IMG/VR virus record: IMGVR_UViG_3300038424_000251
Span: 248,001-312,000 of that record
Reading direction: 5' to 3' (one strand)
DNA length: 64,000 nucleotides
Numbering within the stretch: the stretch's first letter is position 1; every line of letters starts with the position of its first letter. Below, one piece after another: positions 1 to 64,000 of this stretch. The position numbers were made by a program, and so were the translations under genes. The notes below the pieces were generated by a model that was not told the origin of the DNA, did not search any database, and saw only the letters and a list, made by a program, of their open reading frames with translations.

Positions 1-75
1 AATTTGACAAGGGATTTTGGCCGTGATGAGTGAAGCTTGACATTTCTCAAAACAAATGTAAACTGATTTTACAAT

Positions 76-327
76 ATGAAAAAAGTTTACGTTGTAGCAT
101 GGGAAAGCAGGGACGGTAACGGGGTTGAATGGTATCATACACCCGAAGCTGCTGACAAAGCTTTTCACGAAGAAAAGAAAAATTGTGAAATTTTCCGCAG
201 TCGTAATTGGGCAGCTTATCGTTTTGATTTTCCAACAATAATGTCATGTCGCCGGATGATTTCCCATGATGTTGAATGTAACTATCTTAACCATTTGATG
301 TTACCGACAACGATTAAATACCCCTAA
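76..327 (+). CDS. early hypothetical protein
   Basis: ORF directly after promoter at 37. Confidence 0.75.
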   Translation: MKKVYVVAWESRDGNGVEWYHTPEAADKAFHEEKKNCEIFRSRNWAAYRFDFPTIMSCRRMISHDVECNYLNHLMLPTTIKYP

Positions 328-372
328 CAAAGCTTGACATTTGTTAAAACAATTGTATCATGTCATCACAAT

Positions 373-810
373 ATGACAAACACAATTGAATTAAACAAAA
401 ATTTCTTCTTCGGTGGTAACGCAACTTTCACTGTTGAATCAGACGTGACTCACGCGTGGCGAACGTATAAAATTCGCCGCTTCAAGAAAACCGAACGGTT
501 TCATAATCCTTCTTATGGTGTCTTTTTGTTGGCCGGTCCTGACAACGAAAATAGTTACGCGTATATCGGAATGGTTGACAAGGCCACCGGTTTCTTCCGC
601 CTGACATCCAAAAGCAAACGAAATGAAAATTCCTCCGATGTCATTATCTTTAAGTGGGTTATGCAAGGTGTATTTAACGGAATGACGTTAAAAAATGGAA
701 CGATTCACCATGAAGGGAAATGTGGCTGCTGTGGCCGCACTCTAACAGTCCCGGAATCAATTCGCCGTGGTATCGGACCAGAATGTTGGTCAAGGATTTA
801 CGGGGCTTGA
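373..810 (+). CDS. DUF6011-like Zn-finger protein
   Basis: C-terminal CGCCGRTLTVPESIRRGIGPEC; start moved to ATG 373 because the track's TTG start is the -35 box. Confidence 0.75.
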   Translation: MTNTIELNKNFFFGGNATFTVESDVTHAWRTYKIRRFKKTERFHNPSYGVFLLAGPDNENSYAYIGMVDKATGFFRLTSKSKRNENSSDVIIFKWVMQGVFNGMTLKNGTIHHEGKCGCCGRTLTVPESIRRGIGPECWSRIYGA

Positions 811-850
811 CAGAAACAATTTTTTTGGTAAATTGATATTAAATAAAATT

Positions 851-1249
851 ATGGGTAAAATCATTGTTACAAATCCGTTTAATCAAATTGACGAAATGTT
901 TAAGGATTATGTTCGCCCAGCGGAATATAATCAGCCGTTTGATTACTTAATGGCTGTTTGTGGTCGTATTGATTCACCCGGTCCACGGGATGAACGGTGG
1001 GAATACATTCGTGACGCAGGAATGGGATTGATTGAAAGAGTGTTGAAACGTCAACCGATTGGTGCAGGACCACATTATTTTGTTTTTCCTGACCGTTGGA
1101 TGGTACCCGGAGAAGCAATGGAGTTTGAATGTGCATTGCAGGAAAATCCCGACGCGAAAAAGTTCAAACGTGTTTATGTTGTGACGCATCAACCTTATCT
1201 TGTTAGTGGATGTTTACGAGAACAATGTCGAATTGTTCGGAAGGCTTGA
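851..1249 (+). CDS. early hypothetical protein
   Basis: ATG after promoter 807; stop overlaps the next -35. Confidence 0.7.
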   Translation: MGKIIVTNPFNQIDEMFKDYVRPAEYNQPFDYLMAVCGRIDSPGPRDERWEYIRDAGMGLIERVLKRQPIGAGPHYFVFPDRWMVPGEAMEFECALQENPDAKKFKRVYVVTHQPYLVSGCLREQCRIVRKA

Positions 1250-1284
1250 CATTTCTAAAAAGAAATATAAACTACCATCACAAT

Positions 1285-1593
1285 ATGATTAACGTCACTC
1301 TTGAAACGCCCGAATTCAAATCATGGATGCAGGGCATCATCGATAAAAACAGGGCCTACATGGCCGCAAGTTTTCCATCATTGGATGTGCCCACAATAAC
1401 GGCTACCGAAGGCAGTCGATATATTCGTGTCATGCGAGACAATTCCGCTCATGCTTTCATTGACCGCACCAACGGCGACGTGCTTAAACCGGCATCATGG
1501 AAAGCACCCGCCAAACACGCAAGAGGCAACATTTTTGATACTTTTAACGGATTGGGCAGCATGGGACCTTATGGACCGGCGTATCTTCGTTGA
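1285..1593 (+). CDS. conserved phage early protein (KPASWKAPAKHARGNI family)
   Basis: motif AFID..NGDVLKPASWKAPAKHARGNI seen in myophage hypotheticals. Confidence 0.75.
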   Translation: MINVTLETPEFKSWMQGIIDKNRAYMAASFPSLDVPTITATEGSRYIRVMRDNSAHAFIDRTNGDVLKPASWKAPAKHARGNIFDTFNGLGSMGPYGPAYLR

Positions 1594-1762
1594 AAGACGA
1601 AGGCTTGACATTTCTTAAAACAATGGTAAAATTTTCTTACAATAAAGTTTGAGGCCGACTGAAAAGCGCCAAGAGTAAGGGACCAGAGAGTGCGTTGATT
1701 ACTTTATCGTTAAAAAGTGACGCTTGACATTTTCTAAAACTAATATAAATTGTTACTACAAT

Positions 1763-1951
1763 ATGAAAAAACACAAATATTTTGTTCTCGTTGAGGAATC
1801 TGAGTCAATTCCTTCTCCCAAAATTTACGAAATTACAAGCAACGTTCCTCTTATAGAAGAACAAATTGAAAACGTCTTAGTTGATAACAACATTTCTTTT
1901 GTTGACAGCACTTTTCAAATTGTTGACGCCCCAATAAAAATTGAGGCTTGA
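1763..1951 (+). CDS. early hypothetical protein
   Basis: ATG 39 nt after TTG 1724. Confidence 0.7.
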   Translation: MKKHKYFVLVEESESIPSPKIYEITSNVPLIEEQIENVLVDNNISFVDSTFQIVDAPIKIEA

Positions 1952-1986
1952 CATTTCTTAAAAGTAATATAAACTACCGGCACGAT

Positions 1987-2244
1987 ATGACAAAAACATA
2001 TATTCACGAAAACGTTACCTACGGAGCCGCAGGGCGCCGCTGGAAATTCACCGCACCAAATTACGAATACGTTACGCCGCTTATGCCCGGTGGTCGGGCA
2101 ACGGCTGACAAAGTGGCACGCATCATCAATGGTGCTGTGAAACGGTCTGGCACGATGGATAATCTTGGCCGAGTCAATATGCACAAAGTATTTCACGATG
2201 CTGCCAAAGTTCAATCTCGCATCGTCAATCACCTTGACGATTGA
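1987..2244 (+). CDS. early hypothetical protein
   Basis: ATG 39 nt after TTG 1948. Confidence 0.7.
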   Translation: MTKTYIHENVTYGAAGRRWKFTAPNYEYVTPLMPGGRATADKVARIINGAVKRSGTMDNLGRVNMHKVFHDAAKVQSRIVNHLDD

Positions 2245-2281
2245 CGCTTGACAAATTCTAAAACAAGTATAAAATACCATT

Positions 2282-2482
2282 ATGATTTGCCACTACTGTC
2301 AAACTGAATACGACGAAAACGAACGTTGTTGCCCTATGTGTCACCGCACTCCGAGTGACAAAACCGGCGCCGGTAACGGATTGAAACCGAAACCTGTGAC
2401 TGTCAGAATTTCCGGTTTTCCTTTGAAAACCAATGTTTCGCCTAATCCCCCGAATCCGCAACATCGGTTCCACAAGGCTTGA
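2282..2482 (+). CDS. small Zn-ribbon protein
   Basis: CHYC...CPMC; follows promoter 2248. Confidence 0.65.
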   Translation: MICHYCQTEYDENERCCPMCHRTPSDKTGAGNGLKPKPVTVRISGFPLKTNVSPNPPNPQHRFHKA

Positions 2483-2547
2483 CAATTTTTAAAACAAATA
2501 TAAACTGTTTTTGTTGGTTGAAACAAACATAAACAAAAACACAAAAT

Positions 2548-3105
2548 ATGACAAACTTAGTCGCAGAAATTACAAAGGCTCTGACGGCCATTAAAGGAAA
2601 CCAGTTTGTTTCCATTACCTACTTGGCAAAGAAAAGTGGGGAATTGGCCCGTCACACTATCAATGTCGGGTTTTCCTACCACCGAGCGGTTGAAAAATCC
2701 GTTACTGAACTGGAAATTCTCACGGCGGAAAACTCCGCAACGTGGAATGAATTAACCAAACAGGCAGCCGCAAATGTCATGGCCAGCCTCAAAAAGACTC
2801 TGGAGGCACACGCCCGCGGGGAACAAAACGAAGATTACACGAAAAGGGGCCAATACATTCCGATTGGTAACGGCGTGAACTTGAACACCGCCGACAATAC
2901 AATTCAACTTTTCGGATTGTCTCACGCAAAAACGGTATTGGTTGAAGGGATTTACCCGACAGTGAACAGCCGGCCGCTGACGATTGAACAAAACAAAATC
3001 CGCAATATGCTAACCGTCAGCAAGTTCCGCGAGTTCGCTCTTGACTCGTCACAAATCGCACAAGTCAAAGTGAACGGCGACACTTTGGAATTGGTAAGTC
3101 GGTAA
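2548..3105 (+). CDS. early hypothetical protein
   Basis: 185-aa ORF with A-rich leader, followed by a strong hairpin. Confidence 0.8.
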   Translation: MTNLVAEITKALTAIKGNQFVSITYLAKKSGELARHTINVGFSYHRAVEKSVTELEILTAENSATWNELTKQAAANVMASLKKTLEAHARGEQNEDYTKRGQYIPIGNGVNLNTADNTIQLFGLSHAKTVLVEGIYPTVNSRPLTIEQNKIRNMLTVSKFREFALDSSQIAQVKVNGDTLELVSR

Positions 3106-3121
3106 GTTGGTCATATTGTGG

Positions 3122-3153
3122 GAGTTAGGTGGGCTTCGGCTCACCTGACTCTT
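3122..3153 (+). terminator. 13-bp UUCG hairpin (terminator/stabiliser)
   Basis: gagttaggtgggc-ttcg-gctcacctgactc; weak U tract. Confidence 0.55.
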
Positions 3154-3328
3154 GCGGTTGTTTTCAGATAACGTTAAAGGAATCACCGCAGACTCCAGTC
3201 CCCTACTCTCCGGCATCTTTCAGCCACATCGTTTATTATGAGAAAATAATAACATAACTTTAAAAATTGTCAAGCGTTGACAGTGAGGCTTGACAAATTG
3301 AATTTTTCATATAAACTACAATCACAAT

Positions 3329-3484
3329 ATGAAAATACTTTACAATTACTGGCGACAATCATTTAAACATCCATCCCTTACAAGGGAACAACTCCGAAAC
3401 ATTGCGAGGATTGCTAATGTTTCAAGGGGCCGGAACACCAAGGACACAATCGCAAATCTCAAAGTAGCCAGTATCATTGTGTGA
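3329..3484 (+). CDS. small early hypothetical protein (not in ORF track)
   Basis: ATG 39 nt after TTG 3290; MKILYNYWRQ... Confidence 0.6.
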   Translation: MKILYNYWRQSFKHPSLTREQLRNIARIANVSRGRNTKDTIANLKVASIIV

Positions 3485-3526
3485 CGCTTGACATTTGCTA
3501 AAAGAAATGTAAACTTCCATCACAAT

Positions 3527-3841
3527 ATGAAAAGAAAATCTGTTATTTGTAAATCTGGTTTGATGGGATGGCAAGGGAAACTACAAGACCAGTATAAAGA
3601 CTTTACTGAATTTGAATCCTTTTGTCGCATTTACAATAATCACATACAGCTTGGTTACAAGACGCCGGCTTCGGCTTGGCGTGCCAATCCAACCATTCAA
3701 GGTTCAACAAATCCGTCTGACTATCGGAAAGTCGAAAAGACATATCACTGTCAAAACGAAGAGTGTGGTGAACAAGTTTCAAAAACAACGTGGTATAAAT
3801 ATCAGGGATTATGTCCGGAGTGTTTCAGTTTCACTGACTGA
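3527..3841 (+). CDS. early protein with C-terminal Zn finger
   Basis: CQNEEC...CPEC; ATG 39 nt after TTG 3488. Confidence 0.7.
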   Translation: MKRKSVICKSGLMGWQGKLQDQYKDFTEFESFCRIYNNHIQLGYKTPASAWRANPTIQGSTNPSDYRKVEKTYHCQNEECGEQVSKTTWYKYQGLCPECFSFTD

Positions 3842-3962
3842 CACGCTTGACATTTCTTGAATGTTTGATAAATTCAACTCACAATGACAATACGATTTTA
3901 CATTGAACGAAGTACCAACATGGTTCGCATGTCAGTGCGGTTCTACAAACGAAAGTAATGTT

Positions 3963-4205
3963 ATGGAAAACTACACTTTTATTGCTTTGGACCAAGAACC
4001 TGTAAAATGTAACTCCTTCAAGGAAGCTTTTACCGCTATGTTCAATTGGGTTCAAAAACACTTAAACGGTGAAGGTTTATCATATCAAGTGTTGGAAACT
4101 GCTATTTGGATTGAAATAAACGGTCGACCACTTTACTTTTACGATGCCCGTGATAGAGCCATTGACGAGAATATTCTCAAAGATGGAAAACTTATAGAAA
4201 CTTGA
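3963..4205 (+). CDS. early hypothetical protein
   Basis: ATG 3963; stop overlaps -35 at 4202. Confidence 0.6.
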   Translation: MENYTFIALDQEPVKCNSFKEAFTAMFNWVQKHLNGEGLSYQVLETAIWIEINGRPLYFYDARDRAIDENILKDGKLIET

Positions 4206-4237
4206 CAACCCTACAAAAGTCAAGTAAATTTGGTCCT

Positions 4238-4456
4238 ATGAAGGTAAAAATCATAGGGCCTAATCAATCGGAATTGGTAATGGGCAATAAAACTGTTCTT
4301 TTTTCTTACTCAATTCCAGTTGCTGCAAAGGTTGGTAACAAATTTTATAGAACTAACAAATTTCACAGCAAAACTATCAATCATCATATCAATCAATGGC
4401 TAAAAGGTTGCGCTGAACACCGTTCTCAATCATGGTTCAATCAGTTAGTGGAATAA
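4238..4456 (+). CDS. conserved small phage protein
   Basis: VLFSY..PVAA...SKTI.HHIN.WL motif. Confidence 0.7.
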   Translation: MKVKIIGPNQSELVMGNKTVLFSYSIPVAAKVGNKFYRTNKFHSKTINHHINQWLKGCAEHRSQSWFNQLVE

Positions 4457-4504
4457 AACAGTGACGCTTGACAAAGTTCTATTGTGGTATAAATTACAAA
4501 TACT

Positions 4505-4717
4505 ATGAATCCTTTTTTAATTGGAGCTACCATTCTTGTTTGGTGTTTATTCTTATTCGCCTATCTGTTGTCGGCGATAACAAATGGAAAAAATAATTAC
4601 ATTTGTGACGCATTCATTTTTCTTGTCATTGGTATTTTTTTGACAATTGCTTGTGGTGCTTCGTGGCAACATTTGCATGACACGCCACAACTACCTGCTA
4701 TTGAACAACATAAGTAA
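4505..4717 (+). CDS. small membrane protein (2 TM)
   Basis: two hydrophobic segments; follows promoter 4468. Confidence 0.7.
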   Translation: MNPFLIGATILVWCLFLFAYLLSAITNGKNNYICDAFIFLVIGIFLTIACGASWQHLHDTPQLPAIEQHK

Positions 4718-4763
4718 CGAGGCTTGACGGATTTTTAATGTGGTGTAAACTTTACGCCACAAT

Positions 4764-5102
4764 ATGAAAGATTTTACTACTGCCATTGACGAATTACTCC
4801 AATTTCTCACTGAAAATCCCACACTTTCACACCAACGGCGTGCTCTCGGGACCAATGGAAAATTGGCCGATGTTGAAACGGTGGATAACTGGATTGGAGA
4901 AAAACTTTCCGAAGCTAGTTCAACTTTACTTGACCAAATTCATCAAGAAATTTTTGAGTCTTTACCACAAGAAAGAAAAGACGCAATCATATCTGAAACC
5001 AAAGAATCAATCCCCGTGGATACAAGTGGCAAACCTGAATTGACGCCTGCTTATCTCCGTTCAATAGGTCGCTTAGACTTACTTGAATGGGGAACAGATT
5101 AA
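4764..5102 (+). CDS. early hypothetical protein
   Basis: follows promoter 4724. Confidence 0.75.
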   Translation: MKDFTTAIDELLQFLTENPTLSHQRRALGTNGKLADVETVDNWIGEKLSEASSTLLDQIHQEIFESLPQERKDAIISETKESIPVDTSGKPELTPAYLRSIGRLDLLEWGTD

Positions 5103-5142
5103 GAACGCTTGACATTTCTTAAAATAATGGTAGGTTAATACC

Positions 5143-5376
5143 ATGAAAAAAATCCGATATATTTATTGGGTATCACTTAGCGAGATACTTTGCCGTGAGT
5201 CGGAAAATCCTAAACTATTCCAGTACTTCAGTGGTTCAGCGTGGTATAATTCAATCGCTAACTATCGAATACATCCTGATAGTTTCACCCGTATTTCCAG
5301 AAAAGAAGCAATGAAAAGATACACTGATGCTTTCTCTGCTATAGTTCGTTCACAACGTCATTTAGAGAACGCTTGA
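5143..5376 (+). CDS. early hypothetical protein
   Basis: follows promoter 5109; stop lies in the next -35. Confidence 0.7.
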   Translation: MKKIRYIYWVSLSEILCRESENPKLFQYFSGSAWYNSIANYRIHPDSFTRISRKEAMKRYTDAFSAIVRSQRHLENA

Positions 5377-5406
5377 CTTTCTATAAACATTTGGTAAGTT
5401 AAAGAT

Positions 5407-5694
5407 ATGAAATTTTTCACTATTACCAACGTAGATTTTGCTCAAATTCTTCGAGATTTCCGCAACTACGGAACACCGCATAGCAATCTCCTTCATTCCT
5501 TTGGAAATTTTCATTTGGCCATATCCAATGACCGTGAAGTGTATCATTTGTTTTTCCATTGTGCTGAATTTTATTTCATCATGGAATACATTTACAAAAT
5601 GGAACTGGTACAAGTCGAAGGTGATGTTGAACAATTCAGTTTACAGATGAGCAGACATTTCCCATCGGTTCACATAACACCGTCGAAGGCTTGA
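5407..5694 (+). CDS. early hypothetical protein
   Basis: follows promoter 5373. Confidence 0.7.
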   Translation: MKFFTITNVDFAQILRDFRNYGTPHSNLLHSFGNFHLAISNDREVYHLFFHCAEFYFIMEYIYKMELVQVEGDVEQFSLQMSRHFPSVHITPSKA

Positions 5695-5724
5695 CCTTCA
5701 ATAAAACTTTGGTAAATTGATTAT

Positions 5725-6078
5725 ATGATTATTCCACTCACTTTGAATGAAGAGAAATTCAGTGGAAGGCTATGGTCAAAAGGATTTCTAGCATTTTGTG
5801 ATTCCGTTCTCTCCAAGCTCGGCGCAAGGGGTAGAAGTTGCCGGTTGATAGTTCGCCTCAAAAATCCAAAAAATAAAGGGTTCACCAAAGTTCGTTTACA
5901 GCGTTCCACATCTGGAGATTATTGGAAGTGGTTCATTGACTCCGAACCATTCGCGTCACTTTTTCCATGTCATTCCTGTATTCATTATTTTCATGGCAGA
6001 GTCGTGGACAAACTTATCAATGAAACTTGTCCCAGCGCTATTGAAAATACGGTATGGGTACGAATTGAGAACGCTTGA
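5725..6078 (+). CDS. early hypothetical protein
   Basis: follows promoter 5691. Confidence 0.7.
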   Translation: MIIPLTLNEEKFSGRLWSKGFLAFCDSVLSKLGARGRSCRLIVRLKNPKNKGFTKVRLQRSTSGDYWKWFIDSEPFASLFPCHSCIHYFHGRVVDKLINETCPSAIENTVWVRIENA

Positions 6079-6108
6079 CATTTCTTAAATAAACGGTAAA
6101 CTACTTTT

Positions 6109-6267
6109 ATGAACAGATTATTTCCTAACAACGATGATTTTGATAAGTCATTCAACCGCGCCAGAAACTTCATCATCGCCATTTGGATAATCGGTGTCAT
6201 CGGTTCACTGCCTCTTGTTGGTGCTGGTATCTATGTTGCTATTCACTTTCTTAGTAAAGTGTGGTAA
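6109..6267 (+). CDS. small membrane protein (not in ORF track)
   Basis: MNRLFPNNDD...IIAIWIIGVIGSLPLVGAGIYVAIHFLSKVW after promoter 6075. Confidence 0.6.
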   Translation: MNRLFPNNDDFDKSFNRARNFIIAIWIIGVIGSLPLVGAGIYVAIHFLSKVW

Positions 6268-6272
6268 ACCTT

Positions 6273-6593
6273 ATGGCAAGAATAGTTCTGACAGCAAAAT
6301 CCCGTCAAACACTCAAAGAACTTGGATTTGAAGAAGTTCATTCAGGTTCAGCAATGGGTGGATGGTTTGGTGACGTTTACATACTTGTTTGGGAAAACGG
6401 AACATCATACGTTACTATTCGTGGCGGTAAGCAGGTTAAATTTGAGCTAACCGAATATTGGATTCCTTCGGTAAAGTATATGGCTTATCACGCCTTACGT
6501 CAAGAAATTGGCAGAATGCGTGAAGAAATTGACCGTGTTGAAACATTGTCAGACAGGTTTTTCAAGAAAACCATATTAAACTTAAAGGCTTGA
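6273..6593 (+). CDS. early hypothetical protein
   Basis: ATG 6273; stop lies in -35 at 6590. Confidence 0.7.
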   Translation: MARIVLTAKSRQTLKELGFEEVHSGSAMGGWFGDVYILVWENGTSYVTIRGGKQVKFELTEYWIPSVKYMAYHALRQEIGRMREEIDRVETLSDRFFKKTILNLKA

Positions 6594-6650
6594 CTTTCTA
6601 TAAATATTCGATAAACTGTCTTTGTTAGTTAAAACAAACAATAACACAAT

Positions 6651-6839
6651 ATGGCAAAGACATACACCAGCAAACTTACAGCCGGTAAAGATACCATAAC
6701 GACTACCGTTCGCAAAACCAAGACGTTCATTTATATCCAAAATGAATTGAACGGAAGACGGTTAGGAGAACAAGGTATCCGATTGGAAAACTTTCGTAAA
6801 GAACCTTGGAGATTTGGTTCACCTTCTTCCACCAAGTAA
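6651..6839 (+). CDS. small basic hypothetical protein
   Basis: A-rich leader like that of gene 2548. Confidence 0.65.
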   Translation: MAKTYTSKLTAGKDTITTTVRKTKTFIYIQNELNGRRLGEQGIRLENFRKEPWRFGSPSSTK

Positions 6840-6848
6840 TAACACCAT

Positions 6849-6993
6849 AAGCCCTAGCCTACGCGGGCTGGGCTTATTAGGTTGACTTAACCACCCCATT
6901 ACCCCACCCTAGCAGGTGTGGGGTGCCCTTCTGATCATGGGGATCAAAAGGGGGCTGCTACCCCGCGCATGTTAGTCTGCGACGGGAACTCCA
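6849..6993. other. GC-rich hairpin cluster at a compositional boundary
   Basis: ataagccctagcct..gggctgggcttat and runs of C and G; no ORF. Confidence 0.55.
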
Positions 6994-7148
6994 TTTTTTC
7001 TTAAGAAATAAAATACGTATTTACATGCGCTTTATATTCTCATGTGCTTTACACACAACAAAACTCTTAACACAATTTTAGCTCTTATAATGTCGGAAAG
7101 CACAAAAGAACTTGACAATTTAAGCATTTTCCTGTATCATATAAAAAT

Positions 7149-7385
7149 ATGAACTGTCTTTGTTATATGTTAAAATTGTGTATATTCCTTATAATTGCTT
7201 GTTGCTTAGTTCCTTTAGCATTAGGCATATTCCTCTTCTTTGGTGTTCTGGGAATAATTCTTTGCTTTACTCCATTATTACCACTTGGTATTTTGTCAAT
7301 TTTCTTGGCTTATTCGATGGTAATAGGAATATGGGCTATTTTAGCCAACTTGTTTTTTTACTTATTTAAACTTAACACAACATAA
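7149..7385 (+). CDS. hydrophobic membrane protein
   Basis: follows promoter 7112; almost entirely hydrophobic. Confidence 0.6.
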   Translation: MNCLCYMLKLCIFLIIACCLVPLALGIFLFFGVLGIILCFTPLLPLGILSIFLAYSMVIGIWAILANLFFYLFKLNTT

Positions 7386-7427
<42 letters not shown>

Positions 7428-7433
7428 ACACAA

Positions 7434-7961
7434 ATGGCATTTATAAAAAAAGAATTTTATGATTATGACTTTCCTTTGTGGATTGGCAAAAACCAGAGTT
7501 GTAATAATAAGATAATGGAATGTATATGTCATGCATGGCATAATAAAAATAGGAAAGATGACCTGACAAAAGTTCTTGATGGTTTTGATATATTTTGTAG
7601 GCTTCATTTAAATCATGATGATAAATTTTTTATTAGAGGAAATGATGTGTCTTCACACACATATTATCTTCAATTGATTCATTTTGGTATTTTTCCAAGA
7701 GATGGCGGGCGAATTATAAGTTCTCCGTTACTTGTAAGATTGAAAATTATCTCAACTATTCCAGAGATATACCATCAGATAAACAATGATGGTTTCTTTT
7801 ATGTTACCGGCGATGCAGAGCTTGAGAATGTGTCCAATAATAATACTACTGTTGTATTTTTGGAAAATAATCATATAACTGATTTCAGGGTTGATTCCCT
7901 TTGTTATATAAATGACACAATTGTATCAAATCAGGAACAAGTTCTTTTGTCCAATAAGTAA
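7434..7961 (+). CDS. hypothetical protein (paralog 1)
   Basis: C-terminal FFYVTGDAELE..HITDFRVDSLCYIN resembles the next gene. Confidence 0.75.
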   Translation: MAFIKKEFYDYDFPLWIGKNQSCNNKIMECICHAWHNKNRKDDLTKVLDGFDIFCRLHLNHDDKFFIRGNDVSSHTYYLQLIHFGIFPRDGGRIISSPLLVRLKIISTIPEIYHQINNDGFFYVTGDAELENVSNNNTTVVFLENNHITDFRVDSLCYINDTIVSNQEQVLLSNK

Positions 7962-7966
7962 ATTTT

Positions 7967-8704
7967 ATGAAAGTATCACCATCCGCAAAATTTTACAAAT
8001 ATTATCAGGTTATGTCACTAAAAAATGATGCAGATAAAGCTTTTTTTGATGATTTTGATGATGATTATAAAGATTTGTCCGTATCTCGTCCTTCAAGTTG
8101 GCCTTACCGTAGTTTGATTTCACAGTCAGTAGCAAAAGCAGCAAAGGATGAAGCAGCAGTTGTCGGGGCAACTCAACCACAACCAAAGGTTCAAAAACCG
8201 AATGTAATTCCTATAATGTTTGATGTAATCATTGGAAGTCCCAAACAAAACAATAACAACAATAAAAATTTTGTTGTCAATTCTTCTGATAAACTCCTTT
8301 ATTTGTCATTTAACCGTTATGTGATTCAAACAGCAATTAAGACATTTAATGATAATATTAAAAAGTATTATAACCAAACACTTCCCCGATTCATTATTAA
8401 GAGTGGTTGTGTTTCTTTGAATACCGGAAAAGATATTGAATTGTTATTTTATGGTTTAATATTTGATGATATTAAAATAACCGCTTCATTTATCTATTAC
8501 GATGATGCCTATGATGAATTTAATACTATAGAAAGTCTTAACATTTTGAATGAAATCAACCGAACTTGTGAATTTTTCATCTTGGGTGAATATGAATTGG
8601 ATGAAACAGAAGAGCACATAACCGACATGAAAATCGAATCTTTTGGTTATGTCAACCGAATTAGGAATATAAGGGAACAATTATATAAACAAAATGAATG
8701 GTAA
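7967..8704 (+). CDS. hypothetical protein (paralog 2)
   Basis: FFILGEYELDE..HITDMKIESFGYVN. Confidence 0.8.
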   Translation: MKVSPSAKFYKYYQVMSLKNDADKAFFDDFDDDYKDLSVSRPSSWPYRSLISQSVAKAAKDEAAVVGATQPQPKVQKPNVIPIMFDVIIGSPKQNNNNNKNFVVNSSDKLLYLSFNRYVIQTAIKTFNDNIKKYYNQTLPRFIIKSGCVSLNTGKDIELLFYGLIFDDIKITASFIYYDDAYDEFNTIESLNILNEINRTCEFFILGEYELDETEEHITDMKIESFGYVNRIRNIREQLYKQNEW

Positions 8705-9218
8705 ATTTTTAACCACTATAACCGAAGTCCGGATTGGTAACAATGGACAACCGAACTTTTACATAACCGGAAAAAATGAAGCAATCGTAAAGCAAGCTTT
8801 AAAAGAGTTTACCGACAAAATGTTTGACACGCCTTGTGTTCATTATTATGTAAAAATTGACCAAACGGATTGTATCTTGGATTCTGTGGAATTGGCAGGA
8901 TGTGTAATATGGGCAAGTCTGCGATATTATACCATTGAAAAAGACAGTGAGGATGACAAATCTCTTGAAGAATCATTATTTGAAGAATCTTTGAGGCGTG
9001 GTGCATTGTTTTTAGGATGTGAATATGAATTTGACAGTGGAGAATATGTCAGTCCTCAATATTTGGGATTACCCAATGAGGATATGGAACGCATGTGTAT
9101 AAGCGATCAGTTAAATTTCATAAAATTCCATATGTTGTATTATTACAGTTATCCCACTTCACTTAATATTTCTGGTTATAGAAAAACAATTTATAGGATT
9201 CCTGAATTCAAGAGTTAA
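8694..9218 (+). CDS. hypothetical protein (possible paralog 3)
   Basis: overlapping start; ASLRYY and FLGCEYEFD segments echo gene 7967. Confidence 0.75.
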   Translation: MNGKFLTTITEVRIGNNGQPNFYITGKNEAIVKQALKEFTDKMFDTPCVHYYVKIDQTDCILDSVELAGCVIWASLRYYTIEKDSEDDKSLEESLFEESLRRGALFLGCEYEFDSGEYVSPQYLGLPNEDMERMCISDQLNFIKFHMLYYYSYPTSLNISGYRKTIYRIPEFKS

Positions 9219-9231
9219 ACTATTTTAATAT

Positions 9232-10068
9232 TTACCTTCTTTTTCCTGCTCTTCTTTCATTACAAATTTGGCAAAGGACTGATATTCTATTATTGTAACG
9301 TTTGATTACATACAAGCCATATGTCATACACTTTGGACATTTACCTGCAAGAATCGCTTTACTTCTTTTTGGTTCGTATCTTGTTTCAATGCAATGCTTG
9401 CAAATGAGAGATTTCATTTTATTTGGATATTCATATGCATCATTTTCATCATGAATACATTTACCTCGATTTATATGGTCTTTTCTAATCAATGAGTTTT
9501 TTATTCTATCTTTTATTCGAGTGGTCATTCTTGCTTGAATTGTGCTCATTTGTTTGACTTTATTAAGACTTTTTGCAAAATCTTCTCTGGATATTTCATC
9601 AATAGATTCCATTTTATCCCAATCAATAATATTTTTTGCTGGAATGGATCCAAAATAAATCAATGAATCTTTTACCCTTGAGTCAACTTTGAATTTTTTT
9701 GGGTCTAATCCTTGTGTGCTTATAGTAATGACAATTACATCTTCCCTGCCACCTATACCAAATGGCATAGCTCTCTTACTTTTTCCACTCTTATCTTCGG
9801 GAGGATAATTTCCAGAGGCACCAAAATACTTTGCTGTGGATGGATTTGTTGTAAGATATATACCTTTTTGTGCCCAAGCATAATTTTTATTATGCATTGG
9901 GTCCAACCCATACTTCCAAGCTCGATTAGCTCTACTTTCAATGGTGCCATGATACATTTTTAGTGGTATTCTTGTTGGAGTGGCAGTTTCCTTAATTATG
10001 TGAGATTGACCTATTGCTTTAGCAATTATATACTCTTTAATTAACTTTTTTACTTTAACCGCATTCAT
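9232..10068 (-). CDS. ADP-ribosyltransferase-fold (Tpt1/KptA-like) protein with C-terminal Zn ribbons
   Basis: MYHGT..KYGL..GIYLTT..A..G..VITI..IPAKNI; CKHC, CPKC, CQIC; N-terminal KKLIKE. Confidence 0.65.
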   Translation of the reverse strand: MNAVKVKKLIKEYIIAKAIGQSHIIKETATPTRIPLKMYHGTIESRANRAWKYGLDPMHNKNYAWAQKGIYLTTNPSTAKYFGASGNYPPEDKSGKSKRAMPFGIGGREDVIVITISTQGLDPKKFKVDSRVKDSLIYFGSIPAKNIIDWDKMESIDEISREDFAKSLNKVKQMSTIQARMTTRIKDRIKNSLIRKDHINRGKCIHDENDAYEYPNKMKSLICKHCIETRYEPKRSKAILAGKCPKCMTYGLYVIKRYNNRISVLCQICNERRAGKRR

Positions 10069-10682
10069 GTTTTGATTTCTTCAAATGATTCCACATAATA
10101 AATAGAAACAGAAGTTCCTTTATCTCTCCATACTAACGGGTCAAGACAGGCTTTTTCTGACAACCGATTCAAGAATTCAACTTTATCGGGAAGTTGTTTC
10201 CATACTTGCGGTAAAAATGTAGCATTGTGAGAATCAATTTTTAATATTACGCCATCCTTGTAAGGTTGTAATTTATTTAATAAATCTTCTGGTGAATTGA
10301 AATTTAATGGTTTTGGTTCGGTCAATATGCTGATTTCAATTTTGATTTTATCCAGTTCATTAGATTGGACCGGCAAAAAACGCCAATCACGAATGGCTGC
10401 ATGTTGTGTATTATTTATAACTGATTGATAAAGTGGTTCTCTTGGAATAATATTACCAATACAACCTCTTAAAATGTCATTCTTTGTTAGTGTTACAAAA
10501 CATGCTTTTATATCAGTTAATCTTGGTGGAATATCCTTGAGGTCCATATTTGATATATTGCTATTTATTATATTTATCAATGTCATTCTAGATAAATCCA
10601 GTAAAAATTGCCTTTCTTGTATTGAAAAATTCACCGGTTCATCAATAGAAGGTATGTGGAATTCCTGTTTATTGAAACTCAT
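10065..10682 (-). CDS. AMMECR1-domain protein (AmmeMemoRadiSam protein A-like)
   Basis: CFVTL..LRGCIG..DWRF..EISILT..GVIL..ATFLPQVW..FL..L..KA. Confidence 0.92.
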   Translation of the reverse strand: MSFNKQEFHIPSIDEPVNFSIQERQFLLDLSRMTLINIINSNISNMDLKDIPPRLTDIKACFVTLTKNDILRGCIGNIIPREPLYQSVINNTQHAAIRDWRFLPVQSNELDKIKIEISILTEPKPLNFNSPEDLLNKLQPYKDGVILKIDSHNATFLPQVWKQLPDKVEFLNRLSEKACLDPLVWRDKGTSVSIYYVESFEEIKT

Positions 10683-10739
10683 ATAAGCGTATAAATAGTT
10701 ATGCTTTGGTATAAATTAAACTATATTTATTTAGCATAT

Positions 10740-11435
10740 ATGAACATATACGAACTCAAAATATTGATTAAAGAAGTCATCCGCGAAACAAAAAAAATAT
10801 TAGCTGAAGCGGTAGAAGAGCAAGAAGAACCCAAAGCTCCTGATATAGGCATGAAACATTCTCTAGGTCATGAAAGGGAATATGGAACATTAAGTGACAC
10901 CATTGTTAGATTAAAACTTGGTGGTGTAAATAAAAATGCTATTCATATAATAAAAGATTTTATTGCACAAGCTGCATATGAAGCTAAAATGAATGATTTG
11001 AAAGTTATCAATGCAGATATACAAAAGCAAGGAAAGTCGGTATTAGCTATCGATGAACCAGAATTAAGAAGAATTACACCAACTGAAGCAGATATAGACA
11101 GAGAATTAGCAGCAGAACCAAAAGACCCAGATGAAATGACACCAGAAGAAAGATTAGCACTAATAAAACCGGGTGAAAAAGCAGCTGAATGGAAAGCAAT
11201 GGAAAAGCAGGAAAGAGAAGAAAATAGAAAAAAAGCTGAATTGAAAAAAGCAAAAATAGCTGCAGGAACTTATGACCCCAATGATACAAGTTTGTGGACA
11301 GATAGGGATTGGGATATTTGGAATAGGGAACATCCGGAAGAAACACCATCAGGTAAAGGATACAGGCCAAGCTATAAAAAGAGTAAAACTGGTCAAGTTA
11401 TGCCAAGATTGGGTCTTGGAACATTGAAGCATTAA
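10740..11435 (+). CDS. hypothetical protein, probable virion-internal
   Basis: MNIYELKILIKEVIRE N-terminus; TATTTAT upstream. Confidence 0.75.
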   Translation: MNIYELKILIKEVIRETKKILAEAVEEQEEPKAPDIGMKHSLGHEREYGTLSDTIVRLKLGGVNKNAIHIIKDFIAQAAYEAKMNDLKVINADIQKQGKSVLAIDEPELRRITPTEADIDRELAAEPKDPDEMTPEERLALIKPGEKAAEWKAMEKQEREENRKKAELKKAKIAAGTYDPNDTSLWTDRDWDIWNREHPEETPSGKGYRPSYKKSKTGQVMPRLGLGTLKH

Positions 11436-11493
11436 ATTTTTTAATTAACTATTATTCTTATCTATAAAATTAGAATACTTATAAATAATAAGG

Positions 11494-12312
11494 TTAAGTT
11501 GATTGACTGATATAAGCATTTGAAGACGTAGCTATAATGTTATATAAACTTTCCGTCACCGCTAATGAAGCTGTATAACTACCTGTGGTATAACTATGAG
11601 TAAACGGATTATTGGTTGTATATGCCGAAGAAGTTGCATCACCAAATGTCCAAAGTCCTGATAGAGTTCCAATACTATTATAAGTTACTGACCCCGTAAA
11701 TGAAGCTGTGAATTTATGAGCTGTATTTGCGGAACTGCTAATAACGGTAAAAGCTGCTGTCAATGTTGGTGCGTTCACAGTAATTGTTTTAGAAATTGAT
11801 GAAGATGCACCTGTTGAACTTGTTTCTTGTAATGCTACTGTATAACTTCCTGTTTGTGTATAAGTAACTGCTGGTGGATTTATAGCTGTACTTGTCAATG
11901 AGCCACTGCCTAAATTCCAGTAGAATGTATCATTTTCTGGTGTAAAGGTTAAATTCAAGAAAGTTACTGTTAAAGGACCTACACCAGATGAAGGTGTTGT
12001 AGAGAATGAAGCCGTTTCTGATTGTTCCTCTTGATAGATAAGTACATCGACAGGTACTACGCCACCAGCACCAGAATTTGCGCCAAATTGCCCATCTTGA
12101 ACTTGTTGTGAAGGTGGTTGAGGTACTTGGGAAAGTAATGCTAAATTTTGACTTTGTTTAAGAGCACTCTGTTCTTTAAGCAACATTTGTTCTCTTGCTA
12201 ATTGGTCTATTGCTATTTGGTGATAAAGTGCCTCTTCTTCAGCAATTTCCATCCAGTGTTTCTTTTTGGGTGGTTTCTGATAAGCATTATATGGTTCTAT
12301 CAAATAATTCAT
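11494..12312 (-). CDS. PKD-domain protein
   Basis: GPLTVTFLN..YWNLG, WTFGD..THSYTTGSYTASL; start at 12312 since the upstream extension overlaps tmRNA. Confidence 0.8.
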   Translation of the reverse strand: MNYLIEPYNAYQKPPKKKHWMEIAEEEALYHQIAIDQLAREQMLLKEQSALKQSQNLALLSQVPQPPSQQVQDGQFGANSGAGGVVPVDVLIYQEEQSETASFSTTPSSGVGPLTVTFLNLTFTPENDTFYWNLGSGSLTSTAINPPAVTYTQTGSYTVALQETSSTGASSSISKTITVNAPTLTAAFTVISSSANTAHKFTASFTGSVTYNSIGTLSGLWTFGDATSSAYTTNNPFTHSYTTGSYTASLAVTESLYNIIATSSNAYISQST

Positions 12313-12387
12313 GTTTATAAATATTTTTATTAAATTCAATCGCTTGACATTTTTTGTAAATGTGGTATATTTATTTTTACTTGATGT

Positions 12388-12791
12388 GGGCGTGTAATGG
12401 TATCGATTTATCATAACAGTCATACAGAGCATGTAGAGGATTGGTCATCTGTGGCCTCTTAAAAAACGAAGACTAAACTAAATGCTAATCTAAATCGATT
12501 GGTAAATGCTGACTTTGCTTTTGAGGTTAATACCTTTGAGGAAGTCGCTGTAGCGGCCTAGTTTCCGCTCCGTCATGTTGAGTGATTCTCACTAATTCAA
12601 TAATGGCGTAAAACCGTGAGAAAACTGCTTGTGGTTAAAATTACAGGACTGGTTAGATTGGGCAGTTCTCAATCTAGGTTTGATAATTTTCTCAAATTTT
12701 GATATTAAACCGAAGTTTAAAGTTGATAAACATGTAGTGCTGGATGGGTGTAATGGTAAAAACACGGGTTCAATTCCCGTCACGTCCACCA
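12388..12791 (+). ncRNA. ssrA: tmRNA
   Basis: GGGCGTG/CACGTCC-A-CCA acceptor with G3:U70, T-arm acggg-ttcaatt-cccgt, tag ORF 12484-12561 ANLNRLVNADFAFEVNTFEEVAVAA; promoter TTGACA ~12344. Confidence 0.93.
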
Positions 12792-12837
12792 TTTTTTGTA
12801 CCTTCTTCTATCATTTCTTTCTCTATTTATAATACAC

Positions 12838-13677
12838 ATGGAAGATTATACCAGATTATTATTGGAAGAAACACAAACACAATTAATAGAACTGCACAGT
12901 GTTATTGGTCAGCGGTTGTTGGACGTGCCGAATTATAGCTTTCAAGCGTCGGGGATGAGCCTGCCGGGTGCGGATTATATAATACAAATTGAAGTTGCAG
13001 TTCAATTTGTTTACAAAGCATTGAAAACAGAAGATAGATTGGATATTTTTAAAGCTTTACAAAAAGCTTATGATACCTTGAAACTTAGATTTGGACATGG
13101 GGATGCAGATTATGATTTGTTGGTTGAAAAACTTAAACAAGCTTTGGAGAGATTACAAGAAGAAGTATTTGTAAATAAGTCTGTATTAAAACCACTCATA
13201 AAATTTGTTATTAAAGAGATACAAGAAGAAGTGGAAGAACATTCATCGTTTGTTAATATAAGTGAAGGTCATAAACACTCTCATGAGGTATTAATAGCTA
13301 TGATAAATGATATAAAATTGATGGTAGAGGCATATTTGAAAAAAAATAAATTAGTAGTCAACGGTGCAAGTGATTTATTTTTAAATCATCGTGAATCATT
13401 ACTCCAATTTTTAGATTATTGGGCTCAAAAAATTTATGAAAAAGCGCCTGAAAGAAAAGATGATGTGGAAAGAGTAATGAATGAACTTCGTGGTCATTTT
13501 AAAGAAATTTCTAGGCAAGGAAATAATGCAATTACTAATATTAGAGATTATGAAAATTATATCAATGCTTTAAATGAACTTGAACATTTGAATGAAATTT
13601 TTGATGTAACCAGAGAATCAGTTGATGAATTATTTAAAATAGGTCTTGATTCTGGATTTGGTAAGAAAGAAATATAA
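12838..13677 (+). CDS. hypothetical helical protein
   Basis: TATTTAT upstream; internal LKPLIKFVIKE. Confidence 0.75.
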   Translation: MEDYTRLLLEETQTQLIELHSVIGQRLLDVPNYSFQASGMSLPGADYIIQIEVAVQFVYKALKTEDRLDIFKALQKAYDTLKLRFGHGDADYDLLVEKLKQALERLQEEVFVNKSVLKPLIKFVIKEIQEEVEEHSSFVNISEGHKHSHEVLIAMINDIKLMVEAYLKKNKLVVNGASDLFLNHRESLLQFLDYWAQKIYEKAPERKDDVERVMNELRGHFKEISRQGNNAITNIRDYENYINALNELEHLNEIFDVTRESVDELFKIGLDSGFGKKEI

Positions 13678-13678
13678 T

Positions 13679-14017
13679 ATGAAAAAATTTGAAGTAAAAA
13701 AAATTATAACTGAATCCGTTATTGGATTTTTAAATGGTATTAAACTTGTTGATGATTTTGACATTTCTGATGAAGATAAAAAAAGGATTGAAGAAGTTGT
13801 CAAGAATACTTTGAATAGAAAAGGTTTATTAGCATTTACATATAGAACTGATGCAGAATCAGGAAAAACTTCTGTCGGTGCTAGAATTGACCCTACAGCA
13901 AAAGGTGACTGGGTTCTTTCCAAGGAAGAATTACTTTATGAAATGCCTATCAAATACAATTATAAACTTCATGAATTTGTAAAGAATTTAAGAAAACAAA
14001 TAGAAAATAAAAAATAA
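13679..14017 (+). CDS. hypothetical protein
   Basis: MKKFEVKKIITES N-terminus. Confidence 0.75.
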   Translation: MKKFEVKKIITESVIGFLNGIKLVDDFDISDEDKKRIEEVVKNTLNRKGLLAFTYRTDAESGKTSVGARIDPTAKGDWVLSKEELLYEMPIKYNYKLHEFVKNLRKQIENKK

Positions 14018-14094
14018 ACTTTCTCTTTCGTGTTAATATATATTGTTGGAATTCAAAAGAATTCTACAACAACACACACAGAAAGGTTTACGTT

Positions 14095-14721
14095 ATGAAT
14101 AAAAGCGAATCAAACTACAAGGATTCAGATTCAACTCCCATCATCATTCTAAAAAAAGGTAAAGTAGAACTTAAAATTAAAAATGCAGCTGCAATAATTA
14201 AAAAAATAGATGAATGGTATCCGAGTGATGGCTCGGATAGTGGATGGAATATTAATTGGAATAGAAGAAATAGAGAATTAAGTAATATTGAAAAAGATAA
14301 ACAGATACGTTGGATAGAAGCTGCTAAAAATTGGTTTAAACAAGAAATATTTGGAGGATTGGAAGATTTTGAAGTAATTGTGAATGAAAATACATCCACT
14401 GAATCAAAGAATTGTTTTGGTGGTGTCAATAAAGAATCTTCTGATATAAAAAATGGTACAGAAAAGAATATTCTTACTAATGTATTAACTTCTGAGGAAA
14501 TGGAATATTTACCTACCAATACCAAAAAAATTATACCTTCATCGGAAGTAAAATCAGTTAACAAAAATGCTTATGAAATCCGTGCCGATATTCTTGGACA
14601 ATCATTAGCATGGATTCAATATAAACGAAGTTTTGAAAATATTAATTCTCCTGTTCCCACAGAAGAAGATGTTTTGTTAGTTGCTAATAAATTCTACAAG
14701 TTTGTTGAAAATAAAAAATAA
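14095..14721 (+). CDS. hypothetical protein
   Basis: C-terminal NAYEIRADIL...A.KFY.FVE phage motif. Confidence 0.75.
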   Translation: MNKSESNYKDSDSTPIIILKKGKVELKIKNAAAIIKKIDEWYPSDGSDSGWNINWNRRNRELSNIEKDKQIRWIEAAKNWFKQEIFGGLEDFEVIVNENTSTESKNCFGGVNKESSDIKNGTEKNILTNVLTSEEMEYLPTNTKKIIPSSEVKSVNKNAYEIRADILGQSLAWIQYKRSFENINSPVPTEEDVLLVANKFYKFVENKK

Positions 14722-14916
14722 TCATACGCTTGACTTTTTCTAAACTTGTGGTATCATAAAATGATATGAAAAAAAATGTTCTGAATTGGCCAACATTGGA
14801 AGGTAGGTTAAACAATCCTTTAACAACAGAAAAGGAAGCTTTGTTACAATTACAGAAAACAATGCCTCTGACGAAATATGCTCTTAAGAAATTGGAAAGG
14901 TTGATTAAAAATAACT

Positions 14917-15807
14917 ATGTTAAATCTACCTAGTAAAGTAGAGGGTGCTAACGTTCTGCTGTGTGGTATGGGTGGTGGTTTTGATATTTACGGAACATTA
15001 CCTATTTATTACACGTTAACAAGAATGGGCATGAATTGTTTCTTTCATAGTCATCAATTTTCCCATTTAGTTTCTTCAATAGTTGATGAGAATGAACATG
15101 ATAGTTCATCTTTTTTGCCTGAAATTCCACTTGCCAAATTTATAAAGAAACCTATTTATATTGATGGTAGAGTTGGTCCTTCTATTCTCCGAAAAAGTTA
15201 TGAAAAGATAATTGAAAAACATAATATTGACCATGTTATTATGGTTGATTGTGGTGTGGATTCTTTAATGCATGGTGATGAAGAGTTTAAAGGAACTGTA
15301 GGAGAAGATTTTGTGGCTCTTGCAGCTTTTAAAAACATTCCAATAAAAAAGTGGTTGGTTGTTTTTGGATTTGGTTGTGAAGTTGAAGAACAAATTTCTC
15401 ATTATCATGCGTTGGAAAATATGGCAGAATTGATAAAAGATGATGCATTTCTTGGTTCTTGTTCTCTTACTAAAAATATGTCATCATTTCAATTTTACAA
15501 ATCTGCCTATGAAAACATAGCAAATCTTCCAAATTATAGAAAAAGTCATATTCATCCAAGAATAATACCTTCCATAGAAGGATTGGTTGGAGAAAAATGG
15601 TATCAAAATGAGTCATCTATATATCCTGAAGTTTTAGTATTCTTATCCCCATTAATGGGTATCATGTGGTTTTTTGATGGAGATGTTGTTATTAAAAAGA
15701 ATAATATTATTCCTCTATTGGAGAATCATTTTACTTTTGCGGAGTCAATATCGACTATTGAGGAAATGTCAATTCCTACAAGAATGTCTCAATCAATACC
15801 GTATTAA
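14917..15807 (+). CDS. DUF1152-family protein
   Basis: GMGGGFDIY, VDCGVDSLMHGDE..GTVGED, LSPLMGIMWFFD. Confidence 0.8.
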   Translation: MLNLPSKVEGANVLLCGMGGGFDIYGTLPIYYTLTRMGMNCFFHSHQFSHLVSSIVDENEHDSSSFLPEIPLAKFIKKPIYIDGRVGPSILRKSYEKIIEKHNIDHVIMVDCGVDSLMHGDEEFKGTVGEDFVALAAFKNIPIKKWLVVFGFGCEVEEQISHYHALENMAELIKDDAFLGSCSLTKNMSSFQFYKSAYENIANLPNYRKSHIHPRIIPSIEGLVGEKWYQNESSIYPEVLVFLSPLMGIMWFFDGDVVIKKNNIIPLLENHFTFAESISTIEEMSIPTRMSQSIPY

Positions 15808-15846
15808 ATATGGGAATCAAAATTGTAGCTGGAATATAATGATATT

Positions 15847-17043
15847 ATGAATAATATAGAATTAATGGTAAAATCCCTCAAAGGTTTGTGGGTTGGTGAT
15901 TGTATTGGAAATGTTGGACAGTTTTATTACGCTCAAGACATATTAAAAGCGTTGGATGAAGGAATTGCTAAATTTGGGATAGATAACATAGACCCTATGG
16001 GAAAATCATTCCAATATTCCGATGACACGGAAGAGGCAATCGTTTTGGTAAATCACTTGTTTAACAACAAGAAAATTTTACAAGATAAGTTAGCGATGGA
16101 ATGGGCAACTAGATATTATACCCGTGACCCTGATGGTGAAATTTATGGTTACGGATTGATGACTAGGAAAGTGTTAAAAGATATTTATGAGGGTAAACCT
16201 TGGAGAGAAGCAAATTTAACATTTCAGAGAGGCGAAAGTCCATCAAACATTGATGTGTTAATAGGTGATATTGCGCATGGTAAATCTGTCAAAGATGCTT
16301 TATCGGAATTAAGAAAAGATGGTAGTCAAAAATTTCTTCCACAAAAAGTTGGTTCGTGTGGTAATGGGTCTGCTATGAGAATTCCTCCATTGGGTGCGTA
16401 TTTTTATCTTTCTCCAATTGAAGAAGTTGTTAAACAAGCAACGTTATCAGCAGAACCAACTCATTGTCATCCGGAAGGGATTGCTGGTGCTATTGCTATT
16501 GCATCATTAGCAAAGTGTATTTCGTTGTCTGAATGGGTATATAAATCGGAAAAGGTGTTGAATACAAATTATGTCACAGATATGGATACCAAGAAAATCT
16601 ATGATTACATCTTGGAATTTATTCCTGATAGCCAAGTAAAAAAAGGTATTCTTAAAGCAAAGGAACTTCCATTGGACATACCTTTGATGAAACTGATTGA
16701 AATTTTAGGAAATGGAACATATGTTACTTGTCAAGATACAGTTCCATTATGTGTATTTTTAACAATACAGGCATTATCCTTATATCCATTAGATGAAATG
16801 TATGAAAAGGTTTTAATTGATACTTGTAAATGTTTTGGTGATGTTGATACAAATTGTGCTATTGTTGGTGGTATGATTGGAATTATCAGTTCTCCACCTG
16901 AAAAATGGATAAGATATTGTCAACCAATGGAAGGAGTAATGGGTGACCCGTTGCCTGAAATTACAACACAAAGAAAAAGAACAGAATACAATGTTAATAA
17001 AGATGCTATAAAAGACATACTGAACAATATAAAAGAAAAATAA
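15847..17043 (+). CDS. ADP-ribosylglycohydrolase
   Basis: GDCIG, YSDDTE, SCGNGSAMR, GDVDTNCAIVG. Confidence 0.9.
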   Translation: MNNIELMVKSLKGLWVGDCIGNVGQFYYAQDILKALDEGIAKFGIDNIDPMGKSFQYSDDTEEAIVLVNHLFNNKKILQDKLAMEWATRYYTRDPDGEIYGYGLMTRKVLKDIYEGKPWREANLTFQRGESPSNIDVLIGDIAHGKSVKDALSELRKDGSQKFLPQKVGSCGNGSAMRIPPLGAYFYLSPIEEVVKQATLSAEPTHCHPEGIAGAIAIASLAKCISLSEWVYKSEKVLNTNYVTDMDTKKIYDYILEFIPDSQVKKGILKAKELPLDIPLMKLIEILGNGTYVTCQDTVPLCVFLTIQALSLYPLDEMYEKVLIDTCKCFGDVDTNCAIVGGMIGIISSPPEKWIRYCQPMEGVMGDPLPEITTQRKRTEYNVNKDAIKDILNNIKEK

Positions 17044-17046
17044 TTT

Positions 17047-17895
17047 ATGATTGGAGCAATTATAGGAGATATAGTCGGTTCACCCTACGAAGGTGCTGGT
17101 CTTAATTTTGTAGATGATAGAAATTTTTCTTTGTTTGATGGAAGAAATTCACGTTTTACGGATGATACCGTTCTTACTTGCGCTACTGCTGATGCAATTT
17201 TACAAACATTTACTATTAATGATTCGCCTATAGGTTATCCTCCATTTGCAGAATTATACAAAAAGTGGGCGTCAAAATATCCAAATAAAGGATATGGAAG
17301 TGGATTTTATGAATGGGTTAGTGAAGGCGGAATTACAGTAAAGAATAGTTATGCAAATGGATGTATGATGCGTTGTAGTCCTATTGGTTTATACTATGAC
17401 GATTTTAATATAGCAAAATCTGTAGCATTAGAAAGTATCAGAATGACACATAATTCTCCAGAATCGGCTCGTGGAATTCAATCAATTGTTTCTGCCATTT
17501 ATATGGCATTGCATGGAAAGTCAAAATTACAAATTAAATCATATGTGGAAAAGAGTTTTGGTCATATGTTGAATATGACTGTTGAAGAACTACGATTGTT
17601 ACCAAAAACTACTATCAGATGTGATGTAACCGCTCCTCAAGCATTAATATGCTTTATGGAATCCACGGATTATGAGTCAGCCATTCGTAATGCAGTTTAT
17701 ACCAAGGGTGATACTGATACTATTGCAGCCATTGCAGGTTCCATTGCCGAAGCATTTTATGGTGTTCGTTCTATTCCTCAATCCACAATTGATAAAGCAA
17801 AACAAAGGTTGACGCCTGAAATAATTGAGTTAATAAACAAATTTTATTATACTATTGGAGAATATCATGAATCTTATAAGGATTTTATAATCTGA
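17047..17895 (+). CDS. ADP-ribosylglycohydrolase
   Basis: GAIIGDIVGS, FTDDT, SYANGCMMR, GDTDTIAAIAG. Confidence 0.93.
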   Translation: MIGAIIGDIVGSPYEGAGLNFVDDRNFSLFDGRNSRFTDDTVLTCATADAILQTFTINDSPIGYPPFAELYKKWASKYPNKGYGSGFYEWVSEGGITVKNSYANGCMMRCSPIGLYYDDFNIAKSVALESIRMTHNSPESARGIQSIVSAIYMALHGKSKLQIKSYVEKSFGHMLNMTVEELRLLPKTTIRCDVTAPQALICFMESTDYESAIRNAVYTKGDTDTIAAIAGSIAEAFYGVRSIPQSTIDKAKQRLTPEIIELINKFYYTIGEYHESYKDFII

Positions 17896-18054
17896 AAAGA
17901 AATTCGTTGACTTTTTTGATAGATTTGTTATAGTATAATCTAATGTTAGAAAATAATTATAGAAATTTTATTGATTGAAAATAGCTTTTGAAGAATAGTT
18001 ATTAATCATTAAAACGGTTATAATGAAAATGTAAAAAATAAAAAAGGAAAAATC

Positions 18055-18606
18055 ATGAAATATATTAAAACATTAGTTGGTGCGTTATTTGCTATAGCAT
18101 TATTGTTATCAGTAACCGCAGTTTCTGCTGTTGACTTATCAACCAACGCAGCTGCTGTAGGTCCGTGGACATTTGCTCTAAGCGGTGGTGGTTCATCGGC
18201 AATTAATAACGATAAATTAAATAATTCTACTGTCGGTCTTAATCTTGAACTTGGTCATACTGGTAAGTTGCTTCTCCCTATTGAGGGCGGTATTCGCCAA
18301 GGTATAAGTTATTCAGATGTTACCGATAGTAGTTGGGCATTATCTACAAAAGCATACTTGGATCCAAGATTGTTTAGAATAGGTAATTTGCAATCTGATG
18401 CAGGTGTTAACATTGGTGCTGCTTATGGTGATCAACCGTTAAAATGGACTGCTGCTCCTGAGGCTGACCTTAGATTTTATTTGAAGAAAGATGTCAACCT
18501 TTTTGGTCGTATTGAAGCTCCATTTGACCTTAATGCTGCTAATGATACATTTGGTAGATTTGAAAATAAACTTAGCTATACAATTGGTCTTCAAGTTCTG
18601 TTCTAA
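18055..18606 (+). CDS. outer-membrane beta-barrel protein
   Basis: signal peptide, amphipathic strands, C-terminal YTIGLQVLF. Confidence 0.75.
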   Translation: MKYIKTLVGALFAIALLLSVTAVSAVDLSTNAAAVGPWTFALSGGGSSAINNDKLNNSTVGLNLELGHTGKLLLPIEGGIRQGISYSDVTDSSWALSTKAYLDPRLFRIGNLQSDAGVNIGAAYGDQPLKWTAAPEADLRFYLKKDVNLFGRIEAPFDLNAANDTFGRFENKLSYTIGLQVLF

Positions 18607-18640
18607 GAGTTACTTAAAAACTCAGGTTACAAGTTATAGA

Positions 18641-18677
18641 AAAAATCCGCTGAATTAAAACTCCAGCGGGTTTTTTA
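18641..18677 (+). terminator. intrinsic terminator
   Basis: ccgctg..cagcgg followed by a T tract. Confidence 0.8.
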
Positions 18678-18813
18678 TGCGAAAATAAAAAGGCTTGACA
18701 CTTTCCAAAAGTTTGATATACTTATAACCAGAATGAAGAACATCTTTACATAGATTTCGGAAAATGACAAAATCATTAATTCATTCATTCTATCTTCAAA
18801 TATTCACATTTTC

Positions 18814-18888
18814 GCTTCATTAGTTCAATGGCAAGAACAGGCGCCCCTAAACCGCCTTATAAGGGTTCAAGTCCCTTATGAAGCGCCA
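18814..18888 (+). tRNA. tRNA-like with CUA anticodon (amber suppressor-like)
   Basis: GCTTCAT/ATGAAGC-G-CCA; loop ccCTAaa; C31:C39 mismatch. Confidence 0.65.
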
Positions 18889-18892
18889 TTTT

Positions 18893-18962
18893 GGTCAAGT
18901 AATTTAAAAGCAGAACATCCTTTACGGGAAAGTAGTGCGTTCAAACCCACTCTTGACCACCA
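18893..18962 (+). ncRNA. degenerate tRNA-like RNA, shrunken anticodon arm
   Basis: GGTCAAG/CTTGACC-A-CCA, ttcaaac T loop. Confidence 0.6.
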
Positions 18963-18963
18963 C

Positions 18964-19018
18964 GGGCGGGATGGCGGTTTTGCCGTCTCACAACGTTCAA
19001 GTCGTTGCCCGCCCGCCA
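18964..19018 (+). ncRNA. 55-nt mini-tRNA (acceptor + one hairpin + T arm)
   Basis: GGGCGGG/CCCGCCC-G-CCA; caacg-ttcaagt-cgttg. Confidence 0.7.
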
Positions 19019-19082
19019 TTTACGCAAAATATTAAAGAGGCTTGACGTTTTCCAAAAATCTGATATAGTTATTGCTGATTAT

Positions 19083-19156
19083 GGGCAGTTAGTTTATCGG
19101 CAGAATAATACCTCGACACGGTATAGAGATAAGTTCAATTCTTATATTGCCCACCA
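19083..19156 (+). tRNA. tRNA-Val(GAC)
   Basis: atacc-tcGACac-ggtat; CCA. Confidence 0.85.
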
Positions 19157-19160
19157 ATTT

Positions 19161-19243
19161 AAGATACACACAGCAATAAAAAATTGTCTAGTTGTAGGAA
19201 ACAACATAAAAAGGTCCCTCAGAAAAGAGTAAATCGGTATCTT
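19161..19243 (+). ncRNA. CAGCAA-stem RNA copy 1
   Basis: aagatac..acagcaa...gtatctt. Confidence 0.7.
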
Positions 19244-19248
19244 GAAAT

Positions 19249-19325
19249 CAGAATGTAGCTTAGTTTGGGAAAGCGCAAGCTTCGGGAGCTTGAGAGCGTG
19301 AGTTCGAATCTCACCATTCTGACCA
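19249..19325 (+). tRNA. tRNA-Pro(CGG)
   Basis: caagc-ttCGGga-gcttg; CCA. Confidence 0.92.
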
Positions 19326-19406
19326 ATTTAGTCAAGGCTATCTTCAACAAGATGCCGAAACATCGGAGAGAGGCTTGACAAAAAGTGTGGATATGATAAA
19401 ATGTAT

Positions 19407-20502
19407 TCACGATTGAATTCGGAACGCTTTCGAATGAAATCATAATGGTTTGTGTTCATACGGTACGAAACGCCGAAAGGTAGTAGTTGTTCAGTCAACC
19501 GTATCATGTGTGCCGATGTAATGACGGCGTAAGTAAACAACACTATAGTTGTTCACACTATGAATATTTGTTCTTTGTCAGTAGATTTAACGGGGAGTAT
19601 CGTCTCCGTTGGAGTTGCCGCAAGGTGACTTCATAAAGATAAACCGTAGCAATACGGCCAAAGGGATGGCCCCTAACGGCCACTCACCAATCGCAAGGTT
19701 GGACACCGATACAACGAGCGAAATCTGTAAATATCATCCAAAAGATGGTGTTACACTTAAAGCTGGGATGGAAAATGGTATCTGAGGGTAACACTGTAAG
19801 ATATCTACTAACGATGCCGTCGAGCACTACCATCTGCCAAGCGCAACAGTGAGAGTTAAGATTTAAGCAAAGTAGTGAGGTTTGAGGCCAGCAACCAAAA
19901 GCTTCACTACAATCTGATAGAAACCGGCCAAGGCTCATACTGAGGACGGAATCTTGAAAGATGAATGAGTATCCGCAAGAGAAAGTTAGGACTTGTGTGG
20001 CATTTTGTATCTCCAAAAGGTATGAATCCACAGGCACCGCACAAGTTTGTTAGGTTGATATAGCTCAAAGTAGAGCAACTGTATTCAGCACAGTAGGCTG
20101 CCGGAGTCAAATCTGGCTATCTATTAAAAAACGCAAAGCCGGTGCCCGCGATGACTGAAAAAGTCTTAATTCTGGAGCCGCAAGGTAATTCAGACAACCG
20201 TAGCTCGCAAGGTGAAAGTTGTTCGTGTTGAAGGTAACGGAGAGGTTAGCCCCTCTTACTGCCCGCAAGGCAGACGTTAAATGAGACGCGGAATAGGTTG
20301 TCGTCAGGTTGGAAATGCCACCAACTAAATCAGGCAGACTTACCGGATAAACCATACGTTGTCCCGCAACGGTGGATTTGGATGAAGAGGAAGACTATCC
20401 GCAAGGTAGTGATAATCTTAGAAGGCCGGTACACAATGAGGTATTCTCACTCAAAGTAAATCACAAAATTGTCGAGATAGACCTTCGGGGAACGTTTCGT
20501 GA
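19407..20502 (+). ncRNA. giant structured ncRNA, GOLLD-like
   Basis: ~1.1 kb, GC-richer, no + strand ORF, many GCAA/GAAA tetraloop hairpins, promoter 19375, end pairing tcacga/tcgtga, terminator after it, located among tRNAs; family name is from recall. Confidence 0.7.
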
Positions 20503-20542
20503 TAATCCTTGACATTTTTTGTGAACTTTAATGATAATTTAT

Positions 20543-20576
20543 AAAATATGCCTAAATGTTTAGGCGTATTTTTTTT
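20543..20576 (+). terminator. intrinsic terminator
   Basis: atatgcctaa-atgt-ttaggcgtat + T tract. Confidence 0.75.
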
Positions 20577-20645
20577 CGAAATGTTGACTAAAAATTGCAA
20601 TATGATATAAATTGACAATTAGTATTTATACTATATAATATTACT

Positions 20646-21392
20646 ATGGTAGAAAAAACTATTACAATTTATGAAGGTGATTGTCTTAAAATTATGCCGG
20701 AAAAAGTATTTGATGAATCTGTGAATATGATTTTAGTTGATTTACCCTATGGGATTACACAGAATAAGTGGGATATTATAATACCATTCGATAAATTGTG
20801 GGAACAATATCATAGAATTATTAAACCCAATGGTGCCATGGTATTTACAGCAACTCAGCCATTTGCTAGCCGACTTGTTATGAGTAATCTTAAATTTTTT
20901 AGATATGATATAGTTTGGGAAAAAACTATTTCATCGGGACAAATGAATATAAATAATCAACCACTTCGAAGCCATGAATTGATTTTGGTCTTCTATAAAA
21001 AACTTCCAACTTATAACGAACAACGGACAAAGGGTACTCCTTATGAAATTAATCGTACAGGAAAATATAAAGCGGGAAGTTATAATCCTCAAAGACCGTC
21101 ATCTAAAAAAAATGACGGGTTTAGGCATGCTCGAAGTGTGATTAAGATTCCAAATCCAAGAATGAAAGATGGACATCCGACTCAAAAGCCAATAAAATTA
21201 TTGGAGTATTTGATAAAAACTTATACAAACGTAGGAGATGTTGTGATGGACAATTGTATGGGTGCAGGAACAACAGGTATAGCATGTCGAAATCTAAATC
21301 GAAAATTCATTGGAATTGAGATTGATAAGACATATTTTCAGAAAGCCAAGAAAGCATTAGACGAAGAAATATATAACCGTTTTTTTTCTTGA
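20646..21392 (+). CDS. N4/N6 DNA methyltransferase (beta class)
   Basis: DLPY, HPTQKP, DNCMGAGTTG. Confidence 0.92.
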   Translation: MVEKTITIYEGDCLKIMPEKVFDESVNMILVDLPYGITQNKWDIIIPFDKLWEQYHRIIKPNGAMVFTATQPFASRLVMSNLKFFRYDIVWEKTISSGQMNINNQPLRSHELILVFYKKLPTYNEQRTKGTPYEINRTGKYKAGSYNPQRPSSKKNDGFRHARSVIKIPNPRMKDGHPTQKPIKLLEYLIKTYTNVGDVVMDNCMGAGTTGIACRNLNRKFIGIEIDKTYFQKAKKALDEEIYNRFFS

Positions 21393-21456
21393 CCTTTTAT
21401 ATTTAATTTACGATAATAATTATTATTGATGTAAATTAAAATATACTAAATATGAA

Positions 21457-22125
21457 ATGAAACATACAAGAACATCAGCAGATCCAATAAAGGTGATAGA
21501 ATTACTAAATGAACTAAGTACCCCCGACCCCCGCTATATAGAACTGCGTGATATTATATATAATAGAAGAAATGAGAAGATGTTATTAGAACTTCCAATA
21601 ATTAGTTTTTTTCAATCTTTGTACTTTATGACTTCGCAGAAATATGGTTTTCTAATTCAAAAGAGAATAATAAAAGATATGGGTTATGGTCCCCCAAGAA
21701 ACAAGGATGCTGGGGATGCTTTTGGAAATGATAAGGATCAGGAAATAAAAGTTTCATTAATTACTTTGACTAACCCAAGTATTAATATAAGGCAGGTTCG
21801 TATGTGGCAAGGATGTGACTACAATATTTTAGGTGTAGATATGAGAGTTGCGGCTAATCCAACTATCTATTTTTTTAAACTTACACATTCTGATATGGAA
21901 CGTGAATTGGTTCTTTGTAAGGCAGGAAAAAGCCACACCCACGGAGAAGAAATGTCCCTTACTATTAACGTTGATAAAAGTGATGAACATTTTAATCGTT
22001 GGTGTAAAGATTACAGAATACCGTCTCCTTGGGATGATGAGTTAAATAAAAGATTTGTTCATTTTGCAAAAACGTTGCCCACGGTAACTGAGAATACCTT
22101 AATTCTAGAACCGCAAAATATATGA
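21457..22125 (+). CDS. putative PD-(D/E)xK restriction endonuclease
   Basis: GDA..DQEIKVS..NIRQVR; adjacent to MTase. Confidence 0.55.
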   Translation: MKHTRTSADPIKVIELLNELSTPDPRYIELRDIIYNRRNEKMLLELPIISFFQSLYFMTSQKYGFLIQKRIIKDMGYGPPRNKDAGDAFGNDKDQEIKVSLITLTNPSINIRQVRMWQGCDYNILGVDMRVAANPTIYFFKLTHSDMERELVLCKAGKSHTHGEEMSLTINVDKSDEHFNRWCKDYRIPSPWDDELNKRFVHFAKTLPTVTENTLILEPQNI

Positions 22126-22203
22126 AAGCCGATATTAAAATTAGGATCGAGAAGTAAAAGGCTTGACTTTTTTTCAAAGTTGTGTATAGTTATAGTCGAT
22201 ATT

Positions 22204-22289
22204 GCTGGTGTGGCGGAACTAGGCAGACGCGCAAGACTTAGGATCTTGTGGAGTAATCCGTGAAGGTTCGATTCCTTTTACCAGCACCA
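22204..22289 (+). tRNA. tRNA-Leu(TAG)
   Basis: caaga-ctTAGga-tcttg, long variable arm. Confidence 0.93.
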
Positions 22290-22368
22290 ATTTTATTTGT
22301 TCGTGGTTGGGTTCGGGTAACCATATTCCACCAACGTATTTTTAAGTGGTAACATGAACAAATTATAT

Positions 22369-22444
22369 GGGGTCTTAGCTCATTTGGGAGAGCGGCTGAT
22401 TTGCACTCAGCAGGTGACGGGTTCGAATCCCGTAGGCTCCACCA
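22369..22444 (+). tRNA. tRNA-Ala(TGC)
   Basis: canonical, G3:U70. Confidence 0.95.
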
Positions 22445-22687
22445 ATTTATGATAACTGGAATAATCATCGGCCTTGTGGTCGGAATAATTATAGCAACTC
22501 TTTTTTGGAAAAAAAATAAGAATTTGCTATAATAAATTTTGTTAGTTTGTTAAAATTAACTGGCACCCACAACTATTGGGGCCGTTTCTTAATTCGTAAA
22601 ATTAAGTGGTGGAGGCGTCGGCTCGAAAGAAATTTTCTTTAAGCTACTCAGCCCTAGTTTGCCGGTGTCAAATAACCGGCATTTTTT

Positions 22688-22765
22688 GCTACTCTGATGC
22701 AATTGGAAGTCATCCAAAGCTCAGAACTTTGGTTTTTACAGGTTCGAGTCCTGTGAGTAGCACCA
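22688..22765 (+). tRNA. tRNA-Leu(CAG), short variable loop
   Basis: caaag-ctCAGaa-ctttg; CCA. Confidence 0.8.
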
Positions 22766-22964
22766 ATTTGGAGTAAGTGAATATGACAATGCTAAACGCC
22801 AGCAAATCAGACATCGTAGAATAATAAAGCATTATATAGGCTTTATTGATAGACGATGGTATCCTGATTTTCAGTCAACCGAAGAAGTTGAAAAAATATT
22901 CAGAGATTACCAATCTTACGGTAAAAAAAATCTTACATCCGAACAACTTAAAAAAATTGAACCG

Positions 22965-23234
22965 TTGCTAAATGGTCAAATAAATTATGAACTTACTATT
23001 CGCATGATTGTTGAAGAAATGTGTGATTGGTGGTCTAATAATTGGGGTTGGTATTATCCTTTACAATCTACTATAGATAGTATTAAAAATGATAGAATAT
23101 TTAAATTATCATTGCTTAAAATAAAGAAAAGATGTATGGAAGAACACGGATTGAGATTTGTTGATTTCATAAACTCTTTTACAGGCATATCACAAGAACA
23201 AAAGGATAAATACTTTATACGCAAATTTGGTTGA
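22965..23234 (+). CDS. hypothetical protein, 5' end uncertain
   Basis: frame is open back to ~22761 without an ATG. Confidence 0.5.
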   Translation: MLNGQINYELTIRMIVEEMCDWWSNNWGWYYPLQSTIDSIKNDRIFKLSLLKIKKRCMEEHGLRFVDFINSFTGISQEQKDKYFIRKFG

Positions 23235-23248
23235 TATTTATAGTAGAT

Positions 23249-23632
23249 ATGGAAGATAAGAAAAAAGTATTGGTAAAAATTTGTAGTTATTGTGAAGTAG
23301 AATTTCATGAAGTTGGTGCTGCTATGAGACATGTTATGAGACAACATGGTATAGAAGGGAAAGTTACATTTTCTCACGGATTTTGTCCTCGTCATTATAT
23401 AAAAATGATGAAAGAATATGGTTATAATAATGAAGAGATTAGAATTAAATTTAATTCTGCAAAAATGAATAATAATCTTGCTCCTGATTTGGAAAAACAT
23501 CCTGAATTGGTTGACATCTATTCCAAAGGAATTTTTACTCAAGAACAATATCAGCAATATATTCTGTCCTTACAACAAGAAAATCAACAAGTTACCGAAA
23601 GATTTAAAACTCTTGCCGGAATTCATTCTTGA
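23249..23632 (+). CDS. hypothetical Zn-binding protein (paralog of 45086)
   Basis: CSYC..GFCPRHY..DLEKHPEL..YSKGIF. Confidence 0.75.
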   Translation: MEDKKKVLVKICSYCEVEFHEVGAAMRHVMRQHGIEGKVTFSHGFCPRHYIKMMKEYGYNNEEIRIKFNSAKMNNNLAPDLEKHPELVDIYSKGIFTQEQYQQYILSLQQENQQVTERFKTLAGIHS

Positions 23633-23666
23633 CTTTTCTAATTAGTTATTGTATTATTTGCCAATT

Positions 23667-23963
23667 ATGGCAGCAGAAATGAACAAATGTGAATTTTGTG
23701 GATTACCATCTTTAACCCGTGGTCATCATGTAATTCCAAAAAGTAAAGGTGGTGATACTATTGTTCTTACCTGCGAGACATGTGAATCATTTATTCATAA
23801 AACTTGGACTCATAATGAACTCCGTGATGTATATAACACAATAGAATCCATTCTTCAAACAGAACAATTTCAAAGATTTTTAAAATGGAGATTGAAACAA
23901 CCACCGACAGTTTTGTTTAAATCTGAACGTGGTAAGTTTAGAGATAAAAATAAATATCATTAA
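23667..23963 (+). CDS. HNH endonuclease
   Basis: CEFC..HHVIPKSKGG..CETC..IH. Confidence 0.85.
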   Translation: MAAEMNKCEFCGLPSLTRGHHVIPKSKGGDTIVLTCETCESFIHKTWTHNELRDVYNTIESILQTEQFQRFLKWRLKQPPTVLFKSERGKFRDKNKYH

Positions 23964-23964
23964 T

Positions 23965-24231
23965 ATGAAATATGTAGTAGAAAGAAAAAGTAGATTACTT
24001 AGCATAGAAAACGGAAAGCCTCTTGGTAATGTAAAAGTATATTTAGAAGATAAACGTTCCAAAAATATTCCAAAGTTGACACCTATACTGAAAAATGCAG
24101 AAATTTTAACGGAAAATGAGGCATATGAATGGTTTGGAAGATTGAAGTCTCAATTTCCAGAAGATAATTCAATAACAATAGTTAAAATAAATCCTAAAAC
24201 TATGAAGTTAGATTATACAGAATTATATTAA
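23965..24231 (+). CDS. hypothetical protein
   Basis: ORF in operon. Confidence 0.65.
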   Translation: MKYVVERKSRLLSIENGKPLGNVKVYLEDKRSKNIPKLTPILKNAEILTENEAYEWFGRLKSQFPEDNSITIVKINPKTMKLDYTELY

Positions 24232-24233
24232 AC

Positions 24234-24503
24234 ATGGAAAAATCATACACATATATTGTTCAATGTAATGATAGTACATTTTATACAGGTTGGACGTTAG
24301 ATTTAGAGAGAAGAATACAAGAACATAATGATGGTAGTAGTAAAACAAGATACACTAGAACTCGCAGACCTGTGAAGCTGGTATATGTTGAAGAATTTGA
24401 TACACGGGCAAAAGCTGCTCAAAAAGAATCTCAAATAAAAAGAATGGGTCGTAAAGAGAAAATAAAACTCATTCAATCTATTCATCCAAATTTTAAGGCT
24501 TGA
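24234..24503 (+). CDS. GIY-YIG nuclease (YhbQ/UPF0213-like)
   Basis: YTYIVQCND.TFYTGWT.DLERRI.EHN..YTRTRRPV..E. Confidence 0.92.
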   Translation: MEKSYTYIVQCNDSTFYTGWTLDLERRIQEHNDGSSKTRYTRTRRPVKLVYVEEFDTRAKAAQKESQIKRMGRKEKIKLIQSIHPNFKA

Positions 24504-24536
24504 CTTTTTATATTTCTATGGTAATATTACCATATT

Positions 24537-24848
24537 ATGAAAGTTACATTCACACAAAGAGAATTTGATAAATTTCGAACCTTTCAAGATAGAATGGCAA
24601 AGGAGTTTGGTAAAACTGCATATATTGGAACTAATTATGCAACAGTATTAGTAGAATATTCTCCACAATTGGTTGAAATGTTAAGACCTTTTGCTAAGGT
24701 AAATCAGTTTGAATATGAATTGTCTCAATTGACTTGTGAAGATTGTAAGGAAAACAGAATGTTTTTTTGTGTTCCCGGAGAAACTAAATTTCTTTGTGAA
24801 GATTGTGCTTATGAGAGACAATTAAAGAGTCGACAATTATCTAAATAA
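24537..24848 (+). CDS. Zn-finger hypothetical protein
   Basis: CEDC...CEDC; own promoter at ~24500. Confidence 0.7.
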   Translation: MKVTFTQREFDKFRTFQDRMAKEFGKTAYIGTNYATVLVEYSPQLVEMLRPFAKVNQFEYELSQLTCEDCKENRMFFCVPGETKFLCEDCAYERQLKSRQLSK

Positions 24849-24895
24849 AATCTGATATTCTTTTGTGATTGGCATATATTTATTATGCGAAACAT

Positions 24896-25375
24896 ATGCC
24901 AATTAATATACCTAATCCAATACAAAACGTAGGAAGTACTGACATTGCTGATTATCCGCCAATTCCATATGGTACTCTTAATGGTGCGGTTATACAACAG
25001 CAAGGATTTGGATTTATAACTACGCTTATCAATCCATTTTTTATATCATTTTCTTATCCCGTAACAAGTTCGGTTGGTTCTTTTCTTTATTATGGAACTA
25101 CAACGACTACAACATCGTCAGTAGATGTATCTGATTATAATAATCATACATTTCAAGCGTTTGTAACAGCATCAGTAGGTGGTACGGGTAGTATTTATGT
25201 GTCTTCTTCAATTGATGGTTTAAATTTTGTTGGAGAATTTTCGTTTGTTTCAACATCATCGGTAAGTTCAAGTTTAATGAGAATAACAGGTTCAAGTAGG
25301 AGAAGATATTTTGTGGCATCTTATTCGGGGTCAAAAGGTTCAACCGGAAGCCTTTATCTTCTTAGTGGGCAATAA
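24896..25375 (+). CDS. Ser/Thr-rich beta protein, probable virion protein
   Basis: TATTTAT upstream; composition. Confidence 0.65.
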   Translation: MPINIPNPIQNVGSTDIADYPPIPYGTLNGAVIQQQGFGFITTLINPFFISFSYPVTSSVGSFLYYGTTTTTTSSVDVSDYNNHTFQAFVTASVGGTGSIYVSSSIDGLNFVGEFSFVSTSSVSSSLMRITGSSRRRYFVASYSGSKGSTGSLYLLSGQ

Positions 25376-25430
25376 TTTGTAGTTACGCTTGACATTTTTA
25401 TTTTTTCTGATATAGTTATTTAGTATTAAT

Positions 25431-25504
25431 GGCAGTATCGTCTAACGGTAAGACAGGACTCTCATAAGGTCTTGATAGTGGTTCGACCCCGCTTATTGCC
25501 ACCA
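25431..25504 (+). tRNA. tRNA(CAT), elongator Met or Ile2
   Basis: ggact-ctCATaa-ggtct; paired 1:72. Confidence 0.85.
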
Positions 25505-25507
25505 AAT

Positions 25508-25582
25508 GCTCTGCTAGTGAAATGGATATCACGTCGCTCTACGGAAGCGAAAGTCGGGGTTCGACTCCCCGGTGGAGTACCA
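25508..25582 (+). tRNA. tRNA-Arg(ACG)
   Basis: tcgct-ctACGga-agcga. Confidence 0.9.
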
Positions 25583-25588
25583 GATTTT

Positions 25589-25765
25589 ATGAAATATTGC
25601 ACAAATTGTGGAAGTCCAATTCCTGATGGACAAAAAGTTTGTTCCATGTGTTACGGTGATATGGATTACGGTAAAGATGGTTATTATCGTCAATGGGCAG
25701 AAGAGCAAGAACGTTTAGCAGAAGAAAAACGACAAGAAGAACAACAATTTAGCGATGATTTTTGA
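25589..25765 (+). CDS. Zn-ribbon protein
   Basis: MKYCTNCG..VCSMC. Confidence 0.7.
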   Translation: MKYCTNCGSPIPDGQKVCSMCYGDMDYGKDGYYRQWAEEQERLAEEKRQEEQQFSDDF

Positions 25766-25768
25766 AAT

Positions 25769-25845
25769 GCACCCGTGGTGATAATGGAATCATTCTACGC
25801 TTCGAACGTAGAGAACAGCAGGTTCGATTCCTGCCGGGTGTACCA
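25769..25845 (+). tRNA. tRNA-Arg(TCG)
   Basis: ctacg-ctTCGaa-cgtag. Confidence 0.9.
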
Positions 25846-25910
25846 ATTTACGGGACTTATTTCCATAGCCCGTTAAATGGAAGGTTAAGGAAAATAAATC
25901 CTTCCATAAT

Positions 25911-25985
25911 GCCTCTGTAATGATAACGGCAGCATACGTCTTTGGTAAAGACGAAGAGATGGTTCGACTCCATCCTGAGGCTCCA
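25911..25985 (+). tRNA. tRNA-Thr(GGT)
   Basis: cgtct-ttGGTaa-agacg. Confidence 0.88.
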
Positions 25986-26059
25986 ATTTTGGTTTGGGAT
26001 TCGTTTCAATCCCATTTGGGTGTGGAGATGGGGAATGACCTTGATACGCACCACGATTT

Positions 26060-26134
26060 GCCTGTTTGGTGATAATGGCAGCACGATGCTTTCGTAAAGC
26101 AAAGGCGTCAGTTCGATTCTGACAACAGGCTCCA
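26060..26134 (+). tRNA. tRNA-Thr(CGT)
   Basis: tgct-ttCGTaa-agca. Confidence 0.88.
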
Positions 26135-26167
26135 TCTTATGATTAAGATGAATATATTTATTCTATT

Positions 26168-26488
26168 ATGGCAAATATCCGTCTTAAATCATTAATAAAT
26201 GAAATTTCTTTTGCTGGCCAAATCATCGGTCCAATATGGATACATTCTGATGGTAAAGTAATTTCAGTAAAACCCAAAAACGGAAAAGATTTTTCTTTGG
26301 AAGAATTATATGAATTCACAAATGGTGGGCCAATTGAAATTGTTTATCTTAGAGATGGTAGATTAATGATACTTAATGAAGAAGGTAAATTAAAAAGATT
26401 GCCTGTGAATTTAAGAGCAACGCAATTGTATGGTAATGATACTATTGTCGGTGATGTTTTAGTTTGTAGTAAAGAATATATACAGTAA
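26168..26488 (+). CDS. DUF3846-like protein
   Basis: GGPIEIV..NEEGKL..LPVN.RAT..IVGDVLV. Confidence 0.8.
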   Translation: MANIRLKSLINEISFAGQIIGPIWIHSDGKVISVKPKNGKDFSLEELYEFTNGGPIEIVYLRDGRLMILNEEGKLKRLPVNLRATQLYGNDTIVGDVLVCSKEYIQ

Positions 26489-26532
26489 ATTATTTGTTGC
26501 CATTTCTTGTTTTTATGATATATTATATTTAG

Positions 26533-26597
26533 AGATTCAGTAGTTTAGTGGTAGAACAGTCAAATGACAAACGCTGGCTCTAATCCAGTCTGAATCT
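26533..26597 (+). ncRNA. degenerate tRNA-like RNA
   Basis: agattca/tgaatct, D arm, stub gtca-aa-tgac, last arm gctgg-ctctaat-ccagt; no CCA. Confidence 0.5.
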
Positions 26598-26601
26598 TAA
26601 T

Positions 26602-26676
26602 GGCGTGGTGGTAGAATGGCTCATACGTTCGTCTGCAAAACGAAAGAACAGGGTTCGATTCCCTGACATGCCTCCA
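26602..26676 (+). tRNA. tRNA-Cys(GCA)
   Basis: ttcgt-ctGCAaa-acgaa; U73. Confidence 0.9.
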
Positions 26677-26708
26677 TAATAATTGAATTATAAACACAAA
26701 ACAAGAAT

Positions 26709-27395
26709 ATGAATGAAACAATAGTTACAATGTTTGACGATGAACTTAAAAATACAGTTGCTGAAATAAGCGATTTAATAACTATATCAGACGAAATTAT
26801 ACCAGATGAAATTAATGGAGAAAAATATTTTGAGAATCCAAATGGTGTAGAATTTGGACATTGGGTTGCCAATGAATATGTAGAAAAAGTTTTTGAAGGT
26901 ATTGTGTGTGGCGAAAATCCACATTATGACAAGAAGTGTGATGATAACAAACTTGAAATTAAAGTTATTCGAGCATCATCAAAAAAGGTAAGACCAACGA
27001 ATTGTGTAATAAGCTCTCCTACAAAGAACACATTCAATAGTCGTGCATTGAGGTCAATAGATGATGATTTTAGTCATGGACTTGATAAAAATGGTAAATG
27101 TCAATCTTTAAGTAATACGTCATTTCAGCAAACGAACCCATCGGAATTTGATATTTTTATAGGGTTTGTATTTTTCTTGGACAAAGTCAGAGTGTATGTT
27201 ATTCCATCTGAGAATATTGCACATACCATTGGTGAAGTTAGTGATAGGATAAATCTTGTGCCGCAACATAGGAATCCGAAGGAAGGACACCTTTTGTTAA
27301 GAAATATTCACGCTAAGCCAGAAAAATTTATTATGTTCGAATTAATTCATAATAATAATATCTCTCTTAGAAATTTGGGAGATTATTTACAATGA
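26709..27395 (+). CDS. putative PD-(D/E)xK endonuclease
   Basis: YD..KLEIKV..FQQ..FD; overlaps MTase start. Confidence 0.55.
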   Translation: MNETIVTMFDDELKNTVAEISDLITISDEIIPDEINGEKYFENPNGVEFGHWVANEYVEKVFEGIVCGENPHYDKKCDDNKLEIKVIRASSKKVRPTNCVISSPTKNTFNSRALRSIDDDFSHGLDKNGKCQSLSNTSFQQTNPSEFDIFIGFVFFLDKVRVYVIPSENIAHTIGEVSDRINLVPQHRNPKEGHLLLRNIHAKPEKFIMFELIHNNNISLRNLGDYLQ

Positions 27396-28840
27396 ATGTA
27401 GTTGATAAAGACATATCTTCTAAAAAGAAAAGATTAGGACAATTCTTAACACCACCCAATTTAGTAAATTTTTGTTTGGACAAAATTCAAATAAATACCA
27501 ACTTAATAATAGAACCTAGTTGTGGAAATGGTGCATTTTTAAATGCTATAAGATGTGCAACGTCTGATAATCATCAAATTATAGGGATAGAATTAGACGC
27601 AGAATTAGCAAAACAATATACAGGTAAAGAAACAATTTTAGTAAAAAATTTTTATGATTATGATTATGAGTATGATTTTTCCACACCAAGAGATGTTACG
27701 TTTATTGGAAATCCCCCGTTTAGAAGTCCTGCCGCCTCTCTAAAAACACATCGCTCACGCATTCAACAATTGATGGAAATATATTCTATCAAAGGTATAA
27801 AAGAAGAATCTGTGTTTTTTCTAATAAACACGATTCATTTAATTCTTACACATAGGGTTAAAGGATTTATTCATTATATTTTGCCAAAATCCATATTTCA
27901 GAATAATTCTACAAGGTGTGAATCTTTTATATTATTTTTGAAAAAATATGTCAAGTTATTACAGGTTTGGGATATAAATAAATTTCCAGATGTGAATCAA
28001 AAACTTGTTTTCGTATCAATGGAAATTGACAATAACCGTTCTAATAATAATTCATTTAAATATAATGGAGAAATCAAATTGGTTGATGAGTTTTATGGTA
28101 ATAATACACAGTATATAACTTTTCAAAATATATTCAAGAAAACATATTTGGGGTCGGTACCATGTGAAAGTCTATTTTTGTCTATTTCAGATGAATCAAA
28201 AATACAATTTAAAAATAGACTGATCAAAATATTTCATCCAGATACAGTTATTACTTGCGAAACATTGAAAGATTTGCTCACATTTGATGGAAATCAACAT
28301 ATTAGAAGTGTAAAAAGGGGTAGCGCAAACAAAATAAAAAAATTGATTGAATATATACATGAAATAAAAAAATTAAACGGATTCGATTATCATTTATTTG
28401 AAGATTTAGAAAATTATAAACCAATTCAACATAGAAATGAAAAAAGATTTTATTTTAGACATGAATTTTTGAAAAAGTCTTCTTTCGTTTACATATTGAA
28501 TAGTAATCCATGCCCTTCTTTTTATTTTCCGGGTAATCCCAGTTCCAATTCAACGGATTATTTTGGATTTTGTGATTATGATGTAAATAGAAATAGTGGT
28601 CCGGGAGCCAACAGATGTGTGCCAGTAGTTGGAATTGAGGATAATTTGTGTGATGACTTTAAGAAGTATTGGGATAAGAATACAAACGGGCTTCCATATG
28701 GTAAGGTTTTTTCATATATCATATTTATTTCAAAATCGGAATGGTATAAAAATTTAAAAAATATATATCATAGATTTTACTTTGGAATTCCAGAAGTGTT
28801 TGATACATCATTTTTAAAAAATGTTGACATATCTTCTTAA
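27392..28840 (+). CDS. N6-adenine DNA methyltransferase (gamma class)
   Basis: GQFLTP, IEPSCGNGAF, IGNPPF. Confidence 0.88.
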   Translation: MNVVDKDISSKKKRLGQFLTPPNLVNFCLDKIQINTNLIIEPSCGNGAFLNAIRCATSDNHQIIGIELDAELAKQYTGKETILVKNFYDYDYEYDFSTPRDVTFIGNPPFRSPAASLKTHRSRIQQLMEIYSIKGIKEESVFFLINTIHLILTHRVKGFIHYILPKSIFQNNSTRCESFILFLKKYVKLLQVWDINKFPDVNQKLVFVSMEIDNNRSNNNSFKYNGEIKLVDEFYGNNTQYITFQNIFKKTYLGSVPCESLFLSISDESKIQFKNRLIKIFHPDTVITCETLKDLLTFDGNQHIRSVKRGSANKIKKLIEYIHEIKKLNGFDYHLFEDLENYKPIQHRNEKRFYFRHEFLKKSSFVYILNSNPCPSFYFPGNPSSNSTDYFGFCDYDVNRNSGPGANRCVPVVGIEDNLCDDFKKYWDKNTNGLPYGKVFSYIIFISKSEWYKNLKNIYHRFYFGIPEVFDTSFLKNVDISS

Positions 28841-28872
28841 TGGTGTATAATTATAGTTGTATTTATAAAAAC

Positions 28873-29049
28873 ATGAATGAACATCATTGTTTTAAGTGCG
28901 GTAAAATCATTAAAGAATGTATGGGGTTTGTTTTAGCTAGGGATTTTTTAAATGACAGTAAAAATCCTAGAGAGCTTTGTGGAAAATGTATTTTATTAAT
29001 TATCGATGATAGTTCTGTGATAAATTTGTTAAAAAATTCATATGAATGA
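28873..29049 (+). CDS. small Zn-binding protein
   Basis: CFKC..CGKC. Confidence 0.55.
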   Translation: MNEHHCFKCGKIIKECMGFVLARDFLNDSKNPRELCGKCILLIIDDSSVINLLKNSYE

Positions 29050-29335
29050 TATAATCAAACAAGATGATGAAAAATTGTGTGAGATGATAGTAAAACAATA
29101 TCCTGATGGATATCCTATTTTCGAAACTGACAATGCTATAGAAAATGACGATTTAAAAATCGAAGAATTATTAGACCTTCAATCGGTATCTGAATTGCCA
29201 CCAGAACCTTCTTCTATAGAAGATAAATATGAGGAAGAGCTTTTATTTAAACAAATTGCTGAGGATATAGTTAGAAGGTTGAATGAAGAACCTATGATTA
29301 TAGAATATGATGATGAAGGAGATATGGAAGGATAA
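29042..29335 (+). CDS. acidic hypothetical protein
   Basis: shares IEDKYE.EL with the next gene. Confidence 0.65.
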   Translation: MNDIIKQDDEKLCEMIVKQYPDGYPIFETDNAIENDDLKIEELLDLQSVSELPPEPSSIEDKYEEELLFKQIAEDIVRRLNEEPMIIEYDDEGDMEG

Positions 29336-29561
29336 AATATCTATGTTAAATAAAGATGATATATATTTTTATGAATTGCTTTGTAAACAAGTAATTCATA
29401 AGAAAAGAAAAAATGCTGTTGCTAAAATGCCCGAAAGAATATATGATAATTTTGATAAAAAGAAAAAATTGCCTGAAAATATAGAAGATAAGTATGAGAA
29501 GGAATTATTTAGGGTGCATGAAGAAAATTTAATGGAAGAAGCTTTTAGGTCAGATGAATAA
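29307..29561 (+). CDS. hypothetical protein
   Basis: LPENIEDKYEKEL. Confidence 0.6.
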   Translation: MMMKEIWKDKISMLNKDDIYFYELLCKQVIHKKRKNAVAKMPERIYDNFDKKKKLPENIEDKYEKELFRVHEENLMEEAFRSDE

Positions 29562-29826
29562 CATATTAATACCTGAACAATTGAAGAAAGTTGTTGGTGG
29601 ACAAAAAGTTTTAACATTGGAATTGACAAGCATATCTGATTTGATTGAACAGCTTTCATCCTTATATCCACAGGCAAAAGAGCGTTTAATCAATGAAAAA
29701 GGAGAATTTAACAGGTTTATCAATGTGTATGTGAATGGTGAGGATATACGGTTTCTAAATTCAATAAACACGAAGATTAATAATGGGGATGAAATTAGCA
29801 TAATTCCAGCTATTGCTGGCGGATAA
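29554..29826 (+). CDS. MoaD/ThiS/Urm1-type ubiquitin-like sulfur carrier
   Basis: FINVYVNGEDIRFL..GDEISIIPAIAGG C-terminus. Confidence 0.92.
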   Translation: MNNILIPEQLKKVVGGQKVLTLELTSISDLIEQLSSLYPQAKERLINEKGEFNRFINVYVNGEDIRFLNSINTKINNGDEISIIPAIAGG

Positions 29827-29869
29827 AACCCTTGTAAAATCAACAAAATAAAGAAAAATCGATGAACGC

Positions 29870-30103
29870 TTGACAGTTTTTAAAAGTCTGATATACTTAT
29901 AACATGATGAGAACAGTATCAACATCGAAAAAAGAGATTTGCCCATTGGCAATTAAAGGACAATGTGTCCTTTCTGTAAAGCCCGTGTGGTATGAATCAT
30001 ATAATCATCAATTTGATAGCATTAATGAAAGGAGCGGCGGATAAGCTCAAGCTAACAAAAAAGATACTTTGAAAACCGCCGCTAAATAAAACGGCGGTTT
30101 TTT
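29870..30103 (+). promoter_or_regulatory. promoter + leader peptide + terminator/antiterminator (attenuator)
   Basis: TTGACA 29870, TATACT 29892, ATG 29904, TAA 30042; agcggcgg 30033 can pair with ccgccgct 30076, competing with terminator 30072-30103. Confidence 0.75.
29904..30044 (+). CDS. leaderless 46-aa leader peptide (not in ORF track)
   Basis: MMRTVSTSKKEICPLAIKGQCVLSVKPVWYESYNHQFDSINERSGG. Confidence 0.7.
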   Translation: MMRTVSTSKKEICPLAIKGQCVLSVKPVWYESYNHQFDSINERSGG

Positions 30104-30114
30104 ATTGTTAAAAT

Positions 30115-30579
30115 ATGAGCAATGAAGTATGGAAAGACATAAAGGGATATGATGGAACATTTCAAATTTCATCGTTGGGTAATGTCAAGCGTGTAAAATC
30201 GCCATCTGGAAAATATTTGGTTTGCAAATTATTGAAAGTTTGTAAACATAAAAATGGATATTCAGGAATATCATTGTGGAAAAATGGAGTTAGAACAAGA
30301 TGTAGGATTAATAGGTTAGTAGCAGAAACGTTTATCGAGAAATCGGATGATAACAAAAAAATAGTTCATCATAAAAATTATAATAGGTCTGATAATAGAG
30401 TAGAAAATTTAGAATGGGTTACACACCTTTATAATTTACAAAATAAAATGCCTAAATATGTCAAAAAGAAAAAGTTACTAATGGATTTATTAAAAATCTT
30501 GAATGAAATGGGGTTATTAAAAGAAAATATTGATGAAACAGAGATATTAAAAAAGATTGAAAGAAGTTGTCGGTTTTAG
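30115..30579 (+). CDS. NUMOD4-HNH homing endonuclease
   Basis: EVWKDIKGYDG.FQISSLGNVK; RLVAETF..VHHKN..RSDN...NLEWVT. Confidence 0.92.
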   Translation: MSNEVWKDIKGYDGTFQISSLGNVKRVKSPSGKYLVCKLLKVCKHKNGYSGISLWKNGVRTRCRINRLVAETFIEKSDDNKKIVHHKNYNRSDNRVENLEWVTHLYNLQNKMPKYVKKKKLLMDLLKILNEMGLLKENIDETEILKKIERSCRF

Positions 30580-31123
30580 TTTATGAAAACATTGGAAGAA
30601 AAGAAAAAAGAGAAATTACAAAAACGAGCTCTTACAAAAGAGTTGGAAGAACATTTGAATTCCAAAGAAATGCAAGACTTGTTAAAAGAATTGGAGAAAA
30701 TGGAAAAATATGTGAAAAAGACACAAAAGGTGTCGGTATAAAATGGTGTTATGAAAAACGATTTGATTGAATTGGTAGGTATAATAGTTAAAATAAATGG
30801 TAAAAAAAGAATTTTTAAAACAGATAACTTTGGATTGCAGGGATGGGCATGGGAAGATGAAACCATAATGGAAAGTGATAGTGGAATAACATTAAATCTT
30901 AAAGATGGAAAAAAGGTATAGAAAACGGAAATTGGTGATAGTTGGATATAAAATTTTTGAATAGGCTTAGAACTCAAACAGTGAGCCTCCGTAAATCGGT
31001 GTCAAATAGTTGAAAAGCTAGAAAAAATCACTTATCGGTCATGGGGTGTTATGAGTAAAATCAGAACCCGGTCTCTGAGATAGATGCAGAGATAATATGG
31101 CGAATGGAATGGTTTTAATTTTT

Positions 31124-31197
31124 AGGCGTCTGGTGTAATGGTAGCCTGATTCTCTCCAAAAGAATTGGTGTGGGTTCGATTCCTACGGCGCCTGCCA
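31124..31197 (+). tRNA. tRNA-Trp(CCA)
   Basis: attct-ctCCAaa-agaat. Confidence 0.9.
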
Positions 31198-31212
31198 ATT
31201 TTAATAGTTAAT

Positions 31213-31290
31213 GCTTCGGAAGCTTAAGTCTGGATAAGCATCAGACTTTTAATCTGATGACAGTGGGTTCGAATCCCACCCGGAGCACCA
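31213..31290 (+). tRNA. tRNA-Lys(TTT)
   Basis: tcaga-ctTTTaa-tctga. Confidence 0.9.
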
Positions 31291-31390
31291 TTCTTCTAGG
31301 AGAAGTCCTATGATATAAATCAGTGATGGTTTAATCACAAACCACTAATCCTATTGGAAGTAATTAATCCGATAGGTAACAATTTTTTAC

Positions 31391-31465
31391 CGTCACGTAG
31401 CTTAAAGGCAAAGCAATCGCTCGATAAGCGATAGAGTGGGATTTCGAGATTCTCCGTGACGACCA
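31391..31465 (+). tRNA. tRNA-Ile(GAT)
   Basis: atcgc-tcGATaa-gcgat; odd T arm. Confidence 0.8.
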
Positions 31466-31471
31466 ATTTTT

Positions 31472-31546
31472 GGGTTCGAAACTTTGATGGTGAAGCTCAC
31501 TCTCTTAAAGTGCTGGAACTGAGTTCAAGTCTCAGCGAACCCACCA
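31472..31546 (+). tRNA. tRNA-Lys(CTT)
   Basis: cact-ctCTTaa-agtg. Confidence 0.85.
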
Positions 31547-31632
31547 ATTTTGTTAACAAAGAAAACTCTATCAATAAATGTTATGCGTTGATATGATTAA
31601 AGAAAGGGGTAAGAGTCCCAAGTATGATATAT

Positions 31633-31725
31633 GGTAGGGTGGTCCGAACGGTTGATGGCGTAAGTCTGTAAAACTTATACCCTTGTTGGTAAACATTGTG
31701 AGTTCAAATCTCACCCCTACCACCA
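31633..31725 (+). tRNA. tRNA-Tyr(GTA)
   Basis: taagt-ctGTAaa-actta, long variable arm. Confidence 0.9.
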
Positions 31726-31735
31726 AAATTTTAAT

Positions 31736-31809
31736 TGGAGTGTCGATCAATGGTAGGTCCTTCGGTTGTTACCCGAATGATGAGGGTTCAATTCCTTCTG
31801 CTCCAGCCA
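31736..31809 (+). tRNA. tRNA-Asn(GTT), atypical
   Basis: ttcgg-ttGTTac-ccgaa. Confidence 0.8.
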
Positions 31810-31862
31810 ATTTTGGGTAAGATTGATACAATGTATTTACCAACTTTTTATATTTATATTAT

Positions 31863-32600
31863 ATGAAAAGAAAAATTAAAAATACAACGATGATATCAGG
31901 TATAGTTTTACTATTCTTGATAGGAATTTCTACATCATTTATTATTGGTAGTAGTAGAAGCCATAAAGTAATAATAAATCCATCATCAAATTCAACATAT
32001 ATTGTGGTTTCAAACAATGTAGTAATACCCTCAAATGTAGTACCTTCAACTAATGTAGTGATATGTTATTCAAATAATATTTTGAGTGATAGTGATATGA
32101 TTGAGATTATGGATACTGGAGCAATACCCAATTTTGACAGAGTGACCAATAATATTTACCGAGGAAGTCAACCAACCGAAGTAGGATGGCGATATTTACA
32201 TAATGTTCTTGGTGTGACTAACGTTGTAAAACTTAATACCGAAAAAGAAGGTTCTGATGAATATGCTATATCATTGGGAATGAAGGTTAATTATTTTCCA
32301 ATTTCATTTGAGGAACAAATGATGGGTCCATCAAGTCAAAAAATAAATTCTATTTTAGCATCAATTACGGATAAAACATTTATTCATTGTGGTAGTGATT
32401 TAAGAACAAAATCAGGAATAGATAAAACATTAGACCGTCAAGGGGGACAAGATAGGACTGGTTTGGTTGTTGCTGAATATCGTTATCTTGTGGATGGTTG
32501 GTCAAAGCAAGATGCAAGACAAGAAATGTTACAGCATGGATTTCACACAAGTCTTGTTGGACTTGATTGGTATTGGAGAGAAAAAACAATAAGACAATAA
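31863..32600 (+). CDS. exported Cys-based (PTP/DSP-like) phosphatase
   Basis: N-terminal TM; NF.RV..IYRGSQP; HC...GQDRTG. Confidence 0.85.
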   Translation: MKRKIKNTTMISGIVLLFLIGISTSFIIGSSRSHKVIINPSSNSTYIVVSNNVVIPSNVVPSTNVVICYSNNILSDSDMIEIMDTGAIPNFDRVTNNIYRGSQPTEVGWRYLHNVLGVTNVVKLNTEKEGSDEYAISLGMKVNYFPISFEEQMMGPSSQKINSILASITDKTFIHCGSDLRTKSGIDKTLDRQGGQDRTGLVVAEYRYLVDGWSKQDARQEMLQHGFHTSLVGLDWYWREKTIRQ

Positions 32601-32608
32601 AATAATTT

Positions 32609-32663
32609 GAGATACGAACAGCAACTAAAAAAATTCATATGCTAAATGAAAAATAAGTATCTC
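32609..32663 (+). ncRNA. CAGCAA-stem RNA copy 2 (minimal)
   Basis: gagatac-ga-acagcaa...gtatctc. Confidence 0.7.
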
Positions 32664-32774
32664 GTAATTTAAGCGCTAGTAGGAAAGTAAATACCTCTAT
32701 TGTAGGTATGTCTAGGAGATAACCTCTGCTCAGACCATCAGTAAAATGAATGGGCGGCTTTCTACAGTATTCGT

Positions 32775-32849
32775 GGTCGTATGTTGTAGTGGTAGCAGTG
32801 GTTGTTTGTCAAACAACGGGCAGGAGTTCGATTCTCCTTATGACCGCCA
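32775..32849 (+). tRNA. tRNA-Asp(GTC)
   Basis: gttgt-ttGTCaa-acaac; G73. Confidence 0.85.
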
Positions 32850-32857
32850 ATTTTAAC

Positions 32858-32932
32858 GGGGAGTTAGCCAAGAGGAAAGGCAGGAATCTGCAAAATTCTT
32901 ATTCGTTGGTTCGAGTCCAACACTTCCCTCCA
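32858..32932 (+). tRNA. tRNA-Cys(GCA)
   Basis: ggaat-ctGCAaa-attct; U73. Confidence 0.9.
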
Positions 32933-32940
32933 ATTTTTGT

Positions 32941-33030
32941 CAGAGTGTAGGAAGGTAACTTGGAAGCCACCCTCGCTTGGAACGAGGCGTCTTTATGACC
33001 CTGTGAGTTCGAATCTCACCACTCTGACCA
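32941..33030 (+). tRNA. tRNA-Pro(TGG) with long variable arm
   Basis: cctcg-ctTGGaa-cgagg; extra gtc-tttat-gac arm. Confidence 0.75.
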
Positions 33031-33036
33031 ATTTAT

Positions 33037-33119
33037 GCCAGAGTAATATATCTAGTTTCTTTCAGATATTTACAGCAAACCATTAGGAAATATTGGTTCA
33101 AATCCGATCTCTGGCGCCA
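33037..33119 (+). ncRNA. tRNA-fused, permuted CAGCAA-stem RNA (copy 3)
   Basis: GCCAGAG/CTCTGGC-G-CCA, T arm attgg-ttcaaat-ccgat, internal atatct..agatat-tt-acagcaa. Confidence 0.7.
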
Positions 33120-33121
33120 AT

Positions 33122-33418
33122 TTCTAGTTCCTTCTGTGGCGGAATGTATCGTAGATGTTACAACGCACGCTATCAGACGCCTTGGGCGGTCTTGTGACAC
33201 AGGAAGGGTAAAGCAAAGTCAGCGAGCCCCGGTTTCGGAAAGGTGGCGCACCGAGACAGACTCGTTTGAGGGCTGGCTACCAATCTATCCCTCATTATAG
33301 GTAAAATCCTATTGCGGTGTTGAGAGTAAGTAGCTCTTACTTGAGCCGTATGGCTGAAATAACCACAACACTTGTGAAGCAACTATACACTTGGTATGTG
33401 TATCAGTTGGGACTAGAA
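33122..33418 (+). ncRNA. orphan ~300-nt structured RNA
   Basis: 10-bp closing stem ttctagttcc/gggactagaa, GC-rich multi-hairpin interior. Confidence 0.65.
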
Positions 33419-33424
33419 AATTTT

Positions 33425-33525
33425 TAGATGCCCACAGCAACACCCAAAAGGTAAAATCAATGCACTATAAAGCAATGACAAGATGGTTCAAACCCATCAA
33501 AACGCCGAAAGGCGTCTGGCATCTA
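33425..33525 (+). ncRNA. CAGCAA-stem RNA copy 4 with T arm
   Basis: tagatgcc-c-acagcaa...gatgg-ttcaaac-ccatc...ggcatcta. Confidence 0.75.
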
Positions 33526-33530
33526 GCTTT

Positions 33531-33606
33531 CCCCGTTTAGCAAATCTGGTGATTGCCTTCGGCTGAAGACCGAATGAGCTCGGTTCGAATCCGGGTACGG
33601 GGACCA
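33531..33606 (+). tRNA. tRNA-Phe(GAA)
   Basis: ttcgg-ctGAAga-ccgaa. Confidence 0.85.
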
Positions 33607-33669
33607 TTTTAATAGTAGAGCGCTAAAATAAAATTAAGCGCTTTACTAATTTCATCATATTTATTTAAT

Positions 33670-34137
33670 ATGAGAGAAATTACTACAAACGAAGAATTGT
33701 CAGAAATAGTTAAAAATTCTATTTCTTGGAGTGACGTAATTAGAGCATGTGGTGCTCCTATAGGTGGGGCAGCATATCAACATTACCAATCAAGAGTAAA
33801 AAAGTTAAATTTTAATACAAGTCATTTTCTAGGAAAAGCAGCGCATGCAGGTCCAAGAGGAACTGGTAAGGCCAAAAGAAAACACTGGTCTGAAATTCTA
33901 ATTTTTAGAAAAACTAACGATAGAGAAAGGTCAAATAAATTCAGAAGAGCATATAAAGAATATTGTGAAGAAAAAAATATTCCTATACAATGTGTTGACT
34001 GTAAAAATGGTGGTGAATGGTATGGAAAGAAACTTAAACTTGAAATCAATCATAAAGATGATTGTAGATGGAATAATATTCCAGAAAATTTGGAATGGCT
34101 GTGCCCAAACTGTCATTCAATTAAAACAATTTATTAA
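33670..34137 (+). CDS. HNH endonuclease
   Basis: CVDC..W.GKKL.LEINHKD..NN..ENLEWLCPNCHS. Confidence 0.9.
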   Translation: MREITTNEELSEIVKNSISWSDVIRACGAPIGGAAYQHYQSRVKKLNFNTSHFLGKAAHAGPRGTGKAKRKHWSEILIFRKTNDRERSNKFRRAYKEYCEEKNIPIQCVDCKNGGEWYGKKLKLEINHKDDCRWNNIPENLEWLCPNCHSIKTIY

Positions 34138-34603
34138 ATTCAATAAATATCAGAGACATGCTTTAGAATTGATTAAGAAACATGGATTAGAATTAAAGCC
34201 ATCTCTTGGGACGGTGAAATGGATAACTGATTGGAATTTATCATCAAATTATAATGGTAATTGTGTTGTGGTCCCAATTGTTAATTATCACAATATTATT
34301 TGCCCTAATATTTTAAATTATAGAGAGTATTCTATTTTTCTACATGAATCTAGTCATAGATTAAATGGTGATGATAATAGTAAAGCATATTTTGACCCGC
34401 CTTTTAATACTCAACTTACTCCGATTGGATGGATTTATGAAAAGAGTGCTTGGAAAGAAGCAAAATCAATAGCTAAGTGGTGGGTACCACAAATGACACG
34501 GTTTTGTAAGGAAGCATTAGTTTCTTATCAAAAAGGAAAAGCAAAACGCCTTAATATTTCTGATAAAGAAATAGAAGACTTTATAAATGACAATTTTGGG
34601 TAA
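34130..34603 (+). CDS. HExxH-motif hypothetical protein, start uncertain
   Basis: LHESSHR..E..AW..A; no clear start after the HNH gene. Confidence 0.45.
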   Translation, partial: FIKFNKYQRHALELIKKHGLELKPSLGTVKWITDWNLSSNYNGNCVVVPIVNYHNIICPNILNYREYSIFLHESSHRLNGDDNSKAYFDPPFNTQLTPIGWIYEKSAWKEAKSIAKWWVPQMTRFCKEALVSYQKGKAKRLNISDKEIEDFINDNFG

Positions 34604-34719
34604 GATTGATACAGTGAAGGTTGGCCCGTCATTTTCTTTTAATATTAAATGACAAGTTCAGTGAATGCTGATAACAAACAGGTTAGCCTGTATGGGTTTG
34701 ATTCCCATATTATCCACCA
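34598..34719 (+). ncRNA. expanded tRNA-like RNA with Ala-type acceptor
   Basis: GGGTAA/TTATCC-A-CCA with G3:U; tatggg-tttgatt-cccata. Confidence 0.65.
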
Positions 34720-34720
34720 A

Positions 34721-34813
34721 TTTAGAGGGACTGAAATGATTTGTAATCATTAAGCGGGACGCAACAACGTCTGAACAGTCTGAACGGCATCCGCCGTGGT
34801 AAGACCCTCTAAA
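34721..34813 (+). ncRNA. orphan closed-stem RNA
   Basis: tttagaggg/ccctctaaa. Confidence 0.5.
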
Positions 34814-34888
34814 ATTAATTTAGACACTAACATTATAATATTGTTGACAAAAACTGAATGATTGTTTATAATTATTGATGGATAGTTT

Positions 34889-35311
34889 ATGAAAAAGATT
34901 TTAATTTCCTGTTATGTGTTTTTTTTGATGTTATTCATGTCTTATTCGGCTATGGTGAGTATTTATTTCAACTTACCTAATGGAGTTGGTGTCCCATATA
35001 TCTCCTATGTCCATGTGTATTATGGACCGCAATTTCAAACATATACAAATCAATTTTTATGGCCGGTTGGCTCATCCACTAATCTTGCAGTGGCATTTGA
35101 TGCGGAAAACTGTCGGATTATGTCTATAGGAAATGCCATTAAGGTTCCAGTATATGGATTACAATTAGGCCAACAATTTTATTGCAAATATAATTTTGTG
35201 TATTCTGATGGTTCAGAATCTTTACCTATTTTTGAATCACAATGCGGATTTACTGTAACAAATTCCGCAGATTTACTTCTTCCTCCAATTGATTTGAGGG
35301 TAGTAGAATAA
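34889..35311 (+). CDS. secreted FN3-like protein 1
   Basis: signal peptide; YYGPQFQTYTN; PPIDLRVVE. Confidence 0.8.
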   Translation: MKKILISCYVFFLMLFMSYSAMVSIYFNLPNGVGVPYISYVHVYYGPQFQTYTNQFLWPVGSSTNLAVAFDAENCRIMSIGNAIKVPVYGLQLGQQFYCKYNFVYSDGSESLPIFESQCGFTVTNSADLLLPPIDLRVVE

Positions 35312-35390
35312 ATTATTTTAATTTAGATACTAACATCATAATATTGTTGACAAAATTGAATGATGGTTCATAATTATTGGTAGATAATTT

Positions 35391-35858
35391 ATGAAAAAGA
35401 TTTTAATGTTCTGTTGTATATTTTTTTTAACGTTATCCATGTCAACAGGTATTCCAACTACTTCTATTAATGAATCTAGTCAAGTTGGTGCAGCTATGGT
35501 AAATATCTACCTTAGTCAGCCTAATGGATTCGGCATCCCGCACATTTCTTATGTTCATCTGTATTATGGTTCTCAATTAAAGACTTATACAAATCAATTT
35601 TTATGGCCGGTTGGTCCTTCCACCAATTATCCGGGGGTGGCATTTGATGCATACAACTGCCAGATTGAAGCCATAGGAAATGCTATTAATATTCCAGTAT
35701 ATGGATTACAATTAGGTCAACAATTTTATTATGCTTATGATATGGTATATGATGATGGTTCAGAATCTTTATTCTATTTTGAATCGCAATGTGGATTTAT
35801 TGTAACAAATTCCGTAAATTTACTTCTTCCTCCAATTGATTTGAGGGTAGTAGAATAA
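35391..35858 (+). CDS. secreted FN3-like protein 2
   Basis: YYGSQLKTYTN; PPIDLRVVE. Confidence 0.8.
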   Translation: MKKILMFCCIFFLTLSMSTGIPTTSINESSQVGAAMVNIYLSQPNGFGIPHISYVHLYYGSQLKTYTNQFLWPVGPSTNYPGVAFDAYNCQIEAIGNAINIPVYGLQLGQQFYYAYDMVYDDGSESLFYFESQCGFIVTNSVNLLLPPIDLRVVE

Positions 35859-35888
35859 ATTATTTTAACTTTTATATTACATTTTAAT

Positions 35889-35966
35889 GGCGCTGTAGTT
35901 TAATTGGCTTAGAACAACTCGTTTTCAGCGAGTACGATGAGGGTTCGACTCCCTTCGGCGCTGCCA
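35889..35966 (+). tRNA. tRNA-Glu(TTC)
   Basis: actcg-ttTTCag-cgagt. Confidence 0.88.
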
Positions 35967-35972
35967 ATTTTT

Positions 35973-36049
<77 letters not shown>

Positions 36050-36053
36050 ATTT

Positions 36054-36129
36054 GGCCCTATCGTCTAATAGGAAAGGATTCTGGCTTCTCAAGTCGGGGA
36101 ACTCAGTTCGACTCTGAGTAGGGCTACCA
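36054..36129 (+). tRNA. tRNA-Glu(CTC)
   Basis: ctggc-ttCTCaa-gtcgg. Confidence 0.85.
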
Positions 36130-36161
36130 ATTTTATTAAAATCTATTTCATATTTATTTAT

Positions 36162-37112
36162 ATGAAGAAATCTCAATTGAAATGGCTAATCAAGGAAATT
36201 GTTAAAGAGGTTTTATCCAAAGAAGATAAAAATGATAAAACAATAATTATAGTCCACGGATGGTCGGGGTCTCCTGAAGATAATTGGATACCCTATACTA
36301 AATCATCACTTAAAAAGTTAGGATATAATGTTATTTGTCCAACTATGCCTCACTCTGATAATCCAACCATAAAAGATTGGATACCTTTTCTATCAAATAT
36401 TGTAGGCGAACCCAATAAAAATACTTATTTCATAGGACATAGTATAGGATGCCAAACTATAATGAGATATTTAGAAACTATTGATACAAAAGTTGGTGGT
36501 GTTGTTTTTGTTGCTGGTTTTTTTGACCTTAAGAATTTGGGTGATGAAGAAAAAAAGATTGCTAAACAATGGATTGAGACACCAATAGACATAGAGAAAG
36601 TTAAAAATAATATAGGATTTTCTATTGTTTTTCTAAGTAATGACGACACTGATGTTCCATATCAAAAAACTAAAGAAAAATTTGAAAAACTCTTTGGGTC
36701 AACAATTATTACAGTTGATGATGCTGGTCATTTTACTACTGATGATGGTTACGATTCTTTTCCAAAATTAGTCTCAGTAATTGATAAAAAAATATCAAAT
36801 AAAAAAATTGTTAATGAAGTTTTATCAGGTCAAGATAAAAATGCTAAAACCGAACATTTTTGGGTAAAATTTGGAGAACCTGATATAGTAAAGGGCGCAG
36901 GTAAGATATTTTTAGGAAATGAATGGTTTGCCAATGCTGTTCAAATGGCTGCAGATTGGAATCCAAAATATGCTGGAAAGTGGGTTGTAAATCGCCATAC
37001 TGGAGCATTTAGATTAAAACTTCCCCCATCTAAAGGGGGATATTATTCCACGATTCAAGAATTACTTAATGATTTAGAAACGTGGTATATTAAAAATCAT
37101 TTAAATAAATAA
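36162..37112 (+). CDS. RBBP9/YdeN alpha/beta hydrolase with phage N-terminal tag
   Basis: VHGW.GSP..NW, GHSIG, AGHF; MKKSQLKWLIKEIVKEVL. Confidence 0.88.
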   Translation: MKKSQLKWLIKEIVKEVLSKEDKNDKTIIIVHGWSGSPEDNWIPYTKSSLKKLGYNVICPTMPHSDNPTIKDWIPFLSNIVGEPNKNTYFIGHSIGCQTIMRYLETIDTKVGGVVFVAGFFDLKNLGDEEKKIAKQWIETPIDIEKVKNNIGFSIVFLSNDDTDVPYQKTKEKFEKLFGSTIITVDDAGHFTTDDGYDSFPKLVSVIDKKISNKKIVNEVLSGQDKNAKTEHFWVKFGEPDIVKGAGKIFLGNEWFANAVQMAADWNPKYAGKWVVNRHTGAFRLKLPPSKGGYYSTIQELLNDLETWYIKNHLNK

Positions 37113-37121
37113 TTTCATAAT

Positions 37122-37195
37122 GCGAGTATAGTTTAATGGTAGAACGTTGGTTTGTGGAACCAAATATACAGGTTCGATTCCTGTCACTCGTACCA
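37122..37195 (+). tRNA. tRNA-His(GTG), A73
   Basis: ttggt-ttGTGga-accaa. Confidence 0.85.
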
Positions 37196-37243
37196 ATTTA
37201 AAATTGACAATCCAAAGGATTGTGTTATAATAAAGGAAAGATT

Positions 37244-37358
37244 TCCCGTAGGTGGGTGCAATGCCCATGACGGTAGGTAAAGAAATTGATTCCAATCTTT
37301 TTCTTAATAATCTACAGTCTCACTGGTCACCCTTTCGGGTGTTCGCTTGGCTACGGGA
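37244..37358 (+). ncRNA. orphan closed-stem RNA
   Basis: tcccgtag/ctacggga; promoter TTGACA 37204, TATAAT 37226. Confidence 0.55.
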
Positions 37359-37368
37359 TTTAATTTTT

Positions 37369-37519
37369 ATGAGATTGAAAAGAGTAAAACCGTGCTCGTG
37401 ATATAGACAGACTAGGCCGGCCAAATAAAATTTGGTTGAACACATGAGAAACAAGGGTAAGGAGTCTTAGCGGGAGCCTTTACGAAAGTAAAATCACAGA
37501 ACTATCACATAAATCTCAT
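37369..37519 (+). ncRNA. orphan closed-stem RNA
   Basis: atgagatt/aatctcat; tttac-gaaa-gtaaa hairpin. Confidence 0.5.
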
Positions 37520-37522
37520 TAT

Positions 37523-37596
37523 GCTCAGGTACGATAATGGTAGTCCCTTCGCTTGATGAGCGGATTGTGTCGGTTCAACTCCGGCTCTGAGCACCA
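37523..37596 (+). tRNA. tRNA-Ile(GAT), G37
   Basis: ttcgc-ttGATga-gcgga. Confidence 0.78.
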
Positions 37597-37609
37597 TTTA
37601 AGAAAAATT

Positions 37610-38002
37610 ATGAATGAAGACAGATTGTTAAAAGAAGTTTTTGGTGGTAAAAAGTGGAAAGACAAATATTTTGTTGAGTGGTGTGATCTTTGTGATACAG
37701 CAATTATTATTTGTCTGGACCCTAATTGTGGTGGTAGTTCCTGTAATGGTCATAGTTGTGAAAAGTGTCATGATGATATTACTGAATTTGACTTATGTAA
37801 GACTAAAGTACAAGATTACCTCTCCAAAGATGAAATTAGAATTTATGAAAAGTCTTTGAGAATAAAGAAACATATTCTTGAAACTCTTGCTAAGGGAGAA
37901 AAAGAAATTAATTGGAAAAAATTACAATCTAATGGTGAATTATCAGCTTGGGAAGAACAACTTTTTAAAGAAGAATTAACAAAAGGAAAACAAAATGAAT
38001 GA
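37610..38002 (+). CDS. Cys-rich hypothetical protein
   Basis: multiple CxxC. Confidence 0.75.
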   Translation: MNEDRLLKEVFGGKKWKDKYFVEWCDLCDTAIIICLDPNCGGSSCNGHSCEKCHDDITEFDLCKTKVQDYLSKDEIRIYEKSLRIKKHILETLAKGEKEINWKKLQSNGELSAWEEQLFKEELTKGKQNE

Positions 38003-38150
38003 GTCACACAAACTTGGTAAATTGAAAAATCGTTTGAATCGTTGTAAGAAACGATTGACGGTAAAAGAATTAACATCAGAGCAAAGACTCAGAATCTCTC
38101 AAAGATTAGCTGAATTGGAAGCTCAATTAAACAAAAAATAACAACAGTAT

Positions 38151-38501
38151 ATGAAAAAAGTAAAATTACAATTCATGGTGGTCCCGGAATTACTTGCCTC
38201 AATGGCATATGTTCCTAAAGCTGTGCGGTGTAAAGTCATAGACCCGGAAGCTATATTTCTGACCGGTATCCTTGGTGAATCTGGTCGAAAATTAGTTAAA
38301 GCTGGAATTGAATTTTACTTCACTGATATTCCAGAACCGGGAGAAAAACTATCATTAGCACAGAAGTTAATTGAGAAAAAAATTGCTGTAGAGGTCAATG
38401 GTTGTAAATGCTCTGATGTTCTAAAAGAACATTTACTGAAAACATTGAATGATTTAAGCAAACAGCAAACAAAAAGGCTTAAAAAAGCCAAGTTAATTTA
38501 A
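38151..38501 (+). CDS. hypothetical protein
   Basis: ORF. Confidence 0.7.
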   Translation: MKKVKLQFMVVPELLASMAYVPKAVRCKVIDPEAIFLTGILGESGRKLVKAGIEFYFTDIPEPGEKLSLAQKLIEKKIAVEVNGCKCSDVLKEHLLKTLNDLSKQQTKRLKKAKLI

Positions 38502-38646
38502 GATACAATAATATGATATCAATTGCCTAATAAACATTCTTGGTGATTGACTCTTTTTAGATGACCACATTCCGAAAGGAATTCCCGAAAGGGATTGCTA
38601 AAAAGACTTTGAAAGATGAATGTGAATTTTCAGAGGTTATTGTATC
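38502..38646 (+). ncRNA. orphan closed-stem RNA with twin GAAA hairpins
   Basis: gatacaataat/gttattgtatc; ttcc-gaaa-ggaa, tccc-gaaa-ggga. Confidence 0.6.
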
Positions 38647-38656
38647 ATGATTTAAT

Positions 38657-38733
38657 TCCAGAGTAGCTCAATCGGTAGATGCGTGCGGCTGTTAACCGCA
38701 AGGTTGTAGGTTCGATGCCTACCTCTGGAGCCA
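38657..38733 (+). tRNA. tRNA-Asn(GTT)
   Basis: tgcgg-ctGTTaa-ccgca. Confidence 0.92.
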
Positions 38734-38741
38734 ATTTTTAT

Positions 38742-38860
38742 GGGCAGGTAACAGAGCGGTTTCATGTCATGAGTTAATGGCGTTGTTGGTTTATTTTTAG
38801 TTACATACTCTAACAACAAAACTCTAAGTTACGTTGGTTCGAATCCAACCCTGCCTGCCA
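38742..38860 (+). ncRNA. tRNA with long insert in the anticodon arm
   Basis: GGGCAGG/CCTGCCT-G-CCA, D and T arms intact. Confidence 0.7.
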
Positions 38861-38865
38861 AATTT

Positions 38866-38997
38866 ATAAAGTAATATGTTTCCGTAAAAACGGAATGAAG
38901 CGATAACGTCAGACGGCCCATGAGTCCCATGAAATCGAAAGAAAGTAAGCAAAAAGTGGGCAACGGTTCGCTAGTAAACTTGACCGTGTTACTTTAT
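38866..38997 (+). ncRNA. orphan closed-stem RNA
   Basis: ataaagtaata/tgttactttat. Confidence 0.55.
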
Positions 38998-39074
38998 CAG
39001 GTGCGTGGTGTATTCGAATAGCATCACAGACTGTGAATCTGTCGGAAAGAGTTCGAACCTCTTCCACCTGACCA
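38998..39074 (+). tRNA. tRNA-His(GTG), atypical
   Basis: acaga-ctGTGaa-tctgt; bulged acceptor. Confidence 0.75.
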
Positions 39075-39078
39075 ATTT

Positions 39079-39140
39079 AAGATACCAACAGCAATTCTAA
39101 TACAATCCGCTAATCAAGCAGACTAAAAAGATGGTATCTT
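39079..39140 (+). ncRNA. CAGCAA-stem RNA copy 5
   Basis: aagatacca-acagcaa...tggtatctt. Confidence 0.75.
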
Positions 39141-39144
39141 GTTT

Positions 39145-39220
39145 GCATCCGTAAGTCAACTGGATAGACTGCTAGCCTTTTAAGCTAGCGGTCTCGGTTC
39201 GAGTCCGAGCGGATGCACCA
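39145..39220 (+). tRNA. tRNA(TTT) with Arg-like body
   Basis: GCATCCG acceptor, ctggata D loop, ctagc-ctTTTaa-gctag. Confidence 0.85.
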
Positions 39221-39251
39221 ATTTTCAAGTTTATTCATATATTTATTAAAT

Positions 39252-40121
39252 GTGATTAAATTAGTCAATATATTGAAAGAAATAGAAAGTAAAGAGCAAC
39301 TTAAAAAACTTGCATATTCTTGGCAAAAACCTGATGGAACTTTTATTCCTGTAAAACGCGAACATGGTTTGGATGCTTTAAAACATGTTGGTGGTGACCC
39401 GAAAGATGATAATGTTGTTATATTGTGGAAAAGAGGATGGCAAAGAATATTTTATTATGGTACTGACCTTAATGTTCATAATGAATTTTATCAACCAAAT
39501 GATAAACAGAAAGTTAGATTAATTGAATTAGCAATACAACTTGGTTTTGAGAAAGTGGAATGGGATGGTGGTGATAAAGGTGATAAAATTCTTTGGTCGG
39601 TTCATGATGTTTTGGAAGAATCTATTCAAAATTTATCCAGAACAAAGCGTTTAATTCCTTTAATAAAACTTGCCAGACAATATAATACATTTGAGAATTT
39701 TTATAACGATTATCAATTTAAAAATTATCATGGAATTTATTGGCATTTAACCAATAATCCAAATTTTCGAATAGACCCCAAGCATTCTCCATCAGACCTT
39801 TCTTCATTGGCTATTGGTGGTTCTGGAGAACCCGGATTAACGCTGAGTACAGATTTGGGCAATTGGTATTCTATTTTTAAGAAATCCAGAAAATATGCTG
39901 CTCAAATAGATTTATCAGATTTAAAACCGAATGTGGATTATAGGGATACTACACGGCAATTCGGTCACGAAATATATGTTTTTAAACCAGAAAAAGTAAG
40001 AGTGGTAAAAGTATATCCTATAAAGAATGCCATGGCCATAAATTTAAGAGACTACAAAAAAGTTTTACCACAATCTATAGATGAATTAAAAAAGTTGTAT
40101 TATTTAGCTAAACAGGGATAG
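39252..40121 (+). CDS. two-domain hypothetical protein, possible ART-like C-terminal domain
   Basis: GTG start IKLVNILKE after TATTTAT; YWHLT..GLTLS..HEIYVF. Confidence 0.65.
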   Translation: MIKLVNILKEIESKEQLKKLAYSWQKPDGTFIPVKREHGLDALKHVGGDPKDDNVVILWKRGWQRIFYYGTDLNVHNEFYQPNDKQKVRLIELAIQLGFEKVEWDGGDKGDKILWSVHDVLEESIQNLSRTKRLIPLIKLARQYNTFENFYNDYQFKNYHGIYWHLTNNPNFRIDPKHSPSDLSSLAIGGSGEPGLTLSTDLGNWYSIFKKSRKYAAQIDLSDLKPNVDYRDTTRQFGHEIYVFKPEKVRVVKVYPIKNAMAINLRDYKKVLPQSIDELKKLYYLAKQG

Positions 40122-40310
40122 ACATTCCTTGGTTATGTTGGTGTAATCCGGTAGCACGCCCGTTTAGGGAGGTTACGTTCAAATCGTAAGTGTTATGATG
40201 AGCTCTTGCTCGAATGGAATCGGCTCGACGGAGCATTAGTGAAATCCCCTGATAGAAATAGAGAGATAGACGAAAATCCGAAGATGGAGGTTCAATTCCT
40301 CCCTGCCCCT
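40114..40310 (+). ncRNA. composite RNA with two T arms
   Basis: D-arm-like ggtgtaatccggtagcac; ttacg-ttcaaat-cgtaa and ggagg-ttcaatt-cctcc. Confidence 0.5.
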
Positions 40311-40417
40311 CTGGGGCGGTGGTGCAAATGGTTAGCATGTTGGACGCCCGGAACGACTGTGAAATCCTCTTTAATTTCTTAATTGACATAAATGCTTTAA
40401 TGGTGTATAATATCAAT

Positions 40418-40699
40418 ATGAAAGTTATATTGCCGGTTAAAGAAATACCTGTTGGTTCTGTTGTAACAAAATTGAATGGGCAAAAGAAATATCAAGTAAG
40501 AGATAGAATTACTATTTATGATGAAGTGAAAAATTCATCAAGAGATATAACATTGGAAATGAATACAAGAGTTTTATGGTCTGTGGATTTGCCTATGTCG
40601 GTCAATATAATTTCAGGAGATACTGAAATGATATGGGATGCAGATTATAATGCTCTTCAATCATATCTTTATGAAAAATATGAATTAGACCAAAAATAA
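40418..40699 (+). CDS. hypothetical protein
   Basis: leaderless after TTGACA 40383 / TATAAT 40406. Confidence 0.75.
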   Translation: MKVILPVKEIPVGSVVTKLNGQKKYQVRDRITIYDEVKNSSRDITLEMNTRVLWSVDLPMSVNIISGDTEMIWDADYNALQSYLYEKYELDQK

Positions 40700-40705
40700 T
40701 ATTAG

Positions 40706-40782
40706 GGGGTGGTAGCTTAGCCGGATAAAGCGTCTGCCTGTCACGCAGAAGACCGGGGGTTCGAGTCCCCTTCATCCCGCCA
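40706..40782 (+). tRNA. tRNA-Asp(GTC)
   Basis: canonical. Confidence 0.93.
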
Positions 40783-40789
40783 ATTTAAT

Positions 40790-40864
40790 TCCCGCATGGT
40801 GTAGTGGTTTGCACGGTGGTCTTTGGAACCATAAGTGACGGCTCGAAACCGTAGGCGGGAGCCA
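40790..40864 (+). tRNA. tRNA-Gln(TTG)
   Basis: gtggt-ctTTGga-accat. Confidence 0.82.
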
Positions 40865-40868
40865 TTTT

Positions 40869-41051
40869 ATGATAAGAATATTAAAAGTAAAATTGTTTTT
40901 GGGTTCGACCTTGGAAGAAATAGAAACAAAAATTTCTGATTGGTTATCCAAAGAAAAAATTTGTGTTGGAAATTATATGGATATTAAATTATCTAAATTG
41001 AGTGATGTTTATCAATTAATTCTTGTTTATGCTGAATTAATACAGGAGTAA
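40869..41051 (+). CDS. small hypothetical protein
   Basis: ORF. Confidence 0.6.
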   Translation: MIRILKVKLFLGSTLEEIETKISDWLSKEKICVGNYMDIKLSKLSDVYQLILVYAELIQE

Positions 41052-41055
41052 AGTT

Positions 41056-41304
41056 ATGATGCAAGTAATAAGATGTGAAACTTGTGGTGGCGATACAATA
41101 CCTTTGGGCGGTATTAGTGTTGATTTAACCCTAAATAAAAGTGAGTTTTGTAATCACTGTTACCGAACTAAAACAGACAAACAAGAACATTTCTTTTGTT
41201 CATTGCTTTGTTTTCATGAATATATGTTGAAGCTTGTTAATGGTGAAACAGAATTGAAATGGAAAGAGAGATTTCCACCCATTGCTATAGAAGTTAAAAC
41301 TTAA
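41056..41304 (+). CDS. Zn-finger protein
   Basis: CETC, CNHC, FCSLLC. Confidence 0.7.
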   Translation: MMQVIRCETCGGDTIPLGGISVDLTLNKSEFCNHCYRTKTDKQEHFFCSLLCFHEYMLKLVNGETELKWKERFPPIAIEVKT

Positions 41305-41309
41305 TTTAT

Positions 41310-41383
41310 TGATGCGTGGTGTAATGTAGCGCCCCTGCCCTTGAAGCAGAAAGGTGTAAGTTCAAGTCTTACCGCATCAGCCA
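41310..41383 (+). tRNA. tRNA-Gln(TTG), C33
   Basis: ctgc-ccTTGaa-gcag. Confidence 0.8.
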
Positions 41384-41567
41384 ATCTACATGAAATACGA
41401 AATACATACAAATATATTGTGGTTAGATGGAGTTCCAGCATTTCTTTTTTTACCTAATGGAGAAAAAGACCCAATGACGCCGACAGGATGGAATTGGTAT
41501 TGTAGTCATAAAGAAGAAATTGATAAATGGATTGAAAAACATTTCAAAAAATTGCCAAAATAATGAT

Positions 41568-41747
41568 ATGTGTGAACAAATTAAAGATAATTTTAACAAA
41601 TTAAAATCACAATTTGTAAAATATCATCCATTTATGGAAATTGTTTCTGCTGAAGATATGATTGGACTAATTGGAAAATCTGAACAATTTGTGATAGAAC
41701 AAATGAATAGATGGAAAATGACATATTATGGATGCTATGAAATTTAA
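41568..41747 (+). CDS. small hypothetical protein
   Basis: ORF. Confidence 0.55.
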   Translation: MCEQIKDNFNKLKSQFVKYHPFMEIVSAEDMIGLIGKSEQFVIEQMNRWKMTYYGCYEI

Positions 41748-41910
41748 GTGTAAATGTCCAAATTGTGGAACATTACGTGACCTTGAAGATTATTTGGTGA
41801 AACTTATACAAAGAAAGTATGTTAAAGGACCAACCAGAATTGGATTAGATTGTTGGTATTGCAATTTTTCATTTTGGGTAGCAGAGAAAGATTTAATAAA
41901 ATCAGTATGA
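41737..41910 (+). CDS. Zn-ribbon protein
   Basis: CPNC..CWYC. Confidence 0.65.
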   Translation: MKFKCKCPNCGTLRDLEDYLVKLIQRKYVKGPTRIGLDCWYCNFSFWVAEKDLIKSV

Positions 41911-42081
41911 TATGAAGTAAAAACCACATGGCCAACATTAAAAGGTAGATTAAGTCAACCATTAACAACGGAAGAAGAAGCATTACTTCAGTTAGAACAA
42001 ATCGGTGGAGTAACTTTTTCAGAAAAGGCCATTAAGAAATTAAAGAAAATTAAAGAACGTCGATGTGATAAATTAAGAAAT

Positions 42082-42155
42082 GCCAGCATGATGTAACGGT
42101 AGCCTGCCAAGCCTGTACCTTGGACGTGAGGGTTCGATTCCTTCTGCTGGCTCCA
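42082..42155 (+). tRNA. tRNA-Thr(TGT), C33
   Basis: ccaag-ccTGTac-cttgg. Confidence 0.85.
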
Positions 42156-42164
42156 AAAAAATTT

Positions 42165-42590
42165 ATGAAAAATATTTTAGTTTTTTGTTTAATGTTTTTA
42201 ACAGCTATATCAATAGCTTGTTCATCTACTCTTACTATATACTATGGTGGTATGCCATCAACCAATATGATAGATAGTATTAAAGTTTATTATGGCTCAC
42301 AATTAAAGTCTTATACAAATTCTATTTCATTTCCAGTAAATACTTTAATATACATTACTAATGCTCCATTTAATGGATATAATCCAATATACTGCCGGGG
42401 TGAATATATGCCTTTTTATACTAAATTGCCAATCTCTGGCTTGATAAGTGGACAACCATTTTATTATAAAATGAGTTATATATGGAAAGGTGGAAGTGAA
42501 GTATTAATGTGGGAATCGATGTGTGCATCTACAGTCCCAACTAATGATGTAGTACTTTTTCCACCAACCAATTTGCGAATAGTTGATTAA
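42165..42590 (+). CDS. secreted FN3-like protein 3
   Basis: YYGSQLKSYTN; PPTNLRIVD. Confidence 0.8.
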   Translation: MKNILVFCLMFLTAISIACSSTLTIYYGGMPSTNMIDSIKVYYGSQLKSYTNSISFPVNTLIYITNAPFNGYNPIYCRGEYMPFYTKLPISGLISGQPFYYKMSYIWKGGSEVLMWESMCASTVPTNDVVLFPPTNLRIVD

Positions 42591-42597
42591 ATAGTTT

Positions 42598-43020
42598 ATG
42601 AAAAAAATATTGATTACTTGTCTAATATGTCTATCAACATTGTTGGTTAATTCAGCAATGGTAACTATTCATTTTATGACGGGATATAGTTTATCGCCCG
42701 TTAACCTTAAAATTTATTATGGTTCACAATTACAGACATATACAAATTATATTATAGCATCTTTAAGTGCTAATAATATTGTTACTACAACTTATGCAGC
42801 CTATGATCAGGTGCAATGCAAAAGCGGAATCTGGAGTGCTCCTCATGTGGATATTCCTATAGATGGTTTGATTTTAGGTCAACAATTTTTTGATGGCATT
42901 ACTTTAATAAATTCTAATAGCGTTGAGTCTCCATTTTTATCTCAAGCGGTTTGCGGATTTACTGTTACTAATAATATAGACCAACCTCTTTCTCCAAATG
43001 GTTTGCGAATATCAAATTAG
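42598..43020 (+). CDS. secreted FN3-like protein 4
   Basis: YYGSQLQTYTN; SPNGLRISN. Confidence 0.8.
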   Translation: MKKILITCLICLSTLLVNSAMVTIHFMTGYSLSPVNLKIYYGSQLQTYTNYIIASLSANNIVTTTYAAYDQVQCKSGIWSAPHVDIPIDGLILGQQFFDGITLINSNSVESPFLSQAVCGFTVTNNIDQPLSPNGLRISN

Positions 43021-43066
43021 TTTGTTGCCATTTTAACTGTTTTTGATATATTTATAGATAGTTTAT

Positions 43067-43158
43067 GGAAGTCAGGTAGATGTTGGTTTGCTGCGCCAGT
43101 CTTGAAAACTGGACCGGAATAAAATCCGGCAGGGGTTCGATTCCCTTGGCTTCCGCCA
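43067..43158 (+). tRNA. tRNA-Ser(TGA)
   Basis: ccagt-ctTGAaa-actgg, long arm. Confidence 0.9.
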
Positions 43159-43162
43159 TTTT

Positions 43163-43254
43163 GGAAGTGTGGCCGAGAGGCTGATGGCGCAAGTTTGCTA
43201 AACTTGTGACCCTCTAACGGGGGTCCGTGGGTTCGAATCCCACCGCTTCCGCCA
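43163..43254 (+). tRNA. tRNA-Ser(GCT)
   Basis: canonical. Confidence 0.93.
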
Positions 43255-43934
43255 ATTTATGAAAAATAAAAAGAAGCAAAAAAAACAGAAGCCGGTGGTA
43301 AAAGAACTTACAGTAAAAGGAACATTAGCTGCTTTTAAAGTGATTGTGGATAATTTTACGCCAGCAGGTTATACGAGGATTTCTTGATTATGAAAAATAT
43401 AAAAAAATTATGGATTGAAAATATCAAAAAAGTGGCTCGTAAAAAATATAAGTTTTTAGAATCGGGTATTAATAATACCGATTGGGATATTTTTTGGGAA
43501 AGTTATGGTATTGATGGACTTTCACCGGAAGAAGCATTGAAAGAAGATTTTTCTAATACTTAATATACGATAGCTTAATTTATTGGAAAAAGAAAGATGG
43601 TAAAATAAATTATCATTAAAAAATGAAAGAAAAATTATGAATATGATATTGACACCAATACTTGGTAGTACTATCTATATAGGAAGTGGAGTAGGTTTGG
43701 TTCTTTTGATAGTGGTTTTAATTTTAGTATTTAGACGTTAAGATATGGTCGCTTAGTTTATTGGTGGAAAAAGTTGCCATCAATTTTATGAATGATAAAA
43801 CAAAAAAATTATCTGAAGATGTAAATGTTGTAAAAAATAATATTTCATTGGATTATTTTGAAAAACTTAGTAAAATTAAAAATTTATTACTAACATATTT
43901 TTACGGAGATATATCCATTTTTGAAGAAAAATAA

Positions 43935-44008
43935 GGTCGCTTAGTTTATTGGTAGAATAAAATCCTCACACGATTAAGAGATAGGTTCGATTCCTGTAGT
44001 GACCACCA
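43935..44008 (+). tRNA. tRNA-Val(CAC)
   Basis: aatc-ctCACac-gatt. Confidence 0.85.
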
Positions 44009-44014
44009 ATTTAT

Positions 44015-44067
44015 GCCAGATAGCCCTGCAGGCAAATTCGTTTCATGAGCGAATTGTTCTGGCACCA
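44015..44067 (+). ncRNA. 53-nt mini-tRNA lacking T arm
   Basis: GCCAGA/TCTGGC-A-CCA; aattcg-tttcatgag-cgaatt. Confidence 0.6.
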
Positions 44068-44074
44068 GTTTAAG

Positions 44075-44218
44075 TTTGTTAGAAAGTAGTGTACAGATAC
44101 GATAAATAAATTGCACAGTTTAGTAGTAGCAACTATAAGGGTCTAATATGTTAAAGTTTTAGACACGAATTAAAACAAGAGATGGTGGAGAATCGGGATT
44201 CCGTCAGTTTCTAACAAA
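44075..44218 (+). ncRNA. orphan closed-stem RNA
   Basis: tttgttagaaa/tttctaacaaa (11 bp). Confidence 0.55.
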
Positions 44219-44227
44219 TAATGATTT

Positions 44228-44326
44228 GAGATACACGCAGCAATAAAACTTTGTCGGGCAACCGACTCCACGTTGTAGAGAACAACATTAAAAGGTTCCT
44301 CAGAAAAGAGTGTAAATCGGTATCTC
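44228..44326 (+). ncRNA. CAGCAA-stem RNA copy 6 (paralog of copy 1)
   Basis: gagatac-ac-gcagcaa...gttgtag..aacaac..ctcagaaaagag..aaatcggtatctc. Confidence 0.75.
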
Positions 44327-44337
44327 GTTAATTTAAT

Positions 44338-44413
44338 CGGAGTGTCGCCTAGTGGCTATGGCGCTTGCTTTGGGAGCAAGATATCGGGCGTTCGAGTCGC
44401 CCCACTCCGACCA
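44338..44413 (+). tRNA. tRNA-Pro(TGG)
   Basis: cttgc-ttTGGga-gcaag. Confidence 0.92.
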
Positions 44414-44455
44414 TTTATTGTATTTAATATGGATGGAGAATAAAACAATTTTAAT

Positions 44456-44535
44456 GTGAGTATGGCACCAGCGGCAACGGCGCTTCCCTTACACGGAAGT
44501 TTTTATCGCAGGTTCGAGTCCTGCTACTCACACCA
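44456..44535 (+). tRNA. tRNA-Val(TAC)
   Basis: cttcc-ctTACac-ggaag. Confidence 0.85.
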
Positions 44536-44540
44536 ATTTT

Positions 44541-44723
44541 ATGAAAAATAGGATGTTAACATTATATAATTTTATTGATGAATTATCAAAAAAGGTTGAA
44601 AATAAAATCAAGAAAAATAAAATGTTAGGAGAAATATTATATTACAAATATGATAATAAACTTCTCATTTATATTTTGATTAGTAGTATAGTGATTTCTG
44701 TTATTTTAACATTTTTGTCATGA
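44541..44723 (+). CDS. small membrane protein
   Basis: C-terminal TM. Confidence 0.55.
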   Translation: MKNRMLTLYNFIDELSKKVENKIKKNKMLGEILYYKYDNKLLIYILISSIVISVILTFLS

Positions 44724-44883
44724 TTACTAAGTTTGAATGTAAAGATAAAAAACGCTTTTCTACAAAGGAACAGGCAAATGAACATATTTATACATTAGTG
44801 ATGGAATCTCTTGGTGGTGTAATTGAACTAAGGCCATATAAATGCAAGCATTGCAAGGGGTACCACTTAACCAGTAAAGTAAA

Positions 44884-45084
44884 ATGAATACTGAAACAGG
44901 ACAATTAATAAATTTTGACGATCTTAAAAAATTACCACTTGAAGAACAAGTAAAATACACCGAAATTAAACGTGATTTGACCAAATTGGAAGAATTTAAC
45001 AAACAAATCAGAATGTATTCCCCGTGCGGTTGTGGAAGTGGTAAAAAATTCAAATTTTGTTGTTACAAAAAACCAGTAAGATAA
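44884..45084 (+). CDS. SEC-C motif protein
   Basis: PCGCGSGKKFKFCC. Confidence 0.85.
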   Translation: MNTETGQLINFDDLKKLPLEEQVKYTEIKRDLTKLEEFNKQIRMYSPCGCGSGKKFKFCCYKKPVR

Positions 45085-45085
45085 A

Positions 45086-45355
45086 ATGATTTATATTTGT
45101 TCACAATGCATAGAACAGCAAAAATTAGGACCTTATACTATTAAGGCTCAAGCAGCAGGTGTTCAATTTAAACAAGGATTGTGTTTGCGTCATTATGTGA
45201 AAGCTGCACTTGATAGAGGTAGAAGTAAAAAGCAAATTGAAATAGGTATAAGGGCAAATGCCTCAACCGGGTTTAAACCACCTGTAGATTTGAAAAAATA
45301 TCCAAGTTTGATTAAACAATATAAACAAGGAATATTTAAAGAACCAGAAGTGTAA
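45086..45355 (+). CDS. hypothetical Zn-binding protein (paralog of 23249)
   Basis: CSQC..GLCLRHY..DLKKYPSL..YKQGIF. Confidence 0.7.
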   Translation: MIYICSQCIEQQKLGPYTIKAQAAGVQFKQGLCLRHYVKAALDRGRSKKQIEIGIRANASTGFKPPVDLKKYPSLIKQYKQGIFKEPEV

Positions 45356-45358
45356 TTT

Positions 45359-45447
45359 GCTACCATGCTGGAATTGGCATACAGACCAGCCTGAGAAGTT
45401 GGGGTCCGTAATTGGACTTGTGGGTTCGAATCCCTCTGGTAGCACCA
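45359..45447 (+). tRNA. tRNA-Leu(GAG)
   Basis: ccagc-ctGAGaa-gttgg, long arm. Confidence 0.9.
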
Positions 45448-45567
45448 ATTTTATATAGTGAATTGTGTCAATAAAATTTTGTTATTGACACGATTTTTGT
45501 TTTAAGGCTTGACATTTTTATGTATTTGATTTATATTTATAGATAAAGAGTTCTTTGAAATTTTTTT

Positions 45568-45847
45568 GTGACATAAGTGACCTTACGCTAACCTAAATGT
45601 GTTAGAGGAAGTTCGCGGCATCACAGCAGATGATTGGGAGAATCAGTAAATGTTGCAACCGAGCCGTAGCCAGAGAAAAACTGGTAGTGAGCCTTGAAAG
45701 GGGTTAATCGGTATGATTCGTTAATACCACAAATTAGATGCAAGTGCAAATAGGGACAAGAGTAGTGCTGCTCGTTATAAAGTCTGGGTAATAGCACGCT
45801 TAGAGAAATGTAAGGATAAAACAGAACCGCGGCTATGTCTGTGTCAT
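45568..45847 (+). ncRNA. rnpB: RNase P RNA (compact, divergent)
   Basis: P1 gtgacata/tgtgtcat, P2 ccttac/gtaagg, P3, GAGGAAGTTCGCGG pairing with ACAGAACCGCGGCT (P4, bulged U), GCAAG..CAAATAGG. Confidence 0.82.
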
Positions 45848-45857
45848 AAATTTTATT

Positions 45858-45933
45858 GGGGTCTTAGCTCAATTGGTAGAGCGTCTCAATGGCATTGAGA
45901 AGGTCAGGGGTTCGAATCCCCTAGGCTCCACCA
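45858..45933 (+). tRNA. tRNA-Ala(GGC)
   Basis: canonical. Confidence 0.95.
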
Positions 45934-45937
45934 GTTT

Positions 45938-46092
45938 TAGATGTGGTAACAGCAATTAAATATTGTTAAAACAAAAAACCCCAAAAGGGAATAAATCCTG
46001 CGAAACAGGTCGTAGCGGTGGCTACGCTAAAAACGCTCAACAGGGGTAAGTTGTAAAAAGAGCTTCGGAGATAACCGTAAATTCCGCATCTA
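45938..46092 (+). ncRNA. CAGCAA-stem RNA copy 7 (largest)
   Basis: tagatgtgg-ta-acagcaa...ccgcatcta; several internal hairpins. Confidence 0.75.
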
Positions 46093-46150
46093 GTATATTC
46101 TTTCTCTTCGTGAGAAAGATGAAGTTTTCCTCTCGGAAGGGAAACTTTAT

Positions 46151-46224
46151 GGGGTCATCGTTCAACGGGAGGACATCTCATTCGCAATGAGAAAATCCGG
46201 GTTCGATTCCCAGTGGCTCCACCA
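46151..46224 (+). tRNA. tRNA-Ala(CGC)
   Basis: tctca-ttCGCaa-tgaga. Confidence 0.9.
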
Positions 46225-46245
46225 ATTTAGAGTATTACAAAATAT

Positions 46246-46319
46246 TGATTACTGATGTAATGGTAGCATGACGCTCTCTGAAAGCGTTCGTCCATGTTCG
46301 AGTCATGGGTAATCAGCCA
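46246..46319 (+). tRNA. tRNA-Gln(CTG)
   Basis: acgct-ctCTGaa-agcgt. Confidence 0.9.
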
Positions 46320-46324
46320 ATTTT

Positions 46325-46489
46325 AACAACGGATACCTACAGTTAAATCCTGACGTATTTGATACTCAGGACAATCACGGGTAATAAGTAGGTAATTAAA
46401 GTTTACCGAAGACCGTGTTAGGAGGCCACAATCGAAAGCAGTGGCTTTGCCGTTGGACGAGATTCCAACAGGTTATTAAATCCGTTGTT
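46325..46489 (+). ncRNA. orphan closed-stem RNA
   Basis: aacaacggat/atccgttgtt (10 bp). Confidence 0.6.
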
Positions 46490-46492
46490 TTA

Positions 46493-46584
46493 GGATGTGT
46501 GGCAGAGTGGCTTATAGCGCTTGCTTGGAGAGCAAGAGGTCGGTGAAAATCGGCCCGGAGGTTCAAATCCTTCCACATCCGCCA
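46493..46584 (+). tRNA. tRNA-Ser(GGA)
   Basis: cttgc-ttGGAga-gcaag. Confidence 0.92.
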
Positions 46585-46607
46585 ATTTATTTGAAATTAT
46601 AAATAAA

Positions 46608-46838
46608 ATGTTTTTAAAATGGGTAAAATTTTTATTTGCTAAAAAATCAAAAAACCCTGAAAAGGTAGTAATTGGTTTTGTATTACCAGATGGCAAAAAA
46701 TTTAATATCGAAGCAATAAAACCATCAACAAATCCATTTGCTTGTAAAATTCATCCAGATTATATTCCTGTAAGTCCGCCAACAAATAATTGTAATAGTT
46801 GTTGGGAATATTATAGTAAAGGCCGTAGTAAATGGTAA
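46608..46838 (+). CDS. small Cys/His protein
   Basis: CKIH..CNSCW. Confidence 0.6.
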   Translation: MFLKWVKFLFAKKSKNPEKVVIGFVLPDGKKFNIEAIKPSTNPFACKIHPDYIPVSPPTNNCNSCWEYYSKGRSKW

Positions 46839-47002
46839 TATGAATCAGAGTTATTATGACGATGATTACCCTGAAACAAATAGGGATAAGACTTTAGTGC
46901 CACGAAAAGTTTCTCTTTGGTGTGGTTGTGATAGAGTCTTAATAAGACCGTGGAAAAAGTGCCCCATTTGTGGCAGACGAAATGGCAGAAAACGATTTAA
47001 AC

Positions 47003-47096
47003 GGTAAGTTGGCCGAGTGGACTAAGGCGCCAGTTTCGAAAACTGGAGGTCGGCAAAAATGCTGACCCGTAGGTTCAAATCCTACACTTACCGCCA
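47003..47096 (+). tRNA. tRNA-Ser(CGA)
   Basis: ccagt-ttCGAaa-actgg. Confidence 0.92.
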
Positions 47097-47146
47097 ATTT
47101 TATATTCTTCTTGACTTTTCTTTCTTTTTTTGATATCTTTATCTTT

Positions 47147-47356
47147 ATGAATTTTCAACCACCAATCATATATGGAATTTATAATCTAACTTTGAATAAA
47201 TGGGTTCAAGATGCAGATTCAGATGTTGGTGCAGATGTTAAATGTTATAGTCTATCTAAAGCAGAAAAATTATTGGAAAGAGTAAATGATTTGAAAATGC
47301 TTAATCCAAATAATAGAAACATGCAATTTGAAATAAGGCCTTATAAGGATTTATGA
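47147..47356 (+). CDS. small hypothetical protein
   Basis: follows promoter 47111. Confidence 0.6.
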   Translation: MNFQPPIIYGIYNLTLNKWVQDADSDVGADVKCYSLSKAEKLLERVNDLKMLNPNNRNMQFEIRPYKDL

Positions 47357-47964
47357 AACTTAAAATTATAGGTGATGGGGCGTTTGGTTCTTTTCTTAAA
47401 GAATTACTTGCTCCTCATTTTGAAATTTGTGATGATGCAGAAAGTGTTATTCTTGCTATTCCTATATCTGCATACCCATCTTGGGGAGCACAATTGTCTG
47501 ATAAACATCTAATAAATGTATGTTCGGTTCAAAAACCATCAACTGATATACTTCTTTCGTCAACAGACAGAGTTACAAGTATTCATCCTTTATTTGGAAG
47601 GCGAACACCCGAAGATAAACGGAATTCAATTTTGACATATATAGGAACAAACAATGATACATGGGATTCAGGATTAGATTGTCAATTTGAATTCATAAAA
47701 ATATTTGGAAAAGTTTCTAAAATAATAGATACTGATCAAGAGGGTAAAAAGTTTACACCTGAATCGCATGACCAGCTTATGGCTAAAACCCATGTAGCTG
47801 CCGTTATGGCAGCTAAACAATTAAAGGTATTTGTTGACAGAGTTAAAGATGTTCCTGATGAATTGATTCCTCATAGTTTTCGTATGATGCGAGAGTTTGT
47901 AAAAACTCTTGATGATATGCCGAAAGGAACTATTGAAAGTATTATGGCAAATCCATATTTTTAA
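47353..47964 (+). CDS. prephenate/arogenate dehydrogenase-like protein
   Basis: IIGDGAFG, CSVQ, SIHPLFG, PESHDQLMA..H. Confidence 0.8.
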   Translation: MKLKIIGDGAFGSFLKELLAPHFEICDDAESVILAIPISAYPSWGAQLSDKHLINVCSVQKPSTDILLSSTDRVTSIHPLFGRRTPEDKRNSILTYIGTNNDTWDSGLDCQFEFIKIFGKVSKIIDTDQEGKKFTPESHDQLMAKTHVAAVMAAKQLKVFVDRVKDVPDELIPHSFRMMREFVKTLDDMPKGTIESIMANPYF

Positions 47965-48021
47965 TAAAACCATTAAATAAAATAAGTTGATTATAAAAAC
48001 CCATTGTTGTATCATTTAGAT

Positions 48022-48342
48022 ATGACAATGGGTGTTTTTATTTTAGTTGTTATAGCAATGACATTTTATGGATTTGGTGAATATTTTTCAAAATTATTTG
48101 CTAATATAGGTGGTTCAAAATTTGCTCTTCTAGCTCTTCTTTTCTATATTTTAACTTCTATCTGTTTTTTACCAGCCTTAAAAAAGCTTAATTCACTTTC
48201 TATTTTAGGAACTATTTGGAATGTAGGCTATATGATAATTACATTGGGAATAGGTATTTTAATATTTCATGAAACTCTTACCATACTTCAAATTATAGGT
48301 ATAATATTTGGTTTTATTGCTATAATTTTATTGTCAATATAA
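48022..48342 (+). CDS. SMR/DMT-family 4-TM transporter
   Basis: 4 TM; GE..SK; IW; FHETLT..QIIG. Confidence 0.8.
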   Translation: MTMGVFILVVIAMTFYGFGEYFSKLFANIGGSKFALLALLFYILTSICFLPALKKLNSLSILGTIWNVGYMIITLGIGILIFHETLTILQIIGIIFGFIAIILLSI

Positions 48343-48395
48343 TAAATTGATTTTCTCTTAATCTGTGTTAGTATGCTTCACAGAAGGAAAAATAT

Positions 48396-49079
48396 ATGAT
48401 TGACAAAACTAATTTGACTGATGCTGAAATTCAAGAAAATTACCAAGAATTTTTGAAATTTGTTGGTGATACTTTCATTGGTAAAAGAAAAGATAAACTT
48501 CTAAAAATGTATTCTGATGAAGAAGATTCGTTGGGATTACCTTTAGCAACTGCACCTGCATCAATGTGTGAACATTTTCATCTGTGTTATCCGGGTGGAT
48601 ATTTGCAACATGTTATGCATGTAATCAGATTATCTTTTGCAGGAAAGAAATTATTTGAAATTGCTGGAGCAAATATTGATTTTACAGATGAACAAATGGT
48701 ATTTGCAGCTATGCATCACGATTTAGGAAAACTTGGTGACCCTGAATTTGGTGAATATTATGCTCCACAAGACCAAGATTGGAAGTATAAGAAGGGTGAA
48801 TTTTACAAAATGAATCCTAATCTTCCTTACATGGAAGTTACTGATAGAGCTATATTTCTACTTCAAAAGTATGGTGTAGTTTATGATTGGAAGGAATACC
48901 TTGGTATTAAATTATCAGATGGTTTGTTCAATGATTCCAATGAAAAATATCTAAAACAATATAATCCTGAAATGTATTTATCAACTAATTTACCACGCAT
49001 AATTCATACTGCTGATTATACAGCATGTAGGTCAGAATATGACAGGTGGCATTATGTTAAAGCTGAAGAAAAGCTCTAA
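48396..49079 (+). CDS. HD-domain phosphohydrolase
   Basis: APAS..FH..GGYLQH..HDLGK..HTAD. Confidence 0.88.
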   Translation: MIDKTNLTDAEIQENYQEFLKFVGDTFIGKRKDKLLKMYSDEEDSLGLPLATAPASMCEHFHLCYPGGYLQHVMHVIRLSFAGKKLFEIAGANIDFTDEQMVFAAMHHDLGKLGDPEFGEYYAPQDQDWKYKKGEFYKMNPNLPYMEVTDRAIFLLQKYGVVYDWKEYLGIKLSDGLFNDSNEKYLKQYNPEMYLSTNLPRIIHTADYTACRSEYDRWHYVKAEEKL

Positions 49080-49292
49080 TAATTCCATGAATAAAAAACA
49101 TTCCCCGTCTGAAATATTCAGATGGGAGAATTTTTTTGTGCAATAGAAGACTGCTAACGCGGATTAAACATCCGACATGAAATTTCATATTGTCGAAACA
49201 AGTATATCCACTATTATTTTTCACTATTATAAGTATCATTGCTACAAATGAAATAGTGTTGACTTTTAACAGACCTGTGATATGATATAATT

Positions 49293-49616
49293 ATGCCTGT
49301 AATAAAGGATGATAAAATATTGCTGATTCGTTGTAAATGCCATGGGCATATTCTGGAAATTACTTACGATGATTATTGGATTGAAGAAGGTGTAGAACCT
49401 GATTTTTATGTTTCCGTATGGAATCAATCTCCATGTCCACTTTCTTTTTCTTACCGCCTTAAACTTGTTTGGGACTTAATTCGTGGAAAAGACCTTAGTG
49501 GTGATGATGTAATAATAGAAAAAGCAGATGCACAATCGATTGTAAATTTCTTAAACAAACAAATAAGAGCAAATTATGTCAAACAAAAAAAGAACAAAGG
49601 AAATGCAATCAGATGA
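49293..49616 (+). CDS. hypothetical protein
   Basis: leaderless after promoter ~49259. Confidence 0.7.
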   Translation: MPVIKDDKILLIRCKCHGHILEITYDDYWIEEGVEPDFYVSVWNQSPCPLSFSYRLKLVWDLIRGKDLSGDDVIIEKADAQSIVNFLNKQIRANYVKQKKNKGNAIR

Positions 49617-49869
49617 AATCCTTACTTTAGAAGTACCCATAGCCGAAATAATGAAACAAGAGGAAATTATTTGGTCGCCGGGAGATACAGCGCCACGTTA
49701 TGTTATTGTTCGTGGTGGATTAAGAGTATCTGACAAAGATTATCCAGAACGGGATGACCCAAGGGCAATTTCTGAAATGAATTTTTGGAACAGAGTAATC
49801 AGTCGTTGGCCTGATGGAACGAAAATTGAAATCGTTCAATATGATAAAAAGAAGCATCGCATTTGGTAA
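49576..49869 (+). CDS. hypothetical protein
   Basis: ORF. Confidence 0.7.
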   Translation: MSNKKRTKEMQSDEILTLEVPIAEIMKQEEIIWSPGDTAPRYVIVRGGLRVSDKDYPERDDPRAISEMNFWNRVISRWPDGTKIEIVQYDKKKHRIW

Positions 49870-49901
49870 AAAAATAAAAATATTTATCTAAATTTATACG
49901 T

Positions 49902-49936
49902 AACGTGGTAGAGAAATCTACCACGTTTTTTCTTTT
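49902..49936 (+). terminator. intrinsic terminator
   Basis: aacgtggtaga-gaaa-tctaccacgtt + T tract. Confidence 0.85.
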
Positions 49937-49970
49937 TGTACGTCTTTGCCGATATTTATTCAATGAAGAT

Positions 49971-50324
49971 ATGGTAGAAAAAAATAATAAAAATATACCA
50001 ACTCTATATGTTATACCATCTGATAATAAGGAATTGCAATTTTTTTCCAAAAAGTTTAAGTTTGACATGATGGAGCAAGTCATAAACATGATTGCGTTTG
50101 CTATTGAACATAATTTACCTCTTGTTGAAGTATTTCAGTTTAAAAATTCTGACTTTGTTATAACATTATCAGAGAGAGATTATTTGACTAACCTTAACAA
50201 TATTTATTCTTACTATGTAGAAAAAGAAGCTTACGAATATTGTCCAAAGGTAGTCAAGTTACAGAAAATTCTAAAGGAAAAGTCCGTAATAAATACTGAT
50301 GAAAACCAAACGAATCGACACTAA
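49971..50324 (+). CDS. hypothetical protein (UVR-like C-terminal helix)
   Basis: EKEAYEYC..V; TATTTAT upstream. Confidence 0.7.
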   Translation: MVEKNNKNIPTLYVIPSDNKELQFFSKKFKFDMMEQVINMIAFAIEHNLPLVEVFQFKNSDFVITLSERDYLTNLNNIYSYYVEKEAYEYCPKVVKLQKILKEKSVINTDENQTNRH

Positions 50325-51030
50325 TGAAGTTAAGGACATAAGCCCTATTATCCCACAACGAAATAAGATTAAAAATCTTCTATCAATTTATCAAAGAAAT
50401 CTTAATGAAAAGCAAAAAAATTTTTTGGAAATTGCCATGGACAAGAATACAAAAATTGTATTCGTATATGGGCCTGCTGGCACGTCCAAAACGTATATGG
50501 CAATATATGCTGCACTTACACTGGTCAATCAAAGAAAAGTAAGTGATTTAATCTACATTCGTTCAGCAGTAGAATCATCAGAAGCTAAACTTGGATTCTT
50601 ACCCGGAGAAGCTGACGAAAAAATGGCACCATATTTAGCTCCTTTAACGGATAAATTAGTAGAATTATTACCAAAAAATGATATAGATATTTTAAAAAAA
50701 GAAAATAGAATTTCATCTATCCCAGTTGGATTTCTTAGAGGGTTAAATTGGAATGCTAGAGTAATAATTTCTGATGAAGCGCAGAACATGACTTTTAAAG
50801 AATTATTTACATTGATTACTAGGGTAGGAGAATTTAGTAAAATGTTTATTTTGGGTGACCCTGAACAATCGGACCTCAACGGTAAAACCGGATTTCTTAA
50901 AATGATATCTTATTTTGATGATGAAGAATCGAGAGCTAATGGAATTCAAGTGTTTAGATTTACCGATAATGATATTGTAAGAAGTGGATTGGTTCAATTC
51001 ATTGTCAAAAAAGTTAAAAAAACGATTTGA
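50299..51030 (+). CDS. phoH: PhoH-family ATPase
   Basis: GPAGTSKT, LGFLPG, FLRG, DEAQN, GDPEQSD, DIVRSGLV. Confidence 0.95.
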   Translation: MKTKRIDTNEVKDISPIIPQRNKIKNLLSIYQRNLNEKQKNFLEIAMDKNTKIVFVYGPAGTSKTYMAIYAALTLVNQRKVSDLIYIRSAVESSEAKLGFLPGEADEKMAPYLAPLTDKLVELLPKNDIDILKKENRISSIPVGFLRGLNWNARVIISDEAQNMTFKELFTLITRVGEFSKMFILGDPEQSDLNGKTGFLKMISYFDDEESRANGIQVFRFTDNDIVRSGLVQFIVKKVKKTI

Positions 51031-51052
51031 GAGTCTATTTATAGGTTATATT

Positions 51053-52045
51053 ATGTCTGATAATGAAAAAGTATCTTCCTTACTGGAATTAGATGCACCA
51101 GAAATACAACCAAATGATGTTTTTCTAGTCACAGATATGAGTCAACGGGAGTCTAAACAACTTCCAGTAGGACAATTATTACTATTTATTGAAAGTAGTG
51201 GAAGTTTTTTGGCTTATGATTCTGCTCATGCAGATACGGCCTCTTATATTTTGGCTAGTGGTATTGATGGTATTATACCTCTTGCTACTAATGCGTCACA
51301 ATCTATATCATCAAGTTGGGCGAGTCTTGCTGATACAAGTTCTTATGCTATTACAGCATCATCTTCTTCATATTCTGCATTTTGTTCAATTACATCAGAT
51401 ATTGCTAATACTGCTTCATTTTTGTCATATACTGGAACACCTAATGGTACAGCTTCGTATGCTATAACTTCCCTTACATCAAATACTGCTCAAAATGCCG
51501 CGTTTTTAATTTATTCCAGTGGAAGTAATAATGGAACATCATCGTATTCTGTAACGTCGCTCACTACTATTTCAGCATCGTATTCCAATACATCATCATA
51601 TTCCAATACGTCATTATATTCTGATACTTCAAGTATAGCAATATCATGTAATACCGCACAGACAGCAAGTTTTTACAATGGCCCAAGATTTGCTCCTACT
51701 TTTATAGCACCCGTTACTATTTTTTCTGGTACAGGACAATCTGCATTTACAACATTTGATTGTAGTCCTTATATTCCGGTTGGAACCAGCGTGGTTATTT
51801 TAGATGCATGGTCTGTAAATGGTAATACAAATACTACCGGATTTGTTTATATAAGACCAGATTCCTTTTTTACTGCTTCAAATTATGTATTGATAGCATT
51901 TCGTTCAGCAGGCAGTGGTGATAATGTAGCAGTTGGTGCACAAGGAAGTTTTCCTCTTTCTTCAATTAGTCCTTTAACATTTCAATTCAGTGTGACACAA
52001 ACAGCAGATGGTGGAACAACGATTCGTTTAATAGGATATTACTAA
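51053..52045 (+). CDS. Ser/Ala-rich fibre-like virion protein
   Basis: TASYA repeats; N-terminal domain shared with the next gene. Confidence 0.7.
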   Translation: MSDNEKVSSLLELDAPEIQPNDVFLVTDMSQRESKQLPVGQLLLFIESSGSFLAYDSAHADTASYILASGIDGIIPLATNASQSISSSWASLADTSSYAITASSSSYSAFCSITSDIANTASFLSYTGTPNGTASYAITSLTSNTAQNAAFLIYSSGSNNGTSSYSVTSLTTISASYSNTSSYSNTSLYSDTSSIAISCNTAQTASFYNGPRFAPTFIAPVTIFSGTGQSAFTTFDCSPYIPVGTSVVILDAWSVNGNTNTTGFVYIRPDSFFTASNYVLIAFRSAGSGDNVAVGAQGSFPLSSISPLTFQFSVTQTADGGTTIRLIGYY

Positions 52046-52058
52046 TAATAACAATTTT

Positions 52059-54077
52059 ATGCCAAATATAGGAAATCAATTATTAACACAGTTAGTGGAA
52101 CTTACAGCACCTGAAGTTCAACCAAATGATATATTTCTTATTGTAGATATAAGTGCTAATGAATCAAAAAAAATTCAAGCATATGATTTGGCATTGTGGT
52201 TGAATGCAAGTGGAAGTCTTTATGCAATTTATGCAGTAAATGCTGATACAGCTTCATATATTTTGGGGAGTGAAGTACATGGAACGGTAATTTCATCAAG
52301 TTATTCAAATAAATCTTCATTATCAGATACCGCTTCTTTTGCTCTGCTTGCAAATAGTTCTTCATATGCTTTGACTGCTTCATTTGCTATGAGTGGGTCA
52401 GGAGGAGCAACTTCCATTACTGCTTCGTATTTACTTTATTCAGGTGTGCCCAATGGAACGGCATCATATGCTATAACTTCTTTCACATCAAATACTGCTC
52501 AAAATGCTATCTTTTTACTTTATAATAGTGGAAGTAATAATGGAACGGCATCGTATGCTATAACCACTCAAAATGTACAGCATTCGACTACATCTGATAC
52601 TGCGTCTTATGTTGCTGGAGGACCAACAGCTACAGCTTCATATGCTCTTTATGCTCAACAATCGGCTCCGGGGTCGTCTAGTTATTTGATATTTTCTTCA
52701 ACTAATGGAACATCATCTTATGCTATGGCTGCACAAGTCATAGCTAATATAATGGCTAATTATGGTATCTTTTTAGCATATACTCAATCAGTTAATATGG
52801 CACAACTTGATGATGTAGATATATTGTGGTCCACAGCAGCAGAGGCCATAACACCCATTGAAGCTATGGGAACTGTAATTGTTCCTTTTACATCATCAGT
52901 TCCTACAAATGGAATTGTATATCTTTCCGCAATGGATAGAAATACAGGATTCCAGACTTTGTTGGATTCAACTCCAATATCAGTGAATGTCCCTATTATA
53001 TATACTTGGGATAATCAATATGCTAGTGGAACTATAGAAACTCCGTTTTCCTTAATGGGGCAATCAAGTTTTTATGGTTCTTATATGTTATTTGTGAGTT
53101 CATCAAATAATATTAAAATTGAACCAACGAGAACTGTTCGATTTAAAATTTCCAGTCAAAGTGACACGGTAAATTCTTATGTAAATGTTCCATTAAGTTT
53201 AAGTGTGTTTCCATCTAGTTCTGTTGTATTCACATTTACATCCACAGATGGTGGTCCTTTTACGGATTATATTACAGGTTTATTTTACACAATGTCTTTT
53301 AATAAACAAATATTTACATTAGATGCCATTAACCAAGGTTTGACATCAATGTATTATTATTGGACATTGAATAGCGTCACAGAATCAAATTTTTCAAATA
53401 ATCCATTATCAATATTGAGTGGTGTACCTAATTCTTTAACTTCTCTATCATGTTCAAATTGCTCTTTGGCATCGTTTTACACATTCCAATCTTCATCGTT
53501 AAGTACTCTAAGTTGTGATGGTAATTTCTTAACATCATTACCAAATTTTCCAACATCCATGTCGTATATAAATTGCTCAAATAACAATTTGACATCTTTA
53601 AATTTACCATTAACATTATCATATTTGAATTGTTCTTTAAATCAACTGACTTCACTACCAAGTGTTCTTCCATCAGGGTCATATACATTTTTGGCTGATA
53701 ATAATCAGATACAAGTTTTACCATCTGCCCTTCCAGATACCATAGTTACTATGTCAATGAATAATAATACTTCATTATTAAACTTTTCACTAACACCTTT
53801 ACCTGCTCAATTGGGTTATCTTTCTTTCAATAATTGTCCAAATATAGGTAGTTTACCGAGCATACCGACAGGAGTTTTATATTTATCTTTACAAAGTTGT
53901 AGTCTTAATTCGACAGTTTTGGAGAATATTACAGCTAATTTAGCATCTAGTAGCTTATCTGCTAGTATGATTAGCGGAACAGTTGATATAAGAGGAAATG
54001 GCGCACCCGATAGTACAGCATTAAACAATTTACAGACGTTAATAAATAATGGATGGGTGGCATTATACGATATGTAA
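52059..54077 (+). CDS. fibre-like virion protein with C-terminal leucine-rich repeats
   Basis: TASYA repeats; L.C..N.LTSLP.LP repeats. Confidence 0.75.
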   Translation: MPNIGNQLLTQLVELTAPEVQPNDIFLIVDISANESKKIQAYDLALWLNASGSLYAIYAVNADTASYILGSEVHGTVISSSYSNKSSLSDTASFALLANSSSYALTASFAMSGSGGATSITASYLLYSGVPNGTASYAITSFTSNTAQNAIFLLYNSGSNNGTASYAITTQNVQHSTTSDTASYVAGGPTATASYALYAQQSAPGSSSYLIFSSTNGTSSYAMAAQVIANIMANYGIFLAYTQSVNMAQLDDVDILWSTAAEAITPIEAMGTVIVPFTSSVPTNGIVYLSAMDRNTGFQTLLDSTPISVNVPIIYTWDNQYASGTIETPFSLMGQSSFYGSYMLFVSSSNNIKIEPTRTVRFKISSQSDTVNSYVNVPLSLSVFPSSSVVFTFTSTDGGPFTDYITGLFYTMSFNKQIFTLDAINQGLTSMYYYWTLNSVTESNFSNNPLSILSGVPNSLTSLSCSNCSLASFYTFQSSSLSTLSCDGNFLTSLPNFPTSMSYINCSNNNLTSLNLPLTLSYLNCSLNQLTSLPSVLPSGSYTFLADNNQIQVLPSALPDTIVTMSMNNNTSLLNFSLTPLPAQLGYLSFNNCPNIGSLPSIPTGVLYLSLQSCSLNSTVLENITANLASSSLSASMISGTVDIRGNGAPDSTALNNLQTLINNGWVALYDM

Positions 54078-54105
54078 TACTTATACTTAAAAGGAATATA
54101 AAAAT

Positions 54106-55053
54106 ATGTCATTACAAAGCATACCAATCAGTGGTTTAAATCCGGATAGTGTAGTTGTATCAAGTGATTTTATACCAATAGTTCAAAGTTCTTCTTTAAC
54201 AACTTTTAGAGTACCATTGTCAGTGTTAGCGAATTGGATATCTTCGTCTGTTGATGCTAGTTCTTCATTTTCATCTGTATCAGCATCATATGCCTACTCA
54301 GGCAGTTGGGCTTTTATGAGTATTAGCTCCAGTTATTTAATTTATCCTAATTTATCTACTGCTTCATATGCAATAAGTTCAAGTTATGCAATAAGTTCAA
54401 GTTATACAATAAGTGCTTCGTGGGCATCATCGCCTGCTAGTTCTTCGTGGGCTTCTCGGTCTATTTGGTCGTTATCATCATCGTTTGCTTCTCGGTCTAT
54501 TTGGTCGTTATCATCATCGTGGGCTTCACAGTCAATAAGTTCATCGTGGAGTCCATTTATTCCATCAGTTAGTGCCTCATATGCTTTTAACTCATTGAGT
54601 TCAAGTTATTCAGCAACAGCAAGTTATACACCACCATCTGCTAATATGATACGTGCTTTTGGTACGATATTAATGGCGCAAGCAAACAAATATGATACTA
54701 TACTTATTTCATCAGCTTCATATAACATAAAATCTGCTGTATATTTAGGTAATAATAATGCAAGTAATATTCTACCAGATAATAATTGGTCTTCACCATT
54801 AGGTGTAAATACATTACACACTCATTTACCCGGAAATGCCATTTGTATTACGTTTAATAATCCTATGCCAACAAAATATTATACGGTTGTAAATACCTAT
54901 AATGGATACGAACCTTATGGGTATGAGGGTATTAATACATATATCAGTCCAGTAGGTCAAACTATTAATGGATATACTATGTCATTTTCTGGTGGTGATA
55001 ATAGTAGTACTGAAGGAAAATTCTTAACTAATTTCATGGTTTTACATCCGTAA
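54106..55053 (+). CDS. Ser-rich fibre-like virion protein
   Basis: SSSWAS repeats; ASYNIKS..ITF.NPMP..YY C-terminal domain. Confidence 0.7.
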   Translation: MSLQSIPISGLNPDSVVVSSDFIPIVQSSSLTTFRVPLSVLANWISSSVDASSSFSSVSASYAYSGSWAFMSISSSYLIYPNLSTASYAISSSYAISSSYTISASWASSPASSSWASRSIWSLSSSFASRSIWSLSSSWASQSISSSWSPFIPSVSASYAFNSLSSSYSATASYTPPSANMIRAFGTILMAQANKYDTILISSASYNIKSAVYLGNNNASNILPDNNWSSPLGVNTLHTHLPGNAICITFNNPMPTKYYTVVNTYNGYEPYGYEGINTYISPVGQTINGYTMSFSGGDNSSTEGKFLTNFMVLHP

Positions 55054-55088
55054 AATAGTTATAATATATTACTACTGATGAATTCATA

Positions 55089-56090
55089 ATGAAAGACAAA
55101 AACTTACTAAAGTCTAAATTTTCATGGATATTAGGATGTTCAGCACTTTTTATAGCATTGTGTGCAGCATTTTTTAGTGTTTATGGTATTTCAACCCTTT
55201 TTGCAGGAGCATTTATTTCCGCTGTAATTATGGCGTCATCTCTTGAAATAGGTAAATTGGTTGGAGTTACATTTCTATATCGTTATTGGACAAAATGTAG
55301 GGGATTTTTAAAAGCATATTTAATAAGTGCTATTTTGGTATTAATGCTTATAACGTCATTAGGTATTTTTGGTTATTTATCGGCTGCTTATCAAAAATCT
55401 TCCTCAGAATTTAATGTGGCACAAGAAAAGATATCAAATGTACAGGACCAAAAAACCTATTACAAAGATAAAATAGATGTGGCTAAAAAGCGTATTGATG
55501 ACCTTACTAAACTTCGGGCTTCTCAAGAAACTACAATAAATAACGTGATAGAAAAGAAAGGTCTTTTTTCTTCAAAGTGGAATCAATCATCACAACAACA
55601 AACGGTGGATTTAATCTCTGATACTGATAAGAGTATAAAAGAAGAAAATCAAAAAATACAAGAATCTATTGATACTATTCGTGGTATTGACAATCAAATT
55701 AATCAGTTAAAATCAACAATAGTAGCAAGAAAAGATATTCAGACTTTTAAATTTGTTGCCGATGCATTAAAATTACCATTGGATACTGTAGCTAGATGGT
55801 TTATTTTATGTTTAATTTTTGTATTTGACCCATTGGCAATTTCTTTAGTTTTAGCATACAATGTAGCTGTTTATAGAAAAGAAGATGAATCCGTATATGA
55901 TAGAAATACAAATAATATTCCAGTATTGTTGAAAAGCGAACCAGAACCTTTGCCACCACCCATATCTCAACCAAAAATTGATTCAGAACCTTTGCCTACT
56001 GTCAAAGAGGAACCAAAAGTAGAGAAAATAGAAGAAAAGAAACCTAAATATAATATGCCATTGTGGTATAAACAAATGTTTAAACTTTAA
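55089..56090 (+). CDS. membrane-anchored coiled-coil protein
   Basis: AAFFSVYG..LEIGKLV..ITSLGIFGYLS..VFDPLA. Confidence 0.8.
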   Translation: MKDKNLLKSKFSWILGCSALFIALCAAFFSVYGISTLFAGAFISAVIMASSLEIGKLVGVTFLYRYWTKCRGFLKAYLISAILVLMLITSLGIFGYLSAAYQKSSSEFNVAQEKISNVQDQKTYYKDKIDVAKKRIDDLTKLRASQETTINNVIEKKGLFSSKWNQSSQQQTVDLISDTDKSIKEENQKIQESIDTIRGIDNQINQLKSTIVARKDIQTFKFVADALKLPLDTVARWFILCLIFVFDPLAISLVLAYNVAVYRKEDESVYDRNTNNIPVLLKSEPEPLPPPISQPKIDSEPLPTVKEEPKVEKIEEKKPKYNMPLWYKQMFKL

Positions 56091-56336
56091 TACTTGCCAA
56101 AATGAATAACATATATTAAACTCAATTATATTAAAAATTTTGATATTTAATTAGTTATTCAACTATATATGACGCTGATAATCCTTATGTAATTAATGAT
56201 GAATCAATCTGATATAAATTGTATAGTAGAACTATTAAGTAAAGCCATAAAACAAAATGATTGGGATGCCGTGGCAGAAGCTCTTGAATATATTCAAGAA
56301 TTTCAAGATGACCCCCAATATGAAGAAGAATAACAT

Positions 56337-56630
56337 ATGTTAATTTCTTTAGTTATATTGTTGTTAATATTATTAATAGTATCTGTTGTTTTCAACTTTC
56401 TCCTTTTAAAAGCAGGTGAACGACAACTTGTAATAAATGAATTGTATATAAGCTGGATATCTGAATGGAGAATACAAGTTCTAAAGACTTGGGCACATAT
56501 GAAAATGCTTGATGATAAGCAAATGTTTGAAAAAGACGATGAAGTTGGCATTGTATTTCAAGATATGAAAGACCTTATACAGAATCTTAATAATAGAACT
56601 GAAGAAACCATAGAAGAAGAAGGAGAATAA
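56337..56630 (+). CDS. small membrane protein
   Basis: N-terminal TM; FEKDDEVG. Confidence 0.75.
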   Translation: MLISLVILLLILLIVSVVFNFLLLKAGERQLVINELYISWISEWRIQVLKTWAHMKMLDDKQMFEKDDEVGIVFQDMKDLIQNLNNRTEETIEEEGE

Positions 56631-56638
56631 AATTTTCT

Positions 56639-57568
56639 ATGAAGAAGAAAAAAACCCTGAAGCATAGTCATGTCCATAAATTCAATAAGAAGAATAGAAA
56701 ACTAAGAAAAAAAACTATTCATCGAAAAAAAAGAGTTGTTCGTCATTATAGAAGAAAGGTGATGCGCCGATATCATAAGAAAAGAGTTATAAAAAATCCT
56801 ATAATATCATCTGTATCTCCCATTGTAGTAATTACACCACCAAAACGAGGTAAAAGAAGTAGTAACACCTCCATTAGTAAGATGTATTTTACTAAAGATA
56901 CTGAGGATTCTATTATTAAATATAATAACACAACTGATTCTCAAATTAGAGAAGATATTTACAATACTAAAATTAAACATCCGTTTGAAAAATTAGTTGA
57001 GAATATTTTTAATACATTTAAATTTAGTTATTTTGAAATTGGTCCTTTGGATGTTCAAAAAGAAACTGTCGCTCATTTAGTATCAAACATACATAAATTT
57101 GAAGCTGGAAAGGGTAAAGCTTTTTCTTATTTTTCAATTATAGCAAAACATTATTTAATTGCGTTAAATAACTCAACTTATAAAAGACGTAACCAACATG
57201 TCGAAATAAGTGAAGAGCATGATGAAAATACAGTTCAGCTTCAAACCGAAGATAAACATTATAAAGATGCAGAAATGCATGAATTCATGGAGTTGATGAT
57301 AAAATTTTGGGAAAATAATGTAGGAAAAATTTTTACCAAACAAAGGGATTTAGATATAGCTAATGCGGTTATTGAATTGTTTAGAAGTTCTGACCGAATA
57401 GATGCATTCAATAAAAAAGCTTTATATCTCTATATCCGAGAAATTTCGTCTTGTAAAACCCAGCAAATTACTAAAGTAATCAACAAGATGAAACAATATC
57501 AAAATAACATATCCCGTTCTTATCTTAACCAAGGTTCTATAAATACCGAAAATTACATAAAGGTTTAA
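56639..57568 (+). CDS. putative late sigma factor (gp55-like)
   Basis: region-2-like KFEAGKGKAFSYFSIIAK; very basic N-terminus. Confidence 0.6.
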   Translation: MKKKKTLKHSHVHKFNKKNRKLRKKTIHRKKRVVRHYRRKVMRRYHKKRVIKNPIISSVSPIVVITPPKRGKRSSNTSISKMYFTKDTEDSIIKYNNTTDSQIREDIYNTKIKHPFEKLVENIFNTFKFSYFEIGPLDVQKETVAHLVSNIHKFEAGKGKAFSYFSIIAKHYLIALNNSTYKRRNQHVEISEEHDENTVQLQTEDKHYKDAEMHEFMELMIKFWENNVGKIFTKQRDLDIANAVIELFRSSDRIDAFNKKALYLYIREISSCKTQQITKVINKMKQYQNNISRSYLNQGSINTENYIKV

Positions 57569-57598
57569 TAAAATACCATACGCCTCTATTTATAGGGT

Positions 57599-57976
57599 AT
57601 GGAAACTGATTTTGAATTATTTGAAGGAAAATCCTTCAGGGATTTATGTAGAGATATTGTTACTAATCAAACTCATCGCAAAGAACAAATCGAAATTTTT
57701 ATTGGAGATTTGCGTCCAATGATTAAAACGGTTAACGATGCTATGCAAGTTGTTCCTCTTATAAAACAATATATTGATGCAGGCATTTCTAATGACGAAC
57801 ATCTTGTAAAATTGGCTCAAATTTGCCAAAGAATTATGGCTATTCAAGCTAATGTTGAAGCCGGTGGTGGTTCTTTTGGTCTTAGTGAAGAAGAAAAAAA
57901 AGAATTGATGACTACTATTGATGAGATTAAGAAATCAGATTCGGTTATTGTTAAAACTATTTCTCAAAAGGAATAA
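57599..57976 (+). CDS. conserved hypothetical protein
   Basis: NDEHLVKLAQI.QR; LSEEEK. Confidence 0.8.
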   Translation: METDFELFEGKSFRDLCRDIVTNQTHRKEQIEIFIGDLRPMIKTVNDAMQVVPLIKQYIDAGISNDEHLVKLAQICQRIMAIQANVEAGGGSFGLSEEEKKELMTTIDEIKKSDSVIVKTISQKE

Positions 57977-57979
57977 GTT

Positions 57980-59596
57980 ATGTCATATTGGAATAGACCT
58001 TTTAGTAACTTTGCTCCTTCGTTAGATACAGTATCTCTTTCTGCTGGTATGCGAAAGGGTAAGACTACTGCTGATGAATTTTATGAAATAGAACCTGCTA
58101 TAGTCTTAGATATAATATTAGACATAAATCATCCTTATTTTAAAGAAAAAAATTATAAATTGATTCCTGACCAATGGCCTGTCTGTATAAATGGAAAACC
58201 GCCTCTAAATACCGACCAAGATTATACTTGGGTAGGTAGAGCGCAAGTCAGGCTTCTTTATAGTCAACGTAATGTAGCTAAAGAAGATTTGATATGGGCA
58301 ATACCTTTGGAATCCAATATATCAGAATATCCTGTATTAAATGAAATTGTTGGTGTAGTATTTTATTTGGGTCAATATTATTATACAAGAAAAATTAACA
58401 TCTTTAATACTCCTAACGCTGATGCTAATTTTAATATGGAATTAGCGTATGGTGGATTTAGAGATAATCCTCAATCTATAATTCAAGGAAATAGAGAATT
58501 ATTGGTTAATTCTACAGACCCAAAAATTCCGTATATTGGACCACCCTCTAAGTTAAACTCTTTAGGTAGTGTTGGATATGTAGGTGCATTAGGAAGATAT
58601 TTTTTTTATAATAATAGAATACGATGCCTTAAGAGAAGAGAAGGAGATTTGATTTTTGAAAGTCGTTTTGGGCAGTCTATTCGATTTGCTTCTTATGATG
58701 ACAACAGAAATAATGATAAAGGTTATAATTCTGATTTCAGTGGATATGCTGATTATAAAGGTAGTGGTATAACCAATCCATATTCTAAAACAGAAGCAGG
58801 TGGCGGCAATCCTATGCTTCTTATTCGCAATCGTCAACGACCATTAAATTCAACAAGTGATGATGAGAAAAATGTTGGTGGTTACATGCTAGAAGATATT
58901 AATAATGATGGTTCTTCTATACATCTTACATCAGGTGTTACTTTAAGTGCATTTCAAACAACATGCTTAAAGAAAATGTGGGGAATGGGAGAAGAACAAT
59001 CTAAATTTAACGGTAATACTTTATTTGTATTTCCTAAATTATTAGGTGACCAGATAGTAATAAACAGTGATAGAATTGTTATTTCAGCTAAAAGAAACGA
59101 AATGTTTCAATATTCAAAAAAACGAATGGCATTTGTTACGGATGATGAATTTACAGTTGATGCTCAAAATCAAATAGTTATTAACACAAACAATAAAACG
59201 GTATTAAATTCCCCGGCTATTTATTTAGGAGAATATAATCAGACTAATGAACCTGTTTTGCTTGGGCAAACATCGGTCAATTGGCTGTATAATTTGTGTA
59301 ATTGGTTATTGGAACATACCCATTGGTATAAACACAATCATCCGGATGCACAGGGTGGAACAGTGGGTGGCCCAAATCCGGTTCAAACACAAGCATCGGT
59401 TCAGATAGCATCTTTGATTGTATTAAGAGATACTTTAAATTTATTAATGAGTAGAAGAGTATTTGTAGTGGGTGGCGGGCTAGCACCGGGTGTGAATGGT
59501 GGGACTATTCCAAACGGTGCATCACCTGTAACAATAACCACACCTTCTGGGACTGGAGTTCCGGGCGGATGGGGCGGGTCTAATTATAAAACATAA
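57980..59596 (+). CDS. baseplate hub/spike (gp5-like)
   Basis: N-terminal OB-like region, GD..ESRFGQSIR, QIVINSDR, EPVLLG, HTH tip motif. Confidence 0.7.
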   Translation: MSYWNRPFSNFAPSLDTVSLSAGMRKGKTTADEFYEIEPAIVLDIILDINHPYFKEKNYKLIPDQWPVCINGKPPLNTDQDYTWVGRAQVRLLYSQRNVAKEDLIWAIPLESNISEYPVLNEIVGVVFYLGQYYYTRKINIFNTPNADANFNMELAYGGFRDNPQSIIQGNRELLVNSTDPKIPYIGPPSKLNSLGSVGYVGALGRYFFYNNRIRCLKRREGDLIFESRFGQSIRFASYDDNRNNDKGYNSDFSGYADYKGSGITNPYSKTEAGGGNPMLLIRNRQRPLNSTSDDEKNVGGYMLEDINNDGSSIHLTSGVTLSAFQTTCLKKMWGMGEEQSKFNGNTLFVFPKLLGDQIVINSDRIVISAKRNEMFQYSKKRMAFVTDDEFTVDAQNQIVINTNNKTVLNSPAIYLGEYNQTNEPVLLGQTSVNWLYNLCNWLLEHTHWYKHNHPDAQGGTVGGPNPVQTQASVQIASLIVLRDTLNLLMSRRVFVVGGGLAPGVNGGTIPNGASPVTITTPSGTGVPGGWGGSNYKT

Positions 59597-59604
59597 TACA
59601 TAAT

Positions 59605-60159
59605 ATGAAAATAGATGAATTAAGAAAAGCTATTCGACACTTGGTAAGACAAGAAGTTAAAAAAACGGTAGCAGAAGAGGTCAGTAAAGCTATGGGTAAG
59701 GTGTTGGTGGAAATGGTAAAGGAAATTAAATCCAATAATCCTTCTAAGATAATTGAAGATGTTGAAGAAGTGCCAGAATCTACTGCTGCTATCATACAAA
59801 CAAAAAATCCAAAACTTAATTCTGTTTTGGCTGAAACTGCTCGTAATTTCAAACCATTACAGAAAACAACTGATGCATCTTTGATAGAATTGATTGGTGG
59901 CGGAATGGCAAAAATAGGTCAAGAGGAAAATATGGAATCAGAACAACCTGCTACTAAAATAGATTTCCTGAAACAAATAGTAGGACAGCCATCAGAAGTA
60001 AGTCAACCATCTGCTTTAGATGGCGGAGCTGAAGTTCCTGCTGCTTTAAAGAAGGTTTTCAAAAAGGACTTTAGAGCTATTATGAAAAGGATAGATGAAC
60101 AGAAAAAGGGAACAGCTAGTGGAGGATATATTGATACTACAAAACTTTTATCTGGATAA
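59605..60159 (+). CDS. hypothetical protein
   Basis: ELRKAIRHLVRQEV; KDFRAIMK. Confidence 0.8.
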   Translation: MKIDELRKAIRHLVRQEVKKTVAEEVSKAMGKVLVEMVKEIKSNNPSKIIEDVEEVPESTAAIIQTKNPKLNSVLAETARNFKPLQKTTDASLIELIGGGMAKIGQEENMESEQPATKIDFLKQIVGQPSEVSQPSALDGGAEVPAALKKVFKKDFRAIMKRIDEQKKGTASGGYIDTTKLLSG

Positions 60160-60161
60160 TT

Positions 60162-60596
60162 ATGGCAACTATAGTCACAAATCCTATATCAGCAGTTCCA
60201 ATTGGATTAACTTTACCAATTCAAGATGGTAATAGTGGATATTTTGCACAATCGTTTGATACTTTAACACAAGTTAAAACCAATATTACTAATCTTTTAA
60301 ATACTCGTCAGGGAGAAAAAAGATTTCAACCAACATTTGGAACAAGATTATGGAATTTGGTTTTTGAACAAAACGTAGATACGTTGAAAGACCAAGCAAT
60401 TAATATAGTGAGTGAAGATATATCATCATGGATACCAAATGTGACGGTTACTAATGTAACTGCTAATTTATTAACAAGTAATCAAATAATAGCAGAAACA
60501 GATATTTATATGTTGGAAATTGCTGTGACTTTCATGGTAAATTTAACAAAACAAATTGACACGGTAATAGTAACAATTAATAATGCCTTACAGTAA
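60162..60596 (+). CDS. baseplate wedge subunit, gp25-like
   Basis: NLLNTRQGEKRFQPTFGT.L..VFE..WIP. Confidence 0.9.
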   Translation: MATIVTNPISAVPIGLTLPIQDGNSGYFAQSFDTLTQVKTNITNLLNTRQGEKRFQPTFGTRLWNLVFEQNVDTLKDQAINIVSEDISSWIPNVTVTNVTANLLTSNQIIAETDIYMLEIAVTFMVNLTKQIDTVIVTINNALQ

Positions 60597-60599
60597 TTT

Positions 60600-62588
60600 A
60601 TGGCAACAACAACACAAAAAAGCTTTCAGCCAAATAGTAAAGAAGTAAGATATCTCAATAAGGATTTTTCTCAATTTCGCCAAAATCTTATTAATTTTGC
60701 CAAGTATTATTTTCCAAACACTTATGCTGATTTTAATGATGCAGCTCCGGGTATGATGTTTATTGAAATGGCATCTTATGTTGGAGATGTTTTATCTTAT
60801 TATACTGACTATGCTTTCAAAGAGGGTCTTCTTTATAATACAACAGAGAGAAAAAATATTATCGCTCTAGCAAAATATCTTGGTTATACAACTTCGCCGG
60901 CAAAAGGTGCCACCGGACAGATAAATGTATCTCAAATTTGTCCTACTACAGTTGATGAGAATGGAAATTATGTTCCTGATAATAATTATGCATTAAGTAT
61001 TCAGGAAAATATGCAAGTGTCTAATAATGCTGGTGCATATTTTTTGACTTCTGAAACCATAGATTTCACAGTTAATACCAACTTATCTCCGTTGACTTCA
61101 TCAGTTTATCAAAGAGATAATACAGGAGTTCCCACATTTTTCTTATTGCAAAAAACTTCTAATATTCGTTCAGGACAAATTGTAACTAAAACTTTTACAA
61201 TTAGTGCAATGCAACCATTTATAAATCTTTATCTTGATGAGGATAATGTTTTGGAAATCATAAGCGTGGTTGATTCTGATAATAATCAATGGCATCAAGT
61301 TGATTTCTTAGCTCAAGAAATGGTTCTTACTGATGTTCCAAATAATGAAGCATTTGAAGGAACGCTTTCCACTTATCAAGGTACTGTTCCTTATATTCTT
61401 GATTACTTGAAAACATCACGAAGATTTACAGTTAATGTAGATGAAAATAATAAAACATATTTGCAATTTGGAGCTGGAACGAGTGGATTTGCTGATGAAA
61501 TTATTAATTTAAGTTCACAACAAATTGGAGTTGGATTATCTAACATAAGTAATCTTAATTTACCAATAGACCCTTCTAATTTTCTTAATAATGACACTTA
61601 CGGATTAGCACCACAAAATACTACATTGACTGTAACATATACAATTGGTGGTGGTTTTGAGTCAAATTCACCATCAAATTCCATTATCAATGTCGATTCA
61701 GTTACTATAAACAATTCAACAGATGGACTTACACCTGAACAAACGTCACTTCTCAATACCGTTCAAAGTTCTTTAAAAGTTAACAACCCAGATGCTACCG
61801 TGGGCGGTGCTGGACCTGAAAGTAATGACAATATTCGGCAAAATGCTATTGCTGCTTTTGCAGCTCAGAATAGAGTAGTTACACAAAATGATTATTTGGC
61901 AAGAGTATATGCATTACCCCCAAAATATGGTTCAATTGCTAAAGCGCAGGTTATAACTTATAATAGTTTGGATGTATATCAAAATCAAATTTTAACAGGA
62001 ACAGTTAGTCAAGACAATATTGCTATTGTTAATAATGCCAATACCCAAACTTATTTTAGGAATGTTGCTTTTGATAGAAGCAATCCTTTTGCTGTTAACC
62101 TTTATATTTTGTCATTTGATGAAAATGGAAATCTTACTCAATCAAATGAAGCGTTGGTAACTAATTTGTTGACTTATTTGAGACGTTATAGAATGTTGAC
62201 TGATGGCATTAATGTTATTGATGGTTATATAATCAATATAGGAGTCCAATTTACAATCAGTGTTTTCAAAGGTTATAATAAGAAAGATGTATTAACAAAT
62301 GCTATTGCTGCTGTTCAAGCTTTTTTTGATATAGATAAATGGGAATTCTCACAACCTATTAATTTAAGTAGCTTAAGATTGGAAATTGCTAAAGTTGAAG
62401 GTGTTCAGACGGTTGTATCGTTAAATATTATCAATCTTACACCATTAACAACCAATGGTGGAAATTATTCTCCCGTAGCATACGATATTTCAGCTGCTAC
62501 TAAAAATGACATAATTTATCCTTCTTTGGACCCATCCATTTTTGAAGTAAAATATCCAAACAGTGATATACAAGGAACCACAATGTAA
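60600..62588 (+). CDS. baseplate wedge subunit, gp6-like
   Basis: KDF..L..F..DFN..GMMFIE..SYVGDVLSYY; LQFG.G; QNRVVT..DY. Confidence 0.9.
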   Translation: MATTTQKSFQPNSKEVRYLNKDFSQFRQNLINFAKYYFPNTYADFNDAAPGMMFIEMASYVGDVLSYYTDYAFKEGLLYNTTERKNIIALAKYLGYTTSPAKGATGQINVSQICPTTVDENGNYVPDNNYALSIQENMQVSNNAGAYFLTSETIDFTVNTNLSPLTSSVYQRDNTGVPTFFLLQKTSNIRSGQIVTKTFTISAMQPFINLYLDEDNVLEIISVVDSDNNQWHQVDFLAQEMVLTDVPNNEAFEGTLSTYQGTVPYILDYLKTSRRFTVNVDENNKTYLQFGAGTSGFADEIINLSSQQIGVGLSNISNLNLPIDPSNFLNNDTYGLAPQNTTLTVTYTIGGGFESNSPSNSIINVDSVTINNSTDGLTPEQTSLLNTVQSSLKVNNPDATVGGAGPESNDNIRQNAIAAFAAQNRVVTQNDYLARVYALPPKYGSIAKAQVITYNSLDVYQNQILTGTVSQDNIAIVNNANTQTYFRNVAFDRSNPFAVNLYILSFDENGNLTQSNEALVTNLLTYLRRYRMLTDGINVIDGYIINIGVQFTISVFKGYNKKDVLTNAIAAVQAFFDIDKWEFSQPINLSSLRLEIAKVEGVQTVVSLNIINLTPLTTNGGNYSPVAYDISAATKNDIIYPSLDPSIFEVKYPNSDIQGTTM

Positions 62589-62608
62589 ATTAGGTAAGAT
62601 TAAACAAT

Positions 62609-64000
62609 ATGCATCATTTCATTTATCCATCACAAGACACATTCATAACCAACACTGTAGGACTTGAAGACCTAAATTTTGGATTGGATGAAATTTTGCG
62701 TGTAGGTACTGAAACGATTACTGTTAAAAGCACATCACCAACTACAACTATTCCTATCTTTGGAACGGTATTAAATTTATGTGTGTCAGGATTTTCAGGT
62801 TCTATTGTTAATTCTTCCATTTATGGGACAGCATCATTTGCATCGGGAGTGATTACAAGTAGTATTGATGCAAATGTAACTGCTTCTAATTTTAATGGAA
62901 TATTGACAGGTAGTTATCTTTCATCTTCTTTATTGAGTGGTTCAGCTTTTACAGGTTCATTGACAAATTTCAGTGGTAGTTTTACAGGTATTTTTAGTGG
63001 AAGTGTTTCTGGTTATCTTTGGACTGATTATTTACAGTACTTTAACGGTAATGTGATTGGGTTTACTGGTCAAATTATTTCAGGAAGTGTTAATGGAGCT
63101 GACATTTTACCACAACAAAATACAACCATTTCTGATATAATTTATGATAATAGAGCATTAGTTCAATTTGACATAACTGCTATTTCTCAGTCCATTGCTA
63201 GTAGGGATATTGTTAATCCAGAATTTAGACTAAAATTAAAGGTAGCAAGGGAATTTGAATTACCTATACAATATCATATTTATGCTTTTCCAATTTCTGA
63301 AAGTTGGGTAATGGGTAATGGATATGTATCTGATAACGGTTCATCACAGGGGGCTAACTGGATATATAGAGATTATGATGGAGGCACACCTTGGGCTACT
63401 ACAGGTTCATCTTATATTTCATCTTTATCTGTTACTCAGTCTTTTAATTATCAGGTTGGTGACATCAATGTGGATGTTACACCCATTGTCAATGCATGGG
63501 TAAGTGGAACAGTTCCTAATAATGGAATTGTTTTAATCAGCGGTGATGAATTTGCACCAACAAGTTCAGGTATGAGTTTGTATTTCTTTAGTAAGGATAC
63601 TAACACTATTTATGAACCTATTTTGGATGTTGGATGGAGTGATTTTTCTTGGTCAACGGGTAGTATAATCACTTCTAGTGCGAATATTTCTACAATTCCT
63701 GCAGGTATTTCTGGAAGTGTTAGTGATAGTGGTTCTATAAGTGGTTTCCTATTTGGTTGTTTCACAGGATTTGGTAATATGTCCTTTTCTTCTAGTATTG
63801 ACCCTATTAGTGGCTCTAGTGGTTCTTTTATCACAAATTCTTATGCGAGTGGGATAATTCAAGCAACTGGACTTTCTGGGTTGATAACAAGTATGTCTAT
63901 CAATGGGGATTTTGTTGGTATGGTTAGTAGTTCTACAGTTTGTTTAATTTCTACTTGTAGTTCATGCATACCAAACTTTTATTCCAGAACTGGTGATAGT
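62609..64000 (+). CDS. virion structural protein (partial, runs off window)
   Basis: MHHFIYPSQDT..NFGLDEIL..RALVQFD..W..G..PNNG; Gly/Ser-rich. Confidence 0.75.
   Translation, partial: MHHFIYPSQDTFITNTVGLEDLNFGLDEILRVGTETITVKSTSPTTTIPIFGTVLNLCVSGFSGSIVNSSIYGTASFASGVITSSIDANVTASNFNGILTGSYLSSSLLSGSAFTGSLTNFSGSFTGIFSGSVSGYLWTDYLQYFNGNVIGFTGQIISGSVNGADILPQQNTTISDIIYDNRALVQFDITAISQSIASRDIVNPEFRLKLKVAREFELPIQYHIYAFPISESWVMGNGYVSDNGSSQGANWIYRDYDGGTPWATTGSSYISSLSVTQSFNYQVGDINVDVTPIVNAWVSGTVPNNGIVLISGDEFAPTSSGMSLYFFSKDTNTIYEPILDVGWSDFSWSTGSIITSSANISTIPAGISGSVSDSGSISGFLFGCFTGFGNMSFSSSIDPISGSSGSFITNSYASGIIQATGLSGLITSMSINGDFVGMVSSSTVCLISTCSSCIPNFYSRTGDS

What the first reader, a model, noticed from the sequence alone, without database searches (positions are those of the whole stretch)
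35..6620. Promoter-per-gene early cassette array where the -35 box is the previous gene's stop codon
Seen: ~20 copies of GCTTGACA-N16-TAnnnT with short or absent leaders. GCT-TGA ends genes at 810, 1249, 1951, 2482, 5376, 5694, 6078 and 6593 (also 24503), so these proteins all end in Ala. A TTG-to-ATG distance of 39 nt recurs. Known: repeated early promoters define shuffled modules in T4-like and SPO1-like host-takeover regions. Inference: recombination at the promoter motif captures and reorders genes and supplies a stop; the array may also titrate host RNA polymerase.
Basis: partly seen in the sequence, partly recalled or inferred. Interest (0 to 1): 0.62.

Follow-up and report, generated by a model that had tools for sequence, protein, structure and literature searches.

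The report
Promoter-bounded early gene cassettes in jumbo phage
A 365-kb uncultured peat phage gives almost every small early gene its own near-identical strong promoter, packed so tightly that the promoter's TTGACA box often supplies the previous gene's stop codon, and these promoter-plus-gene units are what relatives gain, lose and move.

Summary
Window 35-6620 holds 20 plus-strand copies and one minus-strand copy of one promoter-like motif, (A/G)A(C/G)-GCTTGAC-N17-TAnnnT with TGn before the -10 box. This is the densest part of a set of about 95 copies, confined to 120-280 kb of a 365-kb T4-type phage from peat and wetland metagenomes.

- **Stop overlap:** The TGA inside TTGACA ends the upstream ORF at 8 GCT-TGA sites and one ACT-TGA site in the array, and at 28 of 83 sites genome-wide. 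It is the commonest stop position.
- **Start codons:** They sit at fixed distances from the G of GCTTGAC (36, 39 or 41 nt). The predicted transcription start (pyrimidine at +35, A at +36) is on the AUG or 3-5 nt before it. The genome has no Shine-Dalgarno signal.
- **Relatives:** Gene content and order differ. One cassette lies inverted on the other arm in a relative. Two indels between 99%-identical relatives have their crossovers inside promoter copies (30-bp and 15-bp shared stretches).

The nearest known system is the T4-type PeSL (promoter-early stem-loop) cassette. It differs in having no stem-loop, stop/-35 overlap and leaderless starts.

Promoter activity, timing, transcription starts and circular intermediates are inferred, because no RNA data exist. 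RNA polymerase titration is untested.

The parts
35..327 (+). Cassette 1: promoter 35-64, ATG at 76 (41 nt from the G of GCTTGAC), ORF 76-327 (83 aa, TAA stop 4 nt before the next promoter).
   Evidence: no Pfam or PHROG family
332..810 (+). Cassette 2: promoter 332-361, ORF 373-810 (145 aa, DUF6011/phrog_20259). It ends GCT TGA inside the -35 box of the next promoter.
   Evidence: The G002 orthologue (79% aa) ends TAG at -4 instead.
805..1249 (+). Cassette 3: promoter 805-834, ORF 851-1249 (132 aa). It ends GCT TGA in the next -35 box. In G002 this cassette lies inverted on the other divergent arm.
1244..1593 (+). Cassette 4: promoter 1244-1273, ORF 1285-1593 (102 aa, DUF7717/phrog_5014), TGA stop 10 nt before the next promoter.
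1603..1720 (+). Cassette 5, non-coding: promoter 1603-1632, followed by an ~83-nt conserved RNA-like element (1637-1719) and no ORF.
1722..1951 (+). Cassette 6: promoter 1722-1751, ORF 1763-1951 (62 aa). It ends GCT TGA in the next -35 box.
1946..2244 (+). Cassette 7: promoter 1946-1975, ORF 1987-2244 (85 aa), TGA stop at -4 of the next promoter. G002 homology resumes exactly at 1945.
2246..2482 (+). Cassette 8: promoter 2246-2275, ATG at +36 (predicted leaderless), ORF 2282-2482 (66 aa, CxxC pairs). It ends GCT TGA in the next -35 box.
2477..3158 (+). Cassette 9: promoter 2477-2506, 41-nt hairpin leader, ORF 2548-3105 (185 aa), then a 20-bp-stem terminator-like hairpin at 3115-3158.
3162..3275 (-). 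Minus-strand promoter (3275-3246) driving a second copy of the non-coding element (3241-3162). It converges on the 3115-3158 hairpin.
3288..3484 (+). Cassette 10: promoter 3288-3317, ORF 3329-3484 (51 aa), TGA at -4 of the next promoter.
3486..3841 (+). Cassette 11: promoter 3486-3515, ORF 3527-3841 (104 aa).
3845..4205 (+). Cassette 12: promoter 3845-3874, a short ORF from 3885, then ORF 3963-4205 (80 aa). It ends ACT TGA inside the variant promoter ACTTGACA.
4200..4456 (+). Cassette 13: variant promoter 4200-4230 (ACTTGACA, hexamer spacer one nt longer), ORF 4238-4456 (72 aa, phrog_5643).
4466..4717 (+). Cassette 14: promoter 4466-4495, ORF 4505-4717 (70 aa, hydrophobic).
4722..5102 (+). Cassette 15: promoter 4722-4751 (GCTTGACG), ORF 4764-5102 (112 aa).
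5107..5376 (+). Cassette 16: promoter 5107-5136, ATG at +36, ORF 5143-5376 (77 aa). It ends GCT TGA in the next -35 box.
5371..5694 (+). Cassette 17: promoter 5371-5400 (GCTTGACT), ATG at +36, ORF 5407-5694 (95 aa). It ends GCT TGA in the next -35 box.
5689..6078 (+). Cassette 18: promoter 5689-5718 (GCTTGACC), ATG at +36, ORF 5725-6078 (117 aa). It ends GCT TGA in the next -35 box.
6073..6593 (+). Cassette 19: promoter 6073-6102, ATG at +36, ORF 6109-6267 (52 aa). ORF 6273-6593 (106 aa) follows without its own promoter and ends GCT TGA in the next -35 box.
6588..6877 (+). Cassette 20: promoter 6588-6617 (GCTTGACT), hairpin leader like that of cassette 9, ORF 6651-6839 (62 aa), then a GC-rich hairpin at 6847-6877 that closes the array.

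Best explanation
**What it is.** The stretch is the densest part of the early, hyperplastic region of an uncultured 365-kb T4-type jumbo phage. It is a row of small, mostly orphan genes, each with its own copy of one strong sigma-70-type promoter. The promoter reads RAS-GCTTGAC, a 16-nt hexamer spacer, then TGn-TAnnnT.

**How the units are packed.**
- The predicted start of transcription lies on the A of the ATG (spacing 36) or 3-5 nt before it (spacings 39 and 41). The messages would therefore be leaderless or nearly so.
- This fits a genome with no Shine-Dalgarno signal.
- No intergenic DNA is left, so each promoter is written over the last codons of the gene before it. Where the frame allows, the TGA of TTGACA serves as that gene's stop, leaving a C-terminal Ala from GCT.
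- No terminators stand between genes. Transcription from each promoter should therefore also read through downstream genes, as far as the hairpins at 3115-3158 and 6847-6877.

**How the units move.** Each promoter shares 12-30 bp exactly with some other copy. These copies serve as short-homology crossover sites for the phage's own recombination system: a UvsX/RecA-like gene is present and no integrase is found. Promoter-plus-gene units are thereby deleted, inserted, replaced and moved between the two divergent arms. This is the mechanism proposed for PeSL cassettes of T4-type coliphages.

**Shown here:** the motif, its spacing, the stop overlap and its frame bias, the fixed ATG distance, the mosaic gene content, and crossovers inside promoter copies in relatives.

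**Inferred:** promoter activity with host polymerase, early timing, the start sites, leaderless translation, and the recombination pathway with any circular intermediate.
For: **Motif.**
- GC precedes 95 of 133 TTGAC-N17-TAnnnT sites. The spacing is rigid: 95 copies at N17 against 8 at N18.
- The class is confined to 120-280 kb, away from the capsid gene at 354-356 kb.
- No sigma-70 region-2 gene is found in the phage.

**Start spacing.**
- Of the 69 promoters (out of 95) with a start codon at +30 to +50, 30 have it at +36, 14 at +39 and 10 at +41. 65 of the 69 starts are ATG.
- The base at +35 is a pyrimidine in 75 of 95 copies, and the base at +36 is A in 63 of 95.
- SD-like 4-mers occur upstream of 12% of starts, against 6% at random positions.

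**Stop overlap.** G000 has 28 of 83, G002 14 of 50, G008 6 of 10 and G009 3 of 8. The frame bias gives p=0.007 over all ends and p=1.5e-5 among tight ends.

**Orphan genes.** 16 of the 20 array ORFs have no Pfam or PHROG family.

**Shuffling.**
- G002 (63-85% nt identity) is colinear overall but mosaic in the arrays.
- Window 851-1249 sits inverted on the other arm of G002.
- Window 851-1951 is absent between the orthologues of its two flanking genes. Homology resumes exactly at the -35 box.
- G007 and G009 are 99.4-99.8% identical. A 211-bp promoter-plus-ORF cassette is flanked by identical 30-bp promoter repeats in one and reduced to a single copy in the other.
- A 1.5-kb block of 5 ORFs and 3 promoters has its crossover within the shared GATAGGGCTTGACTT.

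**Substrate and machinery.** Exact shared runs of 12-30 bp exist between promoter copies. A RecA/UvsX-like gene is present and no tyrosine integrase is found.

**Precedent.** PMC2839356 and PMC4122927 describe PeSL cassettes.
Against: - No RNA data exist for this phage. Promoter function, timing and start sites therefore rest on consensus alone, and the host is unknown.
- Promoters fill all the intergenic space. Any surviving gene-level indel would have ends near a promoter, so the G000/G002 edge enrichment does not by itself show recombination at the motif.
- The clean repeat-bounded events are in more distant relatives (G007/G009), not in the G000 lineage. The two other records of this phage (G001, G006) appear to be the same phage; the 60 kb of G001 compared is 99.9% identical with no indel.
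- A 30-bp repeat could in principle cause an assembly collapse.
- The overlap state is labile. At one orthologue pair the same TGA exists without a promoter, which is compatible with gain or loss in place.
- Most genes of the genome lack their own promoter and are presumably translated internally without SD. Leaderless starts therefore do not force one promoter per gene.
- Contigs laid from four metagenomes gave no reliable recombinant joints. Several loose ends were paralogous promoter copies.
Confidence: 0.6

Rival explanations
1. Compaction and change in place only. The promoters are kept alike by selection for polymerase binding. Genes drift up against them, and a lost native stop is harmlessly replaced by the in-frame TGA of the -35 box. 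Recombination at the motif plays no special part, and cassette edges coincide with promoters only because indels that cut genes are removed by selection.
For: - In the orthologue pair at G000 204396 and G002 58054 the stop TGA is at the same place, with a promoter in one (GCT TGA CAA) and none in the other (AGT TGA TAA).
- The overlap state differs in 10 of about 14 orthologue pairs where either member overlaps.
- The frame bias is moderate over all ends (39 of 83, p=0.007).
- There is no dyad or covariation signal in the spacer that would point to a recombinase site.
Against: - Two recent indels in 99%-identical genomes carry the direct-repeat footprint of crossover within promoter copies.
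- One cassette has moved to the opposite arm in promoter-consistent orientation.
- Identical 30-bp promoters accompany the duplicated non-coding cassettes on both arms.
- Almost no ORF ends at the TAA in the spacer (+10). Random run-on would use it as often as the TGA.
Confidence: 0.2
2. The class is not a plain host promoter. The invariant GC and the RAS bases before TTGAC, together with the conserved T-tract/A-tract spacer, are read by a phage-made factor, such as an activator or appropriator as in T4 middle mode, or a shut-off repressor. The class would then be delayed-early or middle rather than immediate-early.
For: - The motif is more constrained than a sigma-70 consensus needs. GC is invariant, and the spacer is conserved across phages whose proteins are only 30-45% identical.
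- Other sigma-70-like sites without GC exist in the tRNA region.
- The class also precedes large genes from 133 to 236 kb.
Against: - TTGAC at the normal -35 place plus an extended -10 box is already a near-consensus host promoter.
- GCTT lies about 6 bp upstream of where a MotA box would sit. This placement rests on my own knowledge of T4 middle promoters.
- There is no dyad covariation in the spacer.
- No such factor was identified.
Confidence: 0.12
3. The array acts chiefly as a sink that titrates host RNA polymerase away from host promoters. The small ORFs would then matter less than the promoters themselves.
For: About 95 near-consensus promoters, 20 of them in 6.6 kb. Two of the array promoters drive no ORF.
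Against: - Many of the ORFs are conserved as proteins in G002 at 50-87% aa identity.
- The two promoters without an ORF drive a conserved RNA with a covarying hairpin.
- Nothing here measures polymerase occupancy.
Confidence: 0.05

Closest known systems
PeSL (promoter-early stem-loop) cassettes of T4-type phages RB49/phi1, PST/T4 and nt-1/KVP40 (Arbiol et al. 2010, PMC2839356; Comeau et al. 2014, PMC4122927)
   Same: - Repeated strong sigma-70-like early promoters concentrated in hyperplastic regions of a T4-type genome.
- Each promoter flanks a small orphan gene.
- Insertions, deletions and replacements between relatives have crossovers in the repeated motif.
- No dedicated integrase is present, so the phage's own homologous recombination is assumed.
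   Different: - There is no stem-loop or terminator in the unit. The plus strand has only one hairpin with a T tail (3115-3158) and one GC-rich hairpin (6847-6877) in 6.9 kb.
- There is no AT-rich spacer holding the upstream stop. Instead the -35 box itself carries the stop in a third of cases.
- The starts are leaderless or have 3-5-nt leaders without SD.
- The motif has an invariant GC before TTGAC.
- Some cassettes carry a small RNA instead of an ORF.
- Circles are untested.
T4 early promoters and the early transcription programme (review PMC2988021)
   Same: - Many copies of a promoter that is stronger and more constrained than the host consensus.
- The copies are placed before early genes of a T4-type phage.
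- The phage has no polymerase of its own.
   Different: - The sequence of the extended motif differs.
- The density (one per ~330 bp) and the overlap with coding ends are far tighter.
- The T4 late motif TATAAATA is not enriched in this genome, so the later programme may differ.
Integron gene cassettes
   Same: Small, mostly promoter-dependent single-gene units are exchanged at a short repeated boundary site, giving arrays of unrelated genes.
   Different: - No integrase is found.
- The boundary is a promoter, not an attC site.
- Each unit brings its own promoter rather than relying on one Pc.

Membership tests
PeSL cassette (T4-type phages) | Repeated sigma-70-like early promoter consensus concentrated in variable regions of a T4-type genome. 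| tested here: met
   - 93-95 copies, 20 of them in 6.6 kb.
- T4-type gp23 capsid gene.
PeSL cassette (T4-type phages) | A stable stem-loop (terminator or attenuator) adjoining the promoter within each unit. | tested here: not met
   - The terminator scan finds one plus-strand hairpin with a T tail inside the array (3115-3158), and folding finds a GC-rich hairpin at its end (6847-6877).
- Only 6-11 nt separate the -10 box from the ATG.
- The DNA upstream of -35 is coding.
PeSL cassette (T4-type phages) | Flanks small genes without known homologues. | tested here: met
   16 of 20 ORFs have no Pfam or PHROG family. The other 4 hit only families of unknown function.
PeSL cassette (T4-type phages) | Indels and replacements between close relatives with crossover points inside the motif. 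| tested here: met
   - G007 vs G009: crossovers within 30-bp and 15-bp promoter homologies.
- G000 vs G002: block edges at 0 to -2 of GCTTGAC and one translocated cassette.
PeSL cassette (T4-type phages) | Formation of small circular DNAs by exchange between neighbouring motifs. | not testable with these tools
   Only assembled contigs of DNA runs were available, and they gave no reliable back-joints.
Sigma-70-type promoter read by host holoenzyme | -35 TTGACA-like and -10 TAnnnT hexamers at 16-18-nt spacing, with a purine start about 7 nt after the -10 box. | tested here: met
   - TTGAC is invariant, the hexamer spacer is 16 nt, and TGn precedes TAnnnT.
- Pyrimidine at +35 and A at +36.
Sigma-70-type promoter read by host holoenzyme | Transcription demonstrably starts there. 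| not testable with these tools
   No RNA run holds this phage.
Leaderless mRNA | 5' end of the transcript within a few nt of an AUG start, with no SD. | tested here: inconclusive
   - The geometry fits: ATG at +36, +39 or +41 in 54 of 69 promoter-proximal starts, 65 of 69 starts are ATG, and there is no SD.
- The 5' ends themselves are not mapped.
Integron | Tyrosine-recombinase integrase with attI/attC sites. | tested here: not met
   No Phage_integrase family match in the genome. The boundary repeats are promoters.

The most novel reading that the evidence does not exclude
The promoter copy is a self-sufficient plug-in boundary. It gives the gene behind it a transcription start that is also its translation start, with no leader and no ribosome-binding site. 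It also gives whatever gene lands in front of it a ready Ala-stop ending.

Any ORF can then be dropped between two copies by short-homology recombination and be expressed at once. This would be an integrase-free, integron-like gene-capture system, conserved across a clade of peat jumbo phages. The system also carries a new, multi-copy, promoter-coupled small RNA family.
Probability: 0.3. Interest if true: 0.65.

Novelty: new variant of a known kind. Interest (0 to 1): 0.5.

Why it matters
- **Generality of the mechanism.** If the starts are confirmed, promoter-mediated cassette shuffling, so far documented in T4-type phages of enterobacteria, Yersinia and Vibrio, would also operate in a distant clade of uncultured soil jumbo phages. 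It would do so in a stripped-down form.
- **The stripped-down form.** The unit has no terminator and no leader, and the promoter doubles as the end of the preceding gene.
- **A model for leaderless expression.** This would be a natural case of leaderless, Shine-Dalgarno-free early expression in a phage. The one jumbo phage in the dRNA-seq paper I read, phiKZ, showed no leaderless transcripts (PMC8244752).
- **A practical marker.** The motif marks early genes, and therefore candidate host-takeover and anti-defence genes, in this clade.
- **The attached RNA.** The small RNA family is a new object for study.

Tried and rejected
- **DNA similarity.** A search of the array against 50,697 phage records found no match.
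- **Capsid relatives.** The nearest capsid relatives with known or partly known context are Flavobacterium phage immuto, Microcystis phage Mel-JY01 and the huge uncultured phage LR756508. None carries the promoter class; their counts equal the reversed-pattern control. They give no host clue.
- **Host search.** No psbA gene was found. Relatives cannot be drawn for a virus record. The ADP-ribosylglycohydrolase gene has no close bacterial relative. The host stays unknown.
- **Phage-made sigma factor.** No region-2 match was found. There was only a sub-threshold region-4 hit.
- **Operator-like dyad in the spacer.** No covariation between symmetric positions was seen.
- **T4 late motif TATAAATA.** It is not enriched.
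- **G001 and G006.** G001 is 99.9% identical to G000 over the 60 kb compared, and G006 carries the same promoter series, so neither is informative.
- **Metagenome contigs.** I laid contigs of four runs on window 1-6000. Contigs break or diverge at promoter edges. Several loose ends are paralogous promoter copies of the same genome, and the two listed joints rest on only 21-26 letters. I draw no conclusion from them.
- **Non-coding element.** It has no Rfam family. Its folding energy is no better than shuffles. RNAalifold gave no consensus on the MAFFT alignment. Only the 5' hairpin is supported, after realignment with a covariance model.

Full report
**Where the window lies.** The window is bases 248,001-312,000 of a single 365,299-bp IMG/VR virus record. 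The record has 33% G+C and is rated complete.
- It carries a T4-type gp23 capsid gene at 354-356 kb.
- The nearest capsid proteins, all about 62% identical, belong to an uncultured 484-kb phage, Flavobacterium phage immuto and Microcystis phage Mel-JY01.
- The window also holds 43 tRNA genes and a tmRNA.
- The same DNA occurs in 24 peat and wetland metagenome runs. None of these is RNA.

**The observation.**
- GCTTGACA occurs 23 times in the window against 1.3 expected. Sixteen of the copies lie in the first 6.1 kb.
- Counting the variants GCTTGACG, GCTTGACT, GCTTGACC and ACTTGACA, window 35-6620 carries 20 plus-strand copies and one minus-strand copy.
- A weight matrix built from them finds 93 copies in the genome and none in shuffles. 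Nearly all lie between 120 and 280 kb.
- The consensus is (A/G)A(C/G)-GCTTGAC-(A/T)TTTyTwTAAAA-nTnTG(A/G)-TAnAnT. This is a TTGACA-type box, a 16-nt hexamer spacer and a TGn-extended -10 box.
- GC precedes TTGAC-N17-TAnnnT in 95 of 133 cases, and the spacing is rigid, with 95 copies at N17 and 8 at N18.

**The stop codon.**
ACT-TGA at 4205 is a ninth in the array.
- Genome-wide, 28 of 83 upstream ORFs stop at the TGA of TTGACA. The next commonest position is -4, with 10-11 cases, where the stop sits one base before the motif. Only one ORF uses the TAA that the spacer offers at +10.
- The frame that puts the TGA in phase is over-represented: 39 of 83 over all ends (p=0.007) and 33 of 53 among ends within 12 nt (p=1.5e-5).
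- The same habit is seen in relatives: G002 14 of 50, G008 6 of 10 and G009 3 of 8.
- The C-terminal Ala simply follows from GCT. The residues before it are unremarkable.

**The start codon.**
- Sixty-nine of the 95 promoters have a start codon opening an ORF of at least 40 aa within +30 to +50 of the G of GCTTGAC. Thirty of these are at +36, 14 at +39 and 10 at +41, and 65 are ATG.
- The -10 box ends at +29. The base at +35 is a pyrimidine in 75 of 95 copies, and the base at +36 is A in 63 of 95. This is the usual signature of a start site 7 nt after the -10 box.
- The predicted transcripts therefore begin on the AUG or 3-5 nt before it. In the 41 class the predicted 5' end reads ACAAUAUG.
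- Only 12% of long ORFs in the genome have an SD-like 4-mer upstream, against 6% at random positions. The unknown host evidently does not rely on SD.
- In phiKZ, the jumbo phage whose dRNA-seq map I read, no leaderless transcript was seen (PMC8244752).
- Most genes of this phage have no promoter of their own, for example 6273-6593. Leaderless starts therefore do not by themselves force one promoter per gene.

**What the units carry.**
- Sixteen of the 20 ORFs match no Pfam or PHROG family. The other four hit only families of unknown function: DUF6011, DUF7717, phrog_5643 and a weak DUF7248 match.
- There are no paralogues among them.
- Two promoters, 1603 on the plus strand and 3275 on the minus strand, drive no ORF. 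Each is followed by an ~80-nt conserved element, described below.
- Terminator-like hairpins stand only at 3115-3158 and 6847-6877. The array would therefore be read as nested, overlapping transcripts.

**Relatives.**
- G001 is the same phage, 99.9% identical over the 60 kb compared; G006 carries the same promoter series.
- G002 is a 63-kb fragment, 63-85% identical where alignable. It is colinear with G000 266.8 kb back to 200.8 kb and carries 63 copies of the promoter.
- Within the arrays the gene content is mosaic.
- Window 851-1951, which is four cassettes, is missing between the orthologues of ORF 373-810 and ORF 1987-2244. Homology stops at 789 and resumes at 1945, one base before the G of GCTTGACA at 1946.
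- The gene at 851-1249 is present in G002 at 87% aa identity, but inverted on the other divergent arm. There it occupies a slot between the orthologues of two G000 minus-arm genes, where G000 has other ORFs.
- About 18 of 46 homology-block edges fall within 8 nt of a GCTTGAC start, many at 0 to -2. Because the promoters fill the intergenic space, this alone cannot separate mechanism from selection.

**The strongest evidence for recombination at the motif.** It comes from G007 and G009. These are more distant members of the clade (30-65% aa identity to G000) and are 99.4-99.8% identical to each other.
- In the first event, a 211-bp unit (promoter plus a 36-aa ORF) in G007 is flanked by two identical 30-bp promoter copies. 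G009 has one copy with the outer flanks.
- In the second event, G009 has an extra 1.5-kb block of 5 ORFs and 3 promoters. Its crossover lies within the 15 bp GATAGGGCTTGACTT shared by two otherwise different promoters.
- Each G000 promoter shares a 12-30-bp exact run with another copy.
- The genome encodes a RecA/UvsX-like protein and no tyrosine integrase.

**Evidence that not everything is recombination.**
- Among G000/G002 orthologues the overlap is kept in 3-4 pairs and differs in 10.
- For the 781-aa gene at G000 204396, the stop TGA is at the same place in both phages. The context is a promoter in one (TAT GCT TGA CAA) and not in the other (AAT AGT TGA TAA).
- Gain or loss in place, or insertion exactly at the stop, are both possible readings.

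**Comparison with what is known.** PeSLs are composite promoter and stem-loop motifs in the hyperplastic regions of T4-type coliphages and vibriophages.
- They flank orphan genes, mark the crossover points of indels, and can form mini-circles (PMC2839356 and PMC4122927).
- The present array shares the promoter, the orphan genes, the crossovers and the lack of an integrase.
- It lacks the stem-loop, which is a defining part of a PeSL. It adds stop/-35 overlap, leaderless spacing and the invariant GC.
- I therefore file it as something that works like a PeSL system but is a distinct variant, not a member in the strict sense.

**What remains open.**
- Promoter activity, timing and transcription start sites are untested.
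- The host is unknown.
- Whether the GC and the conserved spacer are read by a phage factor is unknown.
- Whether circles form is unknown.
- RNA polymerase titration is untested.

**Seen in passing.**
- *Small RNA-like family.* A covariance model finds 19 copies in five phage records, five of them in G000. Each copy sits directly behind an early promoter.
  - Its 5' hairpin shows double changes at 5 of 6 pairs. The covariation score is 0.24 against 0.13 in shuffles, and 0 of 500 shuffles reach it. The alignment was fitted to the model, so this leans in favour of the structure.
  - Its 3' 45 nt are nearly invariant.
  - It matches no Rfam family. Its core is absent from 185,579 prokaryote species genomes.
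- *Conserved structured block.* A GC-rich multi-hairpin block at 6846-7000 is more conserved than the genes around it.

Noticed in passing
window 1637-1719 (+) and 3162-3241 (-); also L087 2313-2392, 12377-12456 and 18677-18778 (all -): A multi-copy small non-coding RNA-like family of ~80-100 nt. Each copy sits directly behind an early promoter and ends at the next promoter or at a hairpin.
- There are 19 copies in five phage records.
- The 5' hairpin shows compensatory changes.
- The 3' block GAGTAGGGGACC...CCTTTAtCGTTA is nearly invariant.
- It matches no Rfam family and is absent from the prokaryote genome collection.
- Its function is unknown.
   Followed up: partly
window 6846-7000: A GC-rich, multi-hairpin non-coding block just after the last array gene.
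- It is 84% identical to G002, more than the neighbouring genes.
- Folding z-scores are -3.0 on the plus strand and -3.8 on the minus strand.
- It ends in a T run.
- It may be a compound terminator or a structured RNA.
   Followed up: partly
window 2507-2547 and 6618-6650: The two array genes with long leaders (ORFs 2548-3105 and 6651-6839, each the last before a hairpin) share a similar leader. It has an inverted repeat of the TTTGTT...AACAAA kind. The G002 orthologue of the first gene has a leader of the same length.
   Followed up: no
window 12388-47096: 43 tRNA genes and a tmRNA (12388-12791). The set includes a tRNA with anticodon CUA (18814-18888), which would read TAG. TAG ends only 15 of 307 long ORFs in the genome. 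I assumed no change of genetic code.
   Followed up: no
whole genome (G000): No Shine-Dalgarno signal before genes (12% against 6% at random). The upstream region is A-rich, and T stands at -1 in 65% of starts. This points to a host that does not use SD, but the host could not be identified.
   Followed up: partly
G000 238.6-246.8 kb (L087 10600-18800), minus strand: A second array of the same promoters runs leftwards, so the early region is divergent. The two arrays interleave at 244.9-246.8 kb. Back-to-back promoter pairs lie at 244946/244955 and 246816/246828.
   Followed up: partly
window 15847-17043: A gene for an ADP-ribosylglycohydrolase family protein (Pfam E=5e-36), 84% identical in G002. 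No close relative exists in the prokaryote genome collection.
   Followed up: partly
window 1-6000 in runs X21-X24: The phage is present in at least 24 peat and wetland metagenome runs from 24 studies.
- In run X21 one contig is identical over 2611-3232 and then continues with 187 nt found in neither G000 nor G002.
- Another contig in the same run carries the reference form.
- This may be a structural variant next to the minus-strand promoter.
   Followed up: partly

What the first reader, a model, noticed from the sequence alone, without database searches (positions are those of the whole stretch)
19407..20502. ~1.1 kb GOLLD-like giant RNA
Seen: non-coding, GC-richer block with more than 10 GNRA-capped hairpins (e.g. 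ttgcc-gcaa-ggtga, ccgta-gcaa-tacgg, actatcc-gcaa-ggtagt), a dedicated promoter, paired ends and a terminator. Known: GOLLD and ROOL RNAs occur in phage tRNA clusters and their function is unresolved. The GOLLD assignment is from recalled sequence features, and this copy seems longer than typical.
Basis: partly seen in the sequence, partly recalled or inferred. Interest (0 to 1): 0.7.

Follow-up and report, generated by a model that had tools for sequence, protein, structure and literature searches.

The report
GOLLD RNA gene in jumbo phage
This stretch is a genuine, unusually long copy of GOLLD, a giant phage non-coding RNA known to build RNA-only nanocages of unknown function. It sits in the tRNA island of a 365-kb peat phage and is almost the only place where two otherwise identical phage genomes differ.

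Summary
Rfam's GOLLD model (RF02032, the conserved 3' domain) matches window 19988-20453 full length at 165.5 bits (cut-off 150). No intron, ROOL or other family fits.

- **Conservation:** thirteen relatives from peat and lake viromes share the RNA. 125 of 240 consensus pairs show compensatory changes. An extended -10 promoter is kept at the same place in all of them.
- **5' domain:** it carries the family-wide motif GAGGGUAACAC at the canonical distance from the 3' end.
- **Length:** the promoter-to-tail span is about 1,094 nt, against 915-977 nt in most clade members, 833 nt (env-38) and 700 nt (Sag) in solved GOLLDs. The excess comes from a roughly 100-nt leader expansion, one extra GCAA hairpin and a decayed tRNA-like insert in the linker.
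- **RNA evidence:** four metatranscriptomes hold contigs of close relatives over 19610-20470 only, so the full 1.1-kb transcript is not shown.
- **Unexpected:** against a second genome aligned over 189 kb, 40 of 54 differing positions lie in GOLLD 19908-20410, mostly structure-preserving.

Verdict: a new member of a known family. Function remains unknown.

The parts
19375..19402 (+). Dedicated sigma-70-type promoter: TTGACA, 16-nt spacer, TGaTAAAAT extended -10. The predicted start is about 19408-19410.
   Evidence: Consensus scan scores 11/12 with TG. TTGAC(A/G) or TTGCCA plus a TGnTAnnAT-type -10 (TG extension absent in L209) is kept at the same alignment position in L211, L210, L208, L221, L205, L136, L204, L209 and L206.
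19409..19567 (+). 5' leader of 159 nt. The first ~30 nt (UCACGAUUG, then a hairpin around UUCGGAACGC) are conserved in the subclade. The segment from about 19440 to 19560 is a lineage-specific expansion.
   Evidence: The leader is 159-164 nt in the window and L211, but 47-71 nt in nine other relatives. The 5' hairpin folds at -9.8 kcal/mol, z -3.0. No RNA contigs were laid here, and no RNA run was listed for it.
19568..19987 (+). GOLLD 5' domain core of 420 nt, closed by 19571-19575 pairing with about 19981-19985. It contains the family-wide motif GAGGGUAACAC at 19784-19794.
   Evidence: 51 of 95 predicted pairs show compensatory double changes in 12 sequences. The motif lies 589 nt upstream of the 3'-terminal pattern here and 587-640 nt upstream in 14 other GOLLD-pattern loci, with 0 in the downstream control. 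The same motif is in the env-38 sequence printed in the supplement of PMC12286853.
19607..19636 (+). It is an insertion shared only with L211.
   Evidence: Absent from L210, L208, L221, L205, L136, L204, L209 and L203 in the alignments. Folds at -13.0 kcal/mol, z -4.0.
19988..20453 (+). GOLLD 3' domain, the universally conserved half and the part modelled by Rfam.
   Evidence: RF02032 scores 165.5 bits (cut-off 150) over model 1-416. All nine relatives tested also pass, at 153.9-224 bits.
20054..20125 (+). tRNA-like insert in the variable linker after the first 3'-domain hairpin. The anticodon-loop sequence is AUUCAGC (nominal anticodon UCA), the T loop has 8 nt and one D-loop G is lost. It is probably a decayed tRNA rather than a decoder.
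   Evidence: The Rfam tRNA model scores 42.4 bits (cut-off 29) when the region is searched alone. ARAGORN does not call it even when relaxed. Homologous inserts are tRNA-Thr(UGU) with a canonical T loop in L136 and L204. In L002, L211 and L208 they are degraded forms with nominal anticodons UAU, UUA and AUA. L205, L209 and L203 have none.
20454..20502 (+). Conserved 3' tail (GAUAGACCUUCGGGGAAC...CGUGA) that can pair with the 5' end and leader.
   Evidence: Conserved in the window, L211, L210, L220, L208, L221 and L205. Leader-tail duplex is -25.4 kcal/mol in the window and -14 to -27 in relatives. The whole-RNA MFE pairs 19464-19481 with 20483-20500.
20509..20576 (+). Promoter-like site (TTGACA-18-GATAAT), followed directly by a hairpin and U8 terminator. 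This is the likely transcription stop for GOLLD in this genome.
   Evidence: In relatives the same promoter drives a long-arm tRNA gene. A variant with that tRNA coexists in the population: L218, and a loose end at 20527 in run X1.
19908..20410 (+). Allelic patch: 39 substitutions and 1 indel against the otherwise identical genome G001.
   Evidence: L212, L217 and L219 carry a third, recombinant haplotype. Unitigs of DNA run X1 break at the patch borders.

Best explanation
Window 19409 to about 20502 (or to the terminator near 20575) is the gene for a GOLLD RNA of a 365-kb jumbo phage from peat or wetland. It is embedded in the phage's island of 43 tRNA genes.

Shown:
- The 3' half is a full-length GOLLD 3' domain.
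- The 5' half is a covariation-supported structured domain carrying the family's GAGGGUAACAC motif at the canonical distance.
- A conserved extended -10 promoter sits directly upstream.
- RNA of close relatives is abundant in peat and soil metatranscriptomes, while the flanks are silent.

Inferred by homology with the solved env-38 and Sag GOLLDs: the RNA folds into two separate domains and self-assembles, without protein, into a closed homo-oligomeric cage of 10-14 copies. The 3' domains would form the rings, the 5' domains the caps, and the variable linker would point into the lumen. Here that linker holds a decayed tRNA-like module.

Length: this copy is about 120-180 nt longer than most of its clade and about 260 nt longer than env-38. 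Three lineage-specific insertions account for this: a leader expansion, one extra GCAA hairpin and the linker tRNA relic.

Function (inference, low confidence of about 0.3): a translation- or tRNA-linked role during infection. It could be a compartment or scaffold that holds, shields or sequesters tRNA-like RNA or ribosome-associated factors. The basis is the constant tRNA-array context, the repeated capture of tRNAs in the lumen-facing linker, and the ribosome pull-down reported in the literature.

The 503-nt allelic patch is best read as replacement of part of the gene by homologous recombination with a sister GOLLD allele circulating in the same habitat. Both alleles are kept functional by selection on structure.
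For: Family membership:
- RF02032 scores 165.5 bits (cut-off 150) over the full model.
- It is the single copy in the genome.
- Nine relatives score 153.9-224 bits, all inside tRNA arrays.

Structure:
- The whole core 19560-20510 has 240 consensus pairs, 125 of them with compensatory changes.
- 93.4% of cells are paired, against 36-41% paired and 27-44 compensatory pairs when partners are slid by 1-3 columns.
- The 5' core alone has 51 of 95 compensatory pairs.

5' domain homology: the motif lies 589 nt upstream of the 3' pattern here and 587-640 nt upstream in 14 other loci, with none in the control. It is present in the printed env-38 sequence.

Promoter: conserved in position in all clade members.

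Lengths: with the solved sizes of 833 and 700 nt from PMC12990946.

RNA:
- Four RNA libraries have contigs at 85-99% identity over 19610-20470, summed depth up to about 535 per 100-nt bin.
- They have zero depth over 18600-19600 and 20519-21600.
- DNA runs cover everything evenly.
- RNA contigs run across both borders of the tRNA-like insert, so it stays inside the transcript.

Nanocage, lumen-facing linker, tRNAs in linkers and ribosome pull-down: PMC12286853 and PMC12990946.

Patch:
- 40 of 54 differing positions in 189,165 aligned bp.
- Changes are split between both branches, 19 against 14.
- Many preserve pairing: A-U to G-C at 20394/20410, G.U to A.C at 20153/20299 and 20226/20288, and G-C to A-U in the T stem at 20100/20117.
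- A recombinant haplotype exists in L212, L217 and L219.
Against: - The Rfam score is only 15 bits above the cut-off, the third lowest of the ten clade sequences scored.
- No RNA contig covers 19408-19609 or anything beyond about 20470, and an adapter-joined contig end sits at 19600. The stable RNA could therefore be about 860-900 nt, with the leader and tail removed or never made.
- RNA contigs come from relatives and haplotypes (mostly 90-99% identical), not provably from this genome.
- The end-to-end pairing has no covariation support.
- Oligomer state and any function are not testable here. GOLLD variants with different 5' elements assemble with different stoichiometry (PMC12990946), so 14-mer, 12-mer or another state cannot be predicted.
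- For the patch, one recombination event landing by chance in a 1.1-kb gene out of 189 kb is unlikely (about 0.6%), so selection or a hot spot must be added.
- In other near-identical locus pairs the GOLLD region is not a hot spot.
Confidence: 0.85

Rival explanations
1. The mature, stable GOLLD here is of ordinary size (about 860-900 nt, roughly 19570/19600 to 20470). On this reading the 160-190-nt 5' stretch is a transcribed leader that is cleaved off, or the true start lies further downstream, so 'longer than typical' is a property of the gene and not of the RNA.
For: - RNA contigs in four libraries begin at about 19600-19640 and end at about 20440-20470, with none in 19408-19600.
- An adapter-joined contig end lies at 19600 in X19.
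- No RNA run was listed for the leader alone.
- Clade-wide sequence conservation begins only at 19568.
- The 5' core is closed by its own helix, 19571-19575 with about 19981-19985.
Against: - The promoter is conserved about 50-160 nt upstream of the core in every relative. The first ~30 transcribed nt and the 3' tail are conserved in the subclade.
- The leader is too variable among relatives for their contigs to be laid on this sequence, so zero depth is not evidence of absence.
- A second, weaker promoter-like site at 19575-19603 scores only 9/12.
Confidence: 0.35
2. The allelic patch 19908-20410 reflects diversifying selection or locally raised mutation on the GOLLD 3' domain, not a single imported recombination tract. 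Possible drivers are an arms race with a host or rival-phage factor that recognises the cage, or selection for allele-specific self-assembly.
For: - The patch is nearly the only divergence in 189 kb, about a 3000-fold excess in density.
- At least four haplotypes exist, including further variants at 19838-19894 and 20027 in runs X18 and X20, on identical flanks.
- Alleles coexist within one sample.
- Derived changes lie on both branches.
Against: - Most changes are structure-neutral or compensatory rather than concentrated in loops.
- The haplotype in L212 and the different downstream linkage in L218 show recombination at work.
- The L210/L220 pair shows the reverse pattern, with an identical GOLLD core and diverged flanks.
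- Other near-identical pairs show GOLLD equal to or more conserved than the flanks.
- There is no reverse transcriptase and no template repeat, so it is not a diversity-generating retroelement.
Confidence: 0.25
3. The linker insert 20054-20125 is a working opal-suppressor tRNA (anticodon UCA). It would be stored in or released from the GOLLD RNA and complement the tRNA(CUA) at 18814.
For: - The tRNA model scores 42.4 bits, above its cut-off.
- The T stem keeps pairing through compensatory changes between alleles.
- Embedded tRNAs are known in GOLLD linkers, and an 'inhibited storage' idea has been published (PMC12990946).
- A CUA-anticodon tRNA lies 1.2 kb upstream.
Against: - ARAGORN rejects it even when relaxed.
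- It has an 8-nt T loop without the U54-psi55-C56 pattern, one D-loop G lost, G37 after a UCA anticodon, a U.U mismatch in the acceptor stem and no CCA.
- The nominal anticodon differs in every close relative (UAU, UUA, AUA, UGU), and tRNA scores fall from 61 to 36 bits across the clade, the pattern of a decaying relic.
- The genome uses TGA as an ordinary stop: 40 of 204 long ORFs end in it, and only one in-frame TGA junction of long ORFs was found.
- RNA contigs run through both tRNA borders.
Confidence: 0.07
4. The region is not GOLLD but another large structured RNA (group I or II intron, ROOL) or a protein-coding gene missed because of an unusual code.
For: Only the general look: it is large, GC-richer, rich in GNRA loops and sits in a phage tRNA cluster, which also fits ROOL.
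Against: - At E <= 10 nothing but GOLLD and the internal tRNA reaches its family's gathering score. No intron or ROOL match appears; the other three matches are far below their cut-offs.
- No ORF exceeds 117 aa and there is no Pfam match.
- Genome-wide there is no sign of stop-codon recoding.
- Substitutions covary as base pairs.
Confidence: 0.02

Closest known systems
GOLLD RNA env-38 (marine metagenome; 833 nt; cryo-EM 14-mer nanocage, PDB 9MEE; PMC12286853)
   Same: The two-domain plan is the same. The 3' domain fits the same Rfam model over its full length. The GAGGGUAACAC motif, preceded by an A-rich-loop hairpin, lies about 590-630 nt before the 3' end. A variable linker follows the first 3'-domain hairpin. 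The gene lies next to tRNA genes. GNRA loops are numerous.
   Different: About 260 nt longer from promoter to tail. About 375 nt lie upstream of the motif, against about 140 in env-38. This copy has an extra GCAA hairpin at 19607-19636, a tRNA-like module in the linker (env-38 has a 42-nt disordered linker), and a conserved 3' tail beyond the Rfam model. The habitat is a peat jumbo phage. The oligomer state is unknown.
Streptococcus agalactiae GOLLD (700 nt; 12-mer, PDB 9L0R; the 3' domain alone forms a 10-mer; cited in PMC12990946)
   Same: It has the same conserved 3' domain. It also shows that changes in 5'-domain elements alter stoichiometry, which bears on this expanded copy.
   Different: Sag lacks several 5' elements (P9, P11a-c, P21b) and is about 400 nt shorter. 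This copy goes the other way and adds elements.
Mycobacterium / Mycolicibacterium GOLLD in tRNA arrays, with tRNA-Phe inside J13/15 (Morgado et al. 2020, as cited in PMC12990946)
   Same: A tRNA is embedded in the same lumen-facing linker, and the gene lies inside a tRNA array.
   Different: Here the insert derives from a tRNA-Thr(UGU), still intact in L136 and L204. In the window's subclade it has decayed into a tRNA-like relic with a drifting anticodon loop. The context is a phage, not a bacterial or plasmid array.
ROOL RNA (RF03087; about 550-600 nt; 6- or 8-mer nanocages)
   Same: It works alike: a phage or prophage RNA near tRNA islands that forms RNA-only cages with an internal disordered linker.
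   Different: Its sequence and fold are unrelated, and there is no Rfam match here at E <= 10.

Membership tests
GOLLD RNA (Rfam RF02032) | Conserved 3' domain matching the curated covariance model at or above the gathering score | tested here: met
   165.5 bits against 150, E 1.2e-44, model 1-416 of 416 without truncation, at window 19988-20453 on the plus strand. Relatives score 153.9-224 bits.
GOLLD RNA (Rfam RF02032) | Structured but less conserved 5' domain directly upstream of the 3' domain | tested here: met
   In 19568-19987, 51 of 95 pairs are compensatory. The GAGGGUAACAC motif is shared with env-38 and with 14 other loci at the same distance from the 3' end. An HMM of this clade's 5' domain finds no other 5' domain among eight further 3'-domain hits, as expected for a variable domain.
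GOLLD RNA (Rfam RF02032) | Variable linker after the first 3'-domain hairpin, sometimes holding a tRNA | tested here: met
   The linker 20049-20146 is 98 nt here and 59-99 nt in relatives. A tRNA model hit lies at 20054-20125. Intact tRNA-Thr occupies the same place in L136 and L204.
GOLLD RNA (Rfam RF02032) | Encoded by phages or prophages, usually beside tRNA genes | tested here: met
   The genome is a 365,299-bp virus record. tRNA-Pro ends 84 nt upstream, and the window holds 43 tRNA genes. All relatives lie in tRNA arrays.
GOLLD RNA (Rfam RF02032) | Expressed as a discrete abundant RNA (in culture, rising during phage lysis) | tested here: inconclusive
   Metatranscriptome contigs of close variants cover 19610-20470 at high depth with silent flanks. 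They are contigs of relatives, without strand, ends or infection timing.
GOLLD RNA (Rfam RF02032) | Protein-free self-assembly into a closed homo-oligomeric nanocage (10-14 copies) | not testable with these tools
   Known for env-38 and Sag GOLLD (PMC12286853, PMC12990946). It needs in vitro transcription plus mass photometry or cryo-EM.
ROOL RNA | Match to the ROOL covariance model | tested here: not met
   No ROOL match at E <= 10 in 19330-20600 on either strand.
Group I / group II introns | Match to intron covariance models; interrupted host gene | tested here: not met
   No intron family at E <= 10. The flanks are a tRNA gene and a methylase gene with their own promoters, not exon halves.
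Functional tRNA (for the insert 20054-20125) | Canonical cloverleaf with a 7-nt T loop, G18G19, U33, and a stable anticodon among orthologs | tested here: not met
   The covariance model is passed (42.4 bits). However, the T loop has 8 nt and the D loop reads AAAGUA. ARAGORN is negative at default and relaxed settings. The anticodon loop differs in each relative.
Diversity-generating retroelement (for the patch 19908-20410) | Reverse transcriptase plus a template repeat, with adenine-directed changes | tested here: not met
   No PF00078 match in the genome. No second copy of the patch. 33 of 39 changes are transitions of all four kinds.

The most novel reading that the evidence does not exclude
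The GOLLD gene is the one locus under diversifying or balancing selection in an otherwise clonal jumbo-phage population. Several structure-preserving alleles of the ring-forming 3' domain and its lumen-facing tRNA-like module would then be maintained side by side. The cage would either be the direct target of a host or rival-phage factor, or the alleles would assemble only with their own kind. That would make GOLLD a player in phage-host or phage-phage conflict and give a handle on its unknown function.
Probability: 0.2. Interest if true: 0.8.

Novelty: new member of a known kind. Interest (0 to 1): 0.45.

Why it matters
GOLLD is among the largest bacterial and phage non-coding RNAs, and its function is still unknown even though its nanocage structure was solved in 2025.

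This locus adds a well-delimited clade of 13 distinct sequences from peat, wetland and lake viromes. The clade has a conserved promoter and strong covariation in both domains. It also shows graded series of insertions: a leader of 47-164 nt, an optional GCAA hairpin, and a linker that is empty, holds an intact tRNA-Thr or holds a decayed tRNA. Such natural variants are ready-made constructs for asking how added 5' elements and linker cargo change cage stoichiometry and contents.

The metatranscriptome signal shows that these RNAs are abundant in nature, not only in culture.

Almost all sequence difference between two 189-kb genome copies sits in this gene, mostly as structure-preserving changes. 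That is an unexplained population-genetic clue worth following with long reads.

As an annotation result it is ordinary: any Rfam scan would label it GOLLD.

Tried and rejected
- **Public phage records:** blastn of 19350-20600 against 50,697 records found no match.
- **Methylase neighbour as synteny anchor:** it is a widespread family. Of the 80 loci kept (of 287 confirmed relatives), only L002 was a true relative.
- **Exact 28-mer of the 5' domain in viral contigs:** it found only the same second genome.
- **Single-sequence and clade HMM searches of the 119 pattern-hit loci:** nhmmer found only 10 with a 3' domain and one with this 5' domain. The short motif search was more telling.
- **Alternative genetic code, prompted by the CUA and UCA tRNAs:** rejected. 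Long ORFs end in TAA 153, TGA 40 and TAG 11 times. Only one TGA and no TAG joins two long same-frame ORFs.
- **Diversity-generating retroelement as the cause of the patch:** rejected, with no reverse transcriptase and no template repeat.
- **Assembly artefact as the cause of the patch:** rejected. The flanks are identical in both genomes. Three independent contigs carry a third haplotype. Unitigs of DNA run X1 split exactly at the patch borders with reduced depth.
- **GOLLD as a general microdiversity hot spot:** not supported in 16 other near-identical locus pairs. Not all of those are verified GOLLDs.
- **Strict counting of GNRA hairpins (4 or more contiguous pairs):** it found only 3, because many stems have bulges or 2-3-bp tips. 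It was replaced by a relaxed count and by the consensus structure.
- **RNA run search with the leader alone:** none was listed.
- **Quantitative alignment to env-38:** not done, because its sequence is available only as printed text and was not retyped. Only motifs were compared by eye.
- **Thermodynamic folding of the tRNA-like insert:** it gives two long hairpins, not a cloverleaf, which is uninformative.
Full report
**Setting.** The window is bases 248,001-312,000 of a 365,299-bp IMG/VR virus record (33.3% GC, CheckV 100% complete). DNA runs that hold the locus are peat and wetland metagenomes. The window carries 43 tRNA genes and a tmRNA, all on the plus strand. The finding lies between tRNA-Pro(CGG) (19249-19325) and an N6/N4 DNA methylase gene (20646-21392).

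**Observation.**
- The block holds no ORF above 117 aa, and that one has no Pfam match.
- GC rises to 0.43-0.50, against 0.22-0.36 in the neighbouring genes.
- Eight clear GCAA-capped hairpins have loops at 19620, 19649, 19693, 19975, 20180, 20207, 20265 and 20401. A GAAA hairpin lies at 19475.
- A relaxed automatic count gives 13 GNRA hairpins, against 3.7 +/- 1.8 in 1000 dinucleotide shuffles. GCAA occurs 14 times against about 6 expected.
- A near-consensus promoter (TTGACA, 16 nt, TGaTAAAAT) lies at 19375-19402.
- A hairpin plus U8 terminator lies at 20544-20576 (-12.5 kcal/mol, z -4.8).
- The ends can pair.

'More than 10' GNRA hairpins is a little generous, and the terminator lies about 50 nt past the stated end.

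**Identity.** Rfam's GOLLD model, which covers the conserved 3' domain, matches 19988-20453 at 165.5 bits (gathering score 150, E 1e-44) over all 416 model positions. At E <= 10 the only other match above its family's cut-off is a tRNA hit inside the linker. There is no intron and no ROOL, only three matches far below their cut-offs. It is the only GOLLD in the genome.

**Relatives.** One 28-mer and one conserved 25-mer pattern brought in relatives from viral and metagenome contigs. After removing duplicates there are 13 distinct sequences, spanning about 59-99% identity to the window across the core.
- All nine relatives tested pass the Rfam cut-off (153.9-224 bits), and all lie in tRNA arrays.
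- On a MAFFT alignment of the core (19560-20510), the RNAalifold consensus has 240 pairs. Of these, 125 have compensatory double changes and 93.4% of cells are paired.
- Sliding the 3' partners by 1-3 columns gives 27-44 such pairs and 36-41% paired.
- The 5' core alone (19568-19987) has 51 of 95 compensatory pairs.

**Is the 5' half the family's 5' domain?**
- An HMM of this clade's 5' domain finds nothing upstream of eight other 3'-domain hits. That fits the literature's 'variable 5' domain'.
- The invariant block CUGAGGGUAACACUGUAAG contains an 11-nt motif that also stands in the env-38 GOLLD sequence printed in the supplement of PMC12286853. There it is likewise preceded by a hairpin with an A-rich loop.
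- Among 119 loci fetched with a 3'-terminal GOLLD pattern, 14 carry the motif (at most 1 mismatch) 587-640 nt upstream of the pattern, and none carry it downstream. In the window the distance is 589 nt.

The 5' domain is therefore homologous to the canonical one. The extra material lies on its 5' side.

**Length.** The span from the predicted start (19409) to the end of the conserved tail (20502) is as follows:

| Sequence | Total (nt) | Leader (nt) | Linker (nt) |
|---|---|---|---|
| Window | 1,094 | 159 | 98 |
| L211 | 1,094 | 164 | 94 |
| Other nine relatives | 915-977 | 47-71 | 59-61 where the tRNA is absent |

- An additional GCAA hairpin (19607-19636) is shared only with L211.
- Solved GOLLDs are 833 nt (env-38) and 700 nt (Sag) (PMC12990946).
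- The promoter is kept at the same alignment position in every clade member: TTGAC(A/G) or TTGCCA, 16-17 nt, then a TGnTAnnAT-type -10, with the TG extension absent in L209.
- The first ~30 transcribed nt and the 3' tail GAUAGACCUUCGGGGAAC...CGUGA are conserved within the subclade.
- Leader and tail can form a duplex (-25.4 kcal/mol here, -14 to -27 in relatives). The terminal UCAC/GUGA pairs never vary, so they prove nothing.

**Transcripts.**
- Four metatranscriptomes (peat, wetland, soil) hold contigs at 85-99% identity that tile 19610-20470, with summed word depths up to about 535 per 100-nt bin.
- The same libraries have zero depth over 18600-19600 and 20519-21600.
- DNA runs cover the whole 3 kb evenly, so this is RNA and not carried-over DNA.
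- Contigs cross both borders of the linker insert, for example 19960-20130 and 20075-20212. The insert therefore stays in the RNA.
- Nothing covers the 160-200-nt leader, and one contig in X19 joins an Illumina adapter to position 19600. No RNA run was listed for the leader alone.
- Because the leader differs between relatives, this silence is not decisive. The full 1.1-kb transcript remains inferred.

**The linker insert.**
- Searched alone, 20054-20125 matches the tRNA model at 42.4 bits (cut-off 29). ARAGORN does not call it, even when relaxed.
- In L136 and L204 the same position holds a canonical tRNA-Thr(UGU).
- In the window's subclade the T loop is 6 or 8 nt. The anticodon loop reads AUUCAGC (window), AUUAUAC (L002, L210, L221), AAUUAGA (L211) or AUAUAAC (L208).
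- tRNA scores fall from 61 to 36 bits across the clade. L205, L209 and L203 have no insert.
- This is the picture of a captured tRNA gene decaying into a tRNA-like module.
- The nominal UCA anticodon here should not be read as an opal suppressor. The genome uses TGA as a normal stop and shows no recoding.

**An unexpected population feature.** A second virus record (G001, 189,152 bp, from another sample) aligns with this genome over 189,165 bp at 99.97% identity.
- Of 54 differing columns, 40 (39 substitutions and 1 indel) lie in 19908-20410. This patch covers the last two hairpins of the 5' domain, the tRNA-like insert and most of the 3' domain.
- The remaining 188.6 kb hold two SNPs, a 3-nt indel and a 9-nt indel.
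- 33 of the 39 substitutions are transitions.
- Polarised with five outgroups, 19 sites have the outgroup state in the window, 14 have it in L002 and 7 are ties, so derived changes lie on both branches.
- Many preserve pairing: A-U to G-C at 20394/20410, G-C to A-U in the T stem at 20100/20117, several G.U/G-C switches, and two G.U to A.C double changes at 20153/20299 and 20226/20288.
- L212, L217 and L219 carry a third haplotype, L002-like at 19908-19980 and window-like afterwards.
- L218 links the L002 allele to a different downstream arrangement.
- Runs X18 and X20 show further variants at 19838-19894 and 20027 on identical flanks.
- In DNA run X1 the unitigs break at 19907/19908 and at 20411-20440, with depth dropping from about 19 to 6-18. 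The alleles therefore coexist in one sample.

There is no reverse transcriptase and no template repeat in the genome, so this is not a diversity-generating retroelement. In 16 other near-identical locus pairs the GOLLD region is no hot spot. The L210/L220 pair shows the converse, an identical GOLLD core with diverged flanks.

I read this as exchange of GOLLD segments by homologous recombination among co-circulating phages, with both alleles held functional. Confidence is about 0.6. Local diversifying selection remains open at about 0.25.

**How it most likely works.**
- Shown: family membership, covariation-supported two-domain fold, a conserved promoter, and abundance of the RNA in nature.
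- Inferred from the solved homologs (PMC12286853, PMC12990946): protein-free assembly into a closed cage of 10-14 copies. The 3' domains would form two rings, the 5' domains the caps, and the linker would point inward. Here the linker would display one tRNA-like module per subunit.
- Not predictable: how the added leader and hairpin change stoichiometry. Differences in 5' elements are known to do so.
- Function: unknown. The tRNA-array context, the repeated capture of tRNAs in the lumen-facing linker and the published ribosome pull-down point to a translation- or tRNA-linked role in infection. I hold this at about 0.3.

**Verdict.** This is a bona fide GOLLD RNA gene and a new member of a known family. 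It belongs to a peat and lake virome clade and is the longest form within it. As an annotation it is ordinary. The allelic patch, the tRNA decay series and the environmental expression give it moderate added interest.

Noticed in passing
window 18814-18888 (+); also L136:661-733: A tRNA with anticodon CUA (amber suppressor; ARAGORN labels it 'Pyl', Rfam tRNA 54.8 bits) lies about 520 nt upstream of the GOLLD promoter (its 3' end to 19409). In the relative L136 a CUA tRNA lies directly upstream of its GOLLD. The genome nevertheless uses the standard code: long ORFs end in TAA 153, TGA 40 and TAG 11 times, and no TAG joins two long ORFs.
   Followed up: partly
window 12388-12791 (+): A phage-encoded tmRNA (Rfam 103.6 bits; tag ANLNRLVNADFAFEVNTFEEVAVAA) lies at the head of the island of 43 tRNA genes that spans 18814-47096.
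   Followed up: no
window 20509-20576; variant junction at 20527: A promoter-like site is followed at once by a terminator with no gene between them. In relatives the same promoter drives a long-arm tRNA gene. A population variant (L218, and a loose end in DNA run X1) diverges from the window at 20527 and continues into such a tRNA. This is a structural polymorphism just downstream of GOLLD.
   Followed up: partly
window 22063-22125 (+): A roughly 60-nt stretch is 76% identical over its 51-nt best blastn segment to GOLLD 20133-20183, the junction and first hairpin after the linker. It sits inside the 3' end of an ORF of unknown function (21457-22125), just before tRNA-Leu. It may be a relic of a second GOLLD or a recombination footprint.
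   Followed up: partly
window 19600: In RNA run X19 a contig joins an Illumina adapter directly to position 19600, inside the conserved hairpin 19592-19607. This may mark a frequent RNA end or only a fragmentation site.
   Followed up: no
window 14917-17895 (+): A DUF1152 gene is followed by two tandem ADP-ribosylglycohydrolase genes (Pfam E about 1e-35 each), just upstream of the tRNA and GOLLD block. These may belong to an ADP-ribosylation counter-defence or regulation module.
   Followed up: no
window 7178 and 7388-7390; genome 111569 and 151688-151696: These are the only differences outside GOLLD between this genome and G001 over 189 kb. They comprise two SNPs, a 3-nt indel in or next to a small ORF (7149-7385), and a 9-nt indel.
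   Followed up: no
window 19298-19330: In three DNA runs, contigs from other organisms share only the 3' part of tRNA-Pro and then run on unlike sequence. This shows a conserved tRNA segment shared with other community members, the kind of homology that could seed recombination in the island.
   Followed up: no
L210 vs L220 (relatives): Two related contigs have an identical GOLLD core (L210:4284-5160). They differ in clusters just upstream (7 sites) and in the 3' tail and next promoter (14 sites), and are only 86% identical further downstream. This is the mirror image of the window/L002 pattern.
   Followed up: partly

Follow-up and report, generated by a model that had tools for sequence, protein, structure and literature searches.

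We examined a 64-kb stretch of DNA (64,000 nucleotides, positions 248,001 to 312,000 of IMG/VR record IMGVR_UViG_3300038424_000251), hereafter the window. It matches a 365-kb IMG/VR contig and is the translation island of a huge, uncultivated, AT-rich (34% G+C) phage and holds 43 tRNA genes by ARAGORN plus three more by Rfam, a tmRNA, a GOLLD RNA, and a CUA-anticodon suppressor tRNA. No cultured phage is close, as blastn against GenBank phages found relatives only of an HNH gene. Between a sigma-70-type promoter and a block of ten tRNA genes lies a short reading frame followed by an intrinsic terminator. The features of this locus, all on the + strand, are as follows.

29870-29897, +: sigma-70-type promoter, TTGACA (29870-75), a 16-nt spacer, and TATACT (29892-97), with a TG at 29889-90 that makes an extended -10 (TGnTATACT, here TGaTATACT); transcription is predicted to start near 29904.
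29904-30044, +: leader ORF of 46 codons, with ATG at 29904 (seven bases after the -10), a second ATG at 29907 that is the start conserved in relatives, and stop TAA at 30042-44; the predicted 5' UTR is 0-3 nt and there is no Shine-Dalgarno sequence.
29939-29952, +: hairpin P0 (TTGCC / GGCAA) in the first half of the ORF.
30013-30020, +: segment B (TTGATAGC), which in most relatives pairs with a mid-ORF segment A, or alternatively with A' after the stop codon.
30031-30040, +: region 2 (GGAGCGGCGG; 8-nt core AGCGGCGG at 30033-40), the 5' strand of the predicted antiterminator, which encodes the last residues and lies inside the footprint of a ribosome on the stop codon.
30045-30058, +: GCTC (30045-48), which can pair with GAGC of region 2, and A' (GCTAACAA, 30051-58), which can pair with B; together these form a hairpin that encloses the stop codon.
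30072-30103, +: intrinsic terminator (AAAACCGCCG / CGGCGGTTTT(TT)), comprising region 3 (CCGCCGCT, 30076-83) preceded by an A-tract, the loop, region 4 (CGGCGG, 30092-97), and the T-run (30098-30103).
30115-30579, +: HNH homing-endonuclease gene (NUMOD4 and HNH_3) inserted just after the terminator.
30583-30741, +: small Lys/Glu-rich ORF, which in most relatives starts 9-11 nt after the terminator stem and would be the first gene reached by read-through.
30955-31123, +: conserved, structured non-coding block directly upstream of tRNA-Trp, with no Rfam match.
31124-33606, +: tRNA block with no recognizable promoter of its own, Trp, Lys(UUU), Ile, Lys(CUU), Tyr, Asn, Asp, Cys, Pro, and Phe, with protein-coding genes interspersed; ARAGORN missed the two Lys genes, which were found by Rfam.

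The preliminary description of this locus had reported the promoter, a leaderless 46-codon ORF containing every amino acid in 32 different codons, the complementarity between its last codons and the left arm of the terminator, and the downstream tRNAs, and each of these sequence features was confirmed where it had been placed. None of it looks like chance. The promoter scores 11/12 and belongs to a class found 35 times in the window against 4.4 expected, with 34 of these on the + strand; other members sit 14-15 nt before tRNA-Val, tRNA-Leu, tRNA-Met, and tmRNA. The octamer AGCGGCGG at 30033-40 is the exact complement of CCGCCGCT at 30076-83, and these complementary copies are its only two occurrences in 64 kb (0.18 expected). 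The ORF has all 20 amino acids (P = 0.006 for random 46-residue windows of this phage's proteins) and uses 32 distinct codons (P = 0.05). The terminator, AAAACCGCCG / CGGCGGTTTTTT, ends at 30103, and no further TTGAC-type promoter occurs before 34844, in agreement with the absence of such a promoter noted previously until ~34845. One correction is needed, as the tRNAs are not immediately downstream: the HNH gene, two small ORFs, and the conserved non-coding block lie in between. The HNH gene is absent from most relatives, including L009 (L numbers denote homologous loci on related phage contigs), and is a passenger rather than part of the switch; the repeat CGGTTTT sits at 30095-30101 and 30571-30577.

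Next, we asked whether the arrangement is conserved, a check that had been proposed beforehand. A protein search found two relatives, degenerate and exact DNA patterns found more in metagenomes and viral contigs, and an HMM search found 21 family members, for eight of which we retrieved the DNA. In total, 18 further distinct metagenomic phage loci carry the same module of promoter, near-leaderless ORF, UAA stop, and intrinsic terminator, and the promoter is nearly identical in all relatives. The contigs come from peat and sediment samples. The ORF is under selection to stay open: among nine homologues, the reading frame has 0 in-frame stops, against 22 and 68 in the other two frames. ORF lengths run from 41 to 55 codons, all indels are multiples of three, and every stop is UAA. 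The middle of the peptide varies freely, as in regulatory leader peptides, while M-R/K-T at the start and W-H-K-S-Y-N-x-Q-F-D-S-I ... G-G at the end are conserved. Across the family the ATG lies 6-13 nt after the -10 hexamer, giving a predicted 5' UTR of 0-8 nt with no SD, although the 5' end is itself only predicted. Such starts are the norm in this phage, with the ATG 6-12 nt after the -10 at 15 or more promoters and no enrichment of SD-like motifs (10/72 against an 11% background). The element is absent from a set of one genome per bacterial or archaeal species, which gave no host clue and no prophage copy, and the window has no second copy of the leader.

Selection also acts on the RNA. 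Against L009, the promoter, the first 30 nt, the last 55 nt of the ORF, and the 3' UTR are almost identical, while the neighboring ThiS gene is only about 80% identical. Several helices are supported by compensatory change. Hairpin P0, at codons 11-17, is UUGCC/GGCAA in the window, and the same position forms ACCUGA/UCAGGU in L024 and CUCACC/GGUGAG in L033. A long intra-ORF hairpin, A:B, changes from UAAUGCUGUC:GAUAGCAUUA to CCGUUCUGUC:GAUAGAACGG in L033, amounting to four two-sided changes, and is rebuilt with other sequences in L024, L034, L039, L040, and L041, with two-sided compensatory changes seen in L024, L033, L034, and L041. The hairpin B:A' that encloses the stop codon shows a compensatory U-A to C-G change in L029 and a shifted equivalent in L033, and GAGCG/CGCUC and GAGAG/CUCUC variants appear in L038-40 and L034. 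The window, L027, L028, and L036 lack a strong A:B, and show instead a weaker pairing of a mid-ORF CCUUUC with GAAAGG next to region 2.

We then examined the putative antiterminator. Within the main group, region 2 is invariant, so the 2:3 helix shows 99% pairing but no covariation there. The divergent relatives were informative, as regions 2, 3, and 4 change together. These read, as region 2 / region 3 / region 4:

Main type: GGAGCGGCGG / CCGCCGCUCC / AGCGGCGG
L034: GAGGCGG / CCGCCUC / AGGCGG
L035: GGUGGG / CCCACC / GGUGGG
L036: AACGGCGG / CCGUCGUU / AACGACGG

L039 and L040 differ by GAG:CUC against GGG:CCC. In a swap test, cognate 2:3 duplexes averaged -17.6 kcal/mol against -15.0 for swapped partners (permutation p = 0.0004), and for 9 of 12 distinct left arms the cognate ORF end was the best or second-best partner. 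These changes alter the encoded residues (S-G-G, R-G-G, K-G-G, N-G-G), and what is preserved is the pairing rather than the peptide. There are exceptions: in L024 and in L038-40 a change in region 3 was compensated in region 4 but not in region 2, leaving a 1x1 mismatch, and L041 has lost most of the complementarity. The window's own antiterminator, at 8 bp, is the shortest among the loci with an intact element, and the L009 and L018 versions have the longer antiterminator. The geometry is conserved, with region 2 ending 1-9 nt before the stop codon, inside the footprint of a terminating ribosome, and region 3 starting 20-38 nt after it, outside the ribosome. Terminator hairpin energies range from -10 to -23 kcal/mol, with one compensatory change.

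To compare the two states, we folded the RNAs computationally. Folding of the full-length RNA at equilibrium gave mixed results as a predictor of the switch, with the two states close and the terminator favored in 7 of 9 homologues, including the window, where it dominates (P = 0.96). We therefore used truncated nascent transcripts. In transcripts cut right after region 3, the antiterminator has a probability of 0.81-1.0 in 17 of 18 homologues, both for a free RNA and for a ribosome at every position except the last 6-8 codons, where the probability is 0. This is the behavior proposed in the preliminary description, though these are thermodynamic calculations with a simple footprint mask rather than kinetics. 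The 2:3 duplex is as strong as or stronger than 3:4, and the RNAalifold consensus picks the antiterminator.

The surrounding genes were also compared. In 7 of 7 loci that reach the first downstream tRNA, no promoter lies between the terminator and that tRNA, though L028 has a promoter-like site downstream of the small ORF. tRNA-Trp is the first downstream tRNA in 10 of the 12 loci that extend at least 900 nt past the stop; L026 shows tRNA-Lys first, and L034 shows no tRNA within 930 nt. What lies between varies, being a Lys/Glu-rich small ORF, a conserved non-coding block, or HNH insertions, and in L033 the terminator is followed at once by the non-coding block and tRNA-Trp. Elsewhere in the window, a terminator at 18634-18677 is followed within 20 nt by a new promoter, and other tRNA blocks have a promoter 14-15 nt upstream. 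The terminator at 30103 is not followed by a promoter, and expression of the Trp block is therefore predicted to depend on read-through.

Collectively, these data are best explained by a ribosome-dependent (leader-peptide) transcription attenuator controlling the tRNA-Trp-led block in a family of huge uncultivated phages, a reading we hold as probable but not certain. In this view, host RNA polymerase would start at about 29904 and a 70S ribosome would begin on the (near-)leaderless AUG. If a ribosome occupies the last 6-8 codons or the UAA when region 3 emerges, region 2 would be hidden, region 3 would pair with region 4, and transcription would end after a roughly 200-nt RNA. If no ribosome has arrived, through failed initiation or elongation stalled anywhere upstream, region 2 would pair with region 3 first, the terminator could not form, and polymerase would read on into the small ORF(s), the non-coding block, and the tRNA genes. 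The net logic would be negative feedback, in which poor translation leads to more phage tRNA transcription. The analysis itself establishes the sequence, its conservation, the covariation, the geometry, and the computed folding, whereas the transcription start site, translation of the ORF, termination and its efficiency, read-through, and the dependence of termination on the ribosome are inferred from sequence alone. Timing is a difficulty for this model, as the ribosome must still be on the last codons about 40-60 nt of transcription after the stop codon is made, with no dwell mechanism demonstrated, and the strongly conserved C-terminal peptide is not needed by it. By analogy with the trp 1:2 hairpin, A:B may act as a pause or synchronizing hairpin, and B:A' with GAGC:GCUC may act as a lock that keeps region 2 away and favors termination once the ribosome has passed; both roles are inferred.

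The preliminary interpretation, that a leader with all 20 amino acids acts as a general sensor of tRNA depletion and switches on phage tRNAs when host translation is attacked, was thus supported only in part: its structural core agrees with our data, but sensing of any of the 20 amino acids and a link to host attack on tRNAs remain hypotheses. Amino-acid diversity is high across the family, with a mean of 19.3 types in 27 members, at least 18 in every member, and all 20 in 11 of them, against a null mean of about 16. The variable middle supplies the types missing from the conserved core more often than random segments do (123 against 90.6), and combining one representative of each of ten variable-region types by Fisher's method gives p of about 0.02. 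This statistical support is modest, suggestive but not compelling, as the sequences are related and most of the diversity, including the rare residues (W, H, Y, F, Q), sits in one inherited core that is also held in place by RNA helices inside the ORF. The conserved core is not significantly enriched for the amino acids of the downstream tRNAs (8 of 13 against 5.7 expected). We therefore regard the following as an attractive but tentative possibility: the leader would be an all-codon test message that samples 18-20 amino-acid types on a leaderless mRNA like the phage's own genes, so that a ribosome held up by shortage or cleavage of almost any tRNA, or by any block to translation, would fail to reach the stop codon in time and transcription of the tRNA block would open. 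The phage would gain homeostatic control of its tRNA supply and an inducible answer to host tRNA-targeting defenses such as anticodon nucleases.

Other explanations appear less likely. The same architecture could have a specific rather than general input, with the conserved C-terminal peptide acting inside the exit tunnel as an arrest or slow-termination peptide, as TnaC and SpeFL do, such that dwell time on the stop codon, and with it termination, would depend on a small molecule, on release-factor activity, or on the single conserved Trp codon and tRNA-Trp. The pattern of a variable middle and a nearly invariant last 15-18 residues ending at an invariant UAA is typical of arrest peptides, the simple model needs a ribosome that lingers at the stop, and C-terminal Gly is among the slowest residues in factor-catalyzed release. 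Furthermore, tRNA-Trp is the first downstream tRNA wherever a Trp gene is seen, and there is exactly one conserved UGG. However, much of this peptide block is also constrained as RNA, as L033 and L034 change the residues (DSINE to DRTE or NDKEG) while restoring pairing with segment A, so peptide conservation may be a by-product; no ligand or stalling motif could be identified, and a Pfam search with the peptide family found nothing. We consider this version unlikely, and slightly less likely still an ordinary monocistronic small-protein gene with its own promoter and a somewhat leaky terminator, whose 45-residue product would act in trans, for example as a regulator or anti-defense peptide, with the tRNAs made by constitutive read-through. 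Conservation of the ORF and of both peptide termini, the 21 family proteins called in public data, and the greater equilibrium stability of the terminator in 7 of 9 homologues are compatible with such a gene. It does not explain the concerted changes in three segments, the placement of region 2 inside a terminating ribosome's footprint, the lack of a promoter for the tRNA block, or the almost free evolution of the peptide's middle (L009 and L025 differ by about 7 non-synonymous and 4 synonymous changes).

Least likely is a structured non-coding RNA of about 200 nt, acting as an sRNA or a protein- or tRNA-binding RNA that ends at its own terminator, with an incidental reading frame. Covariation of P0 and A:B, a fold z-score of -2.9, and the almost frozen synonymous sites of the last roughly 18 codons are in its favor, but one frame stays open in all homologues with in-frame indels only, and the start codon sits where this phage places its leaderless starts. 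Rfam searches over 29700-31200, at gathering score and at E <= 10, gave only chance, terminator-like matches to unrelated small-RNA and leader families, with no T-box or known leader. Several smaller ideas were also set aside. A functional link to the upstream ThiS-like gene, whose product also ends in Gly-Gly, was rejected because ThiS is adjacent in only 3 of the loci and absent in the others. An SD-like AAGGAG in region 2 is unlikely to act as a ribosome pause site, because this phage shows no SD usage. A long-range helix between codons 3-5 (CAGUAUC) and GAUACU before the terminator is kept in some relatives and possibly compensated in L025, but is lost in L027, L028, L029, and L033, and we did not rely on it.

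Large phages carry dozens of tRNA genes, the control of which is essentially unknown, and if this element works as proposed, it would be a leader-peptide attenuator that regulates tRNA genes. Full-text literature searches found no such attenuator in front of tRNA genes, in phages or otherwise. It would show that a phage measures the cell's translation capacity directly with a test message and feeds the result back onto its own tRNA supply, linking the question of why phages carry tRNAs to that of how they cope with host defenses that deplete or cut tRNAs. The element is a compact 230-nt cassette, and the family offers a natural set of compensatory variants for dissecting ribosome-RNA polymerase coupling on leaderless mRNAs.

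We then compared the element with known systems. T-box riboswitches share a terminator/antiterminator leader linked to tRNA status, but they bind uncharged tRNA directly, are not translated, and regulate synthetase or amino-acid genes; no T-box model matched here even at E <= 10, and there is no T-box sequence or specifier-loop architecture. In tnaC and speFL, as here, a conserved C-terminal peptide ends at an invariant stop codon, and ribosome occupancy of the stop region would control downstream transcription. Those systems, however, block Rho rather than an intrinsic terminator, their stalled ribosome turns genes on whereas here occupancy of the stop would turn them off, and no ligand is known and no sequence similarity exists here. 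The architecture is that of the classical leader-peptide attenuators of amino-acid operons (trpL, hisL, leuL, thrL, pheL, ilvL) and of pheM-pheST, in which a short ORF in the 5' leader is followed by an intrinsic terminator with a mutually exclusive antiterminator, ribosome position decides between the two, and a pause or synchronizing hairpin is possibly present inside the leader. It differs from these in having no run of one regulatory codon, with 18-20 amino-acid types occurring 1-4 times each, so it is not an amino-acid-specific member; in an ORF that is three times longer and predicted to be leaderless; and in its proposed targets, which are tRNA genes of a phage rather than biosynthetic or synthetase genes. 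Its predicted default without translation is read-through rather than super-attenuation, because the upstream hairpin (A:B) does not include region 2. In predicted behavior, it is closest to general translation-stress attenuators such as bmrB-bmrCD of Bacillus subtilis and related antibiotic-responsive leaders (msrD leader etc.) (PMC4191407). There is no sequence similarity to these, their output is a drug exporter or ribosome-protection factor of a bacterium rather than a phage tRNA block, and their terminator lies within the ORF, whereas here it is 30 nt or more behind the stop and the masked strand is the last codons. In common with the element proposed here, however, they have a leader ORF of similar size with alternative stem-loops and an intrinsic terminator, in which any slowing of the ribosome, rather than lack of one amino acid, gives read-through, and codon choice in the leader modulates the decision.

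We next examined the sequence surrounding the leader. Immediately behind it, at 30095-30582, an HNH (NUMOD4 + HNH_3) gene is inserted exactly after the terminator of the candidate attenuator and is flanked by a CGGTTTT repeat. Of the related phage loci that carry the leader, L041 has an HNH gene at the same site (300-845), and L035 has what looks like a C-terminal remnant (3320-3487). This may be a recurrent homing site. On the other side of the leader, at 29554-29826 (+), a ThiS/Urm1-like ubiquitin-fold protein ending in Gly-Gly (Pfam ThiS, 1e-15) is encoded inside the tRNA island. This protein could be a sulfur carrier for tRNA thiolation. It is adjacent to the leader in only some relatives.

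Further downstream, a conserved non-coding block of about 165 nt lies directly upstream of tRNA-Trp, at 30955-31123 (+) in the window and at 2340-2517, ~380-560, and ~1790-1990 in the related loci L009, L027, and L033, respectively. One hairpin within this block shows compensatory changes (CUCUG/CAGAG, CCCUG/CAGGG, and CUUUG/CAAAG). The block has no Rfam match. It may be an undescribed RNA or a processing signal. Two stretches of G+C-richer sequence were also without an Rfam match. The first, of 500 nt at 33031-33530 (+), lies between tRNA-Pro and tRNA-Phe, contains tRNA-like pieces (acceptor and T-arm-like ends), and folds well (z = -3.2), but has no convincing ORF. The second is found at 37204-37522 (+), where a consensus promoter is followed by about 285 nt of non-coding sequence before tRNA-Ile (37523), and may represent another leader or RNA gene.

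Gene expression appears largely leaderless at 1-6700 and throughout the window, as judged from sequence. At 15 or more TTGACA-type promoters, ATG lies 6-12 nt after the -10 hexamer, often as cacaATATG, and Shine-Dalgarno motifs are not enriched upstream of 72 ORFs. A promoter of the same class as that of the leader is also found within the region 18695-18888 (+), where it is followed by a near-leaderless mini-ORF of six codons that ends in TAG (18733-18753). The CUA-anticodon suppressor tRNA (18814-18888) lies directly downstream. A TAG-terminated mini-ORF in front of the TAG suppressor might be another translation-coupled control.

Three tRNA genes, at 26534-26597, 31213-31287, and 31472-31543 (all +), were found by the Rfam tRNA model but not by ARAGORN, with the last two being tRNA-Lys(UUU) and tRNA-Lys(CUU), as read from the sequence. 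Interspersed with the tRNA genes, at 27392-28840 and 31863-32600 (both +), are genes for an N6-methyltransferase-like protein (a weak Pfam match, with a GNPPF motif) and a tyrosine/dual-specificity phosphatase-family protein. A tmRNA (12388-12791) has its own promoter at 12344, and a full-length GOLLD RNA (Rfam RF02032, 165.5 bits) lies inside the tRNA island at 19988-20453 (+).
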